A stretch of 45,889 bases of DNA from a virus, in UHGV virus genome UHGV-1375786; one strand, written 5' to 3'. This document shows, one piece after another, positions 1 to 45,889 of the stretch. The notes below the pieces were generated by a model. It was not told where the DNA came from. It searched no databases and saw only the letters and a program-made list of their open reading frames with translations. The translations under genes were made by a program, and so were the position numbers. Numbering within the stretch: the stretch's first letter is position 1; every line of letters starts with the position of its first letter.

Positions 1-870
1 AGAGTTTTCAATGGCAAGCACCAGCCATGCCCGTCATGCTCAGGAAAAGACAGATATCGCTTTGATGACAACTTCGAAAAAAAAGGCGATGGCGGCGCAA
101 TCTGCAATCAGTGCGGTTCCGGCAGCGGCATGAACTGGCTGATGAAACTTTCAGGCATGAACTTCCCTGAAGCACTGGAGGCGCTGGGTGGATTCCTGAA
201 TATGAATCCACGCGAAAAACTGGAGGCAATCAGGAAGGAACTGCCGAAGATAAATCACAATGACGACTTCATTACCGAGCAGGAAGTCGCCGCAATCATG
301 TCTAAAACGACGCGTGTCGCGATGAATGAGTGGACTTTGATAAATGGTATTGGTTGCGACGTTAACGTCGTCAAAGGCAAATCTGGAGAGCTTATTGCTG
401 TTGAGATGGTGCGTGCTGACACAATGAAGCCTTGCAACGTAGCATTCATTGGCATGGATGGTGATGCATTCAGAACGTTTTTCCGCGCAGGATACAACAA
501 GGACTCAGCAATCAACGGCAAACTCACACGCGGCGCGATAAGCCCAATCGGTGAAGACAACGGAAAGTTCATTTATCTGGTATCTGATTATGCAGACGCA
601 TGGGGATGCCATTACTTCACTGGCGCGCATGTCTGGTGCTGCTGGTCGCCGGAAAACATGTGGGAAGTGGTGCGTTCTGTTAGCGATGAAACGAAGGAGA
701 GATTGCGATGCATAGTTAATTATAAATTTGACGAACTTTGTGCTGCGGAAAATGCAGGACTTCCGGTGATGCTGCCTGATGATGCGGACACAATAAGAAT
801 GGCGAAGCGAATAAGGAGAAAGATTTATGACGCTGGCGAGTTGATAGAAAAAATGTCAGTCAGCAGATAA
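1..870 (+). CDS. DNA primase, C-terminal portion (zinc-ribbon CxxC..CxxC followed by TOPRIM-like region). It is 5' partial because the ORF enters from upstream of the window
   Basis: The frame is open from nt 1. The motif CPSCSGKDRYRFDD...CNQCGSG is a primase zinc-binding ribbon, and an acidic DGD-containing core follows. A stem-loop terminator follows the stop. Confidence 0.7.
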   Translation, partial: RVFNGKHQPCPSCSGKDRYRFDDNFEKKGDGGAICNQCGSGSGMNWLMKLSGMNFPEALEALGGFLNMNPREKLEAIRKELPKINHNDDFITEQEVAAIMSKTTRVAMNEWTLINGIGCDVNVVKGKSGELIAVEMVRADTMKPCNVAFIGMDGDAFRTFFRAGYNKDSAINGKLTRGAISPIGEDNGKFIYLVSDYADAWGCHYFTGAHVWCCWSPENMWEVVRSVSDETKERLRCIVNYKFDELCAAENAGLPVMLPDDADTIRMAKRIRRKIYDAGELIEKMSVSR

Positions 871-873
871 AAG

Positions 874-898
874 AAACCCTCCATCTGGAGGGTTTTTG
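874..898. terminator. Bidirectional rho-independent terminator (CCCTCCAtcTGGAGGG + T-run)
   Basis: A perfect GC-rich hairpin followed by TTTTTGTT. It sits between convergent genes. Confidence 0.7.
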
Positions 899-1180
899 TT
901 ATGCTTTGATGTTAACTTTTATTGCGAACACCTTTACCGGTTTATCGCCGAAGTGTGGGTGTGTGATTGTCTTGATTTCATATCCGTCATACGAAACATC
1001 AATTCTGCGACTGGAATCGTCTCGTTTCGGATATCCCTTTGTGATAATCAGGCGGTCATATTCCCTGAACATGATTCGTTTATTCCAGTAGTCATTACAC
1101 AGGCGGTACTCTTCCGTTTTCTCTCCGCGAATCATGGCATCGAAGTATTCGACTTTGACGGCAAGTTGCAAGTTAGCCAT
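899..1180 (-). CDS. ASCH-domain-like protein (about 93 aa)
   Basis: GGAGGA RBS sits 6 nt upstream of the ATG at 1180, and TGATG stop/start overlap links it to the upstream gene. The VKVEYFDAMIRGEKTEEYR...ITKGYP pattern resembles the ASCH fold. Confidence 0.5.
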   Translation of the reverse strand: MANLQLAVKVEYFDAMIRGEKTEEYRLCNDYWNKRIMFREYDRLIITKGYPKRDDSSRRIDVSYDGYEIKTITHPHFGDKPVKVFAIKVNIKA

Positions 1181-1437
1181 CAGTTTTCCTCCAGAACCCA
1201 AACCGAATTACCAATGCGACTGTTATTTAAATCCTTTGATACAAGGCCATCCTTACAAAGAGAAATCAAAACCTTCCGTAACTTTGCTGCCGTCCATTCA
1301 TCATCAGGAAATTCATTCACCATCGATAGACGGAGATTCCACGTAGCCACGGAGAACTTGCGACAAATCCCAAGTGTCTCCTCCTCAATGGATTTTCTCT
1401 TTCTCATCACGTATAAAACTTTATCTTTCACATCCAT
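1180..1437 (-). CDS. hypothetical protein (85 aa)
   Basis: ORF with an AGGA RBS, translationally coupled to flanking genes. Confidence 0.5.
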   Translation of the reverse strand: MDVKDKVLYVMRKRKSIEEETLGICRKFSVATWNLRLSMVNEFPDDEWTAAKLRKVLISLCKDGLVSKDLNNSRIGNSVWVLEEN

Positions 1438-1447
1438 TTTCTTGTCC

Positions 1448-1639
1448 TCACTTAATCATCAATTTTGAAATATCAACATAACCAACACAAAATCTGTGCC
1501 AGTAATCATCAAGCACGTGGTAATTAGAGCGAATCCATACTTTGTTAATTCTGCTCCAGAAAAACCACGTCGAATAACCATGCGGCCTGAAATGCCATGA
1601 ACCTTCTGAGCGGCAAAGTTCGCCTGATATTGTTCTCAT
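1448..1639 (-). CDS. hypothetical small protein (about 63 aa; start chosen at the ATGA overlap with the upstream gene)
   Basis: ATGA overlap with the stop of the 543-aa ORF. A longer alternative start at 1723 would overlap by 88 nt. Confidence 0.4.
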   Translation of the reverse strand: MRTISGELCRSEGSWHFRPHGYSTWFFWSRINKVWIRSNYHVLDDYWHRFCVGYVDISKLMIK

Positions 1640-3267
1640 TTTAAGTTCCTCATAAATCTCATTCTCTTCATTGCTGATGACAGGATATTCCTGACTGATG
1701 AGTTCATTCGCAAACCAGACCATGAGCCGCCACCAGAAAGCCTGATATTGGATGGATTTTCAGGGTCCAACTCTATTGGTGAATGCCTGTTTTCAGATAT
1801 CGCAATGATGACCTCGTAAGTAAATTTATCCGGCGTAACCTGAATTGAGTTCGAATCGGCAGCGGAAATTATTTTGCTGATTCTGTCGCGACAAAGTTTG
1901 TTTTTGACAACTGAAATATAAGGCTTTTCAGTAAAAGCCTTTGATTCAATGCATTTTTTAACCTTCATAACAATGTTGTCCCACTCAGTGTTTTCAAGGC
2001 CATCAAACTCTGCTTCTCCCTCCAGATAATCACGCAGGTCGTACATGCTGTTCATTACGGTTGCATACGCCCATTCAATATGGCATTCCTTTATCTGCGG
2101 AGTCATGCCATTGCGCGATGATAAATCAGCAAATGCACAAAGAGTCGCAAGCTCTATAACCATCTGAGCAGAGCGAGGGCCGACGCTACCAATTACACCG
2201 GGAATATTGCTTGACTTGTCTATGCGCCTGCGCAACATCTCATAGTATTTCGAAACACCATCATTGGCATATTCCACATTAAAAAAACCACCTGGGATTC
2301 TGGGTTTCCATTCGTTTATTATTGTTTTATTAATTTCCATGTCCGGCGTATTCTTAAGTTCCGGCATGTGCTCATGACCTTTAATGAAAAGAGATCTGCC
2401 CATGCCACCATCCTTTTCCCATCTCCGTACTGTTGCAATGCCCTGCTCTGGGGTAACGGTTATGAACGGAATGAACCTTACGTTCTGTATTCCCTTATCG
2501 TTAATGCACAGGTCATAACATTGCATGGCGTGATTTAATCTTCTCCCAATGTCATGATTCATTTTTGCAAGACGACGATAATCTATGGCGCCATCTGATT
2601 CACCGATGCGAGGTATCATCCACCCCTGAGCCTGCGCAGCAGAGAGTATTAACTTCGGGTTTTGAGCACTAGCCAGCTTCTCCTGAAACAATGTAACAAC
2701 AGGTGACTCAGGAAACCAGTCACCACTAATGGACGTCCTGAACCATGAGGCTGTTTCACCAAGCGGAGAGCGCGTATCTGACCAAGCCTGAAGATGTTCA
2801 GGGCAGTCATCTGCTATATAAAGCAAGAAACCATCAGCCTCAATGAGACGCTCTTTAATTTGTCGCAATGATGTTACGGTGCTTTTTGATACGCGCGGAG
2901 TGATTCCGAGATTCTCTGAGTAAGCCTTAACAAAATCAGATGGAGCACCCTTACCTGCGCCAGAACGACCAACAATAAATGTCCCAGTGGCACACTTGTT
3001 TTTTGCGCTTGGGCCAATTATGTATCTACCAGCCATCACCTGAGCAAGCGCGATAGCACCAGGTAATCTGTACACCTCTCCTTCTTCGCGATTTTCAAAA
3101 TGATTCTCTATCTCGCACATGAATTCACCAAGAGAGCCGGGAGGTATTTTGTATCCATCACGGAATTCTGGTACGTCAATTTCATCAAGTGGATTTCCAG
3201 AATCAGGCTTACCTGTTGGCTTCAGAGATTCCTTTAGCTCAATGATTTGCTTTGAATCAGTCATCAC
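1636..3267 (-). CDS. P-loop NTPase-domain protein, 543 aa, function unknown. The Walker A GRSGAGKGA is of the adenylate/cytidylate-kinase type (GKG); LLYIADD is a candidate Walker B
   Basis: Long ORF in an operon with ATGA overlaps on both sides. The glycine-rich P-loop is seen directly. No confident family assignment. Confidence 0.7.
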   Translation of the reverse strand: MMTDSKQIIELKESLKPTGKPDSGNPLDEIDVPEFRDGYKIPPGSLGEFMCEIENHFENREEGEVYRLPGAIALAQVMAGRYIIGPSAKNKCATGTFIVGRSGAGKGAPSDFVKAYSENLGITPRVSKSTVTSLRQIKERLIEADGFLLYIADDCPEHLQAWSDTRSPLGETASWFRTSISGDWFPESPVVTLFQEKLASAQNPKLILSAAQAQGWMIPRIGESDGAIDYRRLAKMNHDIGRRLNHAMQCYDLCINDKGIQNVRFIPFITVTPEQGIATVRRWEKDGGMGRSLFIKGHEHMPELKNTPDMEINKTIINEWKPRIPGGFFNVEYANDGVSKYYEMLRRRIDKSSNIPGVIGSVGPRSAQMVIELATLCAFADLSSRNGMTPQIKECHIEWAYATVMNSMYDLRDYLEGEAEFDGLENTEWDNIVMKVKKCIESKAFTEKPYISVVKNKLCRDRISKIISAADSNSIQVTPDKFTYEVIIAISENRHSPIELDPENPSNIRLSGGGSWSGLRMNSSVRNILSSAMKRMRFMRNLK

Positions 3268-3542
3268 AGGACTCTCCAGATATACATGAATTTTTTGCTT
3301 CCACTGGTTTTTGTTTTGATGACCATTCCTTGTTCATTGGCTATTCTGGTGCAATAAGACCTGAACATGTTGTGCGTCATGCGGTACTTTTCATCGATCA
3401 CTACAGAACAGCAATTCTCCTTTTCTCCTTTTATGATTTCGCTTGAGTATTCATTCTCGAAGTGAATACCAACCAGTTCGCCAGATTTCATTGAAGATAA
3501 CAGCTCGTATGCAAACATTAATTTAGTGCCATCTGGGTACAT
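3264..3542 (-). CDS. hypothetical protein (92 aa), first gene of the leftward cassette
   Basis: Strong RBS AAGGAGGG 4 nt upstream of the ATG. Stop overlaps the next start (ATGA). Confidence 0.55.
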   Translation of the reverse strand: MYPDGTKLMFAYELLSSMKSGELVGIHFENEYSSEIIKGEKENCCSVVIDEKYRMTHNMFRSYCTRIANEQGMVIKTKTSGSKKFMYIWRVL

Positions 3543-3637
3543 TCAGCCCTCCTTTTGTTATGTAAAAAATATACATGAATATTATGTACACGTCAACGAC
3601 AGCAAGATGACGTTCTTACTTACACATCTTTACAGTA

Positions 3638-4020
3638 TTTACCGGAGTTACCGGGTTTTTATCGGGAAGTTACCGACGCAAGTTATTGATAACTATAGAG
3701 TTACCGGAGTTACCGGATTTTTTGCATATGAGAACAGAAAAATTTTAAAAATGAGAATTTGTATCAAAATTGAATAAAATGCTTATAAATCATATATATA
3801 ATAAGAAATTAAACCCTTTTTATATATGTAAGGAGTTACCAGGTAAATCCGGTAACTCGTCTGAGAGCCTTGCTACATGCGGGTTTCAAGTTACCGGACG
3901 ACCGGTAACTCCGGTAACTTTTTAATGGTGAAAACGACATAAAAGCAACGTAAGTAATTGATTTATAATAGTTACCGGTTTTTGCACATTGAGTTACCGG
4001 ATTTTTCGAGATTCGGTAAA
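3638..4020. repeat. Iteron array: about 12 copies of AGTTACCGG / CCGGTAACT (direct and inverted, including GTTACCGG-acga-CCGGTAAC) flanking an AT-rich core
   Basis: Copies located by eye include 3646, 3668(var), 3699, 3708, 3834(var), 3849(inv), 3889, 3902(inv), 3911(inv), 3970 and 3992. Confidence 0.8.
3721..3830. other. AT tract of about 110 bp, more than 85% AT by eye (candidate DNA unwinding element)
   Basis: Sequence such as ...ttttaaaaatgagaatttgtatcaaaattgaataaaatgcttataaatcatatatataataag..., bracketed by iterons. Confidence 0.6.
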
Positions 4021-4026
4021 TTAATA

Positions 4027-4055
4027 TTGACGTAGAATCACCACTGATGTAGATT
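4027..4055 (+). promoter_or_regulatory. Candidate sigma70 promoter TTGACG-17-TAGATT for the rightward early operon. It overlaps two inverted copies of the AATCTACRTCA box
   Basis: Hexamers and spacing read directly. The first ORF starts at 4086 with an RBS GAGGGTGA. Confidence 0.4.
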
Positions 4056-4085
4056 GGACTCATCGGAACAAACGAGGGTGAAGAT

Positions 4086-4232
4086 ATGAAAATCAAAGAT
4101 CGTGAAGAATTTGAAGATGCACAGGCCATGGCGCGCATTGCAGTTAATAGTCAGAACAACAGCATTCCTGCTGATGCATTCTGGAACGCTGCAATGCAGG
4201 CTTTAGCTTCAGCGTATGGATTAAGCAAATGA
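4086..4232 (+). CDS. hypothetical small protein (48 aa)
   Basis: RBS GAGGGTG. ATGA overlap with the next ORF. Confidence 0.5.
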   Translation: MKIKDREEFEDAQAMARIAVNSQNNSIPADAFWNAAMQALASAYGLSK

Positions 4233-4324
4233 CAGGCGCAACATTCGAGATTATCGCCAGTCTGGTTATCGCGGCATTCATCATTATCGCAGTGGCAGTT
4301 TCAAAATCAGGGTATAAGGAGTAA
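4229..4324 (+). CDS. hypothetical small hydrophobic protein (31 aa, one TM helix)
   Basis: ATGA coupling. The peptide is hydrophobic: IIASLVIAAFIIIAVAV. Confidence 0.35.
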   Translation: MTGATFEIIASLVIAAFIIIAVAVSKSGYKE

Positions 4325-4328
4325 CAAA

Positions 4329-4409
4329 ATGAGCAACTGGCATAACGAACACATCATGCAGTGGTATCGTCGTCGCATTAAAGCAATCATTAACTCTTGC
4401 GAGGCTTAA
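4329..4409 (+). CDS. hypothetical micro-protein (26 aa)
   Basis: RBS AAGGAG 8 nt upstream. Tight gene packing. Confidence 0.3.
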   Translation: MSNWHNEHIMQWYRRRIKAIINSCEA

Positions 4410-4412
4410 CAA

Positions 4413-4595
4413 ATGGCAAAGACAATCTATCGTCGCGAGAAGCTGGAACAGGAACTCGGTCACGTTGGCGCGCAGAACTTTATGAGCAAGCAAGCACGCA
4501 ATGCGATGGAATCTGTGCGCGTAAATCGCGTTGTGCGAGTGTTTAATGGCGAAGGTAAGCGAAGAGTAATGGATGAGCTTATTGTTGTGTTTTGA
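4413..4595 (+). CDS. hypothetical protein (60 aa)
   Basis: ORF in the packed early operon. Confidence 0.45.
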   Translation: MAKTIYRREKLEQELGHVGAQNFMSKQARNAMESVRVNRVVRVFNGEGKRRVMDELIVVF

Positions 4596-4631
4596 ACACG
4601 ATTCAGCACGTTTATTTTGACTGGTGATGAT

Positions 4632-4865
4632 ATGGCAAAAGTAAAAACATATGAGTTCTGGTTTGTGCAAAACAAAATGTACGCATCCAGAACAATCAAG
4701 CGAGCATGCTGGTGGAATAAGTGGCTATTGTTGTCAGGATGTCTGGTGCTGGCAAAGTGCAAATTCAAAGCGGTTGACATCACTGATGAAGATGCACTGA
4801 AAATCGCCAAGATTGAGTTTGAAGAAGATGGTTATTACGAAGAAATTATGGGGATTAGGGTATGA
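4632..4865 (+). CDS. hypothetical protein (about 77 aa; start at MAKVKTYEF)
   Basis: GGTGA RBS before the internal ATG. The stop overlaps the next start. Confidence 0.45.
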   Translation: MAKVKTYEFWFVQNKMYASRTIKRACWWNKWLLLSGCLVLAKCKFKAVDITDEDALKIAKIEFEEDGYYEEIMGIRV

Positions 4866-5389
4866 GTGAAGTGAATATATATACATTGGTTATGGGCGAA
4901 AAAGAGATTCTTGGTTTTAAGCATGGAGAAGAGCAGAGGCTCGGGCAGTTCGTTAAATACAAGTACTATGCAGCGCTCGAAACTAAATGCGCGGCGCTGG
5001 CGGCGGAATTGAAGCAAAGCAGGATTGACGCCGACTGCTACAAGAAGGGCATGGAGGCGTCAAATGCTCGACTGGTGCAACTGGCTGCGGAGAATGCAGC
5101 GCTGAAGTCTGGCGCTATGGACGAAATCAAGGTTATCAACCGTGGAGGGCAGGCATATTGCGTAAAAGATGGAGTGCAAGTTAATCCCATGTATGCAAGA
5201 GGGTGGAATGACTATCGCGCAAAGTCTCTGCAATCAGACACCCCAGCCACCGATGCTTTCATGGCTGAAGTCCTGGCGCAGGGCGTGGAGATGTTCGGAC
5301 AGTACCATAACTTCAGCGAAAAGCTATTCATTCAGAAAGAGGCGCAGAAATTCGCCGCGCAGCTTCGCAAAGGAGTTGATAAAAAATGA
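4862..5389 (+). CDS. hypothetical protein (175 aa)
   Basis: Long ORF with ATGA overlaps on both sides. Confidence 0.6.
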   Translation: MSEVNIYTLVMGEKEILGFKHGEEQRLGQFVKYKYYAALETKCAALAAELKQSRIDADCYKKGMEASNARLVQLAAENAALKSGAMDEIKVINRGGQAYCVKDGVQVNPMYARGWNDYRAKSLQSDTPATDAFMAEVLAQGVEMFGQYHNFSEKLFIQKEAQKFAAQLRKGVDKK

Positions 5390-5688
5390 CAATCACAAAA
5401 CAACGAGTAGAAGAAATAATATCGCGCATTGAAATGTATGGTCATGGCGCCGGGTATACCGCTGAAGAGGTTTATGACCTTGCGGTGCTGGCATTGAATT
5501 TATCAAATATCGCAAAACTCAAGCGATACGAGCTTGATACTGGTGGTTGCGACACGTTCAGTCCGAACTGCTGTGCTGACATTACTGAAGACCATGAAGG
5601 AGAATTTGTCATGTTTGACGATGTTGTCAGTCTGGTTCAGTTTGACACAACCGCTCAGCAATTCGAAAGCCTGGCTAAAAGTGAATAA
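5386..5688 (+). CDS. hypothetical protein (100 aa)
   Basis: ATGA overlap with the upstream gene. Confidence 0.55.
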   Translation: MTITKQRVEEIISRIEMYGHGAGYTAEEVYDLAVLALNLSNIAKLKRYELDTGGCDTFSPNCCADITEDHEGEFVMFDDVVSLVQFDTTAQQFESLAKSE

Positions 5689-5751
5689 CTACCAGTTCAT
5701 ATTAATTATCAGCGCGCTCTATGTGGCGCACGCTTTAGTGGAGGAATACCT

Positions 5752-5859
5752 ATGACCAGACACCAACGCCGCCGATACACCACTGGCGCTAAAATCTTCC
5801 TTGCTGTTTATGTGCTGGCACTGGTAGCAGCTATCGCGGGAGTTGTGCATTATGTTTAA
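5752..5859 (+). CDS. hypothetical small membrane protein (35 aa)
   Basis: Strong RBS GGAGGAATACCT before the ATG. TM-like segment IFLAVYVLALVAAIAGVV. Confidence 0.45.
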   Translation: MTRHQRRRYTTGAKIFLAVYVLALVAAIAGVVHYV

Positions 5860-6172
5860 TCAATTAGCTGATTTCTATAAAGCGTACTCAGACTGGATTG
5901 ATTCCGGAGCGCCAGAAGGTAAGCCGTTCAGTCGTAATTGCGGTATTTGTGTTTCCTTAACATTGCATTTAAAAGAGGCTGGGTTAACACCAAAGGAAAG
6001 GGAGCAGGCAAGAAAGTTAATGCGTTCGCAATTCATTAAAGCTGGACTTAATGGTGATTACCCGTTTAACAACCGAGAACTACCATACTTAACAGAGAGC
6101 GCAAGAGGGCTGATTCACACCAACAAGAATCGCATTGCATGGGTTAAAAAGGAGTGGCAGCATTATGTTTGA
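5852..6172 (+). CDS. hypothetical protein (about 106 aa; start MFNQLADFYKAY)
   Basis: ORF. The start was chosen at an internal ATG that overlaps the previous stop. Confidence 0.5.
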   Translation: MFNQLADFYKAYSDWIDSGAPEGKPFSRNCGICVSLTLHLKEAGLTPKEREQARKLMRSQFIKAGLNGDYPFNNRELPYLTESARGLIHTNKNRIAWVKKEWQHYV

Positions 6173-6344
6173 CGATATCAGCGACGCAATGCAAAACATG
6201 TGGGAGCGATACTGGAACAGCATGAAGACGTGTCACTACATGATGGTACAGATAGGTAATTATATTGAAGTTGTTCCTGACAATGGTGTGCACGACATTA
6301 AGCACATGTGCTCAACGAGGGCTTTCGCTAATGCAAACAACTAA
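6165..6344 (+). CDS. hypothetical protein (59 aa; start MFDDISDAM)
   Basis: RBS AAGGAG. ATGA overlap. Confidence 0.45.
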   Translation: MFDDISDAMQNMWERYWNSMKTCHYMMVQIGNYIEVVPDNGVHDIKHMCSTRAFANANN

Positions 6345-6504
6345 GCAGAAAGTCTGGCAACTCGCGAAACAACACGAACTGGACGAATTCATCGCTAAGG
6401 TTGCCAAAACATTCCCTGACGCGCTTGAAATCGTTCATGTGCAGACTCGTAATGAAAACGCATGGTGCTATGCTGGCAAGCGCGATAATCATGGTGTACA
6501 ATAA
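6331..6504 (+). CDS. hypothetical protein (57 aa; start MQTTKQKVW)
   Basis: Overlaps the upstream stop. Last gene before a terminator. Confidence 0.4.
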   Translation: MQTTKQKVWQLAKQHELDEFIAKVAKTFPDALEIVHVQTRNENAWCYAGKRDNHGVQ

Positions 6505-6548
6505 ACGTATAACCACCATTGCTTCACTCATATCATCACCCAACCTTT

Positions 6549-6576
6549 AACCCGCCTTGTGCGGGTTCTTTTTTAT
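6549..6576 (+). terminator. Rho-independent terminator (AACCCGCcttgtGCGGGTT + T7)
   Basis: Hairpin plus TTTTTTAT immediately after the early operon. Confidence 0.75.
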
Positions 6577-6621
6577 CTGTGTTAAACTAACGATATCGAA
6601 ATACGAAAAGACGAAAACAGA

Positions 6622-7068
6622 ATGGCTAATCCAAACCCTGTCATGAAATTTTCCTCTGAGTACCAGCCTGCTGGCAGAGGATTAAGCTACAGAAACAGGC
6701 TTATTGAGGCATTAAAGCGTTGTGGGCTTGGAGAAGAGGAGTTTCTTGACGCATTCATCAGGACTTCAATCAGGATGACGGAGGAAAACCCGACTCAGGG
6801 TGTGCAAATGCTGAAGGAAATATTCCTACGCATCAGCCCTGTGCAAAAGAGTATGGCACCTCCGGTTAATTTTAAATACCGCAAAGATGCTACTCCAGTT
6901 GAGCAGATAGAGGACGTCATTCAATCTGTTTCCAGTGGTGAGCTTCCAATCGATGTGGCGTCGCAGGTTGTGTCTATGATTAAGGTTGGCCTTGACGTGA
7001 AAGAATTAACCGAACTCGCTGCACGCCTTGAGCGACTGGAGAAATTACTGGAGCAGCAGAATGGGTGA
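6622..7068 (+). CDS. terminase small subunit (putative)
   Basis: 148 aa, directly upstream of the large terminase. C-terminal coiled coil LTELAARLERLEKLLEQQ. Confidence 0.55.
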   Translation: MANPNPVMKFSSEYQPAGRGLSYRNRLIEALKRCGLGEEEFLDAFIRTSIRMTEENPTQGVQMLKEIFLRISPVQKSMAPPVNFKYRKDATPVEQIEDVIQSVSSGELPIDVASQVVSMIKVGLDVKELTELAARLERLEKLLEQQNG

Positions 7069-7204
7069 TTCAGTTTATTATAAACAAAGATGTGATGAAG
7101 TGATTCTTCTGCGCAGCGGAGATGAGCAAGGTGTTGTGTTTGATGGGCCAATGAGTGATGAGGAGGTGGTGGCCATCCTTCAGGAGCTAACCAATGGCTC
7201 GTAA
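7061..7204 (+). CDS. hypothetical small protein (47 aa) bridging terminase small and large genes
   Basis: The ATG overlaps the TerS stop, and the stop overlaps the TerL start in the +1 frame. Confidence 0.3.
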   Translation: MGDSVYYKQRCDEVILLRSGDEQGVVFDGPMSDEEVVAILQELTNGS

Positions 7205-8618
7205 ACGTCTCTCCGCACTGGCAATAGAAAAGCTGGAAGCGCAGATTGATGACGCGATGACTGATGTTGCAGAGTCTGCCATCTTTGGTATCTGCGACAT
7301 GCAGAAAAACGTCATCAAGCGGTTAAGGATGACTGCTACTGGTGTTGATGACGTGACCAATGCAACCACTCATGCTGACCACCTGATTCCGGCAAAACTG
7401 GAGCGCCTGCTTTATCCGAAGCGTTTTAAGTTTGTCTACGGTGGCCGCGGGTCAGGGAAGACGAGAACGATTATCACTATCCTTACTGAGAGAGCAAGGT
7501 TTCGCCCTGACCGCTTTGCCTGTTTTCGTGAGATTCAGCAATCCATTGAGGATTCAAGCTATCAGGAATTGTGCGACGAAATAGCGCGCAAGGGTGAATC
7601 GTCAGAGTTTCGCGTTATCAATAACGAGATAACGCACAAGAAGACCAAAGCGAAGTTTCGCTTCAAGGGGCTGTATCGCAATCAGACAACCGTCAAGGGG
7701 TTTGCTGGCATTACCGTTGGCTGGGTTGAGGAGGCGGAGAACGTCAGCCAGACAAGCTGGGATATTCTTGTGCCTACCATCCGTGCTGCCAATTCTGAAT
7801 TGTGGTGCTCATTCAACCCCAACAAGGAGACTGACCCTACATGGAAAAACTGGATTGCTCCTTACCGCTCACAAATGGTTGATGGCATATTTGAAAATGA
7901 TGAAATTCTGATTATCGAATGTAACTATTCCGACAACCCGTGGTTCTGGGATACACCACTGCCATCCGCTATGGAGCAAATGAAGCGCGTCGATTTCGAC
8001 CGCTATATGTGGATATGGGAAGGCAAATTTAACAAACGCAGCGACGAGCAGGTCTTCGGCGGCAAATGGCGCATTGATAACTTTGAGGTCAAACCTGAAT
8101 GGCATGGCCCATATTTCGGCATGGACTTCGGGTTTTCCACGGATCCTACCGCAATGGTTGAGGTTTACATCGAAGAACTTCCCGGCGGGCGTCGCAACAT
8201 TTATATTAATCGCGAGTACGGCAAGGTGGGGCTTGAAATTACTGACACGCCAGCTGCGATGGAGCAATCATTTCCGATGGCTAAGCGCGCACGATGGTAT
8301 GCCGACTGTGCTCGTCCCGAAACCATCAGCCACATCAAGCGTTCTGGATTCGATATCCACCCGTGCACTAAATGGCCCGGTAGTGTCGAGGATGGCGTGA
8401 CGTGGCTGCGCGGCTGCGACAGCATCATCATCCATGAGCGATGCAGGGAAATGCAGAATGAAGCTGCAATGTACAGCTACAAGGTTGATAAGCTGACCGG
8501 AAACGTTCTGACTGATATTGTCGATGCATTCAACCACTACTGGGATGCGGTTCGTTACGCACTCAATGACCACATCGTCCAGCGCGGTAGCGGAATGCTA
8601 ATCCGGCGCAGGCGATAA
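7194..8618 (+). CDS. terminase large subunit
   Basis: Walker A VYGGRGSGKTRT. 474 aa, with an ATPase N-domain and a nuclease-like C-domain pattern (WVEEAENV..., acidic residues). Confidence 0.9.
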   Translation: MARKRLSALAIEKLEAQIDDAMTDVAESAIFGICDMQKNVIKRLRMTATGVDDVTNATTHADHLIPAKLERLLYPKRFKFVYGGRGSGKTRTIITILTERARFRPDRFACFREIQQSIEDSSYQELCDEIARKGESSEFRVINNEITHKKTKAKFRFKGLYRNQTTVKGFAGITVGWVEEAENVSQTSWDILVPTIRAANSELWCSFNPNKETDPTWKNWIAPYRSQMVDGIFENDEILIIECNYSDNPWFWDTPLPSAMEQMKRVDFDRYMWIWEGKFNKRSDEQVFGGKWRIDNFEVKPEWHGPYFGMDFGFSTDPTAMVEVYIEELPGGRRNIYINREYGKVGLEITDTPAAMEQSFPMAKRARWYADCARPETISHIKRSGFDIHPCTKWPGSVEDGVTWLRGCDSIIIHERCREMQNEAAMYSYKVDKLTGNVLTDIVDAFNHYWDAVRYALNDHIVQRGSGMLIRRRR

Positions 8619-8619
8619 A

Positions 8620-8648
8620 AATAAATCCCTCAATTGAGGGCTTGTGGT
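8620..8648. terminator. Palindromic terminator CCCTCAATTGAGGG, with the stronger T-run on the minus strand
   Basis: Perfect 14-bp palindrome at the end of the convergent gene pair. Confidence 0.5.
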
Positions 8649-8911
8649 TATATTTTACCTTCTTGCATCAAACCTTCAACCACCGTCATTTTGTATCTCG
8701 GCAGCCTGTAAGACTCCAGTGCTTTCTCTGCTCCGCGCTGCGATTTGTATGCCTTAATGCTGGGCACTGGAGTCACCGAGTCTTCAGCGCCGTAACCGTA
8801 ATTTGATACCTGCACTACACGAAACATACCATCAATGTTGCGCACGCATAGATTTTTGAATGCGACAAGGCCAGTTTCTTTGTTGATGTAGCGAGTGATG
8901 ATGCGTTCCAT
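8648..8911 (-). CDS. hypothetical protein (87 aa), opposite-strand moron between terminase and portal
   Basis: ORF ending at the terminator, divergent from a motif-rich regulatory region. Confidence 0.5.
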   Translation of the reverse strand: MERIITRYINKETGLVAFKNLCVRNIDGMFRVVQVSNYGYGAEDSVTPVPSIKAYKSQRGAEKALESYRLPRYKMTVVEGLMQEGKI

Positions 8912-8929
8912 AAATCCTCCTTGTTTCGT

Positions 8930-9050
8930 ATGAGTTCAATCTACATCACAGCAATATCTACGTCAACATTTATTATTGTTGTTGATAAATCTGCATCACC
9001 GCGCTTGACCAATCTACACCGAGCGCATAGTATAATCTACATCAGGCTTA
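8930..9050 (+). promoter_or_regulatory. Five tandem copies of the AATCTAC(A/G)TCA box (8933, 8955, 8987, 9008, 9036) plus TTGACC and TATAAT elements
   Basis: Copies read directly. They lie upstream of the ORF at 9065. Confidence 0.55.
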
Positions 9051-9064
9051 CCGGGGATATCACT

Positions 9065-9271
9065 ATGCGCAGCTATGCAGGATTTACACAGGAGGAAAAA
9101 GAGCAGGTTTATTCACTGGCGCGGGCTGGCGTGCCTGATGATGTGATTTGCCGTAGGTATGACATAGACGAGGATTTTCTGCTGCGCGTTCTGGATGATG
9201 TCTTCGTTAACCTGCAAGAGAAACGCGGATATAAGGGTATCTGCTGCAAGAATGATTTTTTGAGAGGTTGA
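9065..9271 (+). CDS. hypothetical protein (68 aa), possible HTH regulator
   Basis: ORF downstream of the 5x box cluster. FTQEEKEQVYSLARAGVPDDVICRRYDI is HTH-like. Confidence 0.45.
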   Translation: MRSYAGFTQEEKEQVYSLARAGVPDDVICRRYDIDEDFLLRVLDDVFVNLQEKRGYKGICCKNDFLRG

Positions 9272-9272
9272 T

Positions 9273-9461
9273 TTGATGAGTGTTTATTTTATTCATGCTG
9301 AAGTGCTTGATGGTGGTGATGTTGTTACAAAGGTTTGTGCGACAGCTACGACATCCAACGCCAATGAAGCGTTTGATTGGTTTTTGGGTTGCGAATTGGT
9401 TGCAAAATACGAAATAAAAGGCTACGACGTTATCATTGATAAACTTGAGAAGGTGGAGTGA
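9273..9461 (+). CDS. hypothetical protein (62 aa)
   Basis: Packed ORF. Confidence 0.45.
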   Translation: MMSVYFIHAEVLDGGDVVTKVCATATTSNANEAFDWFLGCELVAKYEIKGYDVIIDKLEKVE

Positions 9462-9664
9462 TGGACAGAAGACATCTTAACGAGTTGGCTACTGAACTTA
9501 GAAAAAGATTTGAGAGCATCTGGTTTGATAACCGCCATGAATTCAATGATAAGCGATATCAGATTTACGCAAAATGCAGAGGTTTGGTGGTCGGGGATAG
9601 GATGGAAAATTCCGTGTTCCATCATGGCGATGACATAATGCACAGGCGAGCCTTCGACTATTGA
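9458..9664 (+). CDS. hypothetical protein (68 aa)
   Basis: ATGA overlap with the upstream gene. Followed by a terminator. Confidence 0.45.
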   Translation: MMDRRHLNELATELRKRFESIWFDNRHEFNDKRYQIYAKCRGLVVGDRMENSVFHHGDDIMHRRAFDY

Positions 9665-9676
9665 TACCATGCTATA

Positions 9677-9706
9677 ATCCCATCCAACGTGATGGGATTT
9701 TTTTAT
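9677..9706 (+). terminator. Rho-independent terminator (ATCCCATCcaacgtGATGGGAT + T7)
   Basis: Hairpin plus TTTTTTTAT. Confidence 0.7.
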
Positions 9707-9715
9707 TGGTGACAT

Positions 9716-11125
9716 ATGTCAAAAATTGATGCGTTAAACGCCTATATACGCGACCGCGTGGCGAACAATAACCGGGCTATTCAGCAGCAGCGGCTTTGCG
9801 CTGGTGGTAAGAATCTGGACCAGAAACGTGAGTTCATGTGGAAGGAGCTTGGCTACCCGCAGGAAATCACCGCCGAGATGTTCCGCTATGCCTATGAGCG
9901 ACATCCAGCCGCCGCCGCTGGTATTAACCGCATTATTAATAAATGCTGGCAGAAATATCCGGAAGTGGTAGAAGATGGCGAGGATGACAAGAACTCTACG
10001 TCGTGGGAATTATCCATCAACGACATGATGAAGCGCGCCTATCCGTTCATCAAAGAGGCCGACAAGCGCAACGCCATCAACCGCTATTCCGCTGTTATCC
10101 TGCAAATCCGCGATGGCAAACAGTGGAGTGAGCCGGTAGACGTCACCAAAACTCGCCGCATTAAAGATAAATCCATTGTTCGCTTCATTCCGGTGTGGGA
10201 GGAGCAACTCCGCGTCAGTGCGTGGAATAACGACGAAACCAGCGAAGACTACGGTATGCCTGAGATGTACGAATACCAGGAAAGCGCCGTGGAAGATTTT
10301 AGCGACGGCAAGCCTGAGCGTTCCGTGCAGATTCACCCTGACCGCATCATCATTCTGGCTGAGGGTAGCTTTGACGGCAGCATGTTCAGTGGTGTCCCGA
10401 TGCTGCGTGCTGGCTACAACAGCCTTATCGACATGGCTAAGGTTTCCGGCAGCTCCGCAGAAGGATTCCTGAAGAATGCCAGCCGCCAACTGGCCGTTAA
10501 CTACACGAAGGATAACGTAACGCCAGCAAGCCTTGCTCAGTCAATGGGTGTCGATATCGAAGAGCTAACCGATATCATGAATGAGAACATCGAGGCGCTG
10601 AACTCAGGCATAGACAGTGCCATGTTCACAATGGGTGCGGATGCAAAAGTTCTCGCTGTGACTCCAGCTGACCCGAAACCCACATGGGAGGTGGCAGCCA
10701 ACCAGTTCGCTGCATCAATGGCACTTCCATTCACGGTCATTTTCGGGCAGCAAACCGGACGCCTTGCGAGCGACGAAGACAAGATGCAGGAGGCGATGAC
10801 TGCCAAGCAGCGCCGCGAAACGTGGGTGGATTATGTCATCTCAATGTTTGTTGAGCGAATGATTCAGTTTGGCATTGTCGATAAAGCACCAGAAAATGGC
10901 TACAAAGTTAAGTGGGATGACCTGCTGGCACCATCGGAACTGGATAAAGCGGAGTTGCTGGCCAAACTGGCCACCGCGAACAAATCGTTCTTTGACGCTG
11001 GTCAATCTGCACTACTGACCGTCGATGAGGCTCGCGGCATGGTGGGTATGGAGCCGATTGAACTTGATGAAAGCTATCGCGAAGACACACCACCAGAAGA
11101 CGAAAATGAAGATACTCCGGTTTAA
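9716..11125 (+). CDS. portal protein
   Basis: 469 aa ORF between TerL and the MuF-like gene. Acidic C-terminus. Confidence 0.8.
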
Positions 11126-12056
11126 CGCAAGGCTTCCTCAACCGCGCATATCGCAGAGCCTGACCGACCCGTTAGGCGCTGCGTCTCGCCTGTCGAAGAT
11201 GGACAAGGTGATAACTCGCAAATACAAACAACTAAGGACTCGTGCGCTTGAGTTGTTTCGCGCTATTCCGAATAGCCAGGCTAACGCAGAATCAAGCGAC
11301 CTGTATTTCTATGATTTCAGCAGCGCGCGTGCCGCTACTTTCATGGATGAGTTACAGGCGCTGATTGACGAGATTCTACTTGAAGGTGATGACTTCGGTC
11401 ACGGTAGAATGTGGGCTAACGTGTTCATCGGTGATGCGTATCAGGCTGGAACACAGAAGGCTAACTCTGAACTGTCAAGGCTGTCTCCTGTTTATGCCGA
11501 GCAAAGACCGATTGCCGCGATACTCTACAGTGAGCCTTACCTGAATAGACTTCAACTGGCCTATGCCGCTGGCTATTCCGACTGGCGCGGATTGAGTGAT
11601 TATTCCCGCCAGCAACTGGCATCTGTCATTATGGAAGGCATTGCTCGTGGCGCTAATCCTCGAGACGTTGAAGCTGACATCGTTAAGCGTGTGGATGTGT
11701 CTCACAGCTATGCTAAGCAGCTGGCGCAAACGGAAATCACCGGAACGCTACGGCAGGCAAACAGGCGAGAAGTCATTGAAGCTCGCGAGGAATTGGGTAT
11801 TGAGACGGTGATGCTGTGGCAGTCGGCATTAATGCGCACAACTCGCCAGACACACGCCGCGCGACATGGACGGTTTTTTGCGCCAGAAGAGATTGACACG
11901 TTCTATAGTGAGAATGGCAACAGATATAATTGCCACTGCGCGCAAACTCCAGCATTGCTAATGGATGGTAAACCAGTCATTCTTGAGTCTTCACAGGAAA
12001 GGCTTGATAAGCAGCGCGAAGCATGGCAATCGGCAAACAAAAAGCCCTCTAAGTGA
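11106..12056 (+). CDS. head morphogenesis protein, Mu gpF / SPP1 gp7-like (start uncertain; alternatives at 11025 and 11199)
   Basis: Position after the portal. MuF-like core [14 protein letters not shown]...[17 protein letters not shown]. Confidence 0.7.
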
Positions 12057-12070
12057 GGGCTTTGATTTAT
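12040..12070. terminator. Stem-loop AAGCCCTCtaagtGAGGGCTT overlapping the MuF stop codon
   Basis: Hairpin and T-rich tail read directly. Confidence 0.45.
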
Positions 12071-12143
12071 CTTATCAGCATGCACAGAACAAATATTATT
12101 ATCGCATAGCACAATATCTCTACGACGCTGAATATGATTTTAA

Positions 12144-12377
12144 TCATTTCCATGATTCATGTTTAAATTGATATCCGTTATCGCACTCTTTGCATGCAAA
12201 CTCAGTCCTTCCGTCTCCATATGGGTCAATCATTCCGGTGCCATTACATTTAGGGCAAATTCGCGCATCACCATCAATAACAGCTTGATGAATCTTTGCC
12301 GCGCACTGGTCAGTAAACACATTGCCGTCAGAGGTCTTCCAGTGGGTTATAGCAATATTTATTTTCTCAGGAAACAT
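12144..12377 (-). CDS. TraR/DksA-type C4 zinc-finger protein (77 aa)
   Basis: CPKC-x17-CKEC spacing matches the TraR/DksA zinc-finger signature. Confidence 0.5.
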   Translation of the reverse strand: MFPEKINIAITHWKTSDGNVFTDQCAAKIHQAVIDGDARICPKCNGTGMIDPYGDGRTEFACKECDNGYQFKHESWK

Positions 12378-12379
12378 AA

Positions 12380-12937
12380 TTAATCATCCAGTTTCACGCC
12401 GGGAATCTTGCCTGCTGCGATGGCTTCGTAAATTAGCTTGGCCTCATCCTCGCGCTTGTAATCTTGAGCCACCATTTCTAATATTGCGCAGATAGATTCA
12501 AGTACGGCCTCATGCTTCCTTTCTGATTCCGTGCGTAGTGGTCTAAATTTTGTATGGCTCACGCTAAACGCTCTCTCAGAGCCGTCAATTACACCAACTA
12601 TAACTTCTGCGCCCACAAATAGCACCTTGCATAAATGCCATGCATCAAGAAACTGACACTCACACTCACGCCCCACTGGCGGAATGCCTTCGCCGTCCCA
12701 TGTTTGCCTTTGCGATGTGGCGAGTGCGGATTCATATTGCTCTTTTGTTATTTTTGCGCCACTCCCTCCGCATTTCCTGTGATTAATAGCCAGCTCATCA
12801 AGGAAGATTCCTGTCATTGCTCTGCCTCTTCCATAAAACATAAGTTCTCTGTCATAATCTTGCCCGATATGAGTTACATCTTTGGGCCACCCGCCACGCT
12901 TAGGCAATTCTTGAACTAACAGGTCGATAAGTTTCAT
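12380..12937 (-). CDS. hypothetical protein (about 185 aa; start MKLIDLL)
   Basis: RBS GGAGAG 7 nt upstream of the ATG at 12937. The longer in-frame extension lacks an RBS. Confidence 0.55.
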   Translation of the reverse strand: MKLIDLLVQELPKRGGWPKDVTHIGQDYDRELMFYGRGRAMTGIFLDELAINHRKCGGSGAKITKEQYESALATSQRQTWDGEGIPPVGRECECQFLDAWHLCKVLFVGAEVIVGVIDGSERAFSVSHTKFRPLRTESERKHEAVLESICAILEMVAQDYKREDEAKLIYEAIAAGKIPGVKLDD

Positions 12938-12951
12938 TTTTTTGCTCTCCA

Positions 12952-13167
12952 TCAATAATTTGGCTTTACGTCTTTCATTGTTAGCGGCTTCCATCCGTTT
13001 GCTATTGCAATGTCGATGCAATCCTCAAGCGTCTTTGCTTTTATTGGCTCACCAACTTCACTATCATCAAATTTTCTCTGTATTTGATAGCCATCAACAA
13101 CATAGAGAATTTCCACAGAGCCATGTAGCGTGTGCATAGACTCAAGCCATTGCAGGTGGTAGCTCAT
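12952..13167 (-). CDS. hypothetical protein (71 aa)
   Basis: ORF in the leftward moron operon. Confidence 0.45.
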   Translation of the reverse strand: MSYHLQWLESMHTLHGSVEILYVVDGYQIQRKFDDSEVGEPIKAKTLEDCIDIAIANGWKPLTMKDVKPNY

Positions 13168-13466
13168 TTTGTTTCTCCCAACGCTTTATTAATCGCCGCA
13201 CGCGCATTATCCAGAGCGCGACGCTTGCTTGATGCTGTCCAGACTTTGCCGGATTGGTCGTCGTATATTTCCAGTAGTTGCTGTAGTGTTGCGAGTATTT
13301 CCGGTGATGCTGCGATTAATTTTGCGTTATGCCATTGTTCGGTTTTATCACCGTTATATGTTGGAGTGAACGCAATCTCAACACCAATATCCGAGATAAT
13401 GTCCGGTGAGTTATCATCACCAATAACAACTTCCCATTTTCCACGCGTACCTTTAAATTCTTCCAT
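13164..13466 (-). CDS. hypothetical protein (about 100 aa; start MEEFKG)
   Basis: RBS TGAGG before the internal ATG. ATGA overlap downstream. Confidence 0.45.
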   Translation of the reverse strand: MEEFKGTRGKWEVVIGDDNSPDIISDIGVEIAFTPTYNGDKTEQWHNAKLIAASPEILATLQQLLEIYDDQSGKVWTASSKRRALDNARAAINKALGETK

Positions 13467-13799
13467 CGCCAACCTCACTTAACATACTCAACAATTTCAC
13501 ACTCGCGCATCTGCACAAGACCAAATGGCGCAACCAGTTTGCCGCATTTCATAACTTTAATCTGAGACAAATCGAATGCGACGGTTTGTCCTGTGGTGAA
13601 TTTTATGATTGCCATTATGCTAACTCCCCAGTTTCAGTTAGTACAACGCAAGCGCATTCAATTTCAGCATCTTCCGACTCCAGTATTCGAGATATCTTCT
13701 TAGCCTCAATAAGGCAATCAAATGTTTCGCCGTAAAAGTAAATCTCACCATCACAACCTTCAATTTCAATAGAGTACATATCAATCACCTCATTCGTTT

Positions 13800-13845
13800 G
13801 TGTATCTACATCATAGCCTCGCCATCCAATCTACGTCAATACCTG
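13800..13845 (+). promoter_or_regulatory. Two direct AATCTACRTCA boxes (13803, 13831) followed by GTCAATACC and TGtGATAGAAT (extended -10-like) upstream of the lysis cassette
   Basis: Read directly. The lysis ORF starts at 13884 with an AGGAGG RBS. Confidence 0.5.
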
Positions 13846-13883
13846 TTGTGATAGAATTAATTATTATTTAAACAGGAGGCAGA

Positions 13884-14162
13884 ATGAAATTATCGCAACG
13901 CGGCATGGAGACCCTTGGAATCACCAACACCGTGGATATATCGCCTTACATCACAACCGAGACAACGCAGAATCAGTTTGATGCACTGACAAGCCTTGCC
14001 ACCGACATTGGCATTGACGCTTTCCGCAAATCAACGCTTCTGAAGAAACACAATCTACGCTGCTTCTCATGTACTGTTGCGCATTTCATCGTGTGGGGCG
14101 AGAAGACTGGCGACAAAGCAAAACGCAAAGCTGAAAAAGAGGTTTACTGGTATGGCTATTAG
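13884..14162 (+). CDS. truncated GH24 (T4/P22-type) lysozyme-like protein, 92 aa. It retains the C-terminal NQ(F/Y)DAL.SL...IG..AF..STLL block and lacks the N-terminal catalytic region
   Basis: Strong RBS. Comparison by memory with P22 gp19 / T4 e: ...NQNQFDALTSLATDIGIDAFRKSTLLKKHN.... Confidence 0.5.
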   Translation: MKLSQRGMETLGITNTVDISPYITTETTQNQFDALTSLATDIGIDAFRKSTLLKKHNLRCFSCTVAHFIVWGEKTGDKAKRKAEKEVYWYGY

Positions 14163-14616
14163 CAAAAACATGAAGGCATTTCTGGATATGCTGGCGTACA
14201 GCGAGGGCACGGATAACGGACGACAGAAAACCAATAATCATGGTTATGATGTGATTGTTGGTGGCTCACTGTTTACCGACTATTCAGATCACCCGCGCAA
14301 GCTGATTAGCCTGCCAAAGTTGGGTATCAAATCCACTGCTGCCGGACGCTATCAGGTGCTGGCTAAATTTTATGACGCGTACAAAAAGCAACTACGCCTG
14401 CCTGACTTCTCCCCCGCATCACAGGACGCTATTGCAATGCAGCTAATCCGTGAATGCAAAGCAACCGCAGATATTGAGGCTGGGCGCATTGCTGATGCCA
14501 TCCATAAATGCCGTTCCCGCTGGGCTTCATTGCCGGGTGCAGGATATGGTCAGCATGAGCAGAAACTGGATAAACTGATTGAGGTATACAAGGATGCTGG
14601 CGGAGCTGTGGCATGA
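14152..14616 (+). CDS. endolysin, lambda R-type lytic transglycosylase
   Basis: MKAFLDMLAYSEGTDNGRQKTNNHGYDVIVGG..FTDYSDHPR...WASLPGAGYGQ is near-collinear with lambda R. The start MAISKN is at 14152. Confidence 0.9.
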   Translation: MAISKNMKAFLDMLAYSEGTDNGRQKTNNHGYDVIVGGSLFTDYSDHPRKLISLPKLGIKSTAAGRYQVLAKFYDAYKKQLRLPDFSPASQDAIAMQLIRECKATADIEAGRIADAIHKCRSRWASLPGAGYGQHEQKLDKLIEVYKDAGGAVA

Positions 14617-14843
14617 AAAAGCTAAGCAACTGGTTGCTCGGCGCGTGGATTTCATTCTGCTCGCTGTTGCAGTTATGGCCTGATGCAATGATGCATGTAT
14701 GGGTAATGATGCCGGACGACCTGAAAGCGGCGCTACCGCCAATCGTGGTCAAAGGTGTGAGCTACTCCATCATGCTGATTGGTATTCTCGGCAAAATGCA
14801 CGGCATGAGGAAGGAGAATCGGAGGCTGCGCAATGGTGAGTGA
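14613..14843 (+). CDS. holin (class II-like, 2 TMD, charged C-terminus)
   Basis: 76 aa. Two hydrophobic segments and a basic tail KMHGMRKENRRLRNGE. ATGA overlap with the endolysin. Confidence 0.6.
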   Translation: MKKLSNWLLGAWISFCSLLQLWPDAMMHVWVMMPDDLKAALPPIVVKGVSYSIMLIGILGKMHGMRKENRRLRNGE

Positions 14844-14983
14844 GCAAAGAGATGCATTAGTACAGGAATGGGCGCGCATAACCAGCGGGGGAGGTGATAT
14901 TGAGTCGGCGTGGCGCGCACTTAAAAAGCGCTCACAATTGGTGCAGTTTGCAACTCGCCGGTGTTTTATATGGAGACCGCACA

Positions 14984-15475
14984 ATGATGTCGATTCTCGC
15001 TAAATATTGGCGACCGCTGGCAATTATTATAATTGTTGCCGCTGGTGCGCTGTGGGCAGCCAATAAAGTATGCAGCTATGGCGAACAGCGATACGCAGAA
15101 GGCAAGGCCCAAGCAATCTCAGACCAGAAGGCCGCAGACAAAAAAGAGGAGCAACGACGCAATGCAGAACTGCAAAAGATTCAGGCCGACGCACAGCAAA
15201 GGATTGACGCTGCGCGCAATGATGCTGTCAATGCTGCTGCTAAGTCTGGCAGGTTGCAGCAACAACTCGCAAATATCCGCAAGCAGCTCGTCGGATATTC
15301 CACCGCTGAGTCCATTGGCAATCCAGCCGCAGAAACCGGAGTTTTGCTTGCCCAGCTGCTCTCAGAATCTGTCGAGAGAAATCGACAGCTGGCAGATTAC
15401 GCTGACAGGGCAAGAGAGGCAGGATTGATGTGTGAGGCGCAGTACAATTCGCTGCGTAATAAAAAAGCCCCGTAA
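14984..15475 (+). CDS. i-spanin (Rz-like)
   Basis: N-terminal TM (PLAIIIIVAAGALWAA). Coiled-coil, Gln/Ala-rich periplasmic domain. RBS GGAG. An o-spanin is embedded. Confidence 0.7.
   Translation: MMSILAKYWRPLAIIIIVAAGALWAANKVCSYGEQRYAEGKAQAISDQKAADKKEEQRRNAELQKIQADAQQRIDAARNDAVNAAAKSGRLQQQLANIRKQLVGYSTAESIGNPAAETGVLLAQLLSESVERNRQLADYADRAREAGLMCEAQYNSLRNKKAP
15219..15428 (+). CDS. o-spanin (Rz1-like lipoprotein) embedded in the +1 frame of Rz
   Basis: Lipobox LLLSLAGC followed by a Pro-rich mature part. Fully embedded architecture. Confidence 0.65.
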   Translation: MMLSMLLLSLAGCSNNSQISASSSSDIPPLSPLAIQPQKPEFCLPSCSQNLSREIDSWQITLTGQERQD

Positions 15476-15492
15476 TGGGGCTTGTGTTTACT
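15461..15492. terminator. Bidirectional terminator AAGCCCCgtaatGGGGCTT flanked by an A-run and a T-rich tail
   Basis: Hairpin read directly, between convergent operons. Confidence 0.6.
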
Positions 15493-15772
15493 TTGCTCGC
15501 TCACGATATTCATCAAGAGCTCCTGCAATGGTTTGTATTGGGTCATGCTCCTGCCCAATAATCTCCCTGATGGATTCTTCACTGGCCGGTATCTCGCCGT
15601 CGCCAAAATAGTAACCAAGAGCAGCCATTAATTCATCATAAGCATCCATATTCATTCCTCATACAGTGGTTTAATCTCATACCCAAACATAACCGCGTTT
15701 TTGTGCTCAACGCTACCAGAAAACACGAGATAGCGCTTGCCTCGATTATCCGTAACGATGTAGGCAGATGGC

Positions 15773-16111
15773 TCACTCTGCTGGCAATGTTGTTGGTTCA
15801 TCAGCTGACTCCTCTATTTGCTTAATCTCCCTCTCTACTTTTGATGTGAATTTAGCTACATTGCCATCAGCGCTATGCTCAACTCGAACATTGTAGCCAT
15901 CAACGGCAGTGAATGCCAAGTCACCAGCATCCCCCGTGCAACTCACCATCTCAAGGTCTATAGCTTTTGCCGGGATGCGGAATTTCACCCCTCCAGATTC
16001 AATCGTAATGTCAGGAGCCACCAGATAATGTCGGTCATTATGCTTAAATACCAGGTCACTACCAACATCGCTAATCAACATGCTGGCTGGTGATATTTTT
16101 TCGATTTTCAT
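15773..16111 (-). CDS. hypothetical protein (about 112 aa; start MKIEKIS)
   Basis: RBS GGAGGAGTAAA before the ATG. Predicted beta-rich protein. Confidence 0.5.
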   Translation of the reverse strand: MKIEKISPASMLISDVGSDLVFKHNDRHYLVAPDITIESGGVKFRIPAKAIDLEMVSCTGDAGDLAFTAVDGYNVRVEHSADGNVAKFTSKVEREIKQIEESADEPTTLPAE

Positions 16112-16112
16112 T

Positions 16113-16376
16113 TTACTCCTCCACAATGCGGACTAATGAACACTCAAGGTTCGGCGCATTATAATTGCCAGCCAAAAACAGCACGCTACCAGTGCTAATC
16201 AGAACCTGTTTTGCGTTCGCCTGCGACAGATTCTGCACGATGAATTGCGCTGTCTCAGTGCCGATTTTCAGCACTGCACTACCGTCGCTGTTTAGTGATA
16301 CCAGTTGCGCGGAAGTGTCAGCAATATTGGTGTAGTTCGCGTTTCGTTGCGCGATTGTGATGTCGCAGAATGACAT
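16113..16376 (-). CDS. hypothetical protein (about 87 aa; start MSFCDITIAQ)
   Basis: RBS AGGAGCATAAA before the internal ATG, 4 nt after the upstream stop. Confidence 0.45.
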   Translation of the reverse strand: MSFCDITIAQRNANYTNIADTSAQLVSLNSDGSAVLKIGTETAQFIVQNLSQANAKQVLISTGSVLFLAGNYNAPNLECSLVRIVEE

Positions 16377-16377
16377 T

Positions 16378-16593
16378 TTATGCTCCTGTAGTGATATGGA
16401 TTTTGCCGTTTTCGCCATATGTTGCCGATTCGATTGTCACGGTGATTGTAGATACTCCATCAAAAGATGCGTCGAGATTGAAGTTAACCACGCCAGCAAG
16501 CCTGCGCCCGTCCTGATCGACAATCATGCTTCTGCCATTAACTTGCTCAATATGGGGATAAATAGGTTCGTCATGCTTAGGTAGCGGCATCAT
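16378..16593 (-). CDS. hypothetical protein (71 aa)
   Basis: ORF. ATGA overlap with the upstream 192-aa gene. Confidence 0.5.
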   Translation of the reverse strand: MMPLPKHDEPIYPHIEQVNGRSMIVDQDGRRLAGVVNFNLDASFDGVSTITVTIESATYGENGKIHITTGA

Positions 16594-17168
16594 TTAATCT
16601 CCAGTTCTTTCGCGCGAATTGCGCTGTCAATGATGTCCTGTAAATCTTGTTCGTGTGATTTGTGCCCGCGATTTCCGGGCTGTAGTGCTTTTTTAATCAG
16701 GTGCTGCAACGCTGGGTTAGTGACATTCCACGCCATGAGCACATCGTACACATCAACAAATACACCCGGCTTAATCTCGTGCAGGTATTTGTTTGCAAGT
16801 TCCGCCTCATGCCATTTCCCGTCGATGCGAGCCTCGCCAACTTTAACTGGCTTGCATCGGCAATTGGTGTGACCAAAGATCGGATATCCTTCAGGCAAGA
16901 AATCGCCAACAAATGATTTGGTGCTTGCAATAAATCCGCCTCGTTTCGCGTCAGCTTCCGTCGCGCCAATGCAATCGCTGAGGTCTTGTTCGTTGGCGAT
17001 CGGTTCTCGGTGGGCAAGCAGAGTGAACAGGTCTTTATTAATGGTCTTTGGATTATTAGTGAACGTCACCCACCCATTTTTATTATGAACAAAGGCGTGA
17101 GTATCCTCATGATGCGCGCCATCAAAATCATCGACTCCACCCTTAAGCAGCTTATACCTCAATGTCAT
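16590..17168 (-). CDS. hypothetical protein (about 192 aa; start MTLRYKLL)
   Basis: RBS GGAGAGAGAA. ATGA overlap with the upstream gene. Cys/His-containing, His-rich N-terminus. Confidence 0.55.
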   Translation of the reverse strand: MTLRYKLLKGGVDDFDGAHHEDTHAFVHNKNGWVTFTNNPKTINKDLFTLLAHREPIANEQDLSDCIGATEADAKRGGFIASTKSFVGDFLPEGYPIFGHTNCRCKPVKVGEARIDGKWHEAELANKYLHEIKPGVFVDVYDVLMAWNVTNPALQHLIKKALQPGNRGHKSHEQDLQDIIDSAIRAKELEIK

Positions 17169-17389
17169 TTCTCTCTCCACTTAATCATCTCGCGTCGCGG
17201 CATTGTGACGCGGTTGTATTCATCAACATTAAAATTGGCCCGAATCAAATCATACATCTCATCCTTTGGCATATCAGCCAGTGCCACATAGCAACGGGCA
17301 AAGTAGCGAACATCACGGAGTGTCAGCGGCTGCCGCTTCTCCACAATGCTGGTGATAATGTCCATCGGCTCGCGTCGTGGTCTTGGCAT
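17165..17389 (-). CDS. hypothetical protein (74 aa), first gene of the leftward operon
   Basis: ORF. Divergent from the regulatory region at 17425-17462. Confidence 0.5.
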   Translation of the reverse strand: MPRPRREPMDIITSIVEKRQPLTLRDVRYFARCYVALADMPKDEMYDLIRANFNVDEYNRVTMPRREMIKWREK

Positions 17390-17424
17390 ATTTACTACTC
17401 CTTCTCGAAAAACATCTTGACGTT

Positions 17425-17462
17425 TCTACATCACTTAGTCAATACTTATTGACGTAGATTGT
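17425..17462. promoter_or_regulatory. Inverted pair of boxes TTCTACATCA ... TGACGTAGATT separated by about 16 bp, with GTCAATAC in between
   Basis: Read directly. Lies between divergent operons (17389 leftward, 17489 rightward). Confidence 0.5.
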
Positions 17463-17488
17463 ACCACAACGAGAAAGGTGATGTGGAA

Positions 17489-17686
17489 ATGCGATACAAA
17501 GAAATAGCGGAGAGATACCAGAAGGAAGTTCGCGAGGTTATGGAAATCCTTAACGTTCGCGAAGATACCATTAAGTATGTGGAAACTGCCATGTGTTCAC
17601 TGGCACTTGAAGCGGAGGTTGCGGGTCGTGAAAAGGCTGGCGAACTTATATCTGCGATGGTTTATAGTTCAACCAGTAACAGTTGA
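17489..17686 (+). CDS. hypothetical protein (about 65 aa; start MRYKEIAERY)
   Basis: RBS GAGAAAGGTGA before the internal ATG. Confidence 0.45.
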   Translation: MRYKEIAERYQKEVREVMEILNVREDTIKYVETAMCSLALEAEVAGREKAGELISAMVYSSTSNS

Positions 17687-17746
17687 AGATGAAGGTTATC
17701 TGTGCGTTGAGCACGTTGTTATCAAATTCTACGGGAGAAATTATAA

Positions 17747-17941
17747 ATGGCGCATGACGAATTGTACGAAAAATCATTAATCCAGCGACTTAATGAAGTT
17801 GAGCGCACACGCGAATGGCTGGAATGCGAGCTGCGGGAAGTGCGCAACCGACTGCAACGCAAACGCAGTCAGCAGAAAGATGTTATCGACTGGTCTGGAG
17901 ATACGCCTAAATTTAATAATCTTGGGGAGTGGTTGAAATGA
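17747..17941 (+). CDS. hypothetical coiled-coil protein (64 aa)
   Basis: RBS GGGAGAAATTATAA. Heptad-like ERTREWLECELREVRNRLQRK. Confidence 0.5.
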   Translation: MAHDELYEKSLIQRLNEVERTREWLECELREVRNRLQRKRSQQKDVIDWSGDTPKFNNLGEWLK

Positions 17942-18159
17942 GAAAGTTCAGCACGTTAGTTGACTTAATTCTCGCTGACATCAGGGAATCCAACGCCAGA
18001 AACAAGAAGTCAAGAAATCAACGGCAGGATATTACGTTTCGCACACTACTTAAGCAATCGATGCGTGGCAAAAAGGAATGGAGATACAGACGCGACAGAG
18101 TCCTGATAAAGCTGTGCAAGTTGAACATGAACAAGATACTTAAGGATATGACCAAATGA
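17938..18159 (+). CDS. hypothetical basic protein (about 73 aa)
   Basis: ATGA overlap on both sides. Confidence 0.45.
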   Translation: MRKFSTLVDLILADIRESNARNKKSRNQRQDITFRTLLKQSMRGKKEWRYRRDRVLIKLCKLNMNKILKDMTK

Positions 18160-18404
18160 GCGCACCACATATGCCGATGATGAATGATGAAGGATTGCTG
18201 GAATGTCCGTTCTGCGGTAGCAATGATGCTTACAGCGACAGTCAGGGAGATGATTTTTTCGTTGCCTGCGCAGAGTGTGGCAATGGAACTGACTACTGGC
18301 TATTGCTGGATGACGCCGTAAAGAAGTGGAACACCCGCAACGGGTACCTCTACACCGCAGACGACTTCAATCAGGCAGCAGAGGAGCGCGATCATGGACT
18401 ATAA
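18156..18404 (+). CDS. Lar-family restriction-alleviation-like zinc-ribbon protein
   Basis: LECPFCGS...VACAECGNGT...AVKKWNTR matches the Lar pattern recalled from memory: CPFCG...C..CG...A...WN.R. Confidence 0.55.
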   Translation: MSAPHMPMMNDEGLLECPFCGSNDAYSDSQGDDFFVACAECGNGTDYWLLLDDAVKKWNTRNGYLYTADDFNQAAEERDHGL

Positions 18405-18882
18405 ATCACAAATCATGCGCGTGATTATGATGCATCCCGGCGCAACGCGTGCATACATTGAGAGGCATTGCGGAGGAAAGCATTCAAGCACTATAACGCA
18501 TCGTCTGCATGAGATGCTCGCACTTGGATTCATTCGTCGCGAGAAGTCGGTGATTCGCGGTGGCAAGTGGCAGTATAAGTATTTCATCTCCGATGATTCT
18601 GCAGGAATTGATGATGCAATAAAGTGTCACCTGATTGATAACGCTGGCGCAGAGGTGAAAGAAATTAGCGCAGCCACTGGCATTGATTATCGCATCGTGA
18701 AAAGCCGCATACGCATTATGTTCCATAACGGCGATGTAACGCGAAGCTATGGCCACCACAAGAAGCTGTGGCGTTACTCATGGAAGGGGCAGGAAGTAAA
18801 TGTGAGCAACCTGTTTAATTCTCTTCTTCGCAGCGTAAGAGGTCGTCATGGGGAAAACAAAACGCAAGAAGCAAGAGTATGA
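18394..18882 (+). CDS. putative DNA-binding protein with two winged-helix-like repeats (162 aa)
   Basis: Two similar segments: IMMHPGATRAYIERHCGGKHSSTITHRLHEMLALGFIRRE and LIDNAGAEVKEISAATGIDYRIVKSRIRIMFHNGDV. Confidence 0.5.
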   Translation: MDYKSQIMRVIMMHPGATRAYIERHCGGKHSSTITHRLHEMLALGFIRREKSVIRGGKWQYKYFISDDSAGIDDAIKCHLIDNAGAEVKEISAATGIDYRIVKSRIRIMFHNGDVTRSYGHHKKLWRYSWKGQEVNVSNLFNSLLRSVRGRHGENKTQEARV

Positions 18883-19024
18883 ACCATTGCCTCCATGCGA
18901 AATGTCAGGAATGCCGCAGCAGGAGGATGTGATTCTAACTGAGGCAGAGTGGCGCAAGGTAGCGAGGGTGCAAATCATGTTCCGCAAACTTGCTGAGGAA
19001 GTACTAAATGAGATGGGCTATTAA
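18848..19024 (+). CDS. hypothetical small protein (58 aa), overlapping the 3' end of the previous gene
   Basis: The ATG overlaps the upstream ORF. Its stop overlaps the next start (ATGA). Confidence 0.3.
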   Translation: MGKTKRKKQEYEPLPPCEMSGMPQQEDVILTEAEWRKVARVQIMFRKLAEEVLNEMGY

Positions 19025-19391
19025 GCACAAATCTGGCAGAACTCTGTTTGCAACATCGGATGAGTTTATTGCCAATAACCGTAAAGAGATGGGCTGGGTA
19101 GTGGAGGAAGTGAAGGTGACGAGTAGAGAGCGGTTTGAAGAGTGGATTAAGGAAGAAACAGGATTTGATTTATGGCGCACGGAATACCCAATGACAGGGT
19201 GGGATGACCAGCAGTACAAATGCCATCAAACAAACCTTGCATGGATGGCATGGCAAGCATCACGAGCAGCAATTGAGATTGAATTGCCAGAGCCGTGCTC
19301 TCCAGGTGATTTCTGTATTGATATACCAGCACAAGCACACCATGAAGTTATTGAAGCAATCGAAAACGCAGGATTAAAGGTGAAAAAATGA
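19008..19391 (+). CDS. hypothetical protein (127 aa)
   Basis: ORF with coupling on both sides. Confidence 0.5.
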   Translation: MRWAIKHKSGRTLFATSDEFIANNRKEMGWVVEEVKVTSRERFEEWIKEETGFDLWRTEYPMTGWDDQQYKCHQTNLAWMAWQASRAAIEIELPEPCSPGDFCIDIPAQAHHEVIEAIENAGLKVKK

Positions 19392-19714
19392 TTATCCAGT
19401 TAAACGACATTATGAAAGCAGATATCATTCAGCTTGAAGATTATGATATGCAACTGGCGTTTGAAATCGAAACTGTCGAGCGTCAATTGCAATATGCAGA
19501 TAAGAAGAACGATCGCGTATGGCATGAGAAGGCGCTCAAGGCACGCGATCACATGAGGCGCACGCGAGCACTTATTAAAACGCGACTGGATAAGCTGTAT
19601 TTTGGCGAGGAAAGAATGATCCACGGGGCTATATTGGCGCAAATACGCAAGGAAATGCCTATTGGCAAGTTTATGTCATACGTACATCGCGCAAAACAGG
19701 AGGCTGGGTTATGA
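19388..19714 (+). CDS. hypothetical coiled-coil protein (108 aa)
   Basis: ATGA overlaps on both sides. Confidence 0.5.
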   Translation: MIIQLNDIMKADIIQLEDYDMQLAFEIETVERQLQYADKKNDRVWHEKALKARDHMRRTRALIKTRLDKLYFGEERMIHGAILAQIRKEMPIGKFMSYVHRAKQEAGL

Positions 19715-19857
19715 TTCCATTGCTATGGATATTATCAGCATACGCATTCGCAAGGGTATTTGAGGCTGACACTCTGTACCAGATGATTTGCTATGGCGCT
19801 CTGTTCTGCCTTTCAGGCGCTGCGCTAGCATTCATGGATGATGTGATTTCAGAATAA
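19711..19857 (+). CDS. hypothetical small membrane protein (48 aa)
   Basis: RBS CAGGAGG. Two hydrophobic stretches. Confidence 0.4.
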   Translation: MIPLLWILSAYAFARVFEADTLYQMICYGALFCLSGAALAFMDDVISE

Positions 19858-19912
19858 CACCGTATATCTTTTGTTCATCATGGGCTGCTATCATTTAATC
19901 AGGAGGTAGCCC

Positions 19913-20035
19913 ATGAACATAATCCCTATCACTTACTTTCTCACGCTCTACGCACTCACCGATTCGCCATTATTTGCACTGGCTACCGCCTCATGGTGCT
20001 ACATCTCCCTGTGTTATAATTCGACCACAAACTAA
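19913..20035 (+). CDS. hypothetical small hydrophobic protein (40 aa)
   Basis: Strong RBS AGGAGG 6 nt upstream. Confidence 0.35.
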   Translation: MNIIPITYFLTLYALTDSPLFALATASWCYISLCYNSTTN

Positions 20036-20051
20036 CCGTGGAGAGTTAACC

Positions 20052-21931
<1,880 letters not shown>

Positions 21932-21933
21932 TA

Positions 21934-23004
21934 ATGGAAAAGATTATTTTTACCAAAGACTTGGTAGCCAACTCCGCAGTAGTGGCTGACCAGTGGAAAC
22001 ATCTTACCATCGACCGCAAGGTGTTCTGCAATGCAGAAGCTGAGCTGGCGAAAACTTACGGCGTTAACGCCACCGCACTGGTAACGAAAGATTACTGGCG
22101 CGATGTGGACAACGTCACTACCCGCGTTTTTCGTAACGAAGCTGGTCAGGACATGATGGCTGACCTGATGGGTATCGCGGCAAACATCAACATCGGTAAG
22201 ACCGTGGCAATCAGCCGCATCGCTTCTGATGCTGGTAAAGTCGTCCGCACTCTGTCTGGTCAGGAGCCGGAAGATTTGGATAAAACTCGCTACGATTACA
22301 CTGGCGATGTGATTCCAATCTTCAAAACTGGCTACAGCCGCGAATGGCGTGAACTGCTGGGTATGCAGTCTGAAGGTTTTGACCCACTACTGGACGATCA
22401 GGCTAACGTCACCTTTAACCTGCGTTCCGATATGGCGCAGTACCTGCTGACTGGCGACCAGACTCTGAACGTGAACGGCGTTTACACTGGTTACGGTATC
22501 ACCAACCACCCGAACACTGTTCAGGTTAACCTGAACGTTTCCGGTGGCCTGAATATCGACCTGCAAACCGCAACGCCAGACGAAATCGTGAAATTCTTCA
22601 ATCAGGATTTCCAGGCTATTCTGGATGCGCAGAACGTATTTGAGCAGGTAACTCTGTGGGTTTCCCCGGCAGTACGTCGCAGCTTCATGCGTCCGTATTC
22701 TGATGCGGCTGGCTTCAAAGGCGGCACCGTTGAGCAGTACATCACGCAGTTTGGCAACGGTCGCATCGGCAAGATCGGCACCAACTTCCTGCTGACCGGC
22801 AACCATTTCGTTGGTTACGTTCGCAACGACATGTACATCCGTCCGCGTGTTGCTCAGCCTGTTTCCACCTACGCGGCTGCCCGTGCCAACCCGCACGATA
22901 ACTTTAACTTCCTCGTGTGGTCAGCTTTTGGCCTGCAAATCCGTAAGGATTTCACTGGTAAGTCCAAAGTGTTCAACGGCTACGGTACGCAAACTCCGCT
23001 GTAA
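21934..23004 (+). CDS. major capsid protein
   Basis: 356 aa, follows the scaffold/decoration genes. Strong terminator downstream. High-expression codon look. Confidence 0.7.
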   Translation: MEKIIFTKDLVANSAVVADQWKHLTIDRKVFCNAEAELAKTYGVNATALVTKDYWRDVDNVTTRVFRNEAGQDMMADLMGIAANINIGKTVAISRIASDAGKVVRTLSGQEPEDLDKTRYDYTGDVIPIFKTGYSREWRELLGMQSEGFDPLLDDQANVTFNLRSDMAQYLLTGDQTLNVNGVYTGYGITNHPNTVQVNLNVSGGLNIDLQTATPDEIVKFFNQDFQAILDAQNVFEQVTLWVSPAVRRSFMRPYSDAAGFKGGTVEQYITQFGNGRIGKIGTNFLLTGNHFVGYVRNDMYIRPRVAQPVSTYAAARANPHDNFNFLVWSAFGLQIRKDFTGKSKVFNGYGTQTPL

Positions 23005-23036
23005 TAAAAAAGAGGGGCTTCGGCCCCTTTATGAAT
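23005..23036 (+). terminator. Rho-independent terminator AGGGGCttcgGCCCCT + T-run
   Basis: Read directly after the capsid gene. Confidence 0.75.
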
Positions 23037-23048
23037 TTGAGGTGAATA

Positions 23049-23246
23049 ATGGCTAAATACGAAGTCATCGCACGCGGAATCTTTGTTAAAGAGAAAGGCA
23101 AGATTCGTGAATTGCAGCTTGGCGAGGTGATTACCGAACCAGACGAGCATCTCCTACCAAAGCTGCGCGTTATGCCAGAGCTGAAAAAGTCTTTCGAAGT
23201 CGCAACCCCACAACAAAAGACGACAAAGAAAAAGAAAGCAGAGTAA
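23049..23246 (+). CDS. hypothetical protein (65 aa) with Lys-rich tail
   Basis: RBS GAGGTGA. Flanked by two terminators. Confidence 0.45.
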   Translation: MAKYEVIARGIFVKEKGKIRELQLGEVITEPDEHLLPKLRVMPELKKSFEVATPQQKTTKKKKAE

Positions 23247-23249
23247 AAA

Positions 23250-23277
23250 GAAAAGCCCCATGAAGGGGCTTTTTATT
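23250..23277. terminator. Bidirectional terminator AGCCCCatgaaGGGGCT with A-run/T-run
   Basis: Read directly. Confidence 0.7.
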
Positions 23278-23278
23278 G

Positions 23279-23815
23279 CTACAGACGCATAGGCATAACA
23301 ACAACCTTCGCAGTCTCTCCAGATGGCGCACTAAGGCAGCAAACTGCGGCATCTGTGCTCCCATTCAGTTCAAATTTGACACCGCAGAATTTAGGATTAA
23401 ACAGTTTCGCCACTTTCTCAATATCGACAAGGTAGCCAGCATTAAATCCAATCTCCTCTGCTGCTTTCGCTTCCTTCGGTATCACGCGATCAATATCAGG
23501 GAATCGACCATCAATCTCTTCGCAGATACCAGCACCAACCATCTTGCCAGCTTTATCATGATACGTTGCAATTTTCGACTCGGTATCAATGATGGCGTAG
23601 TCATAGCGTTTTGTTGGAGATTTGCCAATCTTGATAATCACATTTTCTGTCAGTTTGTTGTCATGACTGCCACCAATGAATGCGCGATGACCGTCAGTTG
23701 ATGAAATGCGACCATCAGTCATGAAGCAAATACCGTTAAGGTAATATCGCACATCATTGCGAGCCTGAAATATTAATGCTGATTCAAGTAATAATTTGCT
23801 GATTTTTAGTTTCAT
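23279..23815 (-). CDS. DNA polymerase III beta sliding-clamp-like mini protein (about 178 aa)
   Basis: C-terminus AKVVVMPMRL matches the E. coli DnaN C-terminus (...AAYVVMPMRL). Also RFPDIDRVIPK (cf. KFPDYRRVLPK) and EIGFNAGYLVD (cf. EIGFNVSYVLD). Confidence 0.65.
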   Translation of the reverse strand: MKLKISKLLLESALIFQARNDVRYYLNGICFMTDGRISSTDGHRAFIGGSHDNKLTENVIIKIGKSPTKRYDYAIIDTESKIATYHDKAGKMVGAGICEEIDGRFPDIDRVIPKEAKAAEEIGFNAGYLVDIEKVAKLFNPKFCGVKFELNGSTDAAVCCLSAPSGETAKVVVMPMRL

Positions 23816-24012
23816 CACTTCACCTTAATCATGTGTTGTTTTGCAACCTTCATGCATTCTTCAAAAATGCCGCCCTTCTTTGCGCTCTGATTGCGTCTGT
23901 AATACTGGATTGCCGCATCAATTGCCATCTGGTCGATTTCAGGCAGTTTGGCGCGAAGTTGTTTTTCGATGAATTGCTCAGCGTTCATTGTTCTCGCCTG
24001 CCATAAATTCAA
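23815..24012 (-). CDS. hypothetical protein (57-65 aa; start ambiguous between 24012 and 23988)
   Basis: ORF. Its stop overlaps the clamp-like start (TGATG). Confidence 0.35.
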   Translation of the reverse strand: MNLWQARTMNAEQFIEKQLRAKLPEIDQMAIDAAIQYYRRNQSAKKGGIFEECMKVAKQHMIKVK

Positions 24013-24205
24013 TGAATTGTTTTGTGCACTTCAGGCAAAGCCACTTGCATTCCTGAATGTTAATCCCTCCGCAGTCTTGGCCAATACTCCCCTTGTATGC
24101 GACGGTAAGTTCTCCGCGCTCACCATCAATATACTCATCAGGATTTTTGGTTTCATATCCGCATCTGTCACACTTATGGATTGTTATGGTTATTTTCGCC
24201 ATCAC
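23978..24205 (-). CDS. zinc-ribbon protein (75 aa; CDRC ... CLKC)
   Basis: Two CxxC pairs. ATGA overlap with the upstream ParB-like gene. Confidence 0.5.
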   Translation of the reverse strand: MMAKITITIHKCDRCGYETKNPDEYIDGERGELTVAYKGSIGQDCGGINIQECKWLCLKCTKQFIEFMAGENNER

Positions 24206-25011
24206 ATCTTCTCCAGAATTGCCATAACCTCATGAATATCAGCAACAGGAATCTGAATAAACTCCTCATCCTCTGCTGCCACATGACCAGCTGGAAGAAT
24301 TACATGGTCGGCTGGCTTCAATAACTCAACCAGACGGTCTACTGGCTTAATCTTTTTCGATTTCAGCACCTTCGCTGTTACCTTGTCCTTGCCTTGTGCT
24401 TTAGCTTCTTCAACAGCCTCGTCGATAACTTTAACCGCATCATCGCCATGTTCGCGCGTTACTGCTACGGCATTTGCATAGCTGATTTGCCCGGCACTGA
24501 TGCGCGCTTTTACTTCCGCTGGAACATCACCCAGTGACAGATGCATTTGCACGTCAGATACCGAACGACCTACCTTCTTAGCAATTTCTTCATTAGTCCA
24601 GCCAAATCCTTTCAGTCGTGTGTAAGCCTTTGCGCGCTCAAACGGGTCAAGTTGCTTGCCCTGACTGGATGACACCATAAAGGCGATTTTGTCAGCCTCG
24701 TCGCCAGTGAAATCCTTGCACTCAATACGAACGATTGGCGCTCCACGCTCAATGGCACGCAATGCACCGAGATAGCGATGCTGACCATCAAGAATGCGGA
24801 TTCCCTTCTCGTCAGGAATAACTGTTAATGCTGGTAATGGCTGACCTGATTCCCAGCACTGCGCGAAATATTCCACATGCTGTTCGTCAGCTTCGCGGAT
24901 GTTGTATCCCGGCTCAAGATAGATTTGCTCCACTGGCACGAGATAGGTTTTGTTGACAGCGATGCCGTTACGCGTTTCTTTGTCTGAATAGATTTTGCTG
25001 AGTGTTTTCAT
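24202..25011 (-). CDS. ParB/sulfiredoxin-like nuclease-domain protein (about 269 aa)
   Basis: ILDGQHRYLGALRAIERG is a DGQHR ParB/Srx box. N-terminal ParB-like N-domain, C-terminal helical and lysine-rich region. Confidence 0.65.
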   Translation of the reverse strand: MKTLSKIYSDKETRNGIAVNKTYLVPVEQIYLEPGYNIREADEQHVEYFAQCWESGQPLPALTVIPDEKGIRILDGQHRYLGALRAIERGAPIVRIECKDFTGDEADKIAFMVSSSQGKQLDPFERAKAYTRLKGFGWTNEEIAKKVGRSVSDVQMHLSLGDVPAEVKARISAGQISYANAVAVTREHGDDAVKVIDEAVEEAKAQGKDKVTAKVLKSKKIKPVDRLVELLKPADHVILPAGHVAAEDEEFIQIPVADIHEVMAILEKM

Positions 25012-25012
25012 C

Positions 25013-25204
25013 TCATTCACCACTTTCTTCTAATAAAAGTTCATAGTTTGCAATGTATGCATTGGCCAGATGATACATTAGTTCAGCAGCGCCGCGTTCT
25101 GGACCGCTGAAGTCATCAATAGAACCAGCGTTGCTGATTGCATCAACACAATCACGGAAATCAATCACGGCATTACGGAACATACAGTAGTACATGTTTG
25201 CCAT
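25013..25204 (-). CDS. hypothetical protein (63 aa)
   Basis: RBS AGGAATAATC. Coupled to flanking genes. Confidence 0.5.
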   Translation of the reverse strand: MANMYYCMFRNAVIDFRDCVDAISNAGSIDDFSGPERGAAELMYHLANAYIANYELLLEESGE

Positions 25205-25206
25205 GA

Positions 25207-25830
25207 TTATTCCTCGCCACCAGAATTAACAATGTCGTAAAATTGACCATAGGTGATCTGCTTGAAATTATCCGGTATCGTTACCTTGCCGTGGCCTTCA
25301 TCGTTTGTATTTGGCACAGCAAAAATCAGGCAATCATCCTTTTGCGGGTGTTTACCGCCATAAGTAGACAGCATTGCAAAACCAAATCCGCGACCAGATT
25401 TCTCTCCGATTCCGGTGCGTGCGATGCCATAATGGTTAACAATGTAGTCCTTCCATTCTGGCAGTAACTTTAATTTCTCGTTTGCCTCTCGCATCACTGC
25501 GTCCAGCTTTTTGTTGTATTCCCGCCCGTCCTTTGTATTTCCTTTTCCGCGAGCCACAATTACACGCTGACCTTCCCAAAGGTCTTCACGCTTTATTGTC
25601 ACTTGGCACGGAAATTCAAACTGCTTACTCCACACAAAGCTCTCAAGTAAGCCACCACCGACACCACCCCAGCTGCGTGTTGTAGTGAAAGCTACAGCAC
25701 CAACCTTTTTCATGGCGTCGCCGAGAATTTCATTGCGCTGATTCAAAATGTCGTCATATGCGTCGATGACCTTCTTTACGTCTGCGCCTTCAACCATGTA
25801 ATAGTCATAATGTTTTGCGTTACTGCTCAT
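25207..25830 (-). CDS. hypothetical protein (about 207 aa; start MSSNAKHYDYY)
   Basis: RBS GAGGTGA before the ATG at 25830. Gly-rich motif WGGVGGG. Confidence 0.55.
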   Translation of the reverse strand: MSSNAKHYDYYMVEGADVKKVIDAYDDILNQRNEILGDAMKKVGAVAFTTTRSWGGVGGGLLESFVWSKQFEFPCQVTIKREDLWEGQRVIVARGKGNTKDGREYNKKLDAVMREANEKLKLLPEWKDYIVNHYGIARTGIGEKSGRGFGFAMLSTYGGKHPQKDDCLIFAVPNTNDEGHGKVTIPDNFKQITYGQFYDIVNSGGEE

Positions 25831-25858
25831 CTCATCACCTCTAACATTTATTGTTGTT

Positions 25859-25900
25859 TCTACATCACTAACTATAAACTCCACGCCAATCTACGTCAAC
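25859..25900 (+). promoter_or_regulatory. Two direct boxes (TTCTACATCAC, AATCTACGTCAAC) followed by TGcTAAAAT (extended -10-like)
   Basis: Read directly, in a divergent intergenic region. The rightward ORF starts at 25947. Confidence 0.5.
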
Positions 25901-25946
25901 TGGAATATGCTAAAATCATGCTAATCAAACAACAGGAGATTTAAAC

Positions 25947-26066
25947 ATGGGTTCAACAAGCGGTCCGTCTCGTTCACGCGCCACTGGCAATGCAAAAACT
26001 GGCGGCAAAACTGGCATAGTGAAGCCAAATGGTTCCACCCGCTCACCATCGCGCGGTAAGAAATAA
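25947..26066 (+). CDS. small highly basic Gly/Ser/Arg-rich protein (39 aa)
   Basis: RBS AACAGGAG. TAATG overlap with the next gene. Confidence 0.4.
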   Translation: MGSTSGPSRSRATGNAKTGGKTGIVKPNGSTRSPSRGKK

Positions 26067-26506
26067 TGTTCGGCGCAGACGTTGCCATCATTATCATGTA
26101 TGTGCTGGGTTTCGCTTGCACTGGCATGGTCGCGTTTCTGGTGTTCATTCCGGCAATGGTGATGTCTGTGTATCTTGGATGGGTGTTTGTTGATTCATTT
26201 CCCGCCGAATATCTGTATTACCTTGCGCAGTCTATGGTCTGGTTATTCCCGGCTATTGCGCTGCGCAAAAGTACAAAGATGGCGCTCTGCGTGCTGACGA
26301 TGAGCCTTTACGAATGGCTGGTAGCGATAGAGTCATTCGTATGGGAATTTATCACGCCTGTAGAAACGCCGCTTCATGCGCAGTACGCATTTATTATTAT
26401 CGGCATCCATCTGTTCATCCTTTCCATCACTTTTAAATGGGGCGGCGAAATTGGACATTATTCTTGGCGTGGTCGCCATCGTTTTTTCGCTGATTCAAAT
26501 CTATAA
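26066..26506 (+). CDS. integral membrane protein (146 aa, about 4 TM)
   Basis: Multiple hydrophobic helices. Confidence 0.55.
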   Translation: MFGADVAIIIMYVLGFACTGMVAFLVFIPAMVMSVYLGWVFVDSFPAEYLYYLAQSMVWLFPAIALRKSTKMALCVLTMSLYEWLVAIESFVWEFITPVETPLHAQYAFIIIGIHLFILSITFKWGGEIGHYSWRGRHRFFADSNL

Positions 26507-26538
26507 GTGCTGGAAACATATCATCAGCGAGACACGCA

Positions 26539-26823
26539 ATGAACGGAGCACTAAGACAAGTCGCAGAGCAAGTTATAAGCGGGACGACGGGGCAGGTGAT
26601 TGACAAGGCCGGATACGCTTCTATCGGCACAGGTATCGGTCTGAAAGTTGCAGAGCAAACACCTGTCACGCAATCTTATTTTGAGGCTATGATTCCACAC
26701 AGCCTGACAGAGTGGGCGGCAGTAGCGTCAATCCTCGGCGCTCTGTCTCTGGTAATAAAGAATCTGTTTGAAATGTGGTGGAAGGTACGGGAGTCGAAGA
26801 AAAATGGCAGCACCAACACCTGA
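26539..26823 (+). CDS. small membrane protein, holin-like (94 aa)
   Basis: Two hydrophobic segments plus a charged C-terminal tail KVRESKKNGSTNT. Confidence 0.35.
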   Translation: MNGALRQVAEQVISGTTGQVIDKAGYASIGTGIGLKVAEQTPVTQSYFEAMIPHSLTEWAAVASILGALSLVIKNLFEMWWKVRESKKNGSTNT

Positions 26824-27196
26824 AGAACTGGTTAGCCAGATGGCATCGCGCGGGATGACCATCACCACGACAGATGCGTCTGGCATTCTGTGCCTTGCGG
26901 CATCAATCAGCGAATGCCTTGAGCTGAACTATCCAAACGATGAATGCCGACAAAATGCGATCATGCTGTGGGCTTCCATCCTGATTAGCGCAAACACAGC
27001 AGGTCGCTACGTTACCAGTCAGAGCGCACCATCTGGCGCATCACAATCATTCGCGTATGGCAGCAAGCCGTGGGTGGCACTGTACAATCAGATGAAGCTA
27101 CTGGACACAGCCGGATGCACTGGCGATTTAGTGGAAGACCCTGATGGAAGCGGTAAGCCGTGGTTTGCGGTTGTGCGTGGGAGTAAGTGCAAATGA
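26804..27196 (+). CDS. putative head-tail connector / head completion protein (about 130 aa)
   Basis: Position in the head-completion module. The start at MAAPTPEEL overlaps the upstream stop. Confidence 0.45.
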   Translation: MAAPTPEELVSQMASRGMTITTTDASGILCLAASISECLELNYPNDECRQNAIMLWASILISANTAGRYVTSQSAPSGASQSFAYGSKPWVALYNQMKLLDTAGCTGDLVEDPDGSGKPWFAVVRGSKCK

Positions 27197-27816
27197 AGAG
27201 AGTGATGGCTGTATATCAGATTGAAAATACAATAACCAAAGAGATTTATGTTGGTTCAACAATAAACTACATCAATAGAATTGCTGTGCATCGATACAAA
27301 ATGAGGAATGGCATGCACAGCCCACACAGGTTGTATAATGATGGAGCAAAATATGGCGAGTCATTATTCAGATTTTCAATTCTTGAAATTGTTAACGATG
27401 AATCAATGCTGCTTAGTAGAGAGCAATTCTACATAGACAAGCTAAATCCTCAATATAATATAGCAAAAATAGCCGGTACGTGCTTGGGAGTTCAGGCAAC
27501 AGATGTGGCTAAAGCTAAAATGAGCAAAAGCAGGATGGGAAAGAATAACTGCTGGCATGGGAAAACACCACCTTGCTCTATGGGCCCAAAAACAGAAGAA
27601 ACAAGAAAGAAAATATCGCAATCAAGAATTGGCGAGAAAAACCCAATGTTCGGCAGGACTCCAAAACACGCTAAGTTAACTGATGACCAGGTTAGGGAGG
27701 TGAGAACCAGACTAGCAAATGGAGAGCGCTCACAATCACTTGCTGATGAGTTTGGCGTGTCTAAAGGTGCTATCCAGCACATCAAGAAAAATCGCTCATA
27801 TAGGAATGTTTTATGA
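27193..27816 (+). CDS. GIY-YIG homing endonuclease (free-standing, with NUMOD3-like repeats and a C-terminal HTH)
   Basis: VYQIEN...EIYVGSTINYINR is a GIY-YIG motif. SRMGKNNCWHGKT and SRIGEKNPMFGRT are NUMOD3-like. AT-rich relative to neighbouring genes. ATGA overlaps at both ends. Confidence 0.85.
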   Translation: MKRVMAVYQIENTITKEIYVGSTINYINRIAVHRYKMRNGMHSPHRLYNDGAKYGESLFRFSILEIVNDESMLLSREQFYIDKLNPQYNIAKIAGTCLGVQATDVAKAKMSKSRMGKNNCWHGKTPPCSMGPKTEETRKKISQSRIGEKNPMFGRTPKHAKLTDDQVREVRTRLANGERSQSLADEFGVSKGAIQHIKKNRSYRNVL

Positions 27817-28154
27817 CCTCAATCTCTCGGTTCTCCTATACGCAACCATGCACCATCTGGCATAAGAGCGGCACGGACAAGTACGGCAAGCCAACTTTTG
27901 ACGCGCCAGTAAGTATCATGTGTGATTACGGCTTTAACGATGATATATCGACCGATGCGAAAGGCAATGAGATTGTGCAGAAGAATACTTTCTGGACAGA
28001 ATACACTGGCGCTAATGTTGGTGATTACATCATGATTGGCACGACAACAGAAGCTGACCCGCTGGCGGCTGGCGCAAATCAGATTCTGAATGTGATTAAT
28101 TATGGCAATACGTTCAATCGTGCTGAGCCGCCTGATTTTGCACTGGTGACATAA
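27813..28154 (+). CDS. putative head closure / head-tail adaptor protein (113 aa)
   Basis: Size and position upstream of the tail genes. Confidence 0.4.
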   Translation: MTSISRFSYTQPCTIWHKSGTDKYGKPTFDAPVSIMCDYGFNDDISTDAKGNEIVQKNTFWTEYTGANVGDYIMIGTTTEADPLAAGANQILNVINYGNTFNRAEPPDFALVT

Positions 28155-28552
28155 TGCCAGCGAAATTAAGAGGCGTCCGCCAAGCCGTAGAAAGAACATC
28201 GCAGATTGTGGATGAGATAATCGCCACGAAAGCTGTGCGTGCAATCAAGTCAGCGACATACATCATCCGCACCGAATCAGCCACGCTAACGCCAATCGAT
28301 ACATCAACTCTGATTAACAGTCAGTTTGATACCGTGGAAGTTAGCGGAACGCGAATCACTGGCAAGGTTGGCTATTCTGCGAAATACGCGCTGTATGTCC
28401 ACAATGCCAGCGGTAAACTCGCAGGCAAACCGCGCAGCAATGGTAACGGTACATACTGGTCGCCGGGCGGTGAACCGCAATTTTTAACCAAAGGGGCGCA
28501 GCGCACAAAAGACCTTGTTGATGGCGTGATTAAGAAGGAGATGAAACTGTGA
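28154..28552 (+). CDS. putative tail completion protein (132 aa)
   Basis: Position. TAATG overlap with the upstream gene. Confidence 0.4.
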   Translation: MPAKLRGVRQAVERTSQIVDEIIATKAVRAIKSATYIIRTESATLTPIDTSTLINSQFDTVEVSGTRITGKVGYSAKYALYVHNASGKLAGKPRSNGNGTYWSPGGEPQFLTKGAQRTKDLVDGVIKKEMKL

Positions 28553-28923
28553 ATATGCTTGAGATGGTTGATGCATATCTTCAGGATGCCGGATTATATG
28601 ATGGCTGGACTTCGCAGTTGCAGTTCTGGAATGACACCGGAGATGGAAGCGAGCAATTTATTGTTCTGCAATCCAATGGGGGTACACAGGTAATGGATGG
28701 TCTCGGCGGTGACTTCTATTTCTCGTTGTATGTTGTCGGCAAGCAGGGGCAATATAACGTTCAGGATGTTGACGCTAAAGCCAACGAGATTATCGAATAC
28801 ATCAAGACGCATCCGATTGATTCATGCGTTAACTACATTCAGTTGCAAGCGCCACTTGGAAGGCCGATGTTAACGGAAGAGAAGCGGCCTGTTCATGAGT
28901 TGCTTTTACGGGTTGTGAAATAA
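28549..28923 (+). CDS. putative tail terminator/neck protein (124 aa)
   Basis: Position. ATGA overlap with the upstream gene. Confidence 0.4.
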   Translation: MNMLEMVDAYLQDAGLYDGWTSQLQFWNDTGDGSEQFIVLQSNGGTQVMDGLGGDFYFSLYVVGKQGQYNVQDVDAKANEIIEYIKTHPIDSCVNYIQLQAPLGRPMLTEEKRPVHELLLRVVK

Positions 28924-28925
28924 AT

Positions 28926-28948
28926 AAAGCCGCACTTGGCGGCTTTTA
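28926..28948 (+). terminator. Rho-independent terminator GCCGCacttgGCGGC + T4
   Basis: Read directly. Confidence 0.75.
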
Positions 28949-28951
28949 ATT

Positions 28952-29028
28952 TGGTGGACACGGACGGACTTGAACCTTCAATCAGCCGATTATGAGTCGG
29001 TTGCTTTAACCAATTAAGCTACGCGTCC
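28952..29028 (-). tRNA. tRNA-like gene with anticodon CAU (Met or Ile2-type), 77 nt including an encoded 3' CCA
   Basis: Cloverleaf by eye: acceptor GGACGCG/CGTGTCC (one G-U), D arm GCTT-AATTGGTTA-AAGC, anticodon loop CTCATAA, T loop GTTCAAGTC, encoded CCA. One mismatch each in the anticodon and T stems. Confidence 0.55.
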
Positions 29029-29057
29029 ATAAATGCTGGTTTAAGCATTGCCAGCGT

Positions 29058-29130
29058 GCTTTCTTAATATCCAGCCCCGTAACCCATACATACCCCTACA
29101 TATGATTGCGATAATGCTGGATATTAAGTG
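29058..29130. repeat. Long inverted repeat TTCTTAATATCCAGC ... GCTGGATATTAAG (13-15 bp arms, about 41-nt loop)
   Basis: Read directly. Confidence 0.45.
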
Positions 29131-29345
29131 CTGTGGTGGCCGGTGCTGATCTCCGGCTTAGGTGCGAAACGGCACGGGTTTACGTACTGGATTCGCCGCA
29201 TTTTTATAGCGCATCAGCCTGCGCATTCACCACAACGGAAAGAGCACTGCGCGGCAACTTTCACCAAATCCGCGAGGTCTACGGGTTCAATGCTCTTACC
29301 TGTTGCGTGCCGGTTACGCGTCCGGCGTCTTTCGACCGCTAATTG
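29131..29345 (+). ncRNA. Candidate structured non-coding RNA or acquired non-coding DNA (GC-rich, multiple GC stems)
   Basis: No credible ORF. Stems GCCGG/CCGGC, GTGCgaaacgGCAC, GCGCA/TGCGC, CGCGG/CCGCG, GCCGG/CCGGC. GC content clearly above the surrounding phage DNA. Confidence 0.25.
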
Positions 29346-29403
29346 TAATTGAAGGATTGGATGTAATTAAATGAAATCATGGAACCAATCTCTGTTAAAT
29401 CCT

Positions 29404-29450
29404 AATCTACACCACAAAATAATCACTGTCAACACCTGTGATATAATCAC
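29404..29450 (+). promoter_or_regulatory. Tail-operon promoter: box AATCTACACCAC ... GTCAACACC ... TGaTATAAT (perfect extended -10)
   Basis: Read directly. The major tail gene starts at 29484 with a GGAGA RBS. Confidence 0.6.
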
Positions 29451-29483
29451 CACGTTAGCAGCTAACACAATTCGGAGATCGAA

Positions 29484-30200
29484 ATGGCTATTTGTGCAAA
29501 TGATAAAGGCGTTCTGGTCGGTCGCATGACCCGACTGTTCCTTGCTGAAGGGTGCGGCGACGCAGTTCCTGATGCAGAAGACTGGAAGTATTTAGGTTCA
29601 ACCACCAGCAAAGGCGTTGACTACTCTCCGCAGACTACCACGTCGGAGGCGGATACTGCTGGCGGTTTTGTTTCCACTCTCGTTACCAGCTCTGATATGA
29701 CCATCAGCGCAGAGGTTGAAATCCGCAAGAATGACCCGAGCGATGAGTTTGGTTTCCATCGGCTTGTTGAGATTTACGCCACTGAACTGAAAGCTCGTCG
29801 TCAGCCTTCCTTGTGGGTGCGTGAGGTCACTGGTGCGACTATCGTTACCGCGTACTGCAACATCACCAGCATCAGCTACGAAGGTGGCACTAACGACATC
29901 GTAACCGGCAGCCTTGAGTTCAAGGTTTACGATTCTGACAGCGTTACCGTAGAAAGCCTTGAGCCTCTGGCATTCACTACCGACCTGCAATCAACTGGCA
30001 GCACTGGCAGCCCGTTAACTGTTGCTGTTGAAGGTGGTGTCGCACCATACACCTACGTTTGGCGCAAAGATGGTGTGGTTGTTGGCGGTGAGTCTGGCGC
30101 ATCACTGGCAAACCCTACAGCTGGCGTGTATACCGTCACGGTAACTGACTCGTCTACTGACCCGGAAATTATTATCAGTACAGCTTGCACCGTATCCTGA
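29484..30200 (+). CDS. major tail (tube) protein with C-terminal Ig-like domain
   Basis: 238 aa, Thr/Ser/Val-rich beta protein. The C-terminal part (~80 aa, SLEPLAFTTD...VTVTD) is Ig-like/Big-type. Strong promoter and terminator. Confidence 0.75.
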   Translation: MAICANDKGVLVGRMTRLFLAEGCGDAVPDAEDWKYLGSTTSKGVDYSPQTTTSEADTAGGFVSTLVTSSDMTISAEVEIRKNDPSDEFGFHRLVEIYATELKARRQPSLWVREVTGATIVTAYCNITSISYEGGTNDIVTGSLEFKVYDSDSVTVESLEPLAFTTDLQSTGSTGSPLTVAVEGGVAPYTYVWRKDGVVVGGESGASLANPTAGVYTVTVTDSSTDPEIIISTACTVS

Positions 30201-30204
30201 TAAA

Positions 30205-30236
30205 GAAAAAGCCCCGAAAGGGGCTTTGTTTTATTC
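30205..30236. terminator. Bidirectional terminator AAGCCCCgaaaGGGGCTT
   Basis: Read directly. Confidence 0.7.
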
Positions 30237-30428
30237 TTGTGGTGGCTCTGGTAGTGGCATCCAGTGGGTGATATCATCAGGACAGACTGTTCGATAGCCA
30301 CCATCCACCCAACTATCCCAATACCCATCGCAATCTAACCACATAACCTCCACATAAATTCCATCTGTAACAAGAACATCGATAAAGTCATCAGGCGTCC
30401 GCTCACTACACTTAATCCACTTGCTCAT
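30231..30428 (-). CDS. hypothetical protein (65 aa), Trp/Asp-rich
   Basis: ORF ending at the terminator. ATGA coupling with the upstream gene. Confidence 0.45.
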   Translation of the reverse strand: MSKWIKCSERTPDDFIDVLVTDGIYVEVMWLDCDGYWDSWVDGGYRTVCPDDITHWMPLPEPPQE

Positions 30429-30568
30429 ATCACCTTATCCTCATCAAAAATCACACCAATCACACGAAGCAAGTCTTTCGCCATCCGTTCAGCTTCTTCG
30501 TAGTCATAACCTGCATCGACATACAAATCAGTGTAGAAAATCAGGTCTGCTTTTGTCTGCTCGTTCAT
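30425..30568 (-). CDS. hypothetical small acidic protein (47 aa)
   Basis: ATGA overlaps on both sides. Confidence 0.35.
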   Translation of the reverse strand: MNEQTKADLIFYTDLYVDAGYDYEEAERMAKDLLRVIGVIFDEDKVI

Positions 30569-30759
30569 TTCTTGTCGCCACTGTTAACTAATGCCCAAAC
30601 AAGTGCTGCAACCCACCCAATAAAGCTCCATCCGACAAGAATATTCAATACACAGATTGCGGTCGTATTTGTGTGCTTTCTTTGCAATGCCACAAATGAC
30701 GGGAGAAGATAAGCGAATATCACCAAACCAACAAAAAACAACAAAATAACAACGTCCAT
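30565..30759 (-). CDS. small inner-membrane protein, superinfection-immunity (Imm)-like (64 aa)
   Basis: Two TM helices. Motif NILVGWSFIGWVAALVWAL resembles the Imm/SIM family pattern. Confidence 0.45.
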   Translation of the reverse strand: MDVVILLFFVGLVIFAYLLPSFVALQRKHTNTTAICVLNILVGWSFIGWVAALVWALVNSGDKK

Positions 30760-30791
30760 AGCTAACCTCAACTGTTAATAACTTGTTTATA

Positions 30792-31085
30792 TTACATGCC
30801 GTTCTTTTCGCACAAAGCAACAGATACATCACGCAATTGCTCTTTAGTCATATCCTTGCGTGCATAAACCATTTCTACGATAGCAAGTCCGATTATTTCT
30901 GCTGATTCGTTGTTTTTTGCTGAGCCTTTTACTACCACCTCGGCAAGATTCTTGCTGATACCGTTATCGCGAGCATCGGCAGTGTTCATGGCGATTTCCC
31001 CGATGTTTTTGCAAACCTCAGAGGTTGCGCTTACCGCAAAGGAGGAAGTAAATAGCACTGATGCAATCAACGTTTTAATTTTCAT
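30792..31085 (-). CDS. secreted/periplasmic protein with signal peptide (97 aa)
   Basis: N-terminal MKIKTLIASVLFTSSFAVSA is a signal peptide. Confidence 0.5.
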   Translation of the reverse strand: MKIKTLIASVLFTSSFAVSATSEVCKNIGEIAMNTADARDNGISKNLAEVVVKGSAKNNESAEIIGLAIVEMVYARKDMTKEQLRDVSVALCEKNGM

Positions 31086-31127
31086 AACTCACCTCATTTA
31101 TTCATCACTCGTTTCGATGACTTGAAT

Positions 31128-31180
31128 CTACATCACCACCTCACAGGTGTCAACACCACTGAGATGATATAATCAACATC
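31128..31180 (+). promoter_or_regulatory. Promoter: box AATCTACATCACC ... GTCAACACC ... TGaTATAAT, for the chaperone/TMP operon
   Basis: Same tripartite arrangement as at 29404. Confidence 0.55.
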
Positions 31181-31193
31181 AGTCAAATTCAGG

Positions 31194-31910
31194 ATGCAAA
31201 ACATGAGCAATCGCACGCCACTAACAGAAATCGGGGAGATGCGCATCTCGCTTTCCGACAGGAGTTTTTTCTTTAAGCCATCATTCCGCGCTATGAATGA
31301 AATCGGCACACCAAAAGAAATCGTAGAGGTGTACGCCAGACTCAACGGCATTGATTATGTTGCGCCATTGCAGCACGTCGAATACCTGCCATTTGGTGCG
31401 CAGATGCATGTCATGAAGACCATCAGCAAGCCTGTTTATGGTCGTCATGTGCTTAGTGCGGCCTATATCGTCATGCAGTCATGTTGTGAGGATGATGTTT
31501 CCGTGCTGATTGGTGGATGGAAGCCAACACCGCGCGGCGTGCGATATGTTCCAGGCATCATGCCAGTGAGCGACATTATTATTATTGCGCGCAACCTGAT
31601 GCAGCATGGCATCATCGGTAAGTCACCACTCAAAGTACCTGAACGTCTGGAAGAGCAAGGCAAGAAAACAACAAACGAGTTTCATGCGTCGCAATACATC
31701 ATCTCAGCACGCACGCATTTCGACATGACGCGTAATGAGGCTGAAAACCTGTCTATGACAGAGTTTCAGATGATGATTAAGAATAAATATCCAGAGCCGA
31801 AAGGGTTAACGAAAGAAGAGCGCGCGGCAGAGTACGATCAGGCTAAAGCAGACCGTGAGCGCATGAAGGCACTGGCTGAACGCAAAGCGAAAAAAGCGAG
31901 GAATACATAA
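31194..31910 (+). CDS. tail assembly chaperone (G/GT-like), apparently a single in-frame 238-aa product
   Basis: Position between the major tail protein and the tape measure. Lys/Glu/Arg-rich C-terminal tail. Confidence 0.45.
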   Translation: MQNMSNRTPLTEIGEMRISLSDRSFFFKPSFRAMNEIGTPKEIVEVYARLNGIDYVAPLQHVEYLPFGAQMHVMKTISKPVYGRHVLSAAYIVMQSCCEDDVSVLIGGWKPTPRGVRYVPGIMPVSDIIIIARNLMQHGIIGKSPLKVPERLEEQGKKTTNEFHASQYIISARTHFDMTRNEAENLSMTEFQMMIKNKYPEPKGLTKEERAAEYDQAKADRERMKALAERKAKKARNT

Positions 31911-34251
31911 TGGCTGAAGAAGTCGGCGGAATTGTCTATGAAGTCGGGATGGATGTTAAAGGCCTGAAAGCTGGCGCGACAACAGCCAATAAGACTTTAG
32001 ATGACCTTGAATCATCAACCAACAAAACCACAAGCGCGCTTGGCAAGCTGGATAAAAATGCCAGAAATGCTGGCAGCGGAATGAAGAATGCTGGCGGCGC
32101 AGCTTCAGGACTCAAGACCAGTATGTCGATGCTGGCTGGCGCAATATCCGTGTCACTGATTATCGAGTGGGGCAAGCGATTCCTTGAGGTTGCAGATAAC
32201 ATGACACAGCTTCAGGCAAGGATTGCTCGCCTGTCAACTGATGCGAAAACCGCGAATGAAACATTCAGCACACTGGCAAATATCGCCTCAACCACTGGAG
32301 CAAGCCTCAGCGACACCACGAAGCTGTGGGAAACATTGACGTCATCACTGAAAGAGGCTGGCGCAACAAATGCGCAGGTTCTTAACCTTACAGATACCCT
32401 GCAAAAAATAGGTAGAATCGGCGGATCATCAACTGAAGAAATGGCTAACGCCTTACGTCAGTTCGGTCAGTCAATCGCATCTGGTACAATCCGCGCCGAA
32501 GAATTTAACTCCATTCTTGAGCAGATGCCTGAACTTGCACGCCAGATTGCGTCTGGGCTTGGCATTTCAATGGGTGAGCTTCGAGCCAGAATGCTTGACG
32601 GCAAACTGACGGCGGAAGATGCACTGAACGCCATTCAGGACAGAACAAGCGTCGTCAATGCTGAGTTTGAAAAACTTCCTCGCACAATGGATCAGGCCGT
32701 TGGTTCTCTTGAGGTTTCATTCTCCAAACTTGTGGTTGCTGTTAACGATGCGACTGGCGCATCAAAAACAGCAGTAGAGATTATCGACCAGCTGGCAAAA
32801 TACATTGATTTCCTAGGTGACAAATCAACCAGCACAAGCGATAAGGTTTTATCTCTCGCCACGGTTATCTCGAAGTTAAACCCCGGCGCATGGGCGCAAA
32901 TGGGAGTTGATGCGCTTTTTGGTGATGACGATATTGAAAAGCAAAAGCAATATAACGAACAGGTTGAGCGATTCGTTAAGGCATCGGCGGAAGGTTACGA
33001 ACAGACAAAAAAACAGGCTGAAGCAACAAAACACCTGAAGATTGCACAAGCACCAACAAAAGACAAAAAAGGAAAAGGAAAGGGCAAAAGCGCCGAAGAG
33101 CGACAAGCTGAGTCAGTCGCTGAAAAGCTGGAGAAATTACGCCAGCAAACCATGCTCAATGCAACATCTACCAGCGAACTATCCCGCGAGCAAGCCATCC
33201 TCAATGCGCAGCAATCGCTTGGCAAAGCCGCCACTCAGGAGCAAATAAAACTGGCTGGTGAGTACGCTGCACAGATTTGGGATCAGAAAAATGCACTGAA
33301 GGAGCAGGCTGCTGCGGAGAAGAAAAGGATAGATGCAGTAAAAGGTTACAGCGCATTAAAATCGCAAACCTCACCAATGTTTGCTGTTGAAACGTCATAT
33401 CAGAAGGATATGGCTGATTTGGATGCGTATGCCAAAGCATATCCTCAAAAGATGGCAGAGATACAGCAAACCAGAGCTACCATTGAAGAGCAGTACAGAC
33501 AGCAAAGAATTGATGCCATGTGGCAGGAATGGAGCCAGCAGAATGCAGCCACACAAGCAGCCGCAGCAGCATTTGATGCTTTTGGGCAGACGGCTGGAAA
33601 CGCGCTAACTGGCATCCTCACTGGCTCAATGTCTGTATCAGATGCTCTGCGATCAATTGGTTCAAACATCCTGTCCAGTGTCATCAATGCGTTTGTGCAA
33701 ATGGGTATTCAGTGGGCGCAGTCGGTGATAATGGGTCAAGCTGGCATGGCGGCGGCTTCTGCTGCAACAATTGCTCAAGCTGCAGCAATATCGGCCGCAA
33801 TGGCTCCCGCCGCAGCAATGACATCTCTCGCAACTGCTGGCACAAACTCAGCGCCCGCTATGGCTGGCATGTCTGCAACAGTTGGTCTTGCAAAAACGCT
33901 ATCCATTGCTGGCGCTCTGAAAAACGGTGGTCCCGCGCAGGAAGGTTCAATGTACCGCGTCGGCGAGAACAACCTACCTGAGATATTCCAGGCGTCAAAC
34001 GGTCATCAGTACATGATACCGGGCGATAGTGGTCGTGTTATCAGCAACAAAGACATTACCGGAGGTGGCAGTGGCGTTGTGGTTTATAATAACGTCATCA
34101 ATAACAGCTCAGCGCAGGTTAGCAGCAGCGCCAGAGATAACGGTGACGGCAGCGTGACAATTGAGACGATTGTGAGTGATATCGAAAATAACGGCGCGAT
34201 AGGGCAGGCTATTTCAAGAAATTACTCAACAAACCGGAGAGCAACCGAATA

Positions 34252-34252
<1 letters not shown>
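31910..34252 (+). CDS. tail tape measure protein
   Basis: 780 aa, Ala/Gln/Gly-rich, coiled-coil segments, hydrophobic Gly/Ala/Met-rich segment near the C-terminus. Confidence 0.85.
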
Positions 34253-38053
<3,801 letters not shown>

Positions 38054-38092
38054 TACAATATACATCAAATTCACAAAGGAGCATTTATTATA

Positions 38093-40102
38093 ATGGCTAC
38101 CACACCAACCAATAAACCAATTCCATCGGAAGATCCACGCGACCTCAAGTTTAATGCCGGGAAGATTGACGAATTTGTTAACTCTGATGATGATTATTAT
38201 TTTGATAGATTTGGAGTGAATAGATTTACTGTTGAGGGACTAAAACAACTCACTCTCCAGCAAATATACAGTCTAGGATGGAACCCTGCAGGCACATTCC
38301 AGGGGGGTGTCACGCTGAATGCGGCTGGAGATATCATTCAGGACGAGTCTACTGGTATCTGGTACAGATGGGATGATTTAAGTACATTGCCAAAAAATGT
38401 ACCGTCTGGATCAACTCCAGATTCTACTGGTGGTGTTGGTGAAGGCAAGTGGTTGGCGGTTGATGTAAGTGACGTTCTTAAAAAAGATATCAATCTTGTC
38501 ACGCGTTATTTCTCAAATGTAAGTGAAATGGTAAGAGAAGGCGGTGAAATTGGACAGAGAATTGTTACTCATGGTTATTACACAGCTTTTGATGGCGGTG
38601 GAGCGGAGTACGTCATAACGTCAGGGGTGCCTAATCAAGACTACTCTGATGCAGGCTCGATTGTTATATCAGATAACTCTTTCGCAAAGCTCGTCCAAAA
38701 ACCCCAATTTGACCTTAAACAGTTCGGAGTAAAACCATCCGACGCGTCTGCGGCAGCGGATAATGATGTATTTATCGCTCAGGCAATAATGCGTTCACGC
38801 TTCGGGTTCTGCAAAATAACTATATCCGACGTCGTATACCATAAAAAGCCTTTAGTGTTTGATTACTATAACCACCTGGAAGGTAATACTATTGGTGGTG
38901 ATGCAAGTTACACTCCGCGATTCCGAAAGATCGATAACACGACAAGCGGAATTGCACCGCTGGCGTATCCCAATGTCAGTGATACCGTGAACTATGATGT
39001 AGACGCTGGAATAATTTTGAAGCGGCAGAATGCGGCAACGGATTATTGTCGAGGCGTTGTTTTAAAAGGCTTCCTTTTGGAGTCAATGGCAAAGTCATCA
39101 TGGGCTATCTACGCTCCCCACGCTTCTGATTTTGATATCGATATCGATAGCCGTGGTTTTAACGGCGGAATCCGAGGCAACGTCAACTTTTTAGGGAGAT
39201 ACGCCGGTCGTCATGTGGGGCTTGGTGAGAATGCGGTAGACCATACGCTTGCTATCGGTCTATGGCTTAGTCATTTCTCAACCAACCTCGACTGCGGTAA
39301 TTCGGTTACTTTTCGCAATTCATTTAACGGATTCAATAGAGCTATGCAGGTTGAGTATTTTGGGAACGGAATATTAGATCGGGTGACATTTGAGAACATA
39401 AAAAAACATACTAGTGGAGCACCATCGACGTCCGGTATTTACGCAACCAACAGCTGGTTTAGCGGTCAAATTTCGTGCGAGAGTTCCTCCACTTGCATCA
39501 TCCGTGCTGGCAGTAACGCGAACTTCGATATTACCCTTAGTGCGGTATCCCATGTTACGCAAGATGATTCTTCCGAGGGTATTGTTCATGTATTAAATGG
39601 AGGCCGCCTAACTCTGCGTTCATCTACAATTCTTGCTGATTTGGCAGATACAAAAATCATTAATGAGAATGGAGGTTATCTCGATATTGCTGCAAATACC
39701 AGAACAGGAAATATTGTTTATTCAAATAGTGATAATTACAGATTCAAAGACAGAACTATTGGTTTTGGTCAGACTTCAGCAACCACAAAAACAACCTTTT
39801 CTTCTGGTGAAGAGATTACATTTTCACTACTAAACGGAATGCCGAAGGCGGAGCTATCTGGCGGGACGATACAGTTTTACTCTCCAGGCTTGATTAAAAT
39901 CACTGTGCAGGGGAGGGGCATAACATCAGGAGCGCTTACTTTTGGGATAAATGGAGCATCTTCAGAGAGCGTTGGTCAGGGACAGCAGGTTTCTATGGTT
40001 GTCGGAGTGGCGCCCGGTGACATTCTTAACCTAAAGGCAACCTCCTCGCTGACGTTGGGATCTGCAGGAGGGGTACGGGTACTTCTTGAACCTGTGTTTT
40101 AA
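38093..40102 (+). CDS. tailspike / tail fiber protein (receptor-binding, beta-helix-like)
   Basis: 669 aa, last structural gene. Lower GC. Gly/Asn/Ser-rich repetitive beta pattern. Confidence 0.6.
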   Translation: MATTPTNKPIPSEDPRDLKFNAGKIDEFVNSDDDYYFDRFGVNRFTVEGLKQLTLQQIYSLGWNPAGTFQGGVTLNAAGDIIQDESTGIWYRWDDLSTLPKNVPSGSTPDSTGGVGEGKWLAVDVSDVLKKDINLVTRYFSNVSEMVREGGEIGQRIVTHGYYTAFDGGGAEYVITSGVPNQDYSDAGSIVISDNSFAKLVQKPQFDLKQFGVKPSDASAAADNDVFIAQAIMRSRFGFCKITISDVVYHKKPLVFDYYNHLEGNTIGGDASYTPRFRKIDNTTSGIAPLAYPNVSDTVNYDVDAGIILKRQNAATDYCRGVVLKGFLLESMAKSSWAIYAPHASDFDIDIDSRGFNGGIRGNVNFLGRYAGRHVGLGENAVDHTLAIGLWLSHFSTNLDCGNSVTFRNSFNGFNRAMQVEYFGNGILDRVTFENIKKHTSGAPSTSGIYATNSWFSGQISCESSSTCIIRAGSNANFDITLSAVSHVTQDDSSEGIVHVLNGGRLTLRSSTILADLADTKIINENGGYLDIAANTRTGNIVYSNSDNYRFKDRTIGFGQTSATTKTTFSSGEEITFSLLNGMPKAELSGGTIQFYSPGLIKITVQGRGITSGALTFGINGASSESVGQGQQVSMVVGVAPGDILNLKATSSLTLGSAGGVRVLLEPVF

Positions 40103-40104
40103 AC

Positions 40105-40136
40105 TTAAAACCCCGCTTCGGCGGGGTTATTTTTAT
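40105..40136. terminator. Bidirectional terminator AAAACCCCGCttcgGCGGGGTT + T-run
   Basis: Read directly, between convergent modules. Confidence 0.8.
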
Positions 40137-40138
40137 CA

Positions 40139-40624
40139 TCAGAACGGAATGTCATCTGAAAAGTCAATCGGAGGCTCATTACCTCCTTGTTGGCTTTCTT
40201 GTTTTGGTGGCTGCTGTTGCTGCCGTGGCAGTTGTTGGCCTGATTGCTGGCGTGGTTGCTGACCAGAATCATCACGTTTACCGCCAAGCATCTGCATTAC
40301 GCCGCCAATCTGTGGAATGACAATCTCCGTGGTATATCTGTCTACTCCGTTGCTGTCAGTCCACTTACGAGTGCGAAGCTGGCCTTCGATATAAACCTGA
40401 GATCCTTTTCGGAGATATTCTCCGGCAACTTCAGCAAGTTTTCCGAATATAACAACACGATGCCACTCTGTCTGCTCCTTTTTTTCTCCTGTTTGTTTGT
40501 CTTTCCACTGCTCAGACGTTGCAATTGAAAGATTGGCAATTGCAGAGCCTGATGCTGAATACTTAACTTCAGGGTCGTTTCCGAGAGTACCGACAATAAT
40601 TACTTTATTTACGCCGCGTGCCAT
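40139..40624 (-). CDS. ssb: single-stranded DNA-binding protein
   Basis: OB-fold N-terminus, Gly/Gln-rich linker, C-terminal DDIPF tail. Confidence 0.95.
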
Positions 40625-40627
40625 TTA

Positions 40628-41293
40628 TTAAAATCCTTCGATTGGAGTTGGTTTGTGTTCGGTTTTTTCTTCCTGCGGTTCTGGCTGTTGTGGTTGCGGT
40701 TTAGCCAGTTTTGCAGGGTTGAATGATTCGCCTGATACCATGAATTTAGCCTTCATCTCTTGGTAAGCACCAACAATAACGCGAGTTGCTGCATCATCTC
40801 CGCGAAATGCCTTGTATTCCTCGCCATAGATTGAAGCTAACTCTTCCATGCTTGATGCGTTGCGAATCAATGCCACTGCGTCTTTTGGAGATTTGCGAGC
40901 TGCATTACCGTCATCGTCAGCCTGAGCAATACCAAACATTGCCGCGATGGAATATCTGCGTGCATACGTCATTGCTGAACCGTAACCCTGAGCATCCTTC
41001 TTGGCCACTGGCATTGGCATAACGGATGACATGTACTCGCCAGATTCATGCATTATCGTTGTTTCAAGTTTAAGCACATCCATTGAATCACCATCAATGG
41101 CATTCTGGATGATTATAAGGCCGTTTGCCTCAAGCGCCGGACGTATTGCATCAAGAAACGACTCAAGGTTTGCGTAATTACTTTTCAGGTGTGGGTTTTT
41201 TGCATTTTTCTTTGCGCCGCTACTCATCACCTTGCGAGCCTCAACCAGAGCCTTAATCAGATTTGCTTTCTGTTCCGAGAAAATCATTTGCAT
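40628..41293 (-). CDS. ERF-family single-strand annealing protein
   Basis: ERF-like pattern KALVEARKVM...NPHLKSNYANLESFLDAIRPALEANGL. Confidence 0.65.
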   Translation of the reverse strand: MQMIFSEQKANLIKALVEARKVMSSGAKKNAKNPHLKSNYANLESFLDAIRPALEANGLIIIQNAIDGDSMDVLKLETTIMHESGEYMSSVMPMPVAKKDAQGYGSAMTYARRYSIAAMFGIAQADDDGNAARKSPKDAVALIRNASSMEELASIYGEEYKAFRGDDAATRVIVGAYQEMKAKFMVSGESFNPAKLAKPQPQQPEPQEEKTEHKPTPIEGF

Positions 41294-41304
41294 CACCTCA
41301 CTAA

Positions 41305-42261
41305 TTATAAATTAAATTGCTTCTTGAACCATTCTGGCGTTTCCATTTCGATAACAGGATTGCCAATTGAGTAACCCGGCCACGAATTGGCTTTTTTGCA
41401 CGCCTTGTAAATTTCCATTGCACCATTCAACTGAATGCGTCCGATTCGTAATTGCTCTTCAGTAAGCCTAATCAAAGCAGGAATAAACGGCGCTTTCTTT
41501 TCCTGCACAAGAAGATTTACAGAGCGTGGAGGATGCGGATATGCCGCGCAAAACATGTCGTGCTGCATCGCCATTTTCATAAAGTAACCAAGTCTTGCAG
41601 CATGACGGAAAAACTCATCAGGCTTAGCGCTTACTGCTGTCTTGTAGTCAATTATGTCGCCACCTTTGGTAAGGCAGTCAAAACGAACCTTTGCTTTTTC
41701 TCCGTTAAGTTCACCGAGAATTGACACTTCAGCATAAGCGCCAGCAAGAAGGCTGCTGTAATAGCTGTTTGCGTGGATTACAGCACGCATTTGCTGAATG
41801 GCGTCATAATCACCACCTTCTAGCATTTGCTTGCCAGCCGCAGCTTTTTCAGCATCTTCACGGATGACATCGTAAATTTTCACTGGCTCGCCAGTCGCCT
41901 GAATGATTTTAATCACATCAGCTTTCGACTTCCCTGAAAGTCCTTTGATGCCGCGCTCTTTTGCCCATGAGTTCATATCGGCGGTAGTTACCAGTACAGT
42001 TGGTTTTCCATCTTTGTCTTTTGGAAAATCATCTACAACCGGCATTCGAGCATATTCCGCATCAAAACGTTCAGGTTCAAGCAATGCAGCATGGCTTCCG
42101 GTTCCGAAGACAAGAGCTTTTGATTGCTCATCTTCTTCGTCTTTGTAGCGCCAAGCTGCTGGGCATCTGTCGTATATGTTCCACAAACCAGAGCCATTAA
42201 TATGCTCTGTGTCGGCGTGGTATTGCTCGTTCGTTAATTCATTATTGAAATAGACTTTCAT
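41305..42261 (-). CDS. PD-(D/E)XK exonuclease (YqaJ / lambda-exo-like recombination exonuclease)
   Basis: GTGSHAALLE ... DCLTKGGDIIDYKT catalytic pattern. Adjacent to ERF and SSB. Confidence 0.7.
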   Translation of the reverse strand: MKVYFNNELTNEQYHADTEHINGSGLWNIYDRCPAAWRYKDEEDEQSKALVFGTGSHAALLEPERFDAEYARMPVVDDFPKDKDGKPTVLVTTADMNSWAKERGIKGLSGKSKADVIKIIQATGEPVKIYDVIREDAEKAAAGKQMLEGGDYDAIQQMRAVIHANSYYSSLLAGAYAEVSILGELNGEKAKVRFDCLTKGGDIIDYKTAVSAKPDEFFRHAARLGYFMKMAMQHDMFCAAYPHPPRSVNLLVQEKKAPFIPALIRLTEEQLRIGRIQLNGAMEIYKACKKANSWPGYSIGNPVIEMETPEWFKKQFNL

Positions 42262-42298
42262 TGTTAACCTCACTCATCATCACGTAAATGAATCTACA

Positions 42299-42733
42299 TC
42301 AATCTATATCTGAAAGCAAGCCAAAATAGAAAAGTGTGGCTTTTTTTAGTTCATCAAGTCCATAAGCGATGGCGGCATAATGACCAAGCCTGCACATCTC
42401 AGTTAGCACAGCCGATTGATCCTTGCTCACTCTGCTTTTGCTTTTATCTCGGCGCTTTGTCTCAATCATTCCGCAGCTGTGCTTCACTCCCGGCGTCATT
42501 ATCACATTATCGCCTATCCCGGACTTAACTCCCATCTTTTGGCGCTTCAGTACGAACTGGATGCGGCTGGACGTACCTGTTTCATTCGGGACGTGAAACC
42601 ATAGCACGTCAGGGAATCTGCTTTGCATCCATGTGCCGTAACCCATCTGTTCAGTCTCCTCTTTCGGACACTCCCCACGATAACCGCTATCAAATACCCA
42701 TATACCGCTATCAAGCTGCTTCACTTTGCTCAC
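42299..42733 (-). CDS. VRR-NUC domain nuclease
   Basis: GIGDNVIMTPG...GMIETKR...SKDQ fits the PD-(D/E)xK ... Q pattern. Confidence 0.6.
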   Translation of the reverse strand: MSKVKQLDSGIWVFDSGYRGECPKEETEQMGYGTWMQSRFPDVLWFHVPNETGTSSRIQFVLKRQKMGVKSGIGDNVIMTPGVKHSCGMIETKRRDKSKSRVSKDQSAVLTEMCRLGHYAAIAYGLDELKKATLFYFGLLSDID

Positions 42734-44648
42734 CTGTAAAATCTTTTCTGTGGATTATGTCGCGACCTTTATCATTAAAACGATGAGTTATTCGCTTTGG
42801 CGCACGAATAAGGCCAGTAAATGCCATGAATGCTTTTGCGCTGTGGCAATTCATAAGGTTATCAATTAGATTCCTGTCTGACACATGATTTAACAAACCT
42901 TTAATCTTGAACTGATTTTTCAGATACTTCTCCTGACGACCAAAAGGATAAAAAACCTCATTAGCCCATCCTTCCTTCCCGTTTTCCTTCATAATGAAAT
43001 AACGATAAACAACACCCTTTTCATCTTTCGTTAATTCAATCTTGAAGTCTTTAACATCAGTCCACTCATTATCAGTATACGCACGTTCATTCAGTGCCGC
43101 ATTCGGGTCGCGCAAAACATGATCGCAATGTCGGCAATAGCGCGCTGTTGGGTCGTTTTTAGTACCGCAGCCATCATCAAAAATACGGATTCCATGCTTA
43201 TCAAAACCGCAACGGATGTAACTGAAAAACTCTTCGCAACGACCATCTGGCGATAGTGCATCTTTGCCAATGCAGCGGCGAGCATATGGGCTGTTCATTG
43301 TTCCACATTTTGGGCAAGGAACCTGTTCGCCACTGCGCCTTGAGCGTTGCGCTTCAGCCTCTTCCAGAATCGGGTCTTCATACAGCTGACCAAGCTCAAA
43401 CATCGTGCCAGAGAAATCCAGAACCAGATGATCTTCTTTGTGATACCCGGCATCAATTTGCTCTTTCTTCAGCAGGCGCATTCCTCGACCAAGAAGCTGG
43501 ACAAGGAGAGTGAGTGACATTATTTTTCGTAATATGACACTTGTATCCCAAAGCGGGATGTTTACGCCGGTCGTCAAACAACCAATCTGGAAAACATATT
43601 TAATCTTGCCAGTGTATGCGTCTTTTAATGCCTTGCGTCTGGCTTTCTGCCCCATATCTTCTGTCACTATCGCGTAGCTGCCTTCAGGTAAATATTTAGC
43701 AGCTTCCTGACAGTGCTTCTTGCCAGCGCATGTAATCAATACTCCGTTTCTGTTTTTAGTCAGTTCCATCACTTTAAGCATGATTTTCTGTGTAAGAGTT
43801 CCTTGCTCAAGTATTTCTTTCTGCATCTGCTTTAGTTGCTCGGACGTGAAATCCTGCGTGCCGTCAACATCTGAACCATGGAAGTTATGCAAGTCATATT
43901 TCAAATCATCAACATCATGAAGACCAAAGATTGTTGGCACAACAAAACCGCGATCTACCATGTACTTTGTATCAATGTTTATTATTTCATTTTTCCAGTA
44001 CGCACCTTTCATTGATTCAGTACCACGGAATGGGCTACCGGTGAATCCAATTGTTATCATTTCATGCCCATATCTTGCCTTGCAGCGCCTGTTAAGTTCA
44101 GTAAGTATTACGCCATATTGTGTTGTTGGATTATCACTAATAATATCCTGCCATGGAGCTTGGTGGGACTCATCGATCAGGCAAAATCTTGGGGTAAAAT
44201 CACTCAACCCACCTTTCTTAACGTCACCATTTGATTCATCTTTTTTATCAAAAAGTGCGTTCGCGATTGATCCTTCAGTACCGCATATAATAGGGTATGC
44301 TGTACTTTTCCTGCCAAGAGATGCGCTATAAAGAGAGTTTTTTACACCACACTCCCACATCATTTCAGCATTCTGCTCAGCTATCTCGCCTTGCCTTGAG
44401 ATTACAAGGCCATCCCACCCCATATCCTGAAATCTACTGCAAAGCATTGAAATCATCACGGTCTTTCCTGATGAAACAGACGCTGTAACATAGCTTGGTT
44501 CAGGTTTCTTGCCAAAATTACGAATAACCTCAGCGCACTTTGCGTAAACAAGCCATTGGTAATCATACGGCTCTATGGAACCTAGTTTTATTGATTGCTT
44601 TAATCTATCTATATCAATCTCTGAAATCATTTTGTCTATTTTGTGCAT
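42711..44648 (-). CDS. DExH-box helicase (superfamily 2) with C-terminal zinc-ribbon cluster
   Basis: ASVSSGKT (motif I), LIDESHQ (motif II), TGSPFR (motif III). Four CxxC pairs near the C-terminus. Confidence 0.8.
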   Translation of the reverse strand: MHKIDKMISEIDIDRLKQSIKLGSIEPYDYQWLVYAKCAEVIRNFGKKPEPSYVTASVSSGKTVMISMLCSRFQDMGWDGLVISRQGEIAEQNAEMMWECGVKNSLYSASLGRKSTAYPIICGTEGSIANALFDKKDESNGDVKKGGLSDFTPRFCLIDESHQAPWQDIISDNPTTQYGVILTELNRRCKARYGHEMITIGFTGSPFRGTESMKGAYWKNEIINIDTKYMVDRGFVVPTIFGLHDVDDLKYDLHNFHGSDVDGTQDFTSEQLKQMQKEILEQGTLTQKIMLKVMELTKNRNGVLITCAGKKHCQEAAKYLPEGSYAIVTEDMGQKARRKALKDAYTGKIKYVFQIGCLTTGVNIPLWDTSVILRKIMSLTLLVQLLGRGMRLLKKEQIDAGYHKEDHLVLDFSGTMFELGQLYEDPILEEAEAQRSRRSGEQVPCPKCGTMNSPYARRCIGKDALSPDGRCEEFFSYIRCGFDKHGIRIFDDGCGTKNDPTARYCRHCDHVLRDPNAALNERAYTDNEWTDVKDFKIELTKDEKGVVYRYFIMKENGKEGWANEVFYPFGRQEKYLKNQFKIKGLLNHVSDRNLIDNLMNCHSAKAFMAFTGLIRAPKRITHRFNDKGRDIIHRKDFTGEQSEAA

Positions 44649-44656
44649 TTCATCAC

Positions 44657-45733
44657 CTATGGCATGTCAGGCCAATAAGAGTTGCTTTTAGATCTGTTCT
44701 CACTTGGTGCAAGTAATTGCAAGTTATGCCAGCAGTGAAGGCCACAAACCAATTTGCTATTTATTGGCACTATGTGATCAACCTGCATACCAAGAACGCC
44801 AGCCATCTCATAAACCTTTTCAATTAAAACCTTTTCATGTTCAAACCATGATGGTATCGCCCGTCTTTTAAGATACTTATATTTACGCTGATGATATCTA
44901 ACAACACCCTTGTTTTTCTGTCTCCACTGTTTTGACTTCTCGTTGTGCTTCTCCTTGTTTTTATCGTAATAATGTTTTGATTTCTCATTCATCTCTGCCT
45001 TTTTTAATTTATAAATATTTTTCCTGAACTCAGCCTGACATTTTTTGCAATCAGGACGTAGTCCATCAAGAGATGATTTGTTTTTATTAAAGTTTTCTTC
45101 GTTCGCCTTAAGAACAGATTTACACTTAGAGCAAATCTTCAGTCCATTACCAAGGTATCTTGCTCTCTTCCCTTTGTTACCAGAGCACTTCTTGCATATG
45201 GAGCTAAAGCCAAGTTTCATACTTTTATCTGCATAAAAGTATTCGTTTGTAGCTGGAAGAACGGTCCTGCATTTTGAGCACATTTTTTCATTTAAAACTT
45301 CAGTTGAAAGCCTGAGATTGCATATCCTGTTGTCAGCGCGATTTTTGTTTATGTGCTCAATTTTCGCATTCCCAATATCATCTCCATTAACATAAATCCA
45401 TGCGAGTCTTTGCGCCCAATATTGATTGCCATCTATACTAATTCTCAGATAACCACTAACATCAAGACAGCCAACAATATCTCCAACCTTAGCGCGAGGA
45501 CCTGTCTTTATCTTACGTGTGAATATCCCAGTATCTTGGTTGTAATCAAGAACCTCCCTTAACCGCTCCTGTGAAATGTGTGACTTTCTTTTTGTTCCTG
45601 CATTTTTTAACCCTACACTTTCCTGAGCAACATTTTGCTTTTGCAGTTCCGATAAACTCATTTCCGCAAACCTCGCACTTCTTAACGGTGATAGCCATTT
45701 CTTACCCTCTATTGTAACGATTAATTGTTTCAT
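44657..45733 (-). CDS. HNH homing endonuclease with N-terminal AP2/NUMOD4-like DNA-binding domain and zinc fingers
   Basis: C-terminal VDHIVPINSKLVCGLHCWHNLQLLAPSENRSKSN is an HNH motif. N-terminal YLRISIDGNQYWAQRLAWIYVNGD is AP2-like. AT-rich. Confidence 0.8.
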   Translation of the reverse strand: MKQLIVTIEGKKWLSPLRSARFAEMSLSELQKQNVAQESVGLKNAGTKRKSHISQERLREVLDYNQDTGIFTRKIKTGPRAKVGDIVGCLDVSGYLRISIDGNQYWAQRLAWIYVNGDDIGNAKIEHINKNRADNRICNLRLSTEVLNEKMCSKCRTVLPATNEYFYADKSMKLGFSSICKKCSGNKGKRARYLGNGLKICSKCKSVLKANEENFNKNKSSLDGLRPDCKKCQAEFRKNIYKLKKAEMNEKSKHYYDKNKEKHNEKSKQWRQKNKGVVRYHQRKYKYLKRRAIPSWFEHEKVLIEKVYEMAGVLGMQVDHIVPINSKLVCGLHCWHNLQLLAPSENRSKSNSYWPDMP

Positions 45734-45760
45734 TGCAAGTAACGATTGATTGTTTCATGT
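45705..45760. repeat. 20-bp tandem direct repeat GTAACGATTAATTGTTTCAT / GTAACGATTGATTGTTTCAT spanning the HNH start codon
   Basis: Read directly. One mismatch, 5-bp spacer. Confidence 0.5.
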
Positions 45761-45805
45761 GAGTAAATTACAATGATTCTACATCATCGTCAACAGGAAG
45801 ATTTT

Positions 45806-45889
45806 ATGAGATACGACTGGAAAGACATTGAGCCAAAAATGCTCGGCAACTGGCAGGCCGCCATCATGTCTATCGTCAATGTGGATAGC
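45806..45889 (+). CDS. hypothetical N-terminal fragment (28 aa, 3' partial), possibly the primase N-terminus that continues at position 1
   Basis: The ATG is preceded by the box TTCTACATCATCGTCAAC. The frame is open to the window end. Confidence 0.35.
   Translation, partial: MRYDWKDIEPKMLGNWQAAIMSIVNVDS

Follow-up and report, generated by a model that had tools for sequence, protein, structure and literature searches.

The window analysed here, a 45,889-nucleotide stretch of phage DNA, carries on its minus strand at 899-3542 a compact run of genes, and the question it raises is whether this run is an acquired accessory cassette or belongs to the replication machinery of the phage. The original prediction had described it as an acquired accessory module built around a protein with a nucleoside monophosphate (NMP) kinase-type P-loop and an ASCH-domain protein, and had offered anti-defence, nucleotide modification or replication initiation as its function. 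Because the large protein, a predicted helicase of 542 aa, adjoins what appears to be its own iteron-containing, AT-rich origin, the region is probably a core replication-initiation module, consisting of an initiator-helicase that loads itself and the origin that belongs to it and present as an unusual allele, rather than an accessory cassette.

The architecture was much as first described. Reading of the open reading frames gave five co-directional, tightly coupled minus-strand genes (Table 1), with overlaps of the ATGA or TGATG type at three junctions: between the 92-aa and 542-aa genes (CTGTGATGACT; TGATG, or GTGA with the GTG at 3267 as start), between the 542-aa and 63-aa genes (AAAATGAGA; ATGA) and between the 85-aa and ASCH-like genes (AACTGATGGCT; TGATG). 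The 63-aa and 85-aa genes are separated by a 10-nt spacer containing GAGGA. The third gene was taken to encode 63 aa and not the 91 aa of the maximal open reading frame, as phages swi2, HC6 and STGO-35-1 are annotated with 63 aa at this position. The bidirectional terminator lies between the ASCH-like gene and the convergent primase gene, orthologues of which carry Zn_Ribbon_Prim, and an iteron/AT-rich region flanks the operon at its other end. The claim that the cassette is AT-richer than the core genes held in direction (42.8% GC, compared with 46.4% for the genome), but the difference is marginal, given that 7% of same-size windows are equally low, and a strongly AT-rich island was rejected on these figures. 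In addition to the primase, the genome encodes SSB, ERF, a PDDEXK exonuclease and a 645-aa SF2 helicase, and neither DnaB nor a DNA polymerase is listed in the annotation of swi2.

Table 1. Features of the predicted replication module and its surroundings (window coordinates unless residues are stated)
Feature	Position	Strand	Details
DnaG/T7-type primase gene, 3' part (317 aa)	1..870	+	start at 45806, reading frame continuous across the end-to-start junction of the window; phrog_510
Bidirectional intrinsic terminator	872..897	.	11-bp and 9-bp stems on the two strands, T-run after each; AAAAACCCTCCAGATGGAGGGTTTCTTTT
ASCH-like (PUA-like superfamily) 93-aa protein	899..1180	-	3' end of operon; phrog_625, E 1e-49
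85-aa protein	1180..1437	-	phrog_2814
63-aa Trp-rich protein	1448..1639	-	internal ATG; start overlaps helicase stop (ATGA)
542-aa MCM-like AAA+ protein, DUF3987 superfamily	1636..3264	-	543 aa from GTG at 3267; predicted replicative helicase and origin initiator
Motifs in the 542-aa protein	residues 99-106; 148-153; about 450-510		Walker A; Walker B; C-terminal helix-helix-hairpin region
92-aa putative partner	3264..3542	-	start/stop-coupled to and conserved with the helicase; alpha-beta3-alpha-beta2 fold
Sigma-70-like promoter of the leftward operon	3568..3596	-	TTGACG, 17 nt, TATATT; 10/12 matches
Gene-proximal iteron array	3637..3716	.	5 copies of (C/T)CGGTAA(C/A), single orientation
AT-rich core, predicted DNA-unwinding element	3720..3845	.	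21% GC; lowest 100-bp stretch 16% GC
Gene-distal iteron array	3840..4020	.	about 9 copies, mixed orientation; a '< < >' group abuts the AT core

The identity of the 542-aa protein is central to the question. Its deviant Walker A, GRSGAGKG, is genuine, with G102, G104 and K105 invariant among 16 family members of 23-62% identity. The further statement that no helicase or AAA+ motifs follow proved wrong, since a Walker B (LLYIADD, with D153 invariant in the same 16 members), a candidate Arg finger (R290, in GGMGR) and a candidate sensor-2 residue (R364), the last two also invariant, are present, and the predicted model has an AAA+ core that is superimposable on that of MCM. The Gly after the Walker A Lys, which had been likened to that of NMP kinases, is a coincidence: this residue is G or Q and never S or T in the 11-member core alignment, and G, Q, S, N, D or E in wider relatives. 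An NMP kinase was rejected on account of the MCM-like fold and of this variability; a GxxGxGKGT P-loop and a small kinase fold with NMP-binding and LID domains were not found in the protein. In the model, residues 1-90 form short helices only and residues 155-258, which link Walker B to the sensor-1 strand, form a mostly helical insert. The C-terminal part is predicted as two helices (456-472 and 478-490) and two short strands (497-499 and 507-509) at pLDDT 55-83, a helix-helix-hairpin pattern that suggests, at this moderate model confidence, a winged helix. Codon comparison of the gene with its swi2 counterpart (85 synonymous and 5 nonsynonymous differences) indicates that it is under purifying selection.

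Simple sequence searches gave no hint of this kinship. Neither the 542-aa protein nor its family profile matched anything in Pfam, NCBIfam or PDB sequences; in particular, the 543-aa form had no match to Pfam DUF3987 (PF13148; gathering threshold 27 bits) at E up to 1, MCM (PF00493) was not matched by sequence or profile, and BLASTP against the DUF3987 protein of STGO-35-1 returned nothing. The proteins that occupy the same slot in STGO-35-1 and HC6 score 121 bits on Pfam DUF3987. The link came through intermediates: a search of 1.84 billion proteins with the family profile recovered 87, among them P0028, a full-length match at E 2e-10 that scores 40.5 bits on Pfam DUF3987 (cut-off 27), P0024 (E 3e-11; 35.3 bits) and fusions of Prim-Pol, PriCT_2 and DUF3987, as well as the Prim-Pol and PriCT_2 protein P0038, with a sub-threshold DUF3987 match of 25.4 bits. 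Direct comparison of the family profile with that of the STGO-type DUF3987 proteins by hhalign (A4 against A3) gave a marginal, colinear alignment (probability 4%, E 0.009), so that the homology is transitive and structural. Taken at the level of profiles and models, the 542-aa protein is related, remotely and with great divergence, to the DUF3987 helicases that partner primases. It belongs to a rare family, found in 11 phage records compared with 1163 for DUF3987, and all 11, including swi2 and the BASEL phages Bas77, Bas80 and Bas81, label it 'hypothetical'.

DUF3987 proteins have been described as MCM-related SF6 replicative helicases of phages, with a C-terminal wHTH and with genes beside those of primases (PMC4889955), and the PriCT-DUF3987 protein AgaPH unwinds DNA 5'-3' in a Walker A/B-dependent manner and binds its own primase (PMC11724360). 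With such helicases (STGO-35-1 gp67, T1 ST9, AgaPH) the 542-aa protein shares an MCM-like P-loop AAA+ core, a length of about 500-550 aa, a primase neighbour and, in sister phages, the identical genomic slot. It differs in its Walker A (GK(G/Q) instead of GKS), in the spacing of Walker A and B (48 aa, with a helical insert of 100 aa beyond Walker B, compared with about 98 aa in the STGO type) and in being always accompanied by an 88-96-aa partner of a family of its own. The comparison with archaeal MCM and eukaryotic MCM2-7 (SF6) is similarly mixed: the AAA+ cores superimpose at 10-14% sequence identity, whereas the model of the 542-aa protein has no N-terminal OB-fold or Zn domain, as residues 1-90 are short helices, and neither a helix-2 insert nor a clear pre-sensor-1 hairpin is evident at the limited quality of the model. 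The polarity of MCM is, moreover, opposite to the 5'-3' polarity of AgaPH, the sole characterised DUF3987 helicase.

The genomic setting points in the same direction. The slot, in which a primase gene converges on tail genes of the operon followed by a large P-loop protein, a small protein and an iteron region, is conserved in related phages, and a primase or Zn_Ribbon_Prim gene is also the neighbour in loci L005, L007, L008, L009 and L011. In HC6 and STGO-35-1, next to the same primase as in the window, the leftward genes are, from the primase inwards, the ASCH-like gene, in some cases the 85-aa gene, the 63-aa gene, a gene for a 517-aa DUF3987 'DNA helicase' and a gene for a 72-aa protein. 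Homology with HC6 extends over the last nine bases of the helicase gene, ends at 1644 and returns at 4020 (at 4027 for STGO-35-1). The differing segment, 1645-4019, thus comprises the helicase gene, the gene for its 92-aa partner and the whole iteron region, together with the leftward promoter; a rightward promoter at 4027-4055 lies outside it. The iterons differ accordingly, being CCGGTAAC in the window and swi2 and TTCCCCACG/CGTGGGGAA in STGO-35-1 and HC6. Judged from these sequence boundaries, origin region, 92-aa gene and 542-aa gene are an alternative allele exchanged as a unit. The idea of an acquired accessory module therefore survives only in part: there is an exchanged block, and the ASCH-like gene is promiscuous, but the cassette as a whole probably does not have accessory status. 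Homology to a routine replication protein and a slot conserved in related phages, essentially the findings that were to refute that idea according to the original prediction, support the replication-initiation option, and the anti-defence and nucleotide-modification options found no support.

The intergenic region has the features expected of a replication origin. The 45.9-kb window contains nine exact copies of CCGGTAAC, every one of them at 3647-4000, around the AT-rich core; 0.37 copies are expected by chance and none of 100 shuffles reached nine. Eight loci of the 542-aa family, with 43-99% protein identity, have one layout, with groups of iterons around a 100-bp core of 16-22% GC. An AT core flanked by oppositely oriented repeats is a classic origin layout, and it is reasonable to suppose that 3637-4020 is the replication origin of the phage. 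In the P0005/P0006/VR6602 clade nearly every iteron has GGGAAC in place of GGTAAC. The residues specific to this clade are enriched in positions 418-542 (16 of 28 columns, Fisher p 6.5e-5), the part containing the helix-helix-hairpin element, and the C-terminal domain of P0009 tracks its own iteron type; this co-variation of iterons and domain represents a single specificity switch. Our literature search found no paper tying DUF3987 helicases to iterons.

The closest parallels come from other families. The Rep helicases of SaPIs load themselves, by way of a C-terminal winged helix, at iterons flanking an AT-rich region (PMC9371898). As with SaPI Rep/PriRep and SCCmec Cch, the window has iterons in opposite orientation across an AT-rich region beside the helicase gene, a primase encoded alongside, and specificity alleles exchanged together with origins, as in the 1645-4019 swap and the GGTAAC to GGGAAC switch; the SaPI Rep type is further characterised by origin melting without ATP and by a C-terminal winged helix proposed to read the iterons, of which the part of the 542-aa family with the concentration of clade-specific columns is a candidate counterpart. 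The 542-aa protein is nevertheless not a member of the SaPI Rep/Cch family. An initiator and its repeated sites are likewise exchanged as one unit in the lambdoid O/P-ori, P4 alpha ori/crr and pRN1 orf56/orf904 systems, but lambda O/P are unrelated to the 542-aa protein, P4 alpha and ORF904 belong to SF3, and the origin in the window is intergenic instead of lying inside the initiator gene.

We propose the following model. The origin at 3637-4020 would consist of an AT-rich unwinding element, about 125 bp long, with a group of 8-9-bp iterons, (C/T)CGGTAAC, on either side. The 542-aa protein would be a hexameric MCM-like (SF6) AAA+ helicase that doubles as initiator; a winged-helix-like domain at its C-terminus would most likely recognise the iterons, after which the protein would melt the AT core and load itself. 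It would recruit the adjacent DnaG-type primase and hand over to host DNA polymerase III; the phage seems to have no DNA polymerase or DnaB-type helicase of its own. Translated immediately before the helicase, the 92-aa protein may be its obligate partner, as loader, adaptor or autoregulator. Segment 1645-4019 would thus be an exchangeable replicon unit, with a canonical DUF3987 helicase, another small partner and other iterons in sister phages, and the 63-aa, 85-aa and ASCH-like genes would be passengers on the helicase transcript.

Other readings have to be weighed against this model. Since the usual Ser/Thr after the Lys is missing from the Walker A, the protein could hydrolyse ATP atypically and might serve as initiator or switch instead of motor; it would then bind the iterons and melt the origin in the manner of ORC/Cdc6 or DnaA, with no translocation, and host DnaB or the 645-aa SF2 helicase would unwind. 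We consider this unlikely, and somewhat less likely still is that the repeats are operators, bound by the 92-aa protein, or by the 542-aa protein through its C-terminal domain, to regulate divergent early promoters, replication starting elsewhere or by recombination (ERF/exonuclease). The iterons do lie between the leftward and rightward promoters and so might serve regulation, in addition to initiation or in place of it. A degenerate copy sits directly next to the rightward -35, a complete recombination module is encoded by the phage, and in pRN1 a small gene for a repressor lies ahead of the replicase gene (PMC4234260), much as the 92-aa gene precedes the 542-aa gene. The exact iterons, however, miss the hexamers of both promoters, the repeats are exchanged along with the helicase, the rightward promoter lying beyond the exchanged segment, and a core of 100-125 bp with 16-22% GC and oppositely oriented repeats recurs in eight loci, as in SaPI origins (PMC9371898). 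An acquired cassette for anti-defence or for nucleotide or nucleic-acid modification, pairing an NMP-kinase-like P-loop protein with an ASCH RNA-binding protein, is highly improbable.

Within the preferred reading of an initiator-helicase with its origin, the 92-aa protein deserves separate mention. A search with its fold gave no functional assignment, and hhalign of its family against the 72-aa partner of STGO-35-1 and a 64-aa partner from a Vibrio phage gave no significant similarity (E 0.03-0.06). The small partners share a C-terminal pattern, 'helix, NEGM.., TK.., hYhWRV', which is suggestive only. A correspondence to the N-terminal extensions of longer relatives was rejected, as no match was found. 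The DUF3987 loci of T1 and Webervirus have no obvious small upstream partner, so the pairing of helicase and partner is not universal. It is conceivable, if doubtful, that the pair is a two-component initiator-helicase of an undescribed kind, in which the 88-96-aa protein supplies in trans the missing N-terminal tier, or the loader, for an MCM-like ring with a Walker A lacking Ser/Thr, and in which specificity could be reset by a change of one base across all iterons.

The three downstream genes are best read as variable riders on the operon transcript. For the ASCH-domain assignment of the 93-aa protein, support was obtained only at the superfamily level: its family profile (A6) matched the solved ASCH structures 3iuw (E 0.007) and 1xne (E 0.26), RefSeq labels near-identical proteins 'ASCH domain-containing', and, as in ASCH proteins (PF04266, e.g. 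PDB 3iuw), an N-terminal beta-strand is followed by a conserved GxKxxExR motif. It differs from them in that the window protein has no Pfam match, to ASCH or otherwise, at E up to 1. The gene occurs in 332 phage records in many unrelated contexts, with copies in HK022 and Stx (lambdoid) phages 92-97% identical in amino acids, and is absent from swi2; by this distribution it is a promiscuous small gene. Its role as a constant follower of the helicase was rejected, given that the downstream genes are unrelated in L005-L008, T1 and PSKP16. The 85-aa gene has a 60% identical copy in HC6 and is absent from swi2 and STGO-35-1. The 63-aa gene lies outside the swapped segment, its product being 95% identical to that of the STGO-35-1 gene that follows a canonical DUF3987 helicase, and no counterpart turned up in the more distant family loci.

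The novelty is modest and consists of a rare branch, so far without annotation, within a known helicase superfamily and of a predicted origin for these phages. The analysis removes a false lead, as nothing in the region points to anti-defence or nucleotide modification, and it proposes a function for a protein that is 'hypothetical' in every phage record of its family and an origin for this group of lytic Enterobacteriaceae siphophages. Two very divergent helicase and origin cassettes in similar genomes, together with one within-family iteron switch, amount to a natural experiment, and their comparison could reveal how MCM-like phage helicases recognise origins. The 2.4-kb unit of origin, 92-aa gene and 542-aa gene offers phage engineering a candidate minimal replicon and, should the two-component reading be true, would be a compact, portable phage replicon of tunable specificity.

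The window is a lytic siphophage's genome, complete and circularly permuted, and it opens within the primase gene: a primase ORF of 317 aa starts at 45806 and, staying in frame over the end-to-start junction, runs to 870. Its nearest record is Escherichia phage vB_EcoS_swi2 (Swiduovirus; 93% nucleotide identity across 600-4300), and remoter relatives include HC6, STGO-35-1 (Caminolopintovirus), Vi II-E1, C1, IME207 and the BASEL phages Bas77-81. Besides the primase, the genome codes for an SSB, an ERF annealing protein, a PDDEXK exonuclease, HNH endonucleases and an SF2 (ResIII/Helicase_C) helicase. Given that neither a DnaB-type helicase nor a DNA polymerase is listed in the swi2 annotation, the P-loop protein g542 is the sole candidate replicative helicase. 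A 358-aa HNH_3 endonuclease ORF (44657-45733, minus strand) lies between the genes for the SF2 helicase and the primase; the same slot holds a 191-aa HNH gene in swi2 and an 87-aa gene of unknown function in HC6, and looks like a variable place for homing endonucleases.

The region 899-3542 is taken up by five minus-strand genes, as read from the sequence and from gene starts annotated in relatives. Three of the four gene junctions overlap (TGATG, ATGA and TGATG), and the remaining one is a 10-nt spacer carrying a GAGGA ribosome-binding site. The cassette anatomy described in the original prediction is real, with gene boundaries that needed correction, while its use of AT-richness as a sign of foreign origin is weak, the cassette being only mildly AT-rich (42.8% versus 46.4% GC, 7th percentile among same-size windows).

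Genes and signals of the helicase operon
Feature	Coordinates	Strand	Description
g92	3264-3542	minus	92 aa
g542	1636-3264	minus	542 aa; 543 aa if the GTG at 3267 is the start
g63	1448-1639	minus	63 aa; internal ATG of a 91-aa maximal ORF
g85	1180-1437	minus	85 aa
ASCH-like gene	899-1180	minus	93 aa
Bidirectional intrinsic terminator	872-897		between the operon and the convergent primase
Strong sigma-70-like promoter	3596-3568		ahead of g92; TTGACG, 17 nt, TATATT

Judged by sequence, g542 is nearly an orphan: searches of Pfam, NCBIfam and PDB gave no match, a search of 5.8 billion proteins yielded only 10 clusters, and only 11 phage records carry it, each annotated 'hypothetical'. The sole early clue was a match to positions 341-711 of 788 in PHROG 3022 ('DNA primase'), the part that represents the non-primase half of primase-helicase fusions. 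An AlphaFold2 model from an 11-sequence alignment (pLDDT 77.7, pTM 0.68) was adequate for searching, and Foldseek against predicted viral structures retrieved, from Salmonella phage LPSTLL, a 'Replicative DNA helicase' (E 6e-17), together with PrimPol and primase fusion proteins, a protein whose domain resembles the NrS-1 polymerase, and numerous proteins labelled 'DUF3987 domain-containing'. An exhaustive profile search with the g542 family over 1.84 billion representatives yielded 87 relatives, the distant ones including P0028 and P0024, which exceed the Pfam DUF3987 threshold, and Prim-Pol/PriCT_2/DUF3987 fusions. g542 belongs to the DUF3987 superfamily as an MCM-like AAA+ protein, in agreement with the literature, where DUF3987 proteins are phage replicative helicases of SF6, related to MCM, that carry a winged helix at the C-terminus and have genes adjoining primases (PMC4889955). 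One of them, AgaPH, is a 5'-3' helicase that depends on its Walker A and B motifs and binds its own primase (PMC11724360). The nearest solved fold is MCM and the nearest mechanistic analogue is the self-loading helicase SaPI Rep; the nearest family is DUF3987. Compared with its swi2 counterpart, g542 has 85 synonymous and just 5 nonsynonymous codon differences, which is a core-gene signature.

Across 16 family sequences, with identity down to 23%, the invariant elements are G102, G104 and K105 of Walker A, the Walker B LLYIADD including D153, GGMGR directly ahead of strand 291-295, and R364 in the first lid helix. R290 of GGMGR is a candidate arginine finger and R364 a candidate sensor 2, these roles being assigned from model secondary structure and the known MCM layout rather than from residue-level superposition. 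In the profile-search relatives (P0001-P0094), the Walker A lysine is usually followed by D, E, Q or G, not S/T.

The sister phages HC6 and STGO-35-1 have the same gene order as the window (primase > < ASCH < (85 aa) < 63 aa < large < small protein), with an intergenic region of about 450 bp beyond the small protein gene. In both, the large protein is a DUF3987 'DNA helicase' of the canonical kind (517 aa; Pfam 121 bits), which BLASTP found to have no similarity to g542 and whose family shows marginal but colinear similarity to it in profile-profile comparison; g63, just downstream of the helicase, is 95% identical. At the nucleotide level the window is homologous to HC6 over 1-1644 and 4020-4881, so the replaced block is 1645-4019. 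This block holds the helicase gene to within 9 nt of its stop codon, the small upstream gene, the leftward promoter and the whole iteron/AT-rich region, and the rightward promoter at 4027 lies outside it. Helicase, small partner gene and iteron-AT-iteron region have therefore been swapped as a single unit.

Exact copies of CCGGTAAC number nine in the genome, all within 3647-4000 (0.37 expected), and lie around a core of 21% GC at 3720-3845. Iteron type follows helicase type, with CCGGTAAC in the window and swi2 and CGTGGGGAA/TTCCCCACG in STGO-35-1 and HC6, and for both helicase types the repeats flank an AT-rich stretch on either side. Because the iteron-AT-iteron region is found upstream of the small-gene-plus-helicase pair in STGO-35-1 (L003 7652-7941) and HC6 (L002 5827-6249), the origin prediction probably extends to the much larger canonical DUF3987 family (1163 phage records including T1). 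The layout was compared, in the operon's orientation, at eight loci: the window, swi2 and six others of the 542-aa family (four metagenomic contigs and phages Bas77 and KpnS_VR6602; 43-62% protein identity). All eight show a distal array in mixed orientation that ends '< < >', then a 100-bp core at 16-22% GC, a unidirectional proximal array opening with two tandem copies 8-9 bp apart, and then promoter, small gene and helicase. In the P0005/P0006/KpnS_VR6602 clade, (C/T)(C/T)GGGAAC replaces CCGGTAAC in nearly all copies, and this concerted single-base specificity switch from GGTAAC to GGGAAC at about ten sites implies a single sequence-specific reader. GGGAAC iterons were seen at L006 5318-5587 and L011 about 1840-2110 (Klebsiella-phage clade), with the layout unaltered. 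The iterons co-vary with the large protein, and we infer that the repeats act as the cognate origin of g542.

Sixteen of the 28 clade-fixed columns that differ from all GGTAA-type members fall in residues 418-542 (odds ratio 5; Fisher p 6.5e-5), which in the model include a helix-helix-hairpin (H456-472, H478-490, strands 497-499 and 507-509) whose hairpin has a 3-residue insertion. In the Bas77-type P0009, with GGTAAA iterons, the ATPase half groups with the switched clade and the C-terminal domain is like the window type. These patterns mark the C-terminal domain as the candidate iteron reader, as in SaPI Rep (PMC9371898), but since the assignment draws on one switch and on a model region of moderate confidence, we give it about an even chance.

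A g92 homologue (88-96 aa) lies immediately upstream of the helicase in 8 of the 9 family loci examined (Bas77 copy, E 7e-12), its stop overlapping the helicase start wherever the junction was read; the exception is KLB16, the most distant member. A C-terminal helix, strand, turn and 'hYh(W/K)R(V/I)' are alike in the small proteins at 3264-3542 of the window, L003 7349-7567 and L014 2256-2450, which precede three very different DUF3987-type helicases, although the similarity is not significant (E 0.03-0.06). The resemblance hints at an ancient family of small partner proteins ahead of such helicases.

g63, g85 and the ASCH-like gene are outside the replication core: swi2 lacks the latter two, g63 is confined to the swi2/HC6/STGO group, and the genes downstream of the helicase are unrelated in other family loci. 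The Trp-rich g63 differs from swi2 by 2 synonymous and 6 nonsynonymous codons, unlike the helicase, and is nevertheless 95% identical to its copy in STGO-35-1; it may be under relaxed or diversifying selection, or have been exchanged separately. The predicted ASCH identity of the 93-aa protein holds at the superfamily level and goes no further. Its gene is promiscuous, occurring in 332 phage records; among these are the lambdoid 'ea' regions of HK022 and Stx phages, whose copies are 92-97% identical in protein sequence. Several lineages have a gene of the ASCH superfamily where the helicase operon ends on its 3' side (window 899-1180, L009 4027-4443, L010 4556-4822). In HC6, STGO-35-1 and KLB16 it is of the same family as in the window, and in Bas77 it encodes a DUF3850/ASCH protein; the recurrence may reflect a functional tie to replication or a hotspot for small accessory genes.

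In the mechanism we propose, g542 would bind the iterons, probably via its C-terminal domain, melt the AT core, self-load as one or two hexamers with the assistance of g92 and recruit the primase, the replisome being completed by host Pol III. A Walker A without Ser/Thr and a pre-sensor-1 hairpin that is not evident speak for an initiator-only AAA+ switch, a rival reading that we regard as improbable. That the repeats are operators instead of an origin seems less probable still, and the original reading of the operon as an anti-defence or modification cassette is very improbable.

Within a known helicase superfamily, the g542 family forms a highly divergent branch that is both rare and unannotated, and the function proposed for it is the one attributed to that superfamily. 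For an AAA+ motor, a P-loop with D, E, Q or G behind the Walker A lysine is unusual and merits biochemistry. The newly predicted origin, which would not surprise a specialist, is useful because our literature search found no paper tying DUF3987 helicases to iterons; with it comes a tidy case of replicon-cassette exchange.

Follow-up and report, generated by a model that had tools for sequence, protein, structure and literature searches.

The MotA box of phage T4 has the sequence TGCTTtA, and the operators of the phi29 p4 and lambda OR (CI/Cro) systems are dyad-symmetric and lie at one locus, where they serve as divergent-promoter switches. KorB sites are found in many promoters, at positions that vary from one to the next. 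The operators and stoperators of Cluster A mycobacteriophages are asymmetric, intergenic and strand-biased, are present in more than 20 copies and are bound by a two-domain monomer (PMC9283540).

Here we analysed a stretch of viral DNA of 45,889 nucleotides (UHGV-1375786; the window), in which a short box recurs and is clustered at positions 8930–9050. The box lies within nearly all predicted promoters of the early type and is most likely a genome-wide switch site and not a T4-style activator box. The clustered region, with its five boxes, two promoters and operon-first HTH-like gene, resembles an autoregulated arrangement of the Cro type. As at phi29 p4 and lambda OR, copies of what appears to be one operator lie between and inside back-to-back promoters, where opposite effects would be possible; unlike the sites of those systems, the box is asymmetric and recurs in this arrangement at about eight loci. 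In the literature searched, the motif is not described for this phage group, and we found nothing on the transcription programme of these phages.

The window is a nearly complete 45.9-kb siphovirus genome, which was read as virulent. Its nearest relatives, ~89–91% identical over the shared parts, are Escherichia phages swi2, C1 and Bas77–80, Shigella phage DS8 and Salmonella phages SeSz-2 and Vi II-E1. These relatives are placed in the genera Macdonaldcampvirus, Swiduovirus, Segzyvirus and Skatevirus, and the BASEL authors treat these phages as a single cluster beside Roufvirus. The group has been described as lytic small siphoviruses (PMC11990801), and no integrase or repressor is annotated in the six annotated relatives.

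Our own gene calls and the annotation of the relatives reveal many short gene blocks whose orientation alternates. On the + strand are the genes for terminase, portal, lysis, capsid, connector and tail functions; those for replication and recombination, a ParB-like protein and RusA, as well as many small genes, are on the − strand. The sole Rfam match is a tRNA-Met at 28952–29028 on the − strand. By gene orientation there are seven divergent and seven convergent junctions, with a terminator-like hairpin at five of the latter, and a consensus scan placed a terminator at 9676–9699. Blocks are called early or late in what follows from the functions of their genes alone.

Distribution and conservation of the box

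The original prediction described an 11-bp box, AATCTACRTCA, repeated genome-wide and essentially absent from coding regions, and both statements were borne out. Eight exact copies were found against 0.05 expected from shuffles, and 18 copies with at most one mismatch against 1.7 expected. The nine-base core, TCTACRTCA, occurs in 15 exact copies in the window, 14 of which lie in the intergenic sequence that makes up 7.5% of the total, and 11 of the 15 are on the structural-gene strand. The coordinates given originally were correct to within ~5 nt; the true 11-mers start at 4028(−), 4045(−), 8938, 8955, 8988, 9011, 9034, 13803, 13828, 17423, 17450(−), 25857, 25888, 29404, 31125, 42291 and 45776, and weak copies are present at 31171 and 38057. 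Across 182 distinct sites the consensus is WW-TCTAC-R-TCA, with the G variant usually followed by A-Y-A, which makes the box asymmetric and non-palindromic. The box had also been said to mark nearly every operon boundary. This is the case for all seven divergent (promoter) junctions and for three co-directional gaps (29404, the weak copy at 38057, and 42291), but none of the seven convergent (terminator) junctions carries a copy.

In an unbiased enrichment analysis of 9-mers, the box ranked second, behind an unrelated repeat of the origin type. This repeat, (A/G)GTTACCGG, fills the 543-bp gene-free region at 3543–4085 around an AT-rich core and is distinct from the box, which was thereby rejected as a replication-origin iteron. 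The repeat is not among the enriched 9-mers of Vi II-E1 and was not found in the temperate Erwinia phage EhrS_59, and the box is constant in the group. An RNA element was likewise rejected, as no Rfam match was obtained at the boxes and the fold z-score for 8925–9064 was −0.6; the positions of most boxes, such that transcripts from the predicted starts would not contain them in full, also count against it. A packaging (pac/cos) site was ruled out by the 15 dispersed copies.

A motif scan of the whole genome and its relatives, as originally suggested, showed enrichment of the box in the window and in every relative checked. Intergenic enrichment was assessed in the window and four complete relatives whose genes were called alike, and enrichment at orthologous positions in six further phages. 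The exact core was present in 14 copies in swi2 (14/14 intergenic), 10 in Vi II-E1 (10/10 intergenic), 13 in Segz_1 (13/13 intergenic) and 10 in Klebsiella phage KpV2811 (nine intergenic). Similarly, pYD38-A carries 11 copies, ZCKP8 10, Skate 11, CHRF_10023.1 14 at orthologous places, and the metagenomic relative L050 eight in 20 kb. At orthologous sites the box is invariant in every relative checked, spanning Skatevirus, Macdonaldcampvirus and Roufvirus-type phages of Salmonella, E. coli and Klebsiella, while the proteins of box-carrying relatives are only 35–80% identical to those of the window, indicating strong purifying selection on the box. Covariation between box and binder could not be used, because the box is identical even in KpV2811, ZCKP8, pYD38-A and L050. 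EhrS_59 has no box despite sharing the structural module and the ParB-like gene, and its late genes form one long operon.

A scan of IMG/VR for the two-box pattern returned 37 contigs of 38–49 kb and two shorter fragments, consistent with matches to this one phage group. The restriction of the motif to one group in that scan argues against binding of the box by a host protein, be it IHF or some other regulator of enterobacteria. Such a protein could account for the lack of variation in the box among phages reported from Salmonella, E. coli, Klebsiella and ‘Vibrio’, and the first bases of the box, AATC, resemble the IHF core WATCAA. However, the invariant T of TCTAC stands where WATCAANNNNTTR needs A, and no TTR is found at the right distance. 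To our knowledge, no E. coli regulator has a consensus that fits both the A and the G variants. We therefore consider a host-factor site extremely improbable.

Placement of the box in predicted promoters

The reverse complement of AATCTACGTCAA reads TTGACG|TAGATT, in which a near-consensus sigma-70 −35 hexamer runs directly into a −10-like hexamer. Promoters were predicted from consensus by a position-weight scan over nine box regions, and in seven of these boxes overlap the −35, spacer, −10 or +1 of the best-scoring sigma-70-type promoter with a −35. This promoter lies on the strand opposite the box in five of the nine regions (lysis, connector, major tail, tail and exonuclease). The two origin-side boxes belong to the − strand and their promoter points rightward; the box of the primase promoter shares the strand of that promoter and sits at its +1. 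Sigma-70 hexamers 16–18 nt apart are predicted from the sequence on the strand opposite the box at six loci and on the same strand at three. Wherever the box supplies the −35 or −10 of a predicted promoter, it is on the opposite strand, and it is on the same strand at four predicted promoters (9005–9033, 17417–17446, the leftward 17458–17466 and primase). The original prediction had suggested a protein operator from the mixed orientation of the copies, and the variable placement relative to promoter elements supports operator-like behaviour. Alignments of five genomes show scrambled spacers between hexamers that persist, at constant spacing, out to KpV2811, the footprint that real promoters would be expected to leave.

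The clearest case of the operator arrangement proposed below is the cluster at 8930–9050, where back-to-back promoters ~110 bp apart have two boxes per core and one between them, with a small HTH-like gene next. Five tandem copies had been claimed here; five sites are indeed present, but only two are exact, two others having one mismatch and one being a conserved two-mismatch variant (AATCTACACCG). Box 1, AATCTACATCA (8938–8948, + strand), and box 2, TATCTACGTCAA (8955–8966, + strand), are spaced 17 nt start-to-start. Their reverse complements form the −10 TAGATT (8943–8938) and the −35 TTGACG (8966–8961), respectively, of a leftward promoter (8966–8938, − strand) ahead of the gene at 8648–8911. 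Box 3, AATCTGCATCA (8988–8998, + strand; one mismatch), lies between the two promoters and is conserved in swi2, Vi II-E1 and Segz_1. The rightward sigma-70-type promoter, TTGACC-17-TAGTAT (9005–9033, + strand), has a predicted start near 9040 and precedes the operon headed by a gene for a 68-aa protein; its hexamers are conserved in four genomes, and the KpV2811 equivalent reads TTGACA-17-CATCAT. Box 4, the conserved variant AATCTACACCG (9011–9021, + strand), occupies the spacer of this promoter directly 3′ of the −35, and box 5, AATCTACATCA (9034–9044, + strand), lies directly 3′ of the −10, spanning approximately −6 to +5. The best promoter scores in the position-weight scan tie between the strands at 10.4, and both promoters were found independently by a separate consensus scan.

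The leftward promoter of the cluster exemplifies a layout, termed Design I, in which a G-type box covers the −35 (−34 to −26) and an A-type box 17 nt on covers the −10 (−17 to −9). The corresponding pattern, TTGACR-N17-TAGATT, occurs four times in the window against 0.01 expected; all four are built from boxes, and these box-pair promoters would fire away from the structural genes. On the origin side, TTGACG-17-TAGATT at 4027–4055 (+ strand) is formed by boxes 4028–4038 and 4045–4055 on the − strand and would drive the small-gene block from 4086; it is conserved in five genomes. The remaining two are TTGACA-17-TAGATT promoters on the − strand. That at 29404–29432 has its −10 within the variant box AATCTACACCA (29404–29414, + strand) and points at the tRNA-Met, and that at 31125–31153 has its −10 within box 31125–31135 (+ strand), precedes the gene at 30792–31085 and is kept in KpV2811, there with an 18-nt spacer. 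The −35 of both is the GTCAACACC element that had been described as a second conserved motif, GTCAAYACC, accompanying the box. This part of the original prediction did not hold, as the element corresponds to the −35 (TTGACA) of opposite-strand promoters. GTCAAYAC alone was found four times against 2.4 expected, and two of these copies, at 13835 and 17438, coincide with the 3′ terminus of a G-type box, either full or degenerate; with no enrichment of its own, it was ruled out as an independent element.

Related arrangements were found at other junctions. The − strand of the lysis-junction pair of boxes at 13803 and 13828 (13803–13838, + strand) reads TTGACG-18-TATGAT, a leftward promoter, and the connector-junction pair at 25857 and 25888 (25857–25898, + strand) corresponds to a leftward TTGACG-17-TATAGT with boxes at its −35 and +1. 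An internal box (42291–42301, + strand) lies within the leftward replication and recombination operon, and in reverse complement it forms the −10 of TTGCTT-17-TAGATT, an internal promoter predicted upstream of the exonuclease VIII gene. In a second layout, Design II, box and promoter share a strand and the box lies directly 3′ of the −35 and/or the −10, as in the arrangement TTGACC-[box 9011]-...-TAGTAT-[box 9034] ahead of the 68-aa gene. The primase promoter, TTGATT-17-TACAAT followed by GA and the box (45746–45786, + strand), places box 45776–45786 at approximately −3 to +6. Two promoters are interleaved at 17417–17466: a rightward TTGACG-18-AATACT with box 17423 in its spacer, and a leftward promoter, TGGTACAAT (17466–17458, − strand), fused to box 17450(−) at its +1.

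Because both hexamers lie in the reverse complement of the box, and because all four exact TTGACR-N17-TAGATT promoters are box-built, the box might have no dedicated binder and simply be a core common to the sigma-70 promoters of the phage, kept similar by cassette duplication or by tuning to equal strength. Further similarity, judged by eye, among three 5′ leaders downstream of such promoters would fit this explanation, as would the origin-side promoter of KpV2811, which has a plain TATAGT −10 in place of the second box. The invariance of the box across hosts also parallels that of sigma-70, and could reflect the invariant specificity of host sigma-70. However, constraint reaches beyond the hexamers. 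The invariant core TCTAC-R-TCA includes neither the important initial T of the −35 nor the T that ends the −10, and where the box provides a −10, its flanking WW is always AA. Among five paralogous TAGATT promoters, identity is 100% for the non-consensus −10 and 92% for the 5 nt upstream of it (TGATG), which have no known sigma-70 role; in the same set, the mid-spacer is at chance level (23%) and the sequence downstream of the −10 is just slightly above it (31–35%). The same-strand Design II boxes in the spacer and at +1 of the 9005–9033 and primase promoters have no role as hexamers, yet they are conserved. Conversely, a leftward promoter at 3568–3596 (TTGACG-17-TATATT) has kept good hexamers and the 17-nt module with both boxes degenerate. 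The conserved bases outside the hexamers, together with a promoter that has hexamers but degenerate boxes, point to a separate binding protein, and we regard a promoter core with no dedicated binder as unlikely. The distal lysis-junction box is inverted in swi2, Vi II-E1 and Segz_1 compared to the window and KpV2811 and remains over the −10/+1 of the leftward promoter, an arrangement that would fit occlusion by a bound protein.

The original prediction also included an extended −10 near the box. This element, TGNTANAAT, was found 11 times against 8.4 expected and is thus not enriched overall, although 10 of the 11 copies are on the structural-gene (+) strand and eight lie just upstream of late genes, namely portal, lysis, scaffold, connector, major tail, tail, the tail gene at 35567 and tailspike. 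No recognisable −35 was found at any of these late-gene promoters. At the lysis promoter, the extended −10 TGATAGAAT (13849–13857, + strand) has box 13828 at −34 to −26, and at the connector promoter, TGCTAAAAT (25908–25916, + strand) has box 25888 at −33 to −25. In both, the box is 12–13 nt from the extended −10, a geometry kept in five genomes including KpV2811. Two other late promoters of the eight have the box further upstream, at −48 to −40 and −53 to −45. For the major-tail promoter, box and −10 are separated by 27 nt in the window against 23 nt in KpV2811, and for the tail promoter by 32 nt against 22 nt. The tail-operon extended −10, TGATATAAT (31165–31181, + strand), is fused to a weak box, AATCAACATCA, at approximately −7 to +2, and the tailspike extended −10, TGATACAAT (38051–38067, + strand), is fused to the weak box AATATACATCA; one of the eight late promoters has only a weak copy, at about +1. 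No box is present at the portal, scaffold and 35567 promoters (three of the eight).

These positions bear on the model originally put forward, in which the box is an activator site that replaces the −35 at late promoters with only an extended −10, in the manner of T4 MotA. The model describes the lysis and connector promoters well, with the box at about −34 to −26, 12–13 nt from TGnTAnAAT in five genomes, and no −35 hexamer. It does not extend to the other six of the eight, where the box is 22–32 nt away or otherwise placed or absent. Moreover, the lysis and connector boxes double as the −35 of a strong opposite-strand promoter, and many boxes lie at the +1 or in the spacer of −35-bearing promoters, positions typical of a repressor. 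None of the annotated products of Bas80, swi2, KpV2811 or Skate is named as MotA or AsiA, and neither family was matched among 20 window proteins scanned against Pfam, 10 of them also against PHROGs. On this evidence, a MotA-like activator box is distinctly improbable as the general role of the motif.

The boxed late promoters at the lysis, connector, major-tail and tail junctions lie back-to-back with an early-type promoter, and the predicted starts are 57–62 bp apart at all four pairs, at about 13803(−) and 13864(+), 25864(−) and 25923(+), 29397(−) and 29454(+), and 31118(−) and 31180(+), respectively. Elsewhere, early-type starts are predicted at about 4062(+), 8931(−) and 45781(+). At this distance, two polymerases could hardly bind together.

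Candidate binding proteins

Two proteins had been named as candidate binders; both are encoded in the window and are of the HTH type by structure prediction. The first is the 68-aa protein (9065–9271, + strand), the first gene after the five-box cluster. It is predicted with a pLDDT of 82 to form a small three-helix, HTH-like fold, for which a fold search gave no significant match (best E-value 0.25). The protein is present in 206 records, compared with 207 records with a portal at least 60% identical; it was not found outside the group, as judged by organism name, and its gene is always the first after the densest box cluster. Of the candidates it is the most universal. The third helix is acidic, which is atypical for DNA recognition, and we speculate that the protein may alternatively be a polymerase-binding factor.

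The second candidate is a basic protein of 162 aa (18394–18882, + strand), annotated as ‘MarR family’ in relatives and predicted (pLDDT 80) to contain two tandem winged-helix domains and a C-terminal helix. Its fold matches generic tandem winged-helix and MarR structures, with no specific functional analogue among them. Identity of this protein drops to 37% in Klebsiella phages. In the second recognition helix, Tyr99, Lys103, Arg105 and Arg107, together with aromatic residues of the wing, are invariant or nearly so among 24 sequences. A single chain with two putative DNA-reading heads would suit an asymmetric site. The gene was not found at its usual position in L050, a partial metagenomic contig that carries boxes.

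The third and least likely candidate is a ParB/KorB-like HTH protein (24202–25011, − strand), which is 82–99% identical across the group, where it is among the most conserved proteins, and has an identical HTH in the window, KpV2811 and pYD38-A. With such a protein encoded, the boxes could be its sites, and the protein a genome-wide organiser or global repressor, as KorB is on IncP plasmids. The box would resemble the KorB/KorA regulon in that one operator is reused at many promoters of a small replicon in variable positions, the latter being a known property of KorB sites. However, KorB sites are 13-bp palindromes and the box is non-palindromic, unlike ParB and KorB sites in general. In the natural isolate CHRF_10023.1 the ParB-like gene is replaced by an HNH endonuclease, yet 14 exact boxes are kept, and the homologue in EhrS_59, 42–46% identical and with a similar recognition helix, is encoded by a phage that has no boxes. 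It is thus very unlikely that the boxes are sites of the ParB-like protein. The candidates for the binder are the tandem winged-helix protein, the 68-aa HTH-like protein or, less probably, the ParB-like protein.

A possible switch and its relation to known systems

From the layout of the boxes and its conservation, we infer binding by a protein encoded by the phage, early and late timing, and competition between promoters. In the literature searched, we found neither binding data nor a transcription start map for any member of the group. The proposal that the box is an asymmetric operator in early-type promoters, through which a phage protein shuts off early transcription and frees or helps the overlapping late promoters, has in our estimation about an even chance of being correct. 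The box (WW-TCTAC-R-TCA, often followed by AYA) would be an operator within the core of sigma-70-type promoters that have a −35 and are presumed to be early. Its opposite strand reads TTGAYG|TAGATT, so that a G-type box would give the −35 and an A-type box 17 nt away the −10. A DNA-binding protein encoded by the phage and made early would occupy the boxes and shut the early promoters, including that of its own operon. With the early promoter blocked, the back-to-back extended −10 promoter at the lysis, connector, major-tail and tail junctions would be freed, and where the box lies at about −30 the bound protein may also activate the late promoter directly. A stricter version, in which a single small protein silences about a dozen early promoters and relief from competition alone turns on the extended −10 late promoters, is more tentative and somewhat doubtful.

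If the stricter version is true, it would amount to an activator-free early-to-late switch at every divergent junction of a virulent enterobacterial siphovirus. Such a competition switch would provide compact temporal control that needs neither an activator nor a phage RNA polymerase and could be useful for phage engineering. Skatevirus, Macdonaldcampvirus and Roufvirus-type phages are common candidates for therapy and biocontrol of Salmonella, E. coli and Klebsiella, and an invariant box at all seven divergent junctions and three gaps offers a direct handle on their transcription programme. The box also provides a ready marker for promoter annotation in more than 200 deposited genomes.

Among the known systems, T4 MotA/AsiA is resembled at only two promoters (lysis and connector), each with a 9-bp box around −30 in the place of a −35. 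The sequence of the box differs from that of the MotA box, and most boxes overlap promoters with a good −35. The box appears to work most like the Cluster A operators and stoperators (L5 gp71, TipsytheTRex repressor), although it is not a member of that system. In both cases a short asymmetric site, of about 13 bp in the mycobacteriophages, is present in many copies, at promoters and in intergenic gaps, with a strand bias. The Cluster A repressor is a monomer with two DNA-binding domains, and by analogy the tandem winged-helix protein could act likewise. Unlike the group studied here, which is treated as virulent, the Cluster A phages are temperate and the binder is their immunity repressor. 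The boxes lie on promoter hexamers and not between genes within operons, apart from the one internal site at 42291. A box may also face either way with respect to the predicted promoter that it overlaps, which would set it apart from the orientation-dependent stoperators.

Late-type promoters and their pairing with early-type promoters

The extended -10 motif TGNTANAAT occurs 11 times in the whole window, with 10 of the copies on the + strand and eight (at 9670, 13849, 20012, 25908, 29439, 31165, 35472 and 38051) lying directly 5′ of structural or lysis genes. These sites look like the late promoter class, which lacks a -35 element. Four late-type promoters are arranged back-to-back with early-type promoters, the predicted sigma-70-type promoters that usually bear the box (the repeated motif with core TCTACRTCA, a putative operator), at 13803–13864, 25857–25923, 29397–29454 and 31118–31180. 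The predicted divergent start sites are 57–62 bp apart in all four pairs, and the two -35 regions of a pair therefore overlap each other.

Just 5′ of the portal gene (region 9665–9715), a terminator hairpin (9676–9699) is followed by a T run, and its 5′ arm shares bases with the extended -10 TGCTATAAT at 9670–9678. RNA from the upstream promoter at 9005–9033 would end at this terminator, and RNA begun at the -10 of 9670–9678 would not contain the hairpin's 5′ arm and would read through into the portal gene. The Skate annotation places a terminator at the equivalent position before the portal gene.

Promoters of the helicase/primase block and tRNA-Met

The predicted promoter TTGACG-17-TATATT (3568–3596, - strand), located ahead of the helicase/primase block, has a high score of 12.9, exceeded only by two TTGACA-17-TAGATT promoters (13.0). 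The two-box layout at 17 nt is kept in this promoter, yet its two boxes (TATACATGA and TACACGTCA) are degenerate, and it may escape box control. tRNA-Met (28952–29028) lies on the - strand with its neighbours on the other strand, and the sole good promoter aimed at it is the predicted, box-built TTGACA-17-TAGATT at 29432–29404, ~370 nt upstream.

Variation among relatives

At the lysis junction, swi2, Vi II-E1 and Segz_1 carry the distal box (13803–13813 in the window) in the opposite orientation to the window and KpV2811, with its position unchanged. In region 1354–2490 of Salmonella phage CHRF_10023.1, an HNH endonuclease stands in place of the ParB-like gene, of which a C-terminal remnant of 33 aa is left; the box pair of the connector junction (2299 and 2330) is now flanked by the HNH gene and this remnant, ~1 kb away from the connector genes. 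Several HNH homing endonuclease genes vary from relative to relative. In region 18342–19345 of L050, a metagenomic relative known from a partial contig of 24.6 kb, proteins of 100 aa (Pfam Phage_phiTE_015) and 111 aa replace the tandem wHTH gene after the Lar-like gene. The boxes are present in L050.

The likely small-terminase gene (region 6775–7068 and 7194–8618) has two alleles across the group. The window's version is 99–100% identical to those of Vi II-E1 and KpV2811 but only ~51–54% identical to those of swi2 and Segz_1, a pattern of sequence identity that indicates mosaic exchange.

A repeat-rich region at 3543–4085

The divergent region at 3543–4085 (543 bp) contains no genes. At least nine copies of a non-box repeat, (A/G)GTTACCGG, occur within it in both orientations, on either side of a very AT-rich core (~3735–3830). 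The repeat is also enriched in swi2, which likewise has the adjoining 542-aa helicase/primase-like gene, and the enriched 9-mers of Vi II-E1, which has another helicase and other annotated repeats, did not include it. The region resembles an iteron-bearing replication origin.

Follow-up and report, generated by a model that had tools for sequence, protein, structure and literature searches.

A phage protein of half the length of the beta sliding clamp that keeps the pocket for clamp-binding motifs

Why would a phage without a DNA polymerase encode a sliding clamp, and only about half of one? The question is raised by a coding sequence at positions 23279..23815 (minus strand; ATG start, TAG stop codon at 23279-23281) of the UHGV virus genome UHGV-1375786, a stretch of 45,889 nucleotides that is called the window below. 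The product, of 178 aa, is referred to here as the mini-clamp. The window covers nearly the whole genome of a Skatevirus/Swiduovirus-like siphophage, with 73% coverage and 91% identity to vB_EcoS_swi2. Besides a primase and an SF2 helicase, it encodes an Erf-like annealing protein, one protein resembling exonuclease VIII and another resembling ParB, and a 543-aa product whose primase-related function is unclear. A preliminary description of the locus had found neither polymerase nor clamp loader, and this held when the swi2 annotation was transferred and the large unassigned ORFs were scanned: no DNA polymerase and no clamp loader was found in the near-complete genome. The idea that the mini-clamp is a component of a defence system was dropped, as PADLOC gave no hit.

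The mini-clamp gene is the last of an inverted minus-strand cluster (about 25884..23279) situated between the capsid and tail genes. It is preceded by an AAGGTG Shine-Dalgarno sequence, and an alternative in-frame GTG start lies at 23818, one codon 5' of the ATG. Translation is coupled to that of a small upstream gene of phrog_4439 (23815..23988, minus strand) through a TGATG overlap, in which the stop codon of that gene meets the mini-clamp ATG. The ORFs upstream of the mini-clamp are assigned to unrelated PHROGs, and the same cluster carries the ParB-like gene (24202..25023, minus strand), which has ParB HTH / KorB domains and a DGQHRY motif. Directly 3' of the mini-clamp stop, a consensus scan found a GC-rich hairpin with T runs on both sides (23251..23273), which looks like a bidirectional terminator common to the mini-clamp gene and a convergent plus-strand gene at 23049-23246. 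A sigma-70-like match, TTGACG-17-TATAGT (25871..25899, minus strand), stands at the head of the inverted cluster, and as promoter matches are no more numerous around it than in shuffled sequence, this candidate promoter is weak evidence.

Is the protein really a clamp? A phmmer search of PDB sequences returned beta clamps only, with a best E of 5e-13 over query residues 7-151, and a second local match paired residues 118-178 with the last 54 residues of beta. A profile built from 132 family sequences matched E. coli beta at E 1e-27. The mini-clamp falls below the curated thresholds of all DnaN models in Pfam and NCBIfam: TIGR00663 matched at E 1.6e-8 with 33.9 bits (curated cutoff 137.65), PF02767 and PF02768 scored 17.6 and 16.8 bits (cutoff 27), and PF00712, the model of the N-terminal domain of DnaN, gave no match. 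The AF2 monomer model computed on the 132-sequence alignment reached a pLDDT of 97.1 and a pTM of 0.91, and was used in place of the model from the single sequence, which was unusable (pLDDT 37). It shows the DNA-clamp fold of repeated beta-alpha-beta-beta-beta units, and in BFVD many phage proteins of 178-209 aa resemble it with TM of 0.8-0.9. The similarity to beta is thus far beyond chance and reflects genuine homology. It had been proposed from three motifs shared with E. coli DnaN, with the proviso that the idea would fall if there were no clamp fold and the likeness were limited to short low-complexity stretches; the phmmer match over residues 7-151 and the confident model dispose of that case, and phmmer, the family profile, TIGR00663 and the predicted fold together establish a true beta-clamp homologue of about half length.

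All three motifs occur in the protein, and each aligns with E. coli beta where it was said to. EIGFNAGYLVD aligns to 316-EIGFNVSYVLD-326, and VVVMPMRL to 359-YVVMPMRL-366, the C-terminal pocket strand of DnaN. The remaining one, GRFPDIDRVIPK, aligns to 239-GRFPDYRRVLPK-250; its position was right, while the lysine given for the E. coli sequence was not, the residue there being R240. In the E. coli DnaN reference used for numbering, 20 of 20 numbered residues agree with the published ones (PMC11139829). The N-terminal part of about 110 aa, which had been described as clamp-like, is clamp domain II.

The same results bear on the name under which the gene is filed. PHROG 3007 matches the mini-clamp at E 2.1e-62 (residues 1-178 against profile positions 1-186 of 190), and its label is 'RusA-like Holliday junction resolvase'. 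The label, with the record annotations derived from it, is all that speaks for a RusA-like resolvase, the function given in PHROGs and RefSeq. Since both fold and homology are those of a clamp, and neither RusA homology nor a RusA fold was found, we consider this function hardly conceivable.

Another possibility is that the gene is only a piece of something longer. When full-length E. coli DnaN was searched against the window by tblastn, this ORF was the sole match, and no domain I was found in any frame. A library-wide HMMER search in metagenomes found 1,825 representative clusters (50% identity) at E <= 1e-3, of which 188 reached E <= 1e-10; nearly all of them are 170-210 aa, and length and architecture are constant in the family. 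The protein is 90% identical to gp73 of swi2, with a dN/dS of 0.09. The suspicion, raised with the first description, of a fragment of a frameshifted clamp gene is removed by these three results, and the mini-clamp gene is a functional gene under strong purifying selection. They also answer an older view. Short phage homologues of the polIII beta subunit were noted by Kazlauskas and Venclovas in 2011 (PMC3201878), very probably members of the same family, that is PHROG 3007, and were treated there roughly as functionless, decaying remnants of acquired host dnaN fragments. Such a reading is already contradicted by the selection data, and the many clusters of constant build, the very confident predicted fold and the focus of conservation on one pocket, described below, point the same way; we regard it as very unlikely.

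Which parts of the clamp were kept? Each clamp domain consists of two beta-alpha-beta-beta-beta units, called a and b here in sequence order. The family alignment was cut into three thirds, and a profile of each was scored against the six units of E. coli beta. The first unit (residues 1-52; 23660..23815, minus strand) is the first half of domain II, II-a: it scores 55 bits against E. coli beta 126-186 and contains the stretches AR-NDVRYYLNG and STDGHR, where the counterparts of E. coli R152, L155, T172, G174, H175 and R176 are found. The second (residues 53-103; 23507..23659, minus strand) is a degenerate II-b, which scores 0 bits against E. coli II-b and is the most variable part of the protein, with the highest mean entropy. 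In the AF2 model, residues 59-101 form four strands and the helix is absent, DSSP assigning none at 64-72; the segment expected to hold it is about 14 aa long in nearly all family members. Then comes the inter-domain linker (residues 104-118; 23462..23506, minus strand), where RFPDIDRVIPK (FPDxxRVxP) supplies the equivalents of P242, R246 and V247 in pocket subsite I. The last unit (residues 119-178; 23282..23461, minus strand) is III-b, the second half of domain III, with EIGFN..Y (N320, Y323), a helix at 126-139 bearing conserved K134 and K137, and the C-terminal VVMPMRL (V360-L366).

That the C-terminal unit is III-b and not III-a is clear from the profile of residues 114-178, which reaches 32.4 bits with E. 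coli 312-366 but 5.8 bits with 246-311. The spacing from the linker proline to the C-terminal methionine (P113..M174) is 54-75 aa in all 132 members, compared with 113 in E. coli (P249-M362), and in 101 of the 132 MPxR is followed by the C-terminus within 1-3 aa, as in beta. In order, the mini-clamp thus comprises II-a, II-b without its helix, the linker and III-b, and it has neither domain I nor III-a. The expression 'half a beta clamp' remains correct for the length, 178 aa against about 366 aa in bacterial beta (E. coli DnaN, 1MMI/2POL), and is refined as to composition, since domain II is joined by no more than the second half of domain III.

Is there any part on which selection has concentrated? 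The groove of beta binds QL[x]LF-type clamp-binding motifs (CBMs) of Pol III alpha, epsilon and delta, of Pol II, IV and V, and of MutS, MutL and Hda. The residues of the groove are listed as R152, L155, T172, G174, H175, R176, L177, P242, R246, V247, V360 and M362 for subsite I, and H175, N320, Y323, V344, M362, P363, M364 and R365 for subsite II (PMC11139829). All of them fall in the retained parts, in II-a, the linker or III-b, and in the aligned sequences 16 of the 18 are identical or conservatively replaced in the mini-clamp. The exceptions are L177, which is Ala here (L, A or M in the family), and V344, whose equivalent is uncertain. We examined conservation in 132 sequences of at most 50% identity, which are 27-51% identical to the mini-clamp, and the columns of lowest entropy are almost exactly the pocket residues. 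In II-a, R152 is conserved in 97% of the sequences, L155 in 92%, T172 in 91%, G174 in 99% and H175 in 92%; in the linker, P242 (P106 of the mini-clamp) in 98%, R246 as R or K in 90% (R110) and V247 as V, I or L in 89% (V111); in III-b, N320 in 73%, Y323 in 89%, M362 in 97%, P363 in 92% and R365 in 83%. Outside the pocket, lysines on the two retained helices are conserved (K19 72%, K134 78%, K137 63%), and the family is mildly basic, with a median pI of 8.25 against 5.25 for E. coli beta, which is acidic. Purifying selection across the family is concentrated on the pocket residues, and this pattern favours the binding of clamp-binding motifs.

Can such a protein still close a ring around DNA? 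In beta2 the dimer interface is made by I78/F106 of domain I and I272/L273 of the first half of domain III (PMC11139829). Both sides of this head-to-tail interface are absent from the mini-clamp, which lacks domain I and whose C-terminal unit matches 312-366 and not 246-311. Nor are there the two helices per domain that make up a twelve-helix channel, as the second helix of domain II is lost in the model and the segment for it is short family-wide. With both regions of the canonical interface and one channel helix gone, a canonical ring is disfavoured, and the mini-clamp is probably unable to form one of the beta2 type. Adjacent clamp half-domains alternate in polarity, following the pseudo-two-fold within each domain. 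Thus, from clamp topology, a head-to-tail ring of three-unit protomers would not be native-like, whereas a dimer with two-fold III-b:III-b' contacts, or a D2 tetramer, would.

A ring or platform of another kind might still be built. The orphan half-domain probably exposes a surface that is normally packed against the missing half, which suggests some partner, either a second copy or another protein. If III-b paired with III-b of a second copy about a radial two-fold, a complete pseudo-domain and a C-shaped dimer like that of UL44 would result; a further two-fold at the II-b edge would give a D2 tetramer with 4 x 3 = 12 beta-alpha-beta-beta-beta units, the same count as in beta2. The mini-clamp would then be a processivity or platform clamp of non-canonical quaternary structure that binds DNA or encircles it and recruits host Pol III through its pockets. 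This fits the arithmetic of 1.5 domains x 4 = 6 domains and the half-domain predicted to be without its normal packing partner, and it fits the basic pI of the family with its conserved lysines on both retained helices, and a phage without its own polymerase. The conserved pocket fits too, and by itself leaves this reading standing, because a true clamp would also need it. However, one of the three channel-lining helices is lost family-wide, II-b is needed for one of the interfaces and is the least conserved part, the head-to-tail ring is excluded by the alternating polarity if the topology is read correctly, and a D2 ring would have its pockets on either face, an arrangement that does not suit a clamp loader well. 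In our judgement an oligomeric clamp of some sort is rather unlikely. Its most specific form, a new clamp architecture in which half-domains pair to make a C-shaped dimer, or a tetrameric ring with D2 symmetry, that sits on DNA and needs no loader of its own, seems unlikely; if true, beta-type pockets on both faces would let polymerase-less phages seize host Pol III or other clients to work on phage DNA.

Truncated and two-domain clamps are known from other sources, and two comparisons are useful. In E. coli, a UV-inducible internal-start product of dnaN, beta*, was described by Skaliter, Paz-Elizur and Livneh in 1996. It reportedly contains all of domains II and III, has a mass of about 26 kDa and forms a trimeric six-domain clamp. 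Like beta*, which is a natural truncated beta with an intact pocket, the mini-clamp starts at the boundary between domains I and II; unlike beta*, it is without half of domain III, so that II and III are not complete and it cannot tile a ring head-to-tail. The herpesvirus processivity factors work as a monomer (UL42) or as a head-to-head C-clamp dimer (UL44). Both possess two complete clamp domains, work with a dedicated viral polymerase and show no sequence homology to the mini-clamp, for which DNA binding is only suggested by the conserved lysines.

If the pocket binds CBMs, whose are they, those of the phage or those of the host? The distribution of the gene is informative here. By tblastn the mini-clamp was found in 305 cultured phage records, many of them siphoviruses, with hosts including Salmonella, Escherichia, Vibrio, Klebsiella, Acinetobacter, Burkholderia, Proteus and Pseudomonas. 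The early remark that such a gene is unusual for a siphovirus therefore cannot be kept, given these records, a PHROG family of its own and the 1,825 clusters; the copy in the window is an ordinary member of a large, widespread family. The GenBank names of the gene range over DNA polymerase III beta subunit, DNA polymerase, sliding clamp, hypothetical protein and major head protein.

Its surroundings are as varied as its names. In Kagunavirus, which has PolA, it is a lone inverted gene that lies between those for portal and head and for which a separate promoter and terminator are predicted. It is likewise lone and inverted in the head module of Bcep43, where it is annotated 'DNA Pol III b subunit fragment', in Dhillonvirus, where it is annotated 'possible moron', and in SaI_NFG_5579. 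A Proteus phage has it between the major tail and chaperone genes, and Acinetobacter and Vibrio phages inside tail or baseplate genes. Elsewhere the company is that of DNA metabolism: Sortsne carries it between two methyltransferases and next to a primase and a helicase, Vibrio XM1 near Dam and SSB, BcepC6B directly after PolA, and the lambdoid Hafnia phage yong1 between cII and O/P-like replication genes. In prophages on large plasmids a homologue lies in the early-left operon next to xis/int, and an unrelated metagenomic phage contig has a copy, 39% identical, directly after a ParB HTH gene. The metagenomic contigs with distant members are mostly too short to inform on context. At the DNA level no prophage copy was found in complete E. 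coli genomes, and the homologues in the plasmid-borne prophages are distant ones at the protein level. Across the contexts examined no neighbour is constant, and the gene behaves as an autonomous cassette in varied contexts, often moron-like or early. That the gene strictly accompanies the lack of a phage polymerase was considered and dropped, since both Kagunavirus and BcepC6B have PolA.

Some of these neighbourhoods suggest that the pocket might serve as an adaptor for a protein of the phage itself, whether of replication or recombination, a methyltransferase, a ParB-like protein or a lambdoid CII; the mini-clamp would then be an accessory subunit of a phage complex, and would not act on host proteins. 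Immediately upstream there is a ParB HTH gene, in the window as well as in the 39%-identical relative. DNA methyltransferases flank the mini-clamp in Sortsne, XM1, BcepC6B and C1. Upstream of it in Hafnia phage yong1, CII ends with QVTMNF, a hexameric CBM-like motif, and gp34 of BcepC6B ends with QMELL, though C-terminal matches of this sort are expected by chance in about 0.4% of ORFs. None of these associations is general: no neighbour is shared by the family, and many copies stand alone and inverted in structural modules. In the window, no homologue of four phage methyltransferases was found by tblastn, so a universal link to DNA methyltransferases was rejected. No terminal CBM was found in the window proteome, and two internal candidates were discarded. 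QMHLSL of the ParB-like protein belongs to the conserved sequence of the ParB HTH and lies within that structured region, and the ORF at 896-1468, which has two QAV[IL]F motifs, looks spurious. We think an adaptor of this kind quite unlikely.

The ligands of the mini-clamp would rather be the conserved clamp clients of the host, because the gene is autonomous, often lone and inverted, and occurs in very different phages with no constant phage partner; the cassette-like spread and the lack of a terminal CBM in this phage's own proteins speak for host clients over a dedicated phage partner. The mini-clamp keeps the docking groove and is without the ring-closing parts, and therefore probably captures host replication or repair proteins, working, as the conserved residues suggest, through the binding of CBMs. 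The explanation we favour, and to which we give an even chance of being right, is that it is a stand-alone, pocket-only derivative of beta which acts early as a soluble sponge or competitor for host CBM proteins.

How might such a sponge work? Early in infection the mini-clamp would be present as a soluble pocket module, and host proteins that bear CBMs would be pulled off the host clamp. Clients that are of low abundance or weakly bound would be the likeliest targets, among them Hda, the translesion polymerases and MutS/MutL, as well as free clamp-loader delta or Pol III. In this way the control of host replication, and host repair, would be rewired to the advantage of the phage. Titration of the interaction between beta and CBMs does have strong physiological effects, as shown for MuC and for Hda/RIDA (PMC12867686). 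There is a constraint: this phage and several other carriers are without a DNA polymerase and depend on host Pol III together with beta. A decoy that acted indiscriminately would thus harm the phage itself, and the sponge would need to be selective, timed, or weak towards the DNA-loaded holoenzyme. The conserved K19, K134 and K137 and the basic pI would not be needed by a pure sponge, and they hint at DNA contact or another interface. In a variant of the favoured explanation, the helix lysines would touch DNA and clients would be tethered to it without a clamp loader, as by UL42; the present data cannot separate this tether from the sponge.

Other phage proteins, Gp168 of a Staphylococcus phage (PDB 7EVP) and MuC of phage Mu (PMC12867686), manipulate the host through the same surface at which beta meets its clients. 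They do so by binding host beta, whereas the mini-clamp imitates the pocket of beta and would bind the clients. As for novelty, the family was already known to exist, and the mini-clamp agrees with the homologues noted in 2011 in being phage-encoded, of about half length and often found in genomes without a polymerase (PMC3201878). Beyond that account, the analysis shows a domain III reduced to one half, the loss of one helix and a conservation that centres on the pocket. We found no structural or functional study of the family in the literature, and its architecture of 1.5 domains, the selective retention of the pocket and the moron-like distribution appear to be undescribed.

One practical consequence concerns annotation, since hundreds of phage records bear either the wrong label 'RusA-like resolvase' or the misleading 'DNA polymerase III beta subunit' or 'DNA polymerase'. 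What would the finding mean for phage biology? The replicase, the clamp loader, translesion polymerases, mismatch repair and Hda all reach DNA by way of the beta pocket, a hub that is also an antibiotic target. Cut down to little more than this pocket, a phage protein of such wide occurrence would be a natural CBM binder, optimised by evolution. If the mini-clamp oligomerises, it would represent a new clamp architecture. If it is a sponge or a tether, it would be a new kind of tool for host takeover, and also a ready-made reagent with which the interactions between the clamp and its clients may be perturbed in vivo.

The mini-clamp, a DnaN (beta sliding clamp) homologue of 178 aa encoded at 23279-23815 on the minus strand, matches PHROG 3007, a family labelled 'RusA-like Holliday junction resolvase'. 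Both fold and homology stand against this assignment, and it was rejected. The label has spread to many RefSeq and pharokka-annotated phage records of the gene, and in other records the same gene is named 'DNA polymerase' or 'major head protein'. Phages also encode beta homologues of two other sizes: about 240-270 aa, with REQ2 and Seurat as examples, and the full length of about 370 aa. These were found among the matches to the mini-clamp model in BFVD and the representatives from the full-library HMMER search (P0258/P0268), and they show that beta occurs among phages in three or more grades of truncation.

Several other genes of the window should be noticed. The gene at 1636-3267 (minus strand) encodes a 543-aa protein that is 99% identical to gp21 of the related phage vB_EcoS_swi2; it gave a weak match to a PHROG 'DNA primase' (E = 1e-12) and no sequence match in Pfam or PDB. 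It is the sole large replication-region protein in the genome without an assigned function. At 896-1468 on the plus strand, a Cys/Phe/Ser-rich ORF of 190 aa with a TTG start looks spurious despite its match to phrog_20945 (E = 1.5e-49), a family that may itself consist of ORFs that are antisense or non-coding. The structural region includes a gene for tRNA-Met (CAT) at 28952-29028 (minus strand), as does that of swi2.

Which genes accompany the mini-clamp in different genomes? DNA methyltransferase genes repeatedly adjoin it or lie near it in unrelated phages (Sortsne, Vibrio XM1, BcepC6B and C1/S192). With four methyltransferases as queries, no homologue was found in the window. Distant homologues, with about 30% identity, are found in prophages integrated in large Klebsiella, Salmonella and E. 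coli plasmids (L018-L020). Within the early-left operon they follow genes for an SPFH-domain protein and a Rha/ORF6N antirepressor-like protein and immediately precede xis/int. In Hafnia phage yong1 the mini-clamp gene (3501-4037) directly follows a CII gene (3184-3483), whose product ends in ...DDSQVTMNF, so that its extreme C-terminus fits the clamp-binding motif in its hexameric form, Q-phi-x-[L/M]-x-[F/L]. Such a C-terminal match was seen in only 7 of the 1,869 ORFs of all loci compared. The CII of lambda ends in ...EQIQMEF. CII tails could bind beta or the mini-clamp, or else the motif could have arisen by chance.

In the window, a ParB-like gene with a DGQHRY motif and ParB HTH/KorB domains lies upstream of the mini-clamp gene (24202-25023, minus strand). 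A 75-aa ORF (23978-24205, minus strand) separates it from the small gene that is translationally coupled to the mini-clamp; this ORF has no match in PHROG or Pfam, and its two CxxC pairs make it look like a zinc ribbon. Most other mini-clamp carriers have no ParB-like gene upstream. One is present at 5207-6004 of L006, a metagenomic phage contig whose mini-clamp is only 39% identical to that of the window, and there it shares a 4-nt overlap with the mini-clamp gene. It is possible that the ParB-like gene and the mini-clamp form a functional pair within this lineage.

Follow-up and report, generated by a model that had tools for sequence, protein, structure and literature searches.

A leftward mosaic cassette encoding a ParB-family protein and a short beta-clamp homologue between the head genes of a Skatevirus-like phage

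Six leftward genes lying between the capsid and the head-tail genes of a Skatevirus-like, virulent siphophage are, as judged from the comparisons below, a mosaic cassette typical of Skatevirus-type phages and not a new system. The window analyzed here is the whole stretch of 45,889 nucleotides of UHGV virus genome UHGV-1375786, and its nearest relatives are Skatevirus-like phages. The explanation that we favor, with slightly better than even confidence, is that of a self-contained mosaic cassette with a ParB core, a clamp homologue reduced to a pocket module, and swappable cargo.

Cassette anatomy and setting in the genome

Positions 23279-25830 hold six minus-strand open reading frames, co-directional and tightly packed as read from their coordinates. 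With the chosen start codons, neighboring frames are separated by at most 2 nt or overlap by 1 or 11 nt, a spacing compatible with translational coupling. Six leftward genes between the capsid and head-completion genes had been proposed by a first, sequence-only reading of the window, and frames, strand, order and flanks all agree with it. The features of the region are the following.

21934-23004, plus strand: major capsid gene, left neighbor of the cassette (the phrog_771 / phrog_2138 profiles cover the left flank)
23049-23246, plus strand: conserved 65-aa open reading frame between capsid gene and cassette (left flank, same two profiles)
23251-23273, no strand assigned: hairpin AAAAGCCCC-N5-GGGGCTTTT, a 9-bp stem followed by a T-run, directly after the last cassette gene
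23279-23815, minus strand: short beta-clamp homologue, 178 aa (DnaN alignment, AlphaFold2 model, Foldseek, phrog_3007)
23815-23988, minus strand: 57-aa protein (phrog_4439), always beside the clamp gene in this clade
23978-24202, minus strand: 74-aa zinc-ribbon protein, CxxC...CxxC read from the sequence, in a variable slot between the ParB and 57-aa genes
24202-25011, minus strand: orphan ParB-family protein, 269 aa (273 aa from a GTG at 25023; HTH_ParB, Spo0J match, phrog_1033)
25013-25204, minus strand: 63-aa protein, variable cargo (phrog_8760)
25207-25830, minus strand: EaC/DUF5420 protein, 207 aa, accessory cargo with an ATG start after GAGGTGA (phrog_2260)
25859-25868 and 25890-25899, no strand assigned: two copies of the box TCTACRTCAM, one overlapping the -35 hexamer, the other just downstream of the -10
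25871-25899, minus strand: sigma70-like promoter TTGACG-17-TATAGT, score 10/12, heading the cassette
25947-26506, plus strand: 39-aa basic peptide and 146-aa membrane protein or lipoprotein, conserved, opening the next rightward operon

The genes for head decoration and the major capsid protein (21464-23004) form the upstream flank, while those for the small basic peptide, membrane proteins and head-tail proteins form the downstream one. The block had been described as an insertion into the late genes. Rather, this genome has at least five leftward cassettes running from promoter to terminator, of which the block is one. Between 11.5 and 31.4 kb, the five best minus-strand promoter matches all fall within leftward stretches of negative GC skew, four or five of them head a leftward island, and each island ends with a GC hairpin, of the same type as that at 23251-23273. 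Compared with shuffled sequences, promoter- and terminator-like sites as a class were not enriched; the non-random feature is the position of the best sites, not their number.

The boundaries named for the block, terminators and a box-type promoter region, were recovered as the promoter at 25899-25871 and the hairpin at 23273-23251. The latter reads both ways and also serves as predicted terminator for the rightward 65-aa frame. The TCTACRTCAM box, a non-palindromic sequence overlapping -35 and -10 promoter hexamers, occurs in 10 exact copies in the window versus 0.34 expected and clusters at promoter regions. In four relatives the promoter and ribosome-binding-site region is nearly invariant despite a differing first gene behind it. 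The annotation of the syntenic relative Bas79 contains a helicase, a primase, an SSB and an exonuclease VIII-type gene; it lists no DNA polymerase, ParA, clamp-loader, dnd or ssp gene.

Conserved core and variable cargo

Every Skatevirus/Roufvirus-like genome examined has the core of clamp homologue, 57-aa protein and ParB in this place, and well over 100 deposited genomes contain matches to it. Prior annotations name its genes 'DNA polymerase III beta subunit' and 'ParB-like partition protein'. The 57-aa and clamp genes co-occur in 13/13 complete Skatevirus/Roufvirus-like loci of IMG/VR. On the question raised earlier, whether the block is present or absent as a unit in related phages, the answer is divided: the core is conserved, but EaC, the 63-aa protein and the zinc ribbon are patchy and their slots are swapped.

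The 207-aa protein, previously listed as unknown, is a homologue of P22 EaC/DUF5420 (70.4% identity to P22 eaC over residues 1-203). A Pfam scan of it gave no family at E <=0.1, and its homologues are named 'Eac protein' or 'DUF5420' in the sources. The GTG at 25884, which would give a longer frame, is located upstream of the predicted promoter. The gene is absent from seszw and found at >=90% identity in only 18 phage records. The 63-aa protein is present in ZCEC08, with no annotated copy in Bas79, KFS-SE2 or seszw. For the zinc ribbon, profile searches matched no family, and only two other deposited phages, Segz_1 and Sa179lw, carry it. Its slot is occupied by a DNA methyltransferase in Bas79, ZCEC08 and HC6 and by a 120-aa protein in KFS-SE2, and cassette slots of relatives also hold a gene annotated as anti-restriction. 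The assignments of clamp, zinc ribbon and ParB and the DNA-metabolism flavor noted earlier for the block all hold.

Retention and constraint of the core genes

In the seszw experiments, up to 20% of the genome was lost over hundreds of serial lytic transfers (PMC9825161). The ParB gene was kept in essentially all of the genome-reduced mutants: counted approximately from identity bands, not from a gene-by-gene table, records of >=99% identity number 72 for the capsid gene, 70 for ParB and 47 for the clamp gene. The mutant seszw_250L lost genes 16 and 17, which encode the clamp homologue and the 57-aa protein, and kept ParB. The clamp gene is dispensable in seszw.

Codon comparisons with relatives gave synonymous/nonsynonymous differences of 71/4, 61/6, 69/2 and 71/2 for ParB, of 59/5 and 50/8 for the major capsid protein, and of 36/20, 38/15, 25/14 and 32/16 for the clamp gene. 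The ParB protein is 98-99% identical to that of relatives sharing about 91% nucleotide identity. By this measure ParB is constrained as strongly as the capsid protein. Its retention through the lytic transfers together with this capsid-like constraint suggests a role in lytic growth, for which the protein appears to be needed.

These data bear on the idea of one integrated system, in which ParB would load on or mark the phage DNA and, jointly with the clamp homologue, the 207-aa protein and the zinc ribbon, would modify DNA, position it in a partition-like way or counter host defence. The order ParB, 57-aa gene, clamp is conserved in Skatevirus/Roufvirus-like phages, ParB adjoins the clamp gene also in Serratia phage Eta, which is more distant, the cassette genes follow one another closely behind one common promoter, and the same cassette of relatives has a methyltransferase or the gene annotated as anti-restriction. 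However, viable seszw mutants lacking the clamp and 57-aa genes keep ParB, and the constraint on ParB and on the clamp homologue differs several-fold. Outside this clade and phage Eta, the short clamps at the loci examined were not beside a ParB, and no ParB was found near 37 other short-clamp clusters of IMG/VR, whose neighbors are CII, O, DnaB, RecT and ArdA. Even inside the genus, EaC, the 63-aa protein and the zinc ribbon occur in some phages only, and the P22-like phages, from which EaC comes, lack both partners. We consider such a system distinctly unlikely, and the proposal that the six genes act together was not supported.

A published functional description of the pairing of ParB and clamp was not found in the literature searched, as had been supposed. 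Universal conservation with an assigned routine function had been named as the finding that would refute the proposal. Of this, conservation within the phage group was observed, for the core.

The ParB-family protein

The ParB protein begins with an N-terminal ParB fold that carries GQHR, of the form GxxR; the ParB-type HTH and then the C-terminal region follow. PF17762 (HTH_ParB) scored 44 bits against a cutoff of 22.6 and KorB PF08535 26.4 bits against 22.3 (residues 141-187), while TIGR00180 reached 38.9 bits against a cutoff of 58.45. The best match among solved structures was Spo0J 1vz0 (E 6.7e-13, residues 44-206); Myxococcus ParB, Noc and KorB were also matched significantly, and phrog_1033 matched with E 3e-91. 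Box II is G80-Q81-H82-R83 (273-aa numbering), aligned to GERR of Spo0J, with only the general GxxR form kept, and box III reads SSSQGKQL where known CTPases have ENLQR. Since both boxes are unlike GERRxR and ENLQR of known CTPases, nucleotide binding is uncertain. In the ParB fold, a box II of the form GxxR represents the general P motif; nucleotide specificity is not predictable from sequence, and phages and mobile elements commonly carry orphan ParBs that lack a ParA-binding motif (bioRxiv 10.1101/2025.10.10.680097).

The same GQHR, as part of a DGQHR string, had led to a description as ParB/Srx-like nuclease-domain protein. The ParB assignment stood; the nuclease or DndB type did not, as the protein is a full-length ParB family member. 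A ParB/Srx-type nuclease or a DndB-like DNA-modification factor would account for the DGQHR string, for a weak TIGR03187 match (E 0.007) and for the methyltransferase gene adjoining in some relatives. Against this, TIGR03187 scored 16.1 bits with a cutoff of 58.85, the motif aligns with box II of Spo0J in a 160-residue alignment also covering the HTH, dnd or ssp genes are lacking (Bas79 annotation), and the methyltransferase slot is variable, with the methyltransferase absent here. This identity is very improbable, and DndB was rejected as candidate.

A second alternative is that ParB serves episomal carriage, in pseudolysogeny or a plasmid-like state, as a centromere-binding protein working via host factors. 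For Serratia phage Eta, which has a ParB homologue without ParA or parS, plasmid-type maintenance of unstable lysogens was suggested (PMC3918226), and the canonical ParB domain order of the present protein would fit. Against this, no ParA gene is annotated in Bas79 or in phage Eta, and no G[KR]G string, as required for the ParA-binding motif [LIF]G[KR]G[LIF], occurs at the N-terminus or anywhere else in the protein. As for a parS-like or operator site, no repeated palindrome was found in the window; the two longest perfect palindromes each occur once, within coding sequence, and show no or only trivial conservation. The retention through lytic transfers (PMC9825161) and the capsid-like constraint also speak against carriage, which we regard as quite improbable. 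Regulators of ParB-like type are documented (PMC12409273, PMC10770331).

The short beta-clamp homologue

The 178-aa protein spans E. coli DnaN residues ~128-250 (domain II) and 313-366 (C-terminal half of domain III); phmmer matched DnaN residues 136-286 and 313-366. Mapped on K-12 DnaN, identity was 37% overall. Using the pocket and dimer-interface residue lists of PMC11139829, the clamp-binding-motif pocket agrees with E. coli DnaN at sequence level in 16 of 18 residues (exceptions L177->A and V344->T), including the C-terminal VVMPMRL, and none of the ring-interface residues I78, F106, R103, I272, L273, E298 and E304 is aligned. Since domain I and residues ~251-312 are missing, every known dimer-interface residue is absent, and the protein is predicted to be unable to form the canonical two-subunit ring.

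An AlphaFold2 model from a deep alignment reached a pLDDT of 96.7 and a pTM of 0.91. All of the best 50 PDB matches listed by Foldseek were bacterial DnaN/beta-clamp entries with probability 1.00, E. coli clamps on top, with only moderate superposition on full clamps (query-normalized TM ~0.65, rmsd 5-6 A). Family profiles stayed below their cutoffs (DNA_pol3_beta_2 and DNA_pol3_beta_3 of Pfam, 17.6 and 16.8 bits versus 27; TIGR00663, 34 bits versus 137.65), and phrog_3007 matched with E 2e-62. The name RusA Holliday junction resolvase, carried by PHROG 3007 and RefSeq, was rejected: no RusA Pfam match appeared at E <=0.1, and fold and sequence are those of a beta-clamp.

At E <=0.001, 1847 clusters at 50% identity matched the clamp homologue, the best-scoring full-length ones being mostly 170-210 aa long. 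By this count short clamps form a large uncharacterized phage family of 170-210 aa proteins. In 104 diverse members (169-209 aa), the 18 pocket positions agreed with the query in a mean of 71% of sequences, compared with 34% over all positions, and 10 of the 18 fell among the 14 most conserved columns (permutation p < 1e-5); as the pocket is the most conserved part of cellular DnaN too, part of this conservation could reflect homologue retrieval. A canonical QLxLF-type motif is in no real phage ORF, so the pocket partner would be a host protein or carry a non-canonical motif. The most likely role of the protein would be to bind host proteins with clamp-binding motifs.

Elsewhere, the short-clamp gene is part of replication modules. 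In Hafnia phage yong1 it is flanked by cII and an O-like gene, in Serratia phage Eta it adjoins the helicase gene, in Lumpael it stands beside primase and Dam, and Vibrio phage R19R has it close to SSB and to a methyltransferase of the Dam type. The hosts of phages with short clamps include enterobacteria, Vibrio, Burkholderia, Pseudomonas and others, and a phage DNA polymerase is typically not seen in those genomes.

Could the short clamp still be a true processivity ring, loaded on phage DNA and tethering host Pol III? One and a half domains would have to oligomerise, for example as four copies giving six domain-equivalents or as pairs that complete a domain by half-domain swapping. The shortened E. 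coli beta* form is an analogue. The conserved polymerase-binding pocket, the location of the gene within replication modules of polymerase-less phages and the uniform length class of the best-scoring matches would fit such a ring. On the other hand, neither domain I nor any known interface residue is left, the model of the monomer alone is compact and of high confidence, the phage has no clamp-loader gene (Bas79 annotation), and the clamp gene is dispensable. We judge a ring unlikely. A further alternative, that of a decaying, functionless fragment of a captured dnaN, takes up this dispensability in the laboratory and the faster evolution compared with ParB or the capsid protein. It conflicts with the same truncation architecture in very diverse phages, with an intact frame in which synonymous changes outnumber nonsynonymous ones ~2:1, with the confidently predicted fold, and with conservation selective for pocket columns; decay is barely credible.

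Proposed mode of action

In the mosaic cassette as we picture it, host RNA polymerase would transcribe all six genes, probably early. The ParB protein would bind phage DNA via its HTH, with the N-terminal GxxR nucleotide-binding fold as a presumed switch, and, like KorB, VirB or BisD, would organize the phage genome or regulate it, performing neither partition nor cutting. With domain I and the initial half of domain III lost but the hydrophobic pocket kept, the clamp homologue would act as a non-ring 'pocket module' that binds host motif carriers, such as Pol III alpha, epsilon or delta, Hda, translesion polymerases or MutS/MutL. Bound host proteins might be recruited to phage DNA or titrated, which would improve phage replication in a non-essential way; we are aware of the fact that a pure decoy could be harmful to a phage dependent on host Pol III. 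The third kind of gene would be hot-swappable cargo behind a fixed promoter and ribosome-binding site, here EaC, the 63-aa protein and the zinc ribbon.

It is possible, though somewhat short of probable, that pocket-only short clamps are a widespread unrecognized phage strategy: soluble cleft mimics capturing host motif proteins, which are redirected to phage DNA or neutralized, and in this group acting beside an essential orphan ParB-type nucleotide switch by which the phage genome is organized or regulated. If true, the captured host proteins would include Pol III subunits, the clamp-loader delta, Hda, translesion polymerases and mismatch-repair proteins.

Comparison with known systems

The EaC protein has the size of its P22 counterpart and ~70% amino-acid identity over the full length. 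P22 EaC is encoded next to c1 and is common in P22-like phages and enterobacterial genomes, whereas here the gene is the first of a cassette in a virulent siphophage.

With Spo0J, Noc and KorB the ParB protein shares the domain order. It differs in that it is encoded by a virulent phage without ParA partner, ParA-binding motif or identified parS/operator, with GQHR instead of GERR in box II and a divergent box III. Compared with a KorB-like global regulator, the TCTACRTCAM box marks many promoters but is non-palindromic, and no link to ParB was seen.

The clamp homologue shares with DnaN (E. coli PDB 1MMI/2POL) the fold of domain II and of the beta-alpha-beta-beta-beta half-domain as well as the pocket (16/18), but has 178 aa versus 366 aa. 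Among solved structures, the clamps of enterobacteria, the host group, are nearest to it. Length class and architecture are the same as in other phage short clamps of phrog_3007 (Serratia phage Eta gp10, Bcep43 gp15 'DNA Pol III b subunit fragment', Shigella phage EP23 gp08), and predicted viral structures match it with TM 0.8-0.9. Those genes lie mostly in the replication or early region, in contrast to the leftward cassette between head genes beside ParB described here. In the literature searched there was no example of a phage mimic of the clamp that binds clamp partners. Twort Gp168, which blocks the clamp channel (PMC8565349), and Mu MuC, which uses the clamp for late transcription (PMC12867686), also show phages exploiting or disturbing the beta-clamp hub; both bind the host clamp, whereas the present protein, as a partial clamp mimic, would be expected to bind the partners of the clamp.

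Organization and Conservation of the Leftward Cassette

The ORF listing for positions 23279-25884 confirmed six co-directional minus-strand genes, as proposed by the sequence-only reading, and the promoter, the hairpin and the flanking genes were found as well.

Features of the leftward cassette (genes from the ORF listing)
25899-25871, minus: sigma70-type promoter match from the promoter scan, TTGACG-17-TATAGT (10/12)
25830-25207, minus: 207-aa gene (EaC), start backed by homologues
25204-25013, minus: 63-aa gene
25011-24202, minus: 269-aa gene (ParB-like)
24202-23978, minus: 74-aa gene, zinc ribbon of the form CxxC...CxxC
23988-23815, minus: 57-aa gene
23815-23279, minus: 178-aa gene (clamp-like)
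23273-23251: terminator-like hairpin followed by a T-run, directly 3' of the last cassette gene

With starts backed by homologues, consecutive genes of the six were separated by no more than 2 nt or overlapped by 1 or 11 nt, and a GAGGTGA sequence lies 5' of the ATG at 25830. The cassette is flanked upstream by a head decoration gene, the major capsid gene and a conserved 65-aa ORF, and downstream by a basic 39-aa peptide, two membrane proteins and the head-tail genes. The 39-aa peptide (25947-26066, plus strand; phrog_34767) is conserved, rich in Gly/Ser/Arg/Lys and opens the rightward operon after the cassette. A gene for a 209-aa GIY-YIG-type homing endonuclease (27187-27816, plus strand) is inserted among the head-tail genes and is absent there in Bas79.

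Megablast placed the region among Skatevirus-like siphophages of Salmonella, Escherichia and Klebsiella at 86-91% identity (e.g., ECO95 1-6-1, HC6, Bas79, KFS-SE2, seszw). The annotation of Bas79 includes a helicase, a primase, an SSB and an exonuclease VIII-type gene, and contains neither a DNA polymerase nor a ParA. It had been asked whether the block is present or absent as a unit in related phages. This held for its core, as the order of ParB gene, variable slot, 57-aa gene and clamp-like gene was constant in the relatives, while the cargo differed between them. The variable slot is occupied here by the zinc ribbon, which only two further deposited phages carry, and holds a DNA methyltransferase in Bas79, ZCEC08 and HC6 and a 120-aa protein in KFS-SE2. 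KFS-SE2 also carries an additional gene in front, annotated as anti-restriction, and in seszw a 92-aa gene replaces the 207-aa gene. The divergent promoter region (25831-25946), 115 bp long and containing the ribosome-binding site, is almost invariant in Bas79, ZCEC08, KFS-SE2 and seszw, whichever gene stands first behind it. Thus, cargo is exchanged behind a fixed expression signal. A direct repeat within this region (ATGCTAA-N4-ATGCTAA, 25907-25925) occurs only once in the genome.

The 207-aa protein, regarded as unknown from the sequence alone, turned out not to be an orphan, as it shares 70% identity with EaC of phage P22 along its entire length. Its homologues are named "Eac protein" or "DUF5420" in the sources. 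As the Skatevirus-type copy of the gene was found in only 18 phage records at a cutoff of at least 90% identity, it was classed as accessory cargo. No similarity was found to Eta gp12 or to the EP23 Nmad5 protein, both neighbours of short clamps, and a PADLOC comparison with defence-system proteins yielded no match. Since generic database names already exist for the individual genes, and a named genus has the block as a conserved feature, the finding as originally framed is ordinary: what it describes is a mosaic cassette, annotated before in this known phage genus, with part of its content being swappable cargo.

Leftward Islands and Their Signals

As a class, promoter- and terminator-like matches showed no enrichment compared to shuffled sequence. 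Between 11.5 and 31.4 kb, the best five minus-strand promoter matches were all located within leftward stretches of negative GC skew, and four or five of them head a leftward island. Every leftward island closes with a GC hairpin of one kind. These promoter positions and the shared hairpin type contradict a singular insertion and make the block one of at least five similar leftward cassettes in the window.

Recurrent elements in the window
12041-12063, 15465-15483, 23251-23273, 28926-28946, 30208-30227: GC hairpins closing leftward islands
4028-4054, 8940-9044, 13805-13839, 17425-17458, 25859-25899, 29406, 31127, 42293, 45778: sites of the TCTACRTCAM box

Most of the island-end hairpins have the form AAAGCCCC-loop-GGGGCTTT, three of them constituting one repeat family, and several appear to be bidirectional. 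The 10-mer box TCTACRTCAM was found in 10 copies in the window versus 0.34 expected by chance, usually paired and within promoter regions. Its sequences along the promoter strand are TTGACGTAGA, which holds the -35 hexamer, and TGATGTAGATT, which holds the -10 element TAGATT. Two readings fit the box: a promoter consensus specific to the phage, or an operator bound by some regulator.

A Constrained ParB-Like Protein

Using Pfam, a ParB HTH domain was detected in the 269-aa protein with 44 bits (cutoff of 22.6), together with a KorB domain. The best solved relative was Spo0J of Thermus (E 6.7e-13), matching residues 44-206, i.e., the N-terminal fold and the HTH. The assignment to the DGQHR/DndB family was not sustained, since TIGR03187 gave only 16 bits at a cutoff of 58.85. 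Instead, DGQHR falls opposite box II (GERR) of Spo0J in the alignment and keeps the general form GxxR, regarded in a recent survey as the fold's invariant P motif. A ParA-binding G[KR]G motif was not found in the protein, nor was a ParA gene found in the annotation of Bas79. The search for parS-like sites yielded single-copy palindromes only and no repeated one. A perfect 18-bp palindrome inside the capsid gene (22519-22536) is not conserved in the relatives, and a perfect 16-bp one inside the upstream head gene (21197-21212) recurs only in Bas79 and ZCEC08; chance probably accounts for both. Taken together, the homology of ParB fold and HTH and the lack of ParA-binding motif, ParA gene and repeated palindrome identify the protein, as judged from its sequence, as an orphan ParB with canonical domain order.

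The ParB protein was 98-99% identical to its counterparts in four relatives, with a nucleotide identity of the gene of ~91%. Synonymous/nonsynonymous codon differences amounted to 71/4, 61/6, 69/2 and 71/2 in these four comparisons, and to 59/5 and 50/8 for the major capsid protein. ParB was under stronger purifying selection than the genes beside it, and equalled the major capsid protein in this respect. For the Skatevirus seszw, up to 20% of the genome was removed in a CRISPR-driven genome-reduction experiment (PMC9825161), and ~70 deposited genomes from this work were used to infer essentiality. The ParB gene was present in every reduced seszw genome among those listed, and records of at least 99% identity numbered 70 for the ParB gene versus 72 for the capsid gene. 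Capsid-level constraint and retention in the reduced genomes point to a core function of ParB in lytic growth. It may act as a DNA-bound nucleotide switch organizing or regulating the phage genome, as KorB, VirB and BisD do. That a virulent phage never loses an orphan ParB as constrained as its capsid protein, even when its genome is drastically reduced, suggests that ParB-type switches play a core part in lytic development. To our knowledge, no such part has been described. The apparently indispensable orphan ParB of a virulent phage appears unstudied.

A Truncated Clamp Retaining the Binding Pocket

A phmmer search of the clamp-like protein against PDB sequences matched residues 136-286 of enterobacterial DnaN, the beta sliding clamp, plus its extreme C-terminus (313-366). 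A first AlphaFold2 model based on 24 close homologues (at least 70% identity) reached a pLDDT of 50 and was discarded. Searching 1.84 billion representatives with the single sequence yielded 1847 clusters (E of at most 0.001), the best-scoring full-length matches mostly being 170-210 aa long. From an alignment of 104 family members AlphaFold2 gave a pLDDT of 96.7. All top Foldseek matches to this model were beta clamps. The superposition on full clamps was only moderate (query-normalised TM of ~0.65). Predicted viral proteins of ~180-200 aa matched with a TM of 0.8-0.9. Mapped onto E. coli K-12 DnaN, the protein corresponds to domain II (~128-250) directly followed by the second, C-terminal half of domain III (313-366), with 37% identity overall. 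The annotation as "RusA-like Holliday junction resolvase" (PHROG, RefSeq) was rejected, as neither sequence nor fold fits. This misnaming of short clamps is spreading (PHROG 3007; RefSeq, e.g., NC_054641, NC_016566, NC_005342).

A 2024 review lists 18 residues of the clamp-binding pocket (subsites I and II); 16 of them are identical to K-12 DnaN. None of the dimer-interface residues of DnaN has a counterpart. In the 104 diverse members, pocket positions matched the query in 71% of the sequences on average, compared to 34% over all positions, and 10 of the 18 were among the 14 most conserved columns (permutation p < 1e-5).

Clamp and ParB Are Co-Located

Clamp and ParB adjoin each other in the Skatevirus/Roufvirus-like clade, the clamp there being at least 67% identical, as well as in Serratia phage Eta. 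Other short clamps have different neighbours.

Short clamps in other phages
Hafnia phage yong1 (lambdoid), 3001-3537: between cII and an O-like replication gene
Lumpael, 2316-4524: beside primase, helicase and Dam; two flanking DNA methyltransferases
Vibrio phage R19R: near a Dam-type methyltransferase and SSB
Dhillonvirus EP23, 3507-4865: adjoining an Nmad5 (nucleotide-modification associated) protein
Bcep43, 3498-4079: alone, on the opposite strand, inside the head module

EP23 gp07 was ruled out as a ParB. Using a degenerate DNA pattern for DVRYYLNG, short-clamp loci forming 40 non-redundant clusters were obtained from IMG/VR. The only ParB HTH hits beside these short clamps were those in the two close-clade clusters whose neighbours had been scanned; CII, DnaB, O, RecT and HTH regulators were the most frequent neighbours. 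Conversely, many phages have an orphan ParB but no clamp of this type.

The two genes also differ in essentiality and constraint. In the viable mutant seszw_250L genes 16 (clamp) and 17 (small protein) are gone while ParB is kept; the clamp gene is dispensable in the laboratory. Only 47 records of at least 99% identity were found for it, versus 72 for the capsid gene, and it evolves faster, with a synonymous to nonsynonymous ratio of ~2:1. Distribution, essentiality and constraint thus argue against one integrated ParB-clamp system and favour DNA-metabolism genes co-located in one cassette.

Possible Function and Comparison With Known Systems

The short clamp might be a soluble pocket module which binds host proteins with clamp-binding motifs, either as adaptor or as decoy. 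We consider this the most economical reading, inferred from the retained docking cleft, a canonical ring that cannot be closed, and the location of the gene in replication modules of apparently polymerase-less phages. A scan of all ORFs of the window revealed no canonical clamp-binding motif in a real gene. [quoted passage not shown]

Bacterial replication and repair have the beta clamp as their central hub, and it is also a target for antibiotics. Should phages make routine use of a pocket-only copy of it, as the pocket-module reading implies, this would represent a new mode of host takeover, and the short clamp would offer a natural, minimal and soluble scaffold to study or screen clamp-binding motifs. 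Literature searches brought up neither functional work on truncated phage clamps nor any report of clamp mimics, and the truncated, pocket-retaining family appears unstudied. Known phage proteins such as Gp168 of Twort and MuC of Mu bind the host clamp, whereas the protein described here is a mimic of part of the clamp: the hub would be imitated instead of bound.
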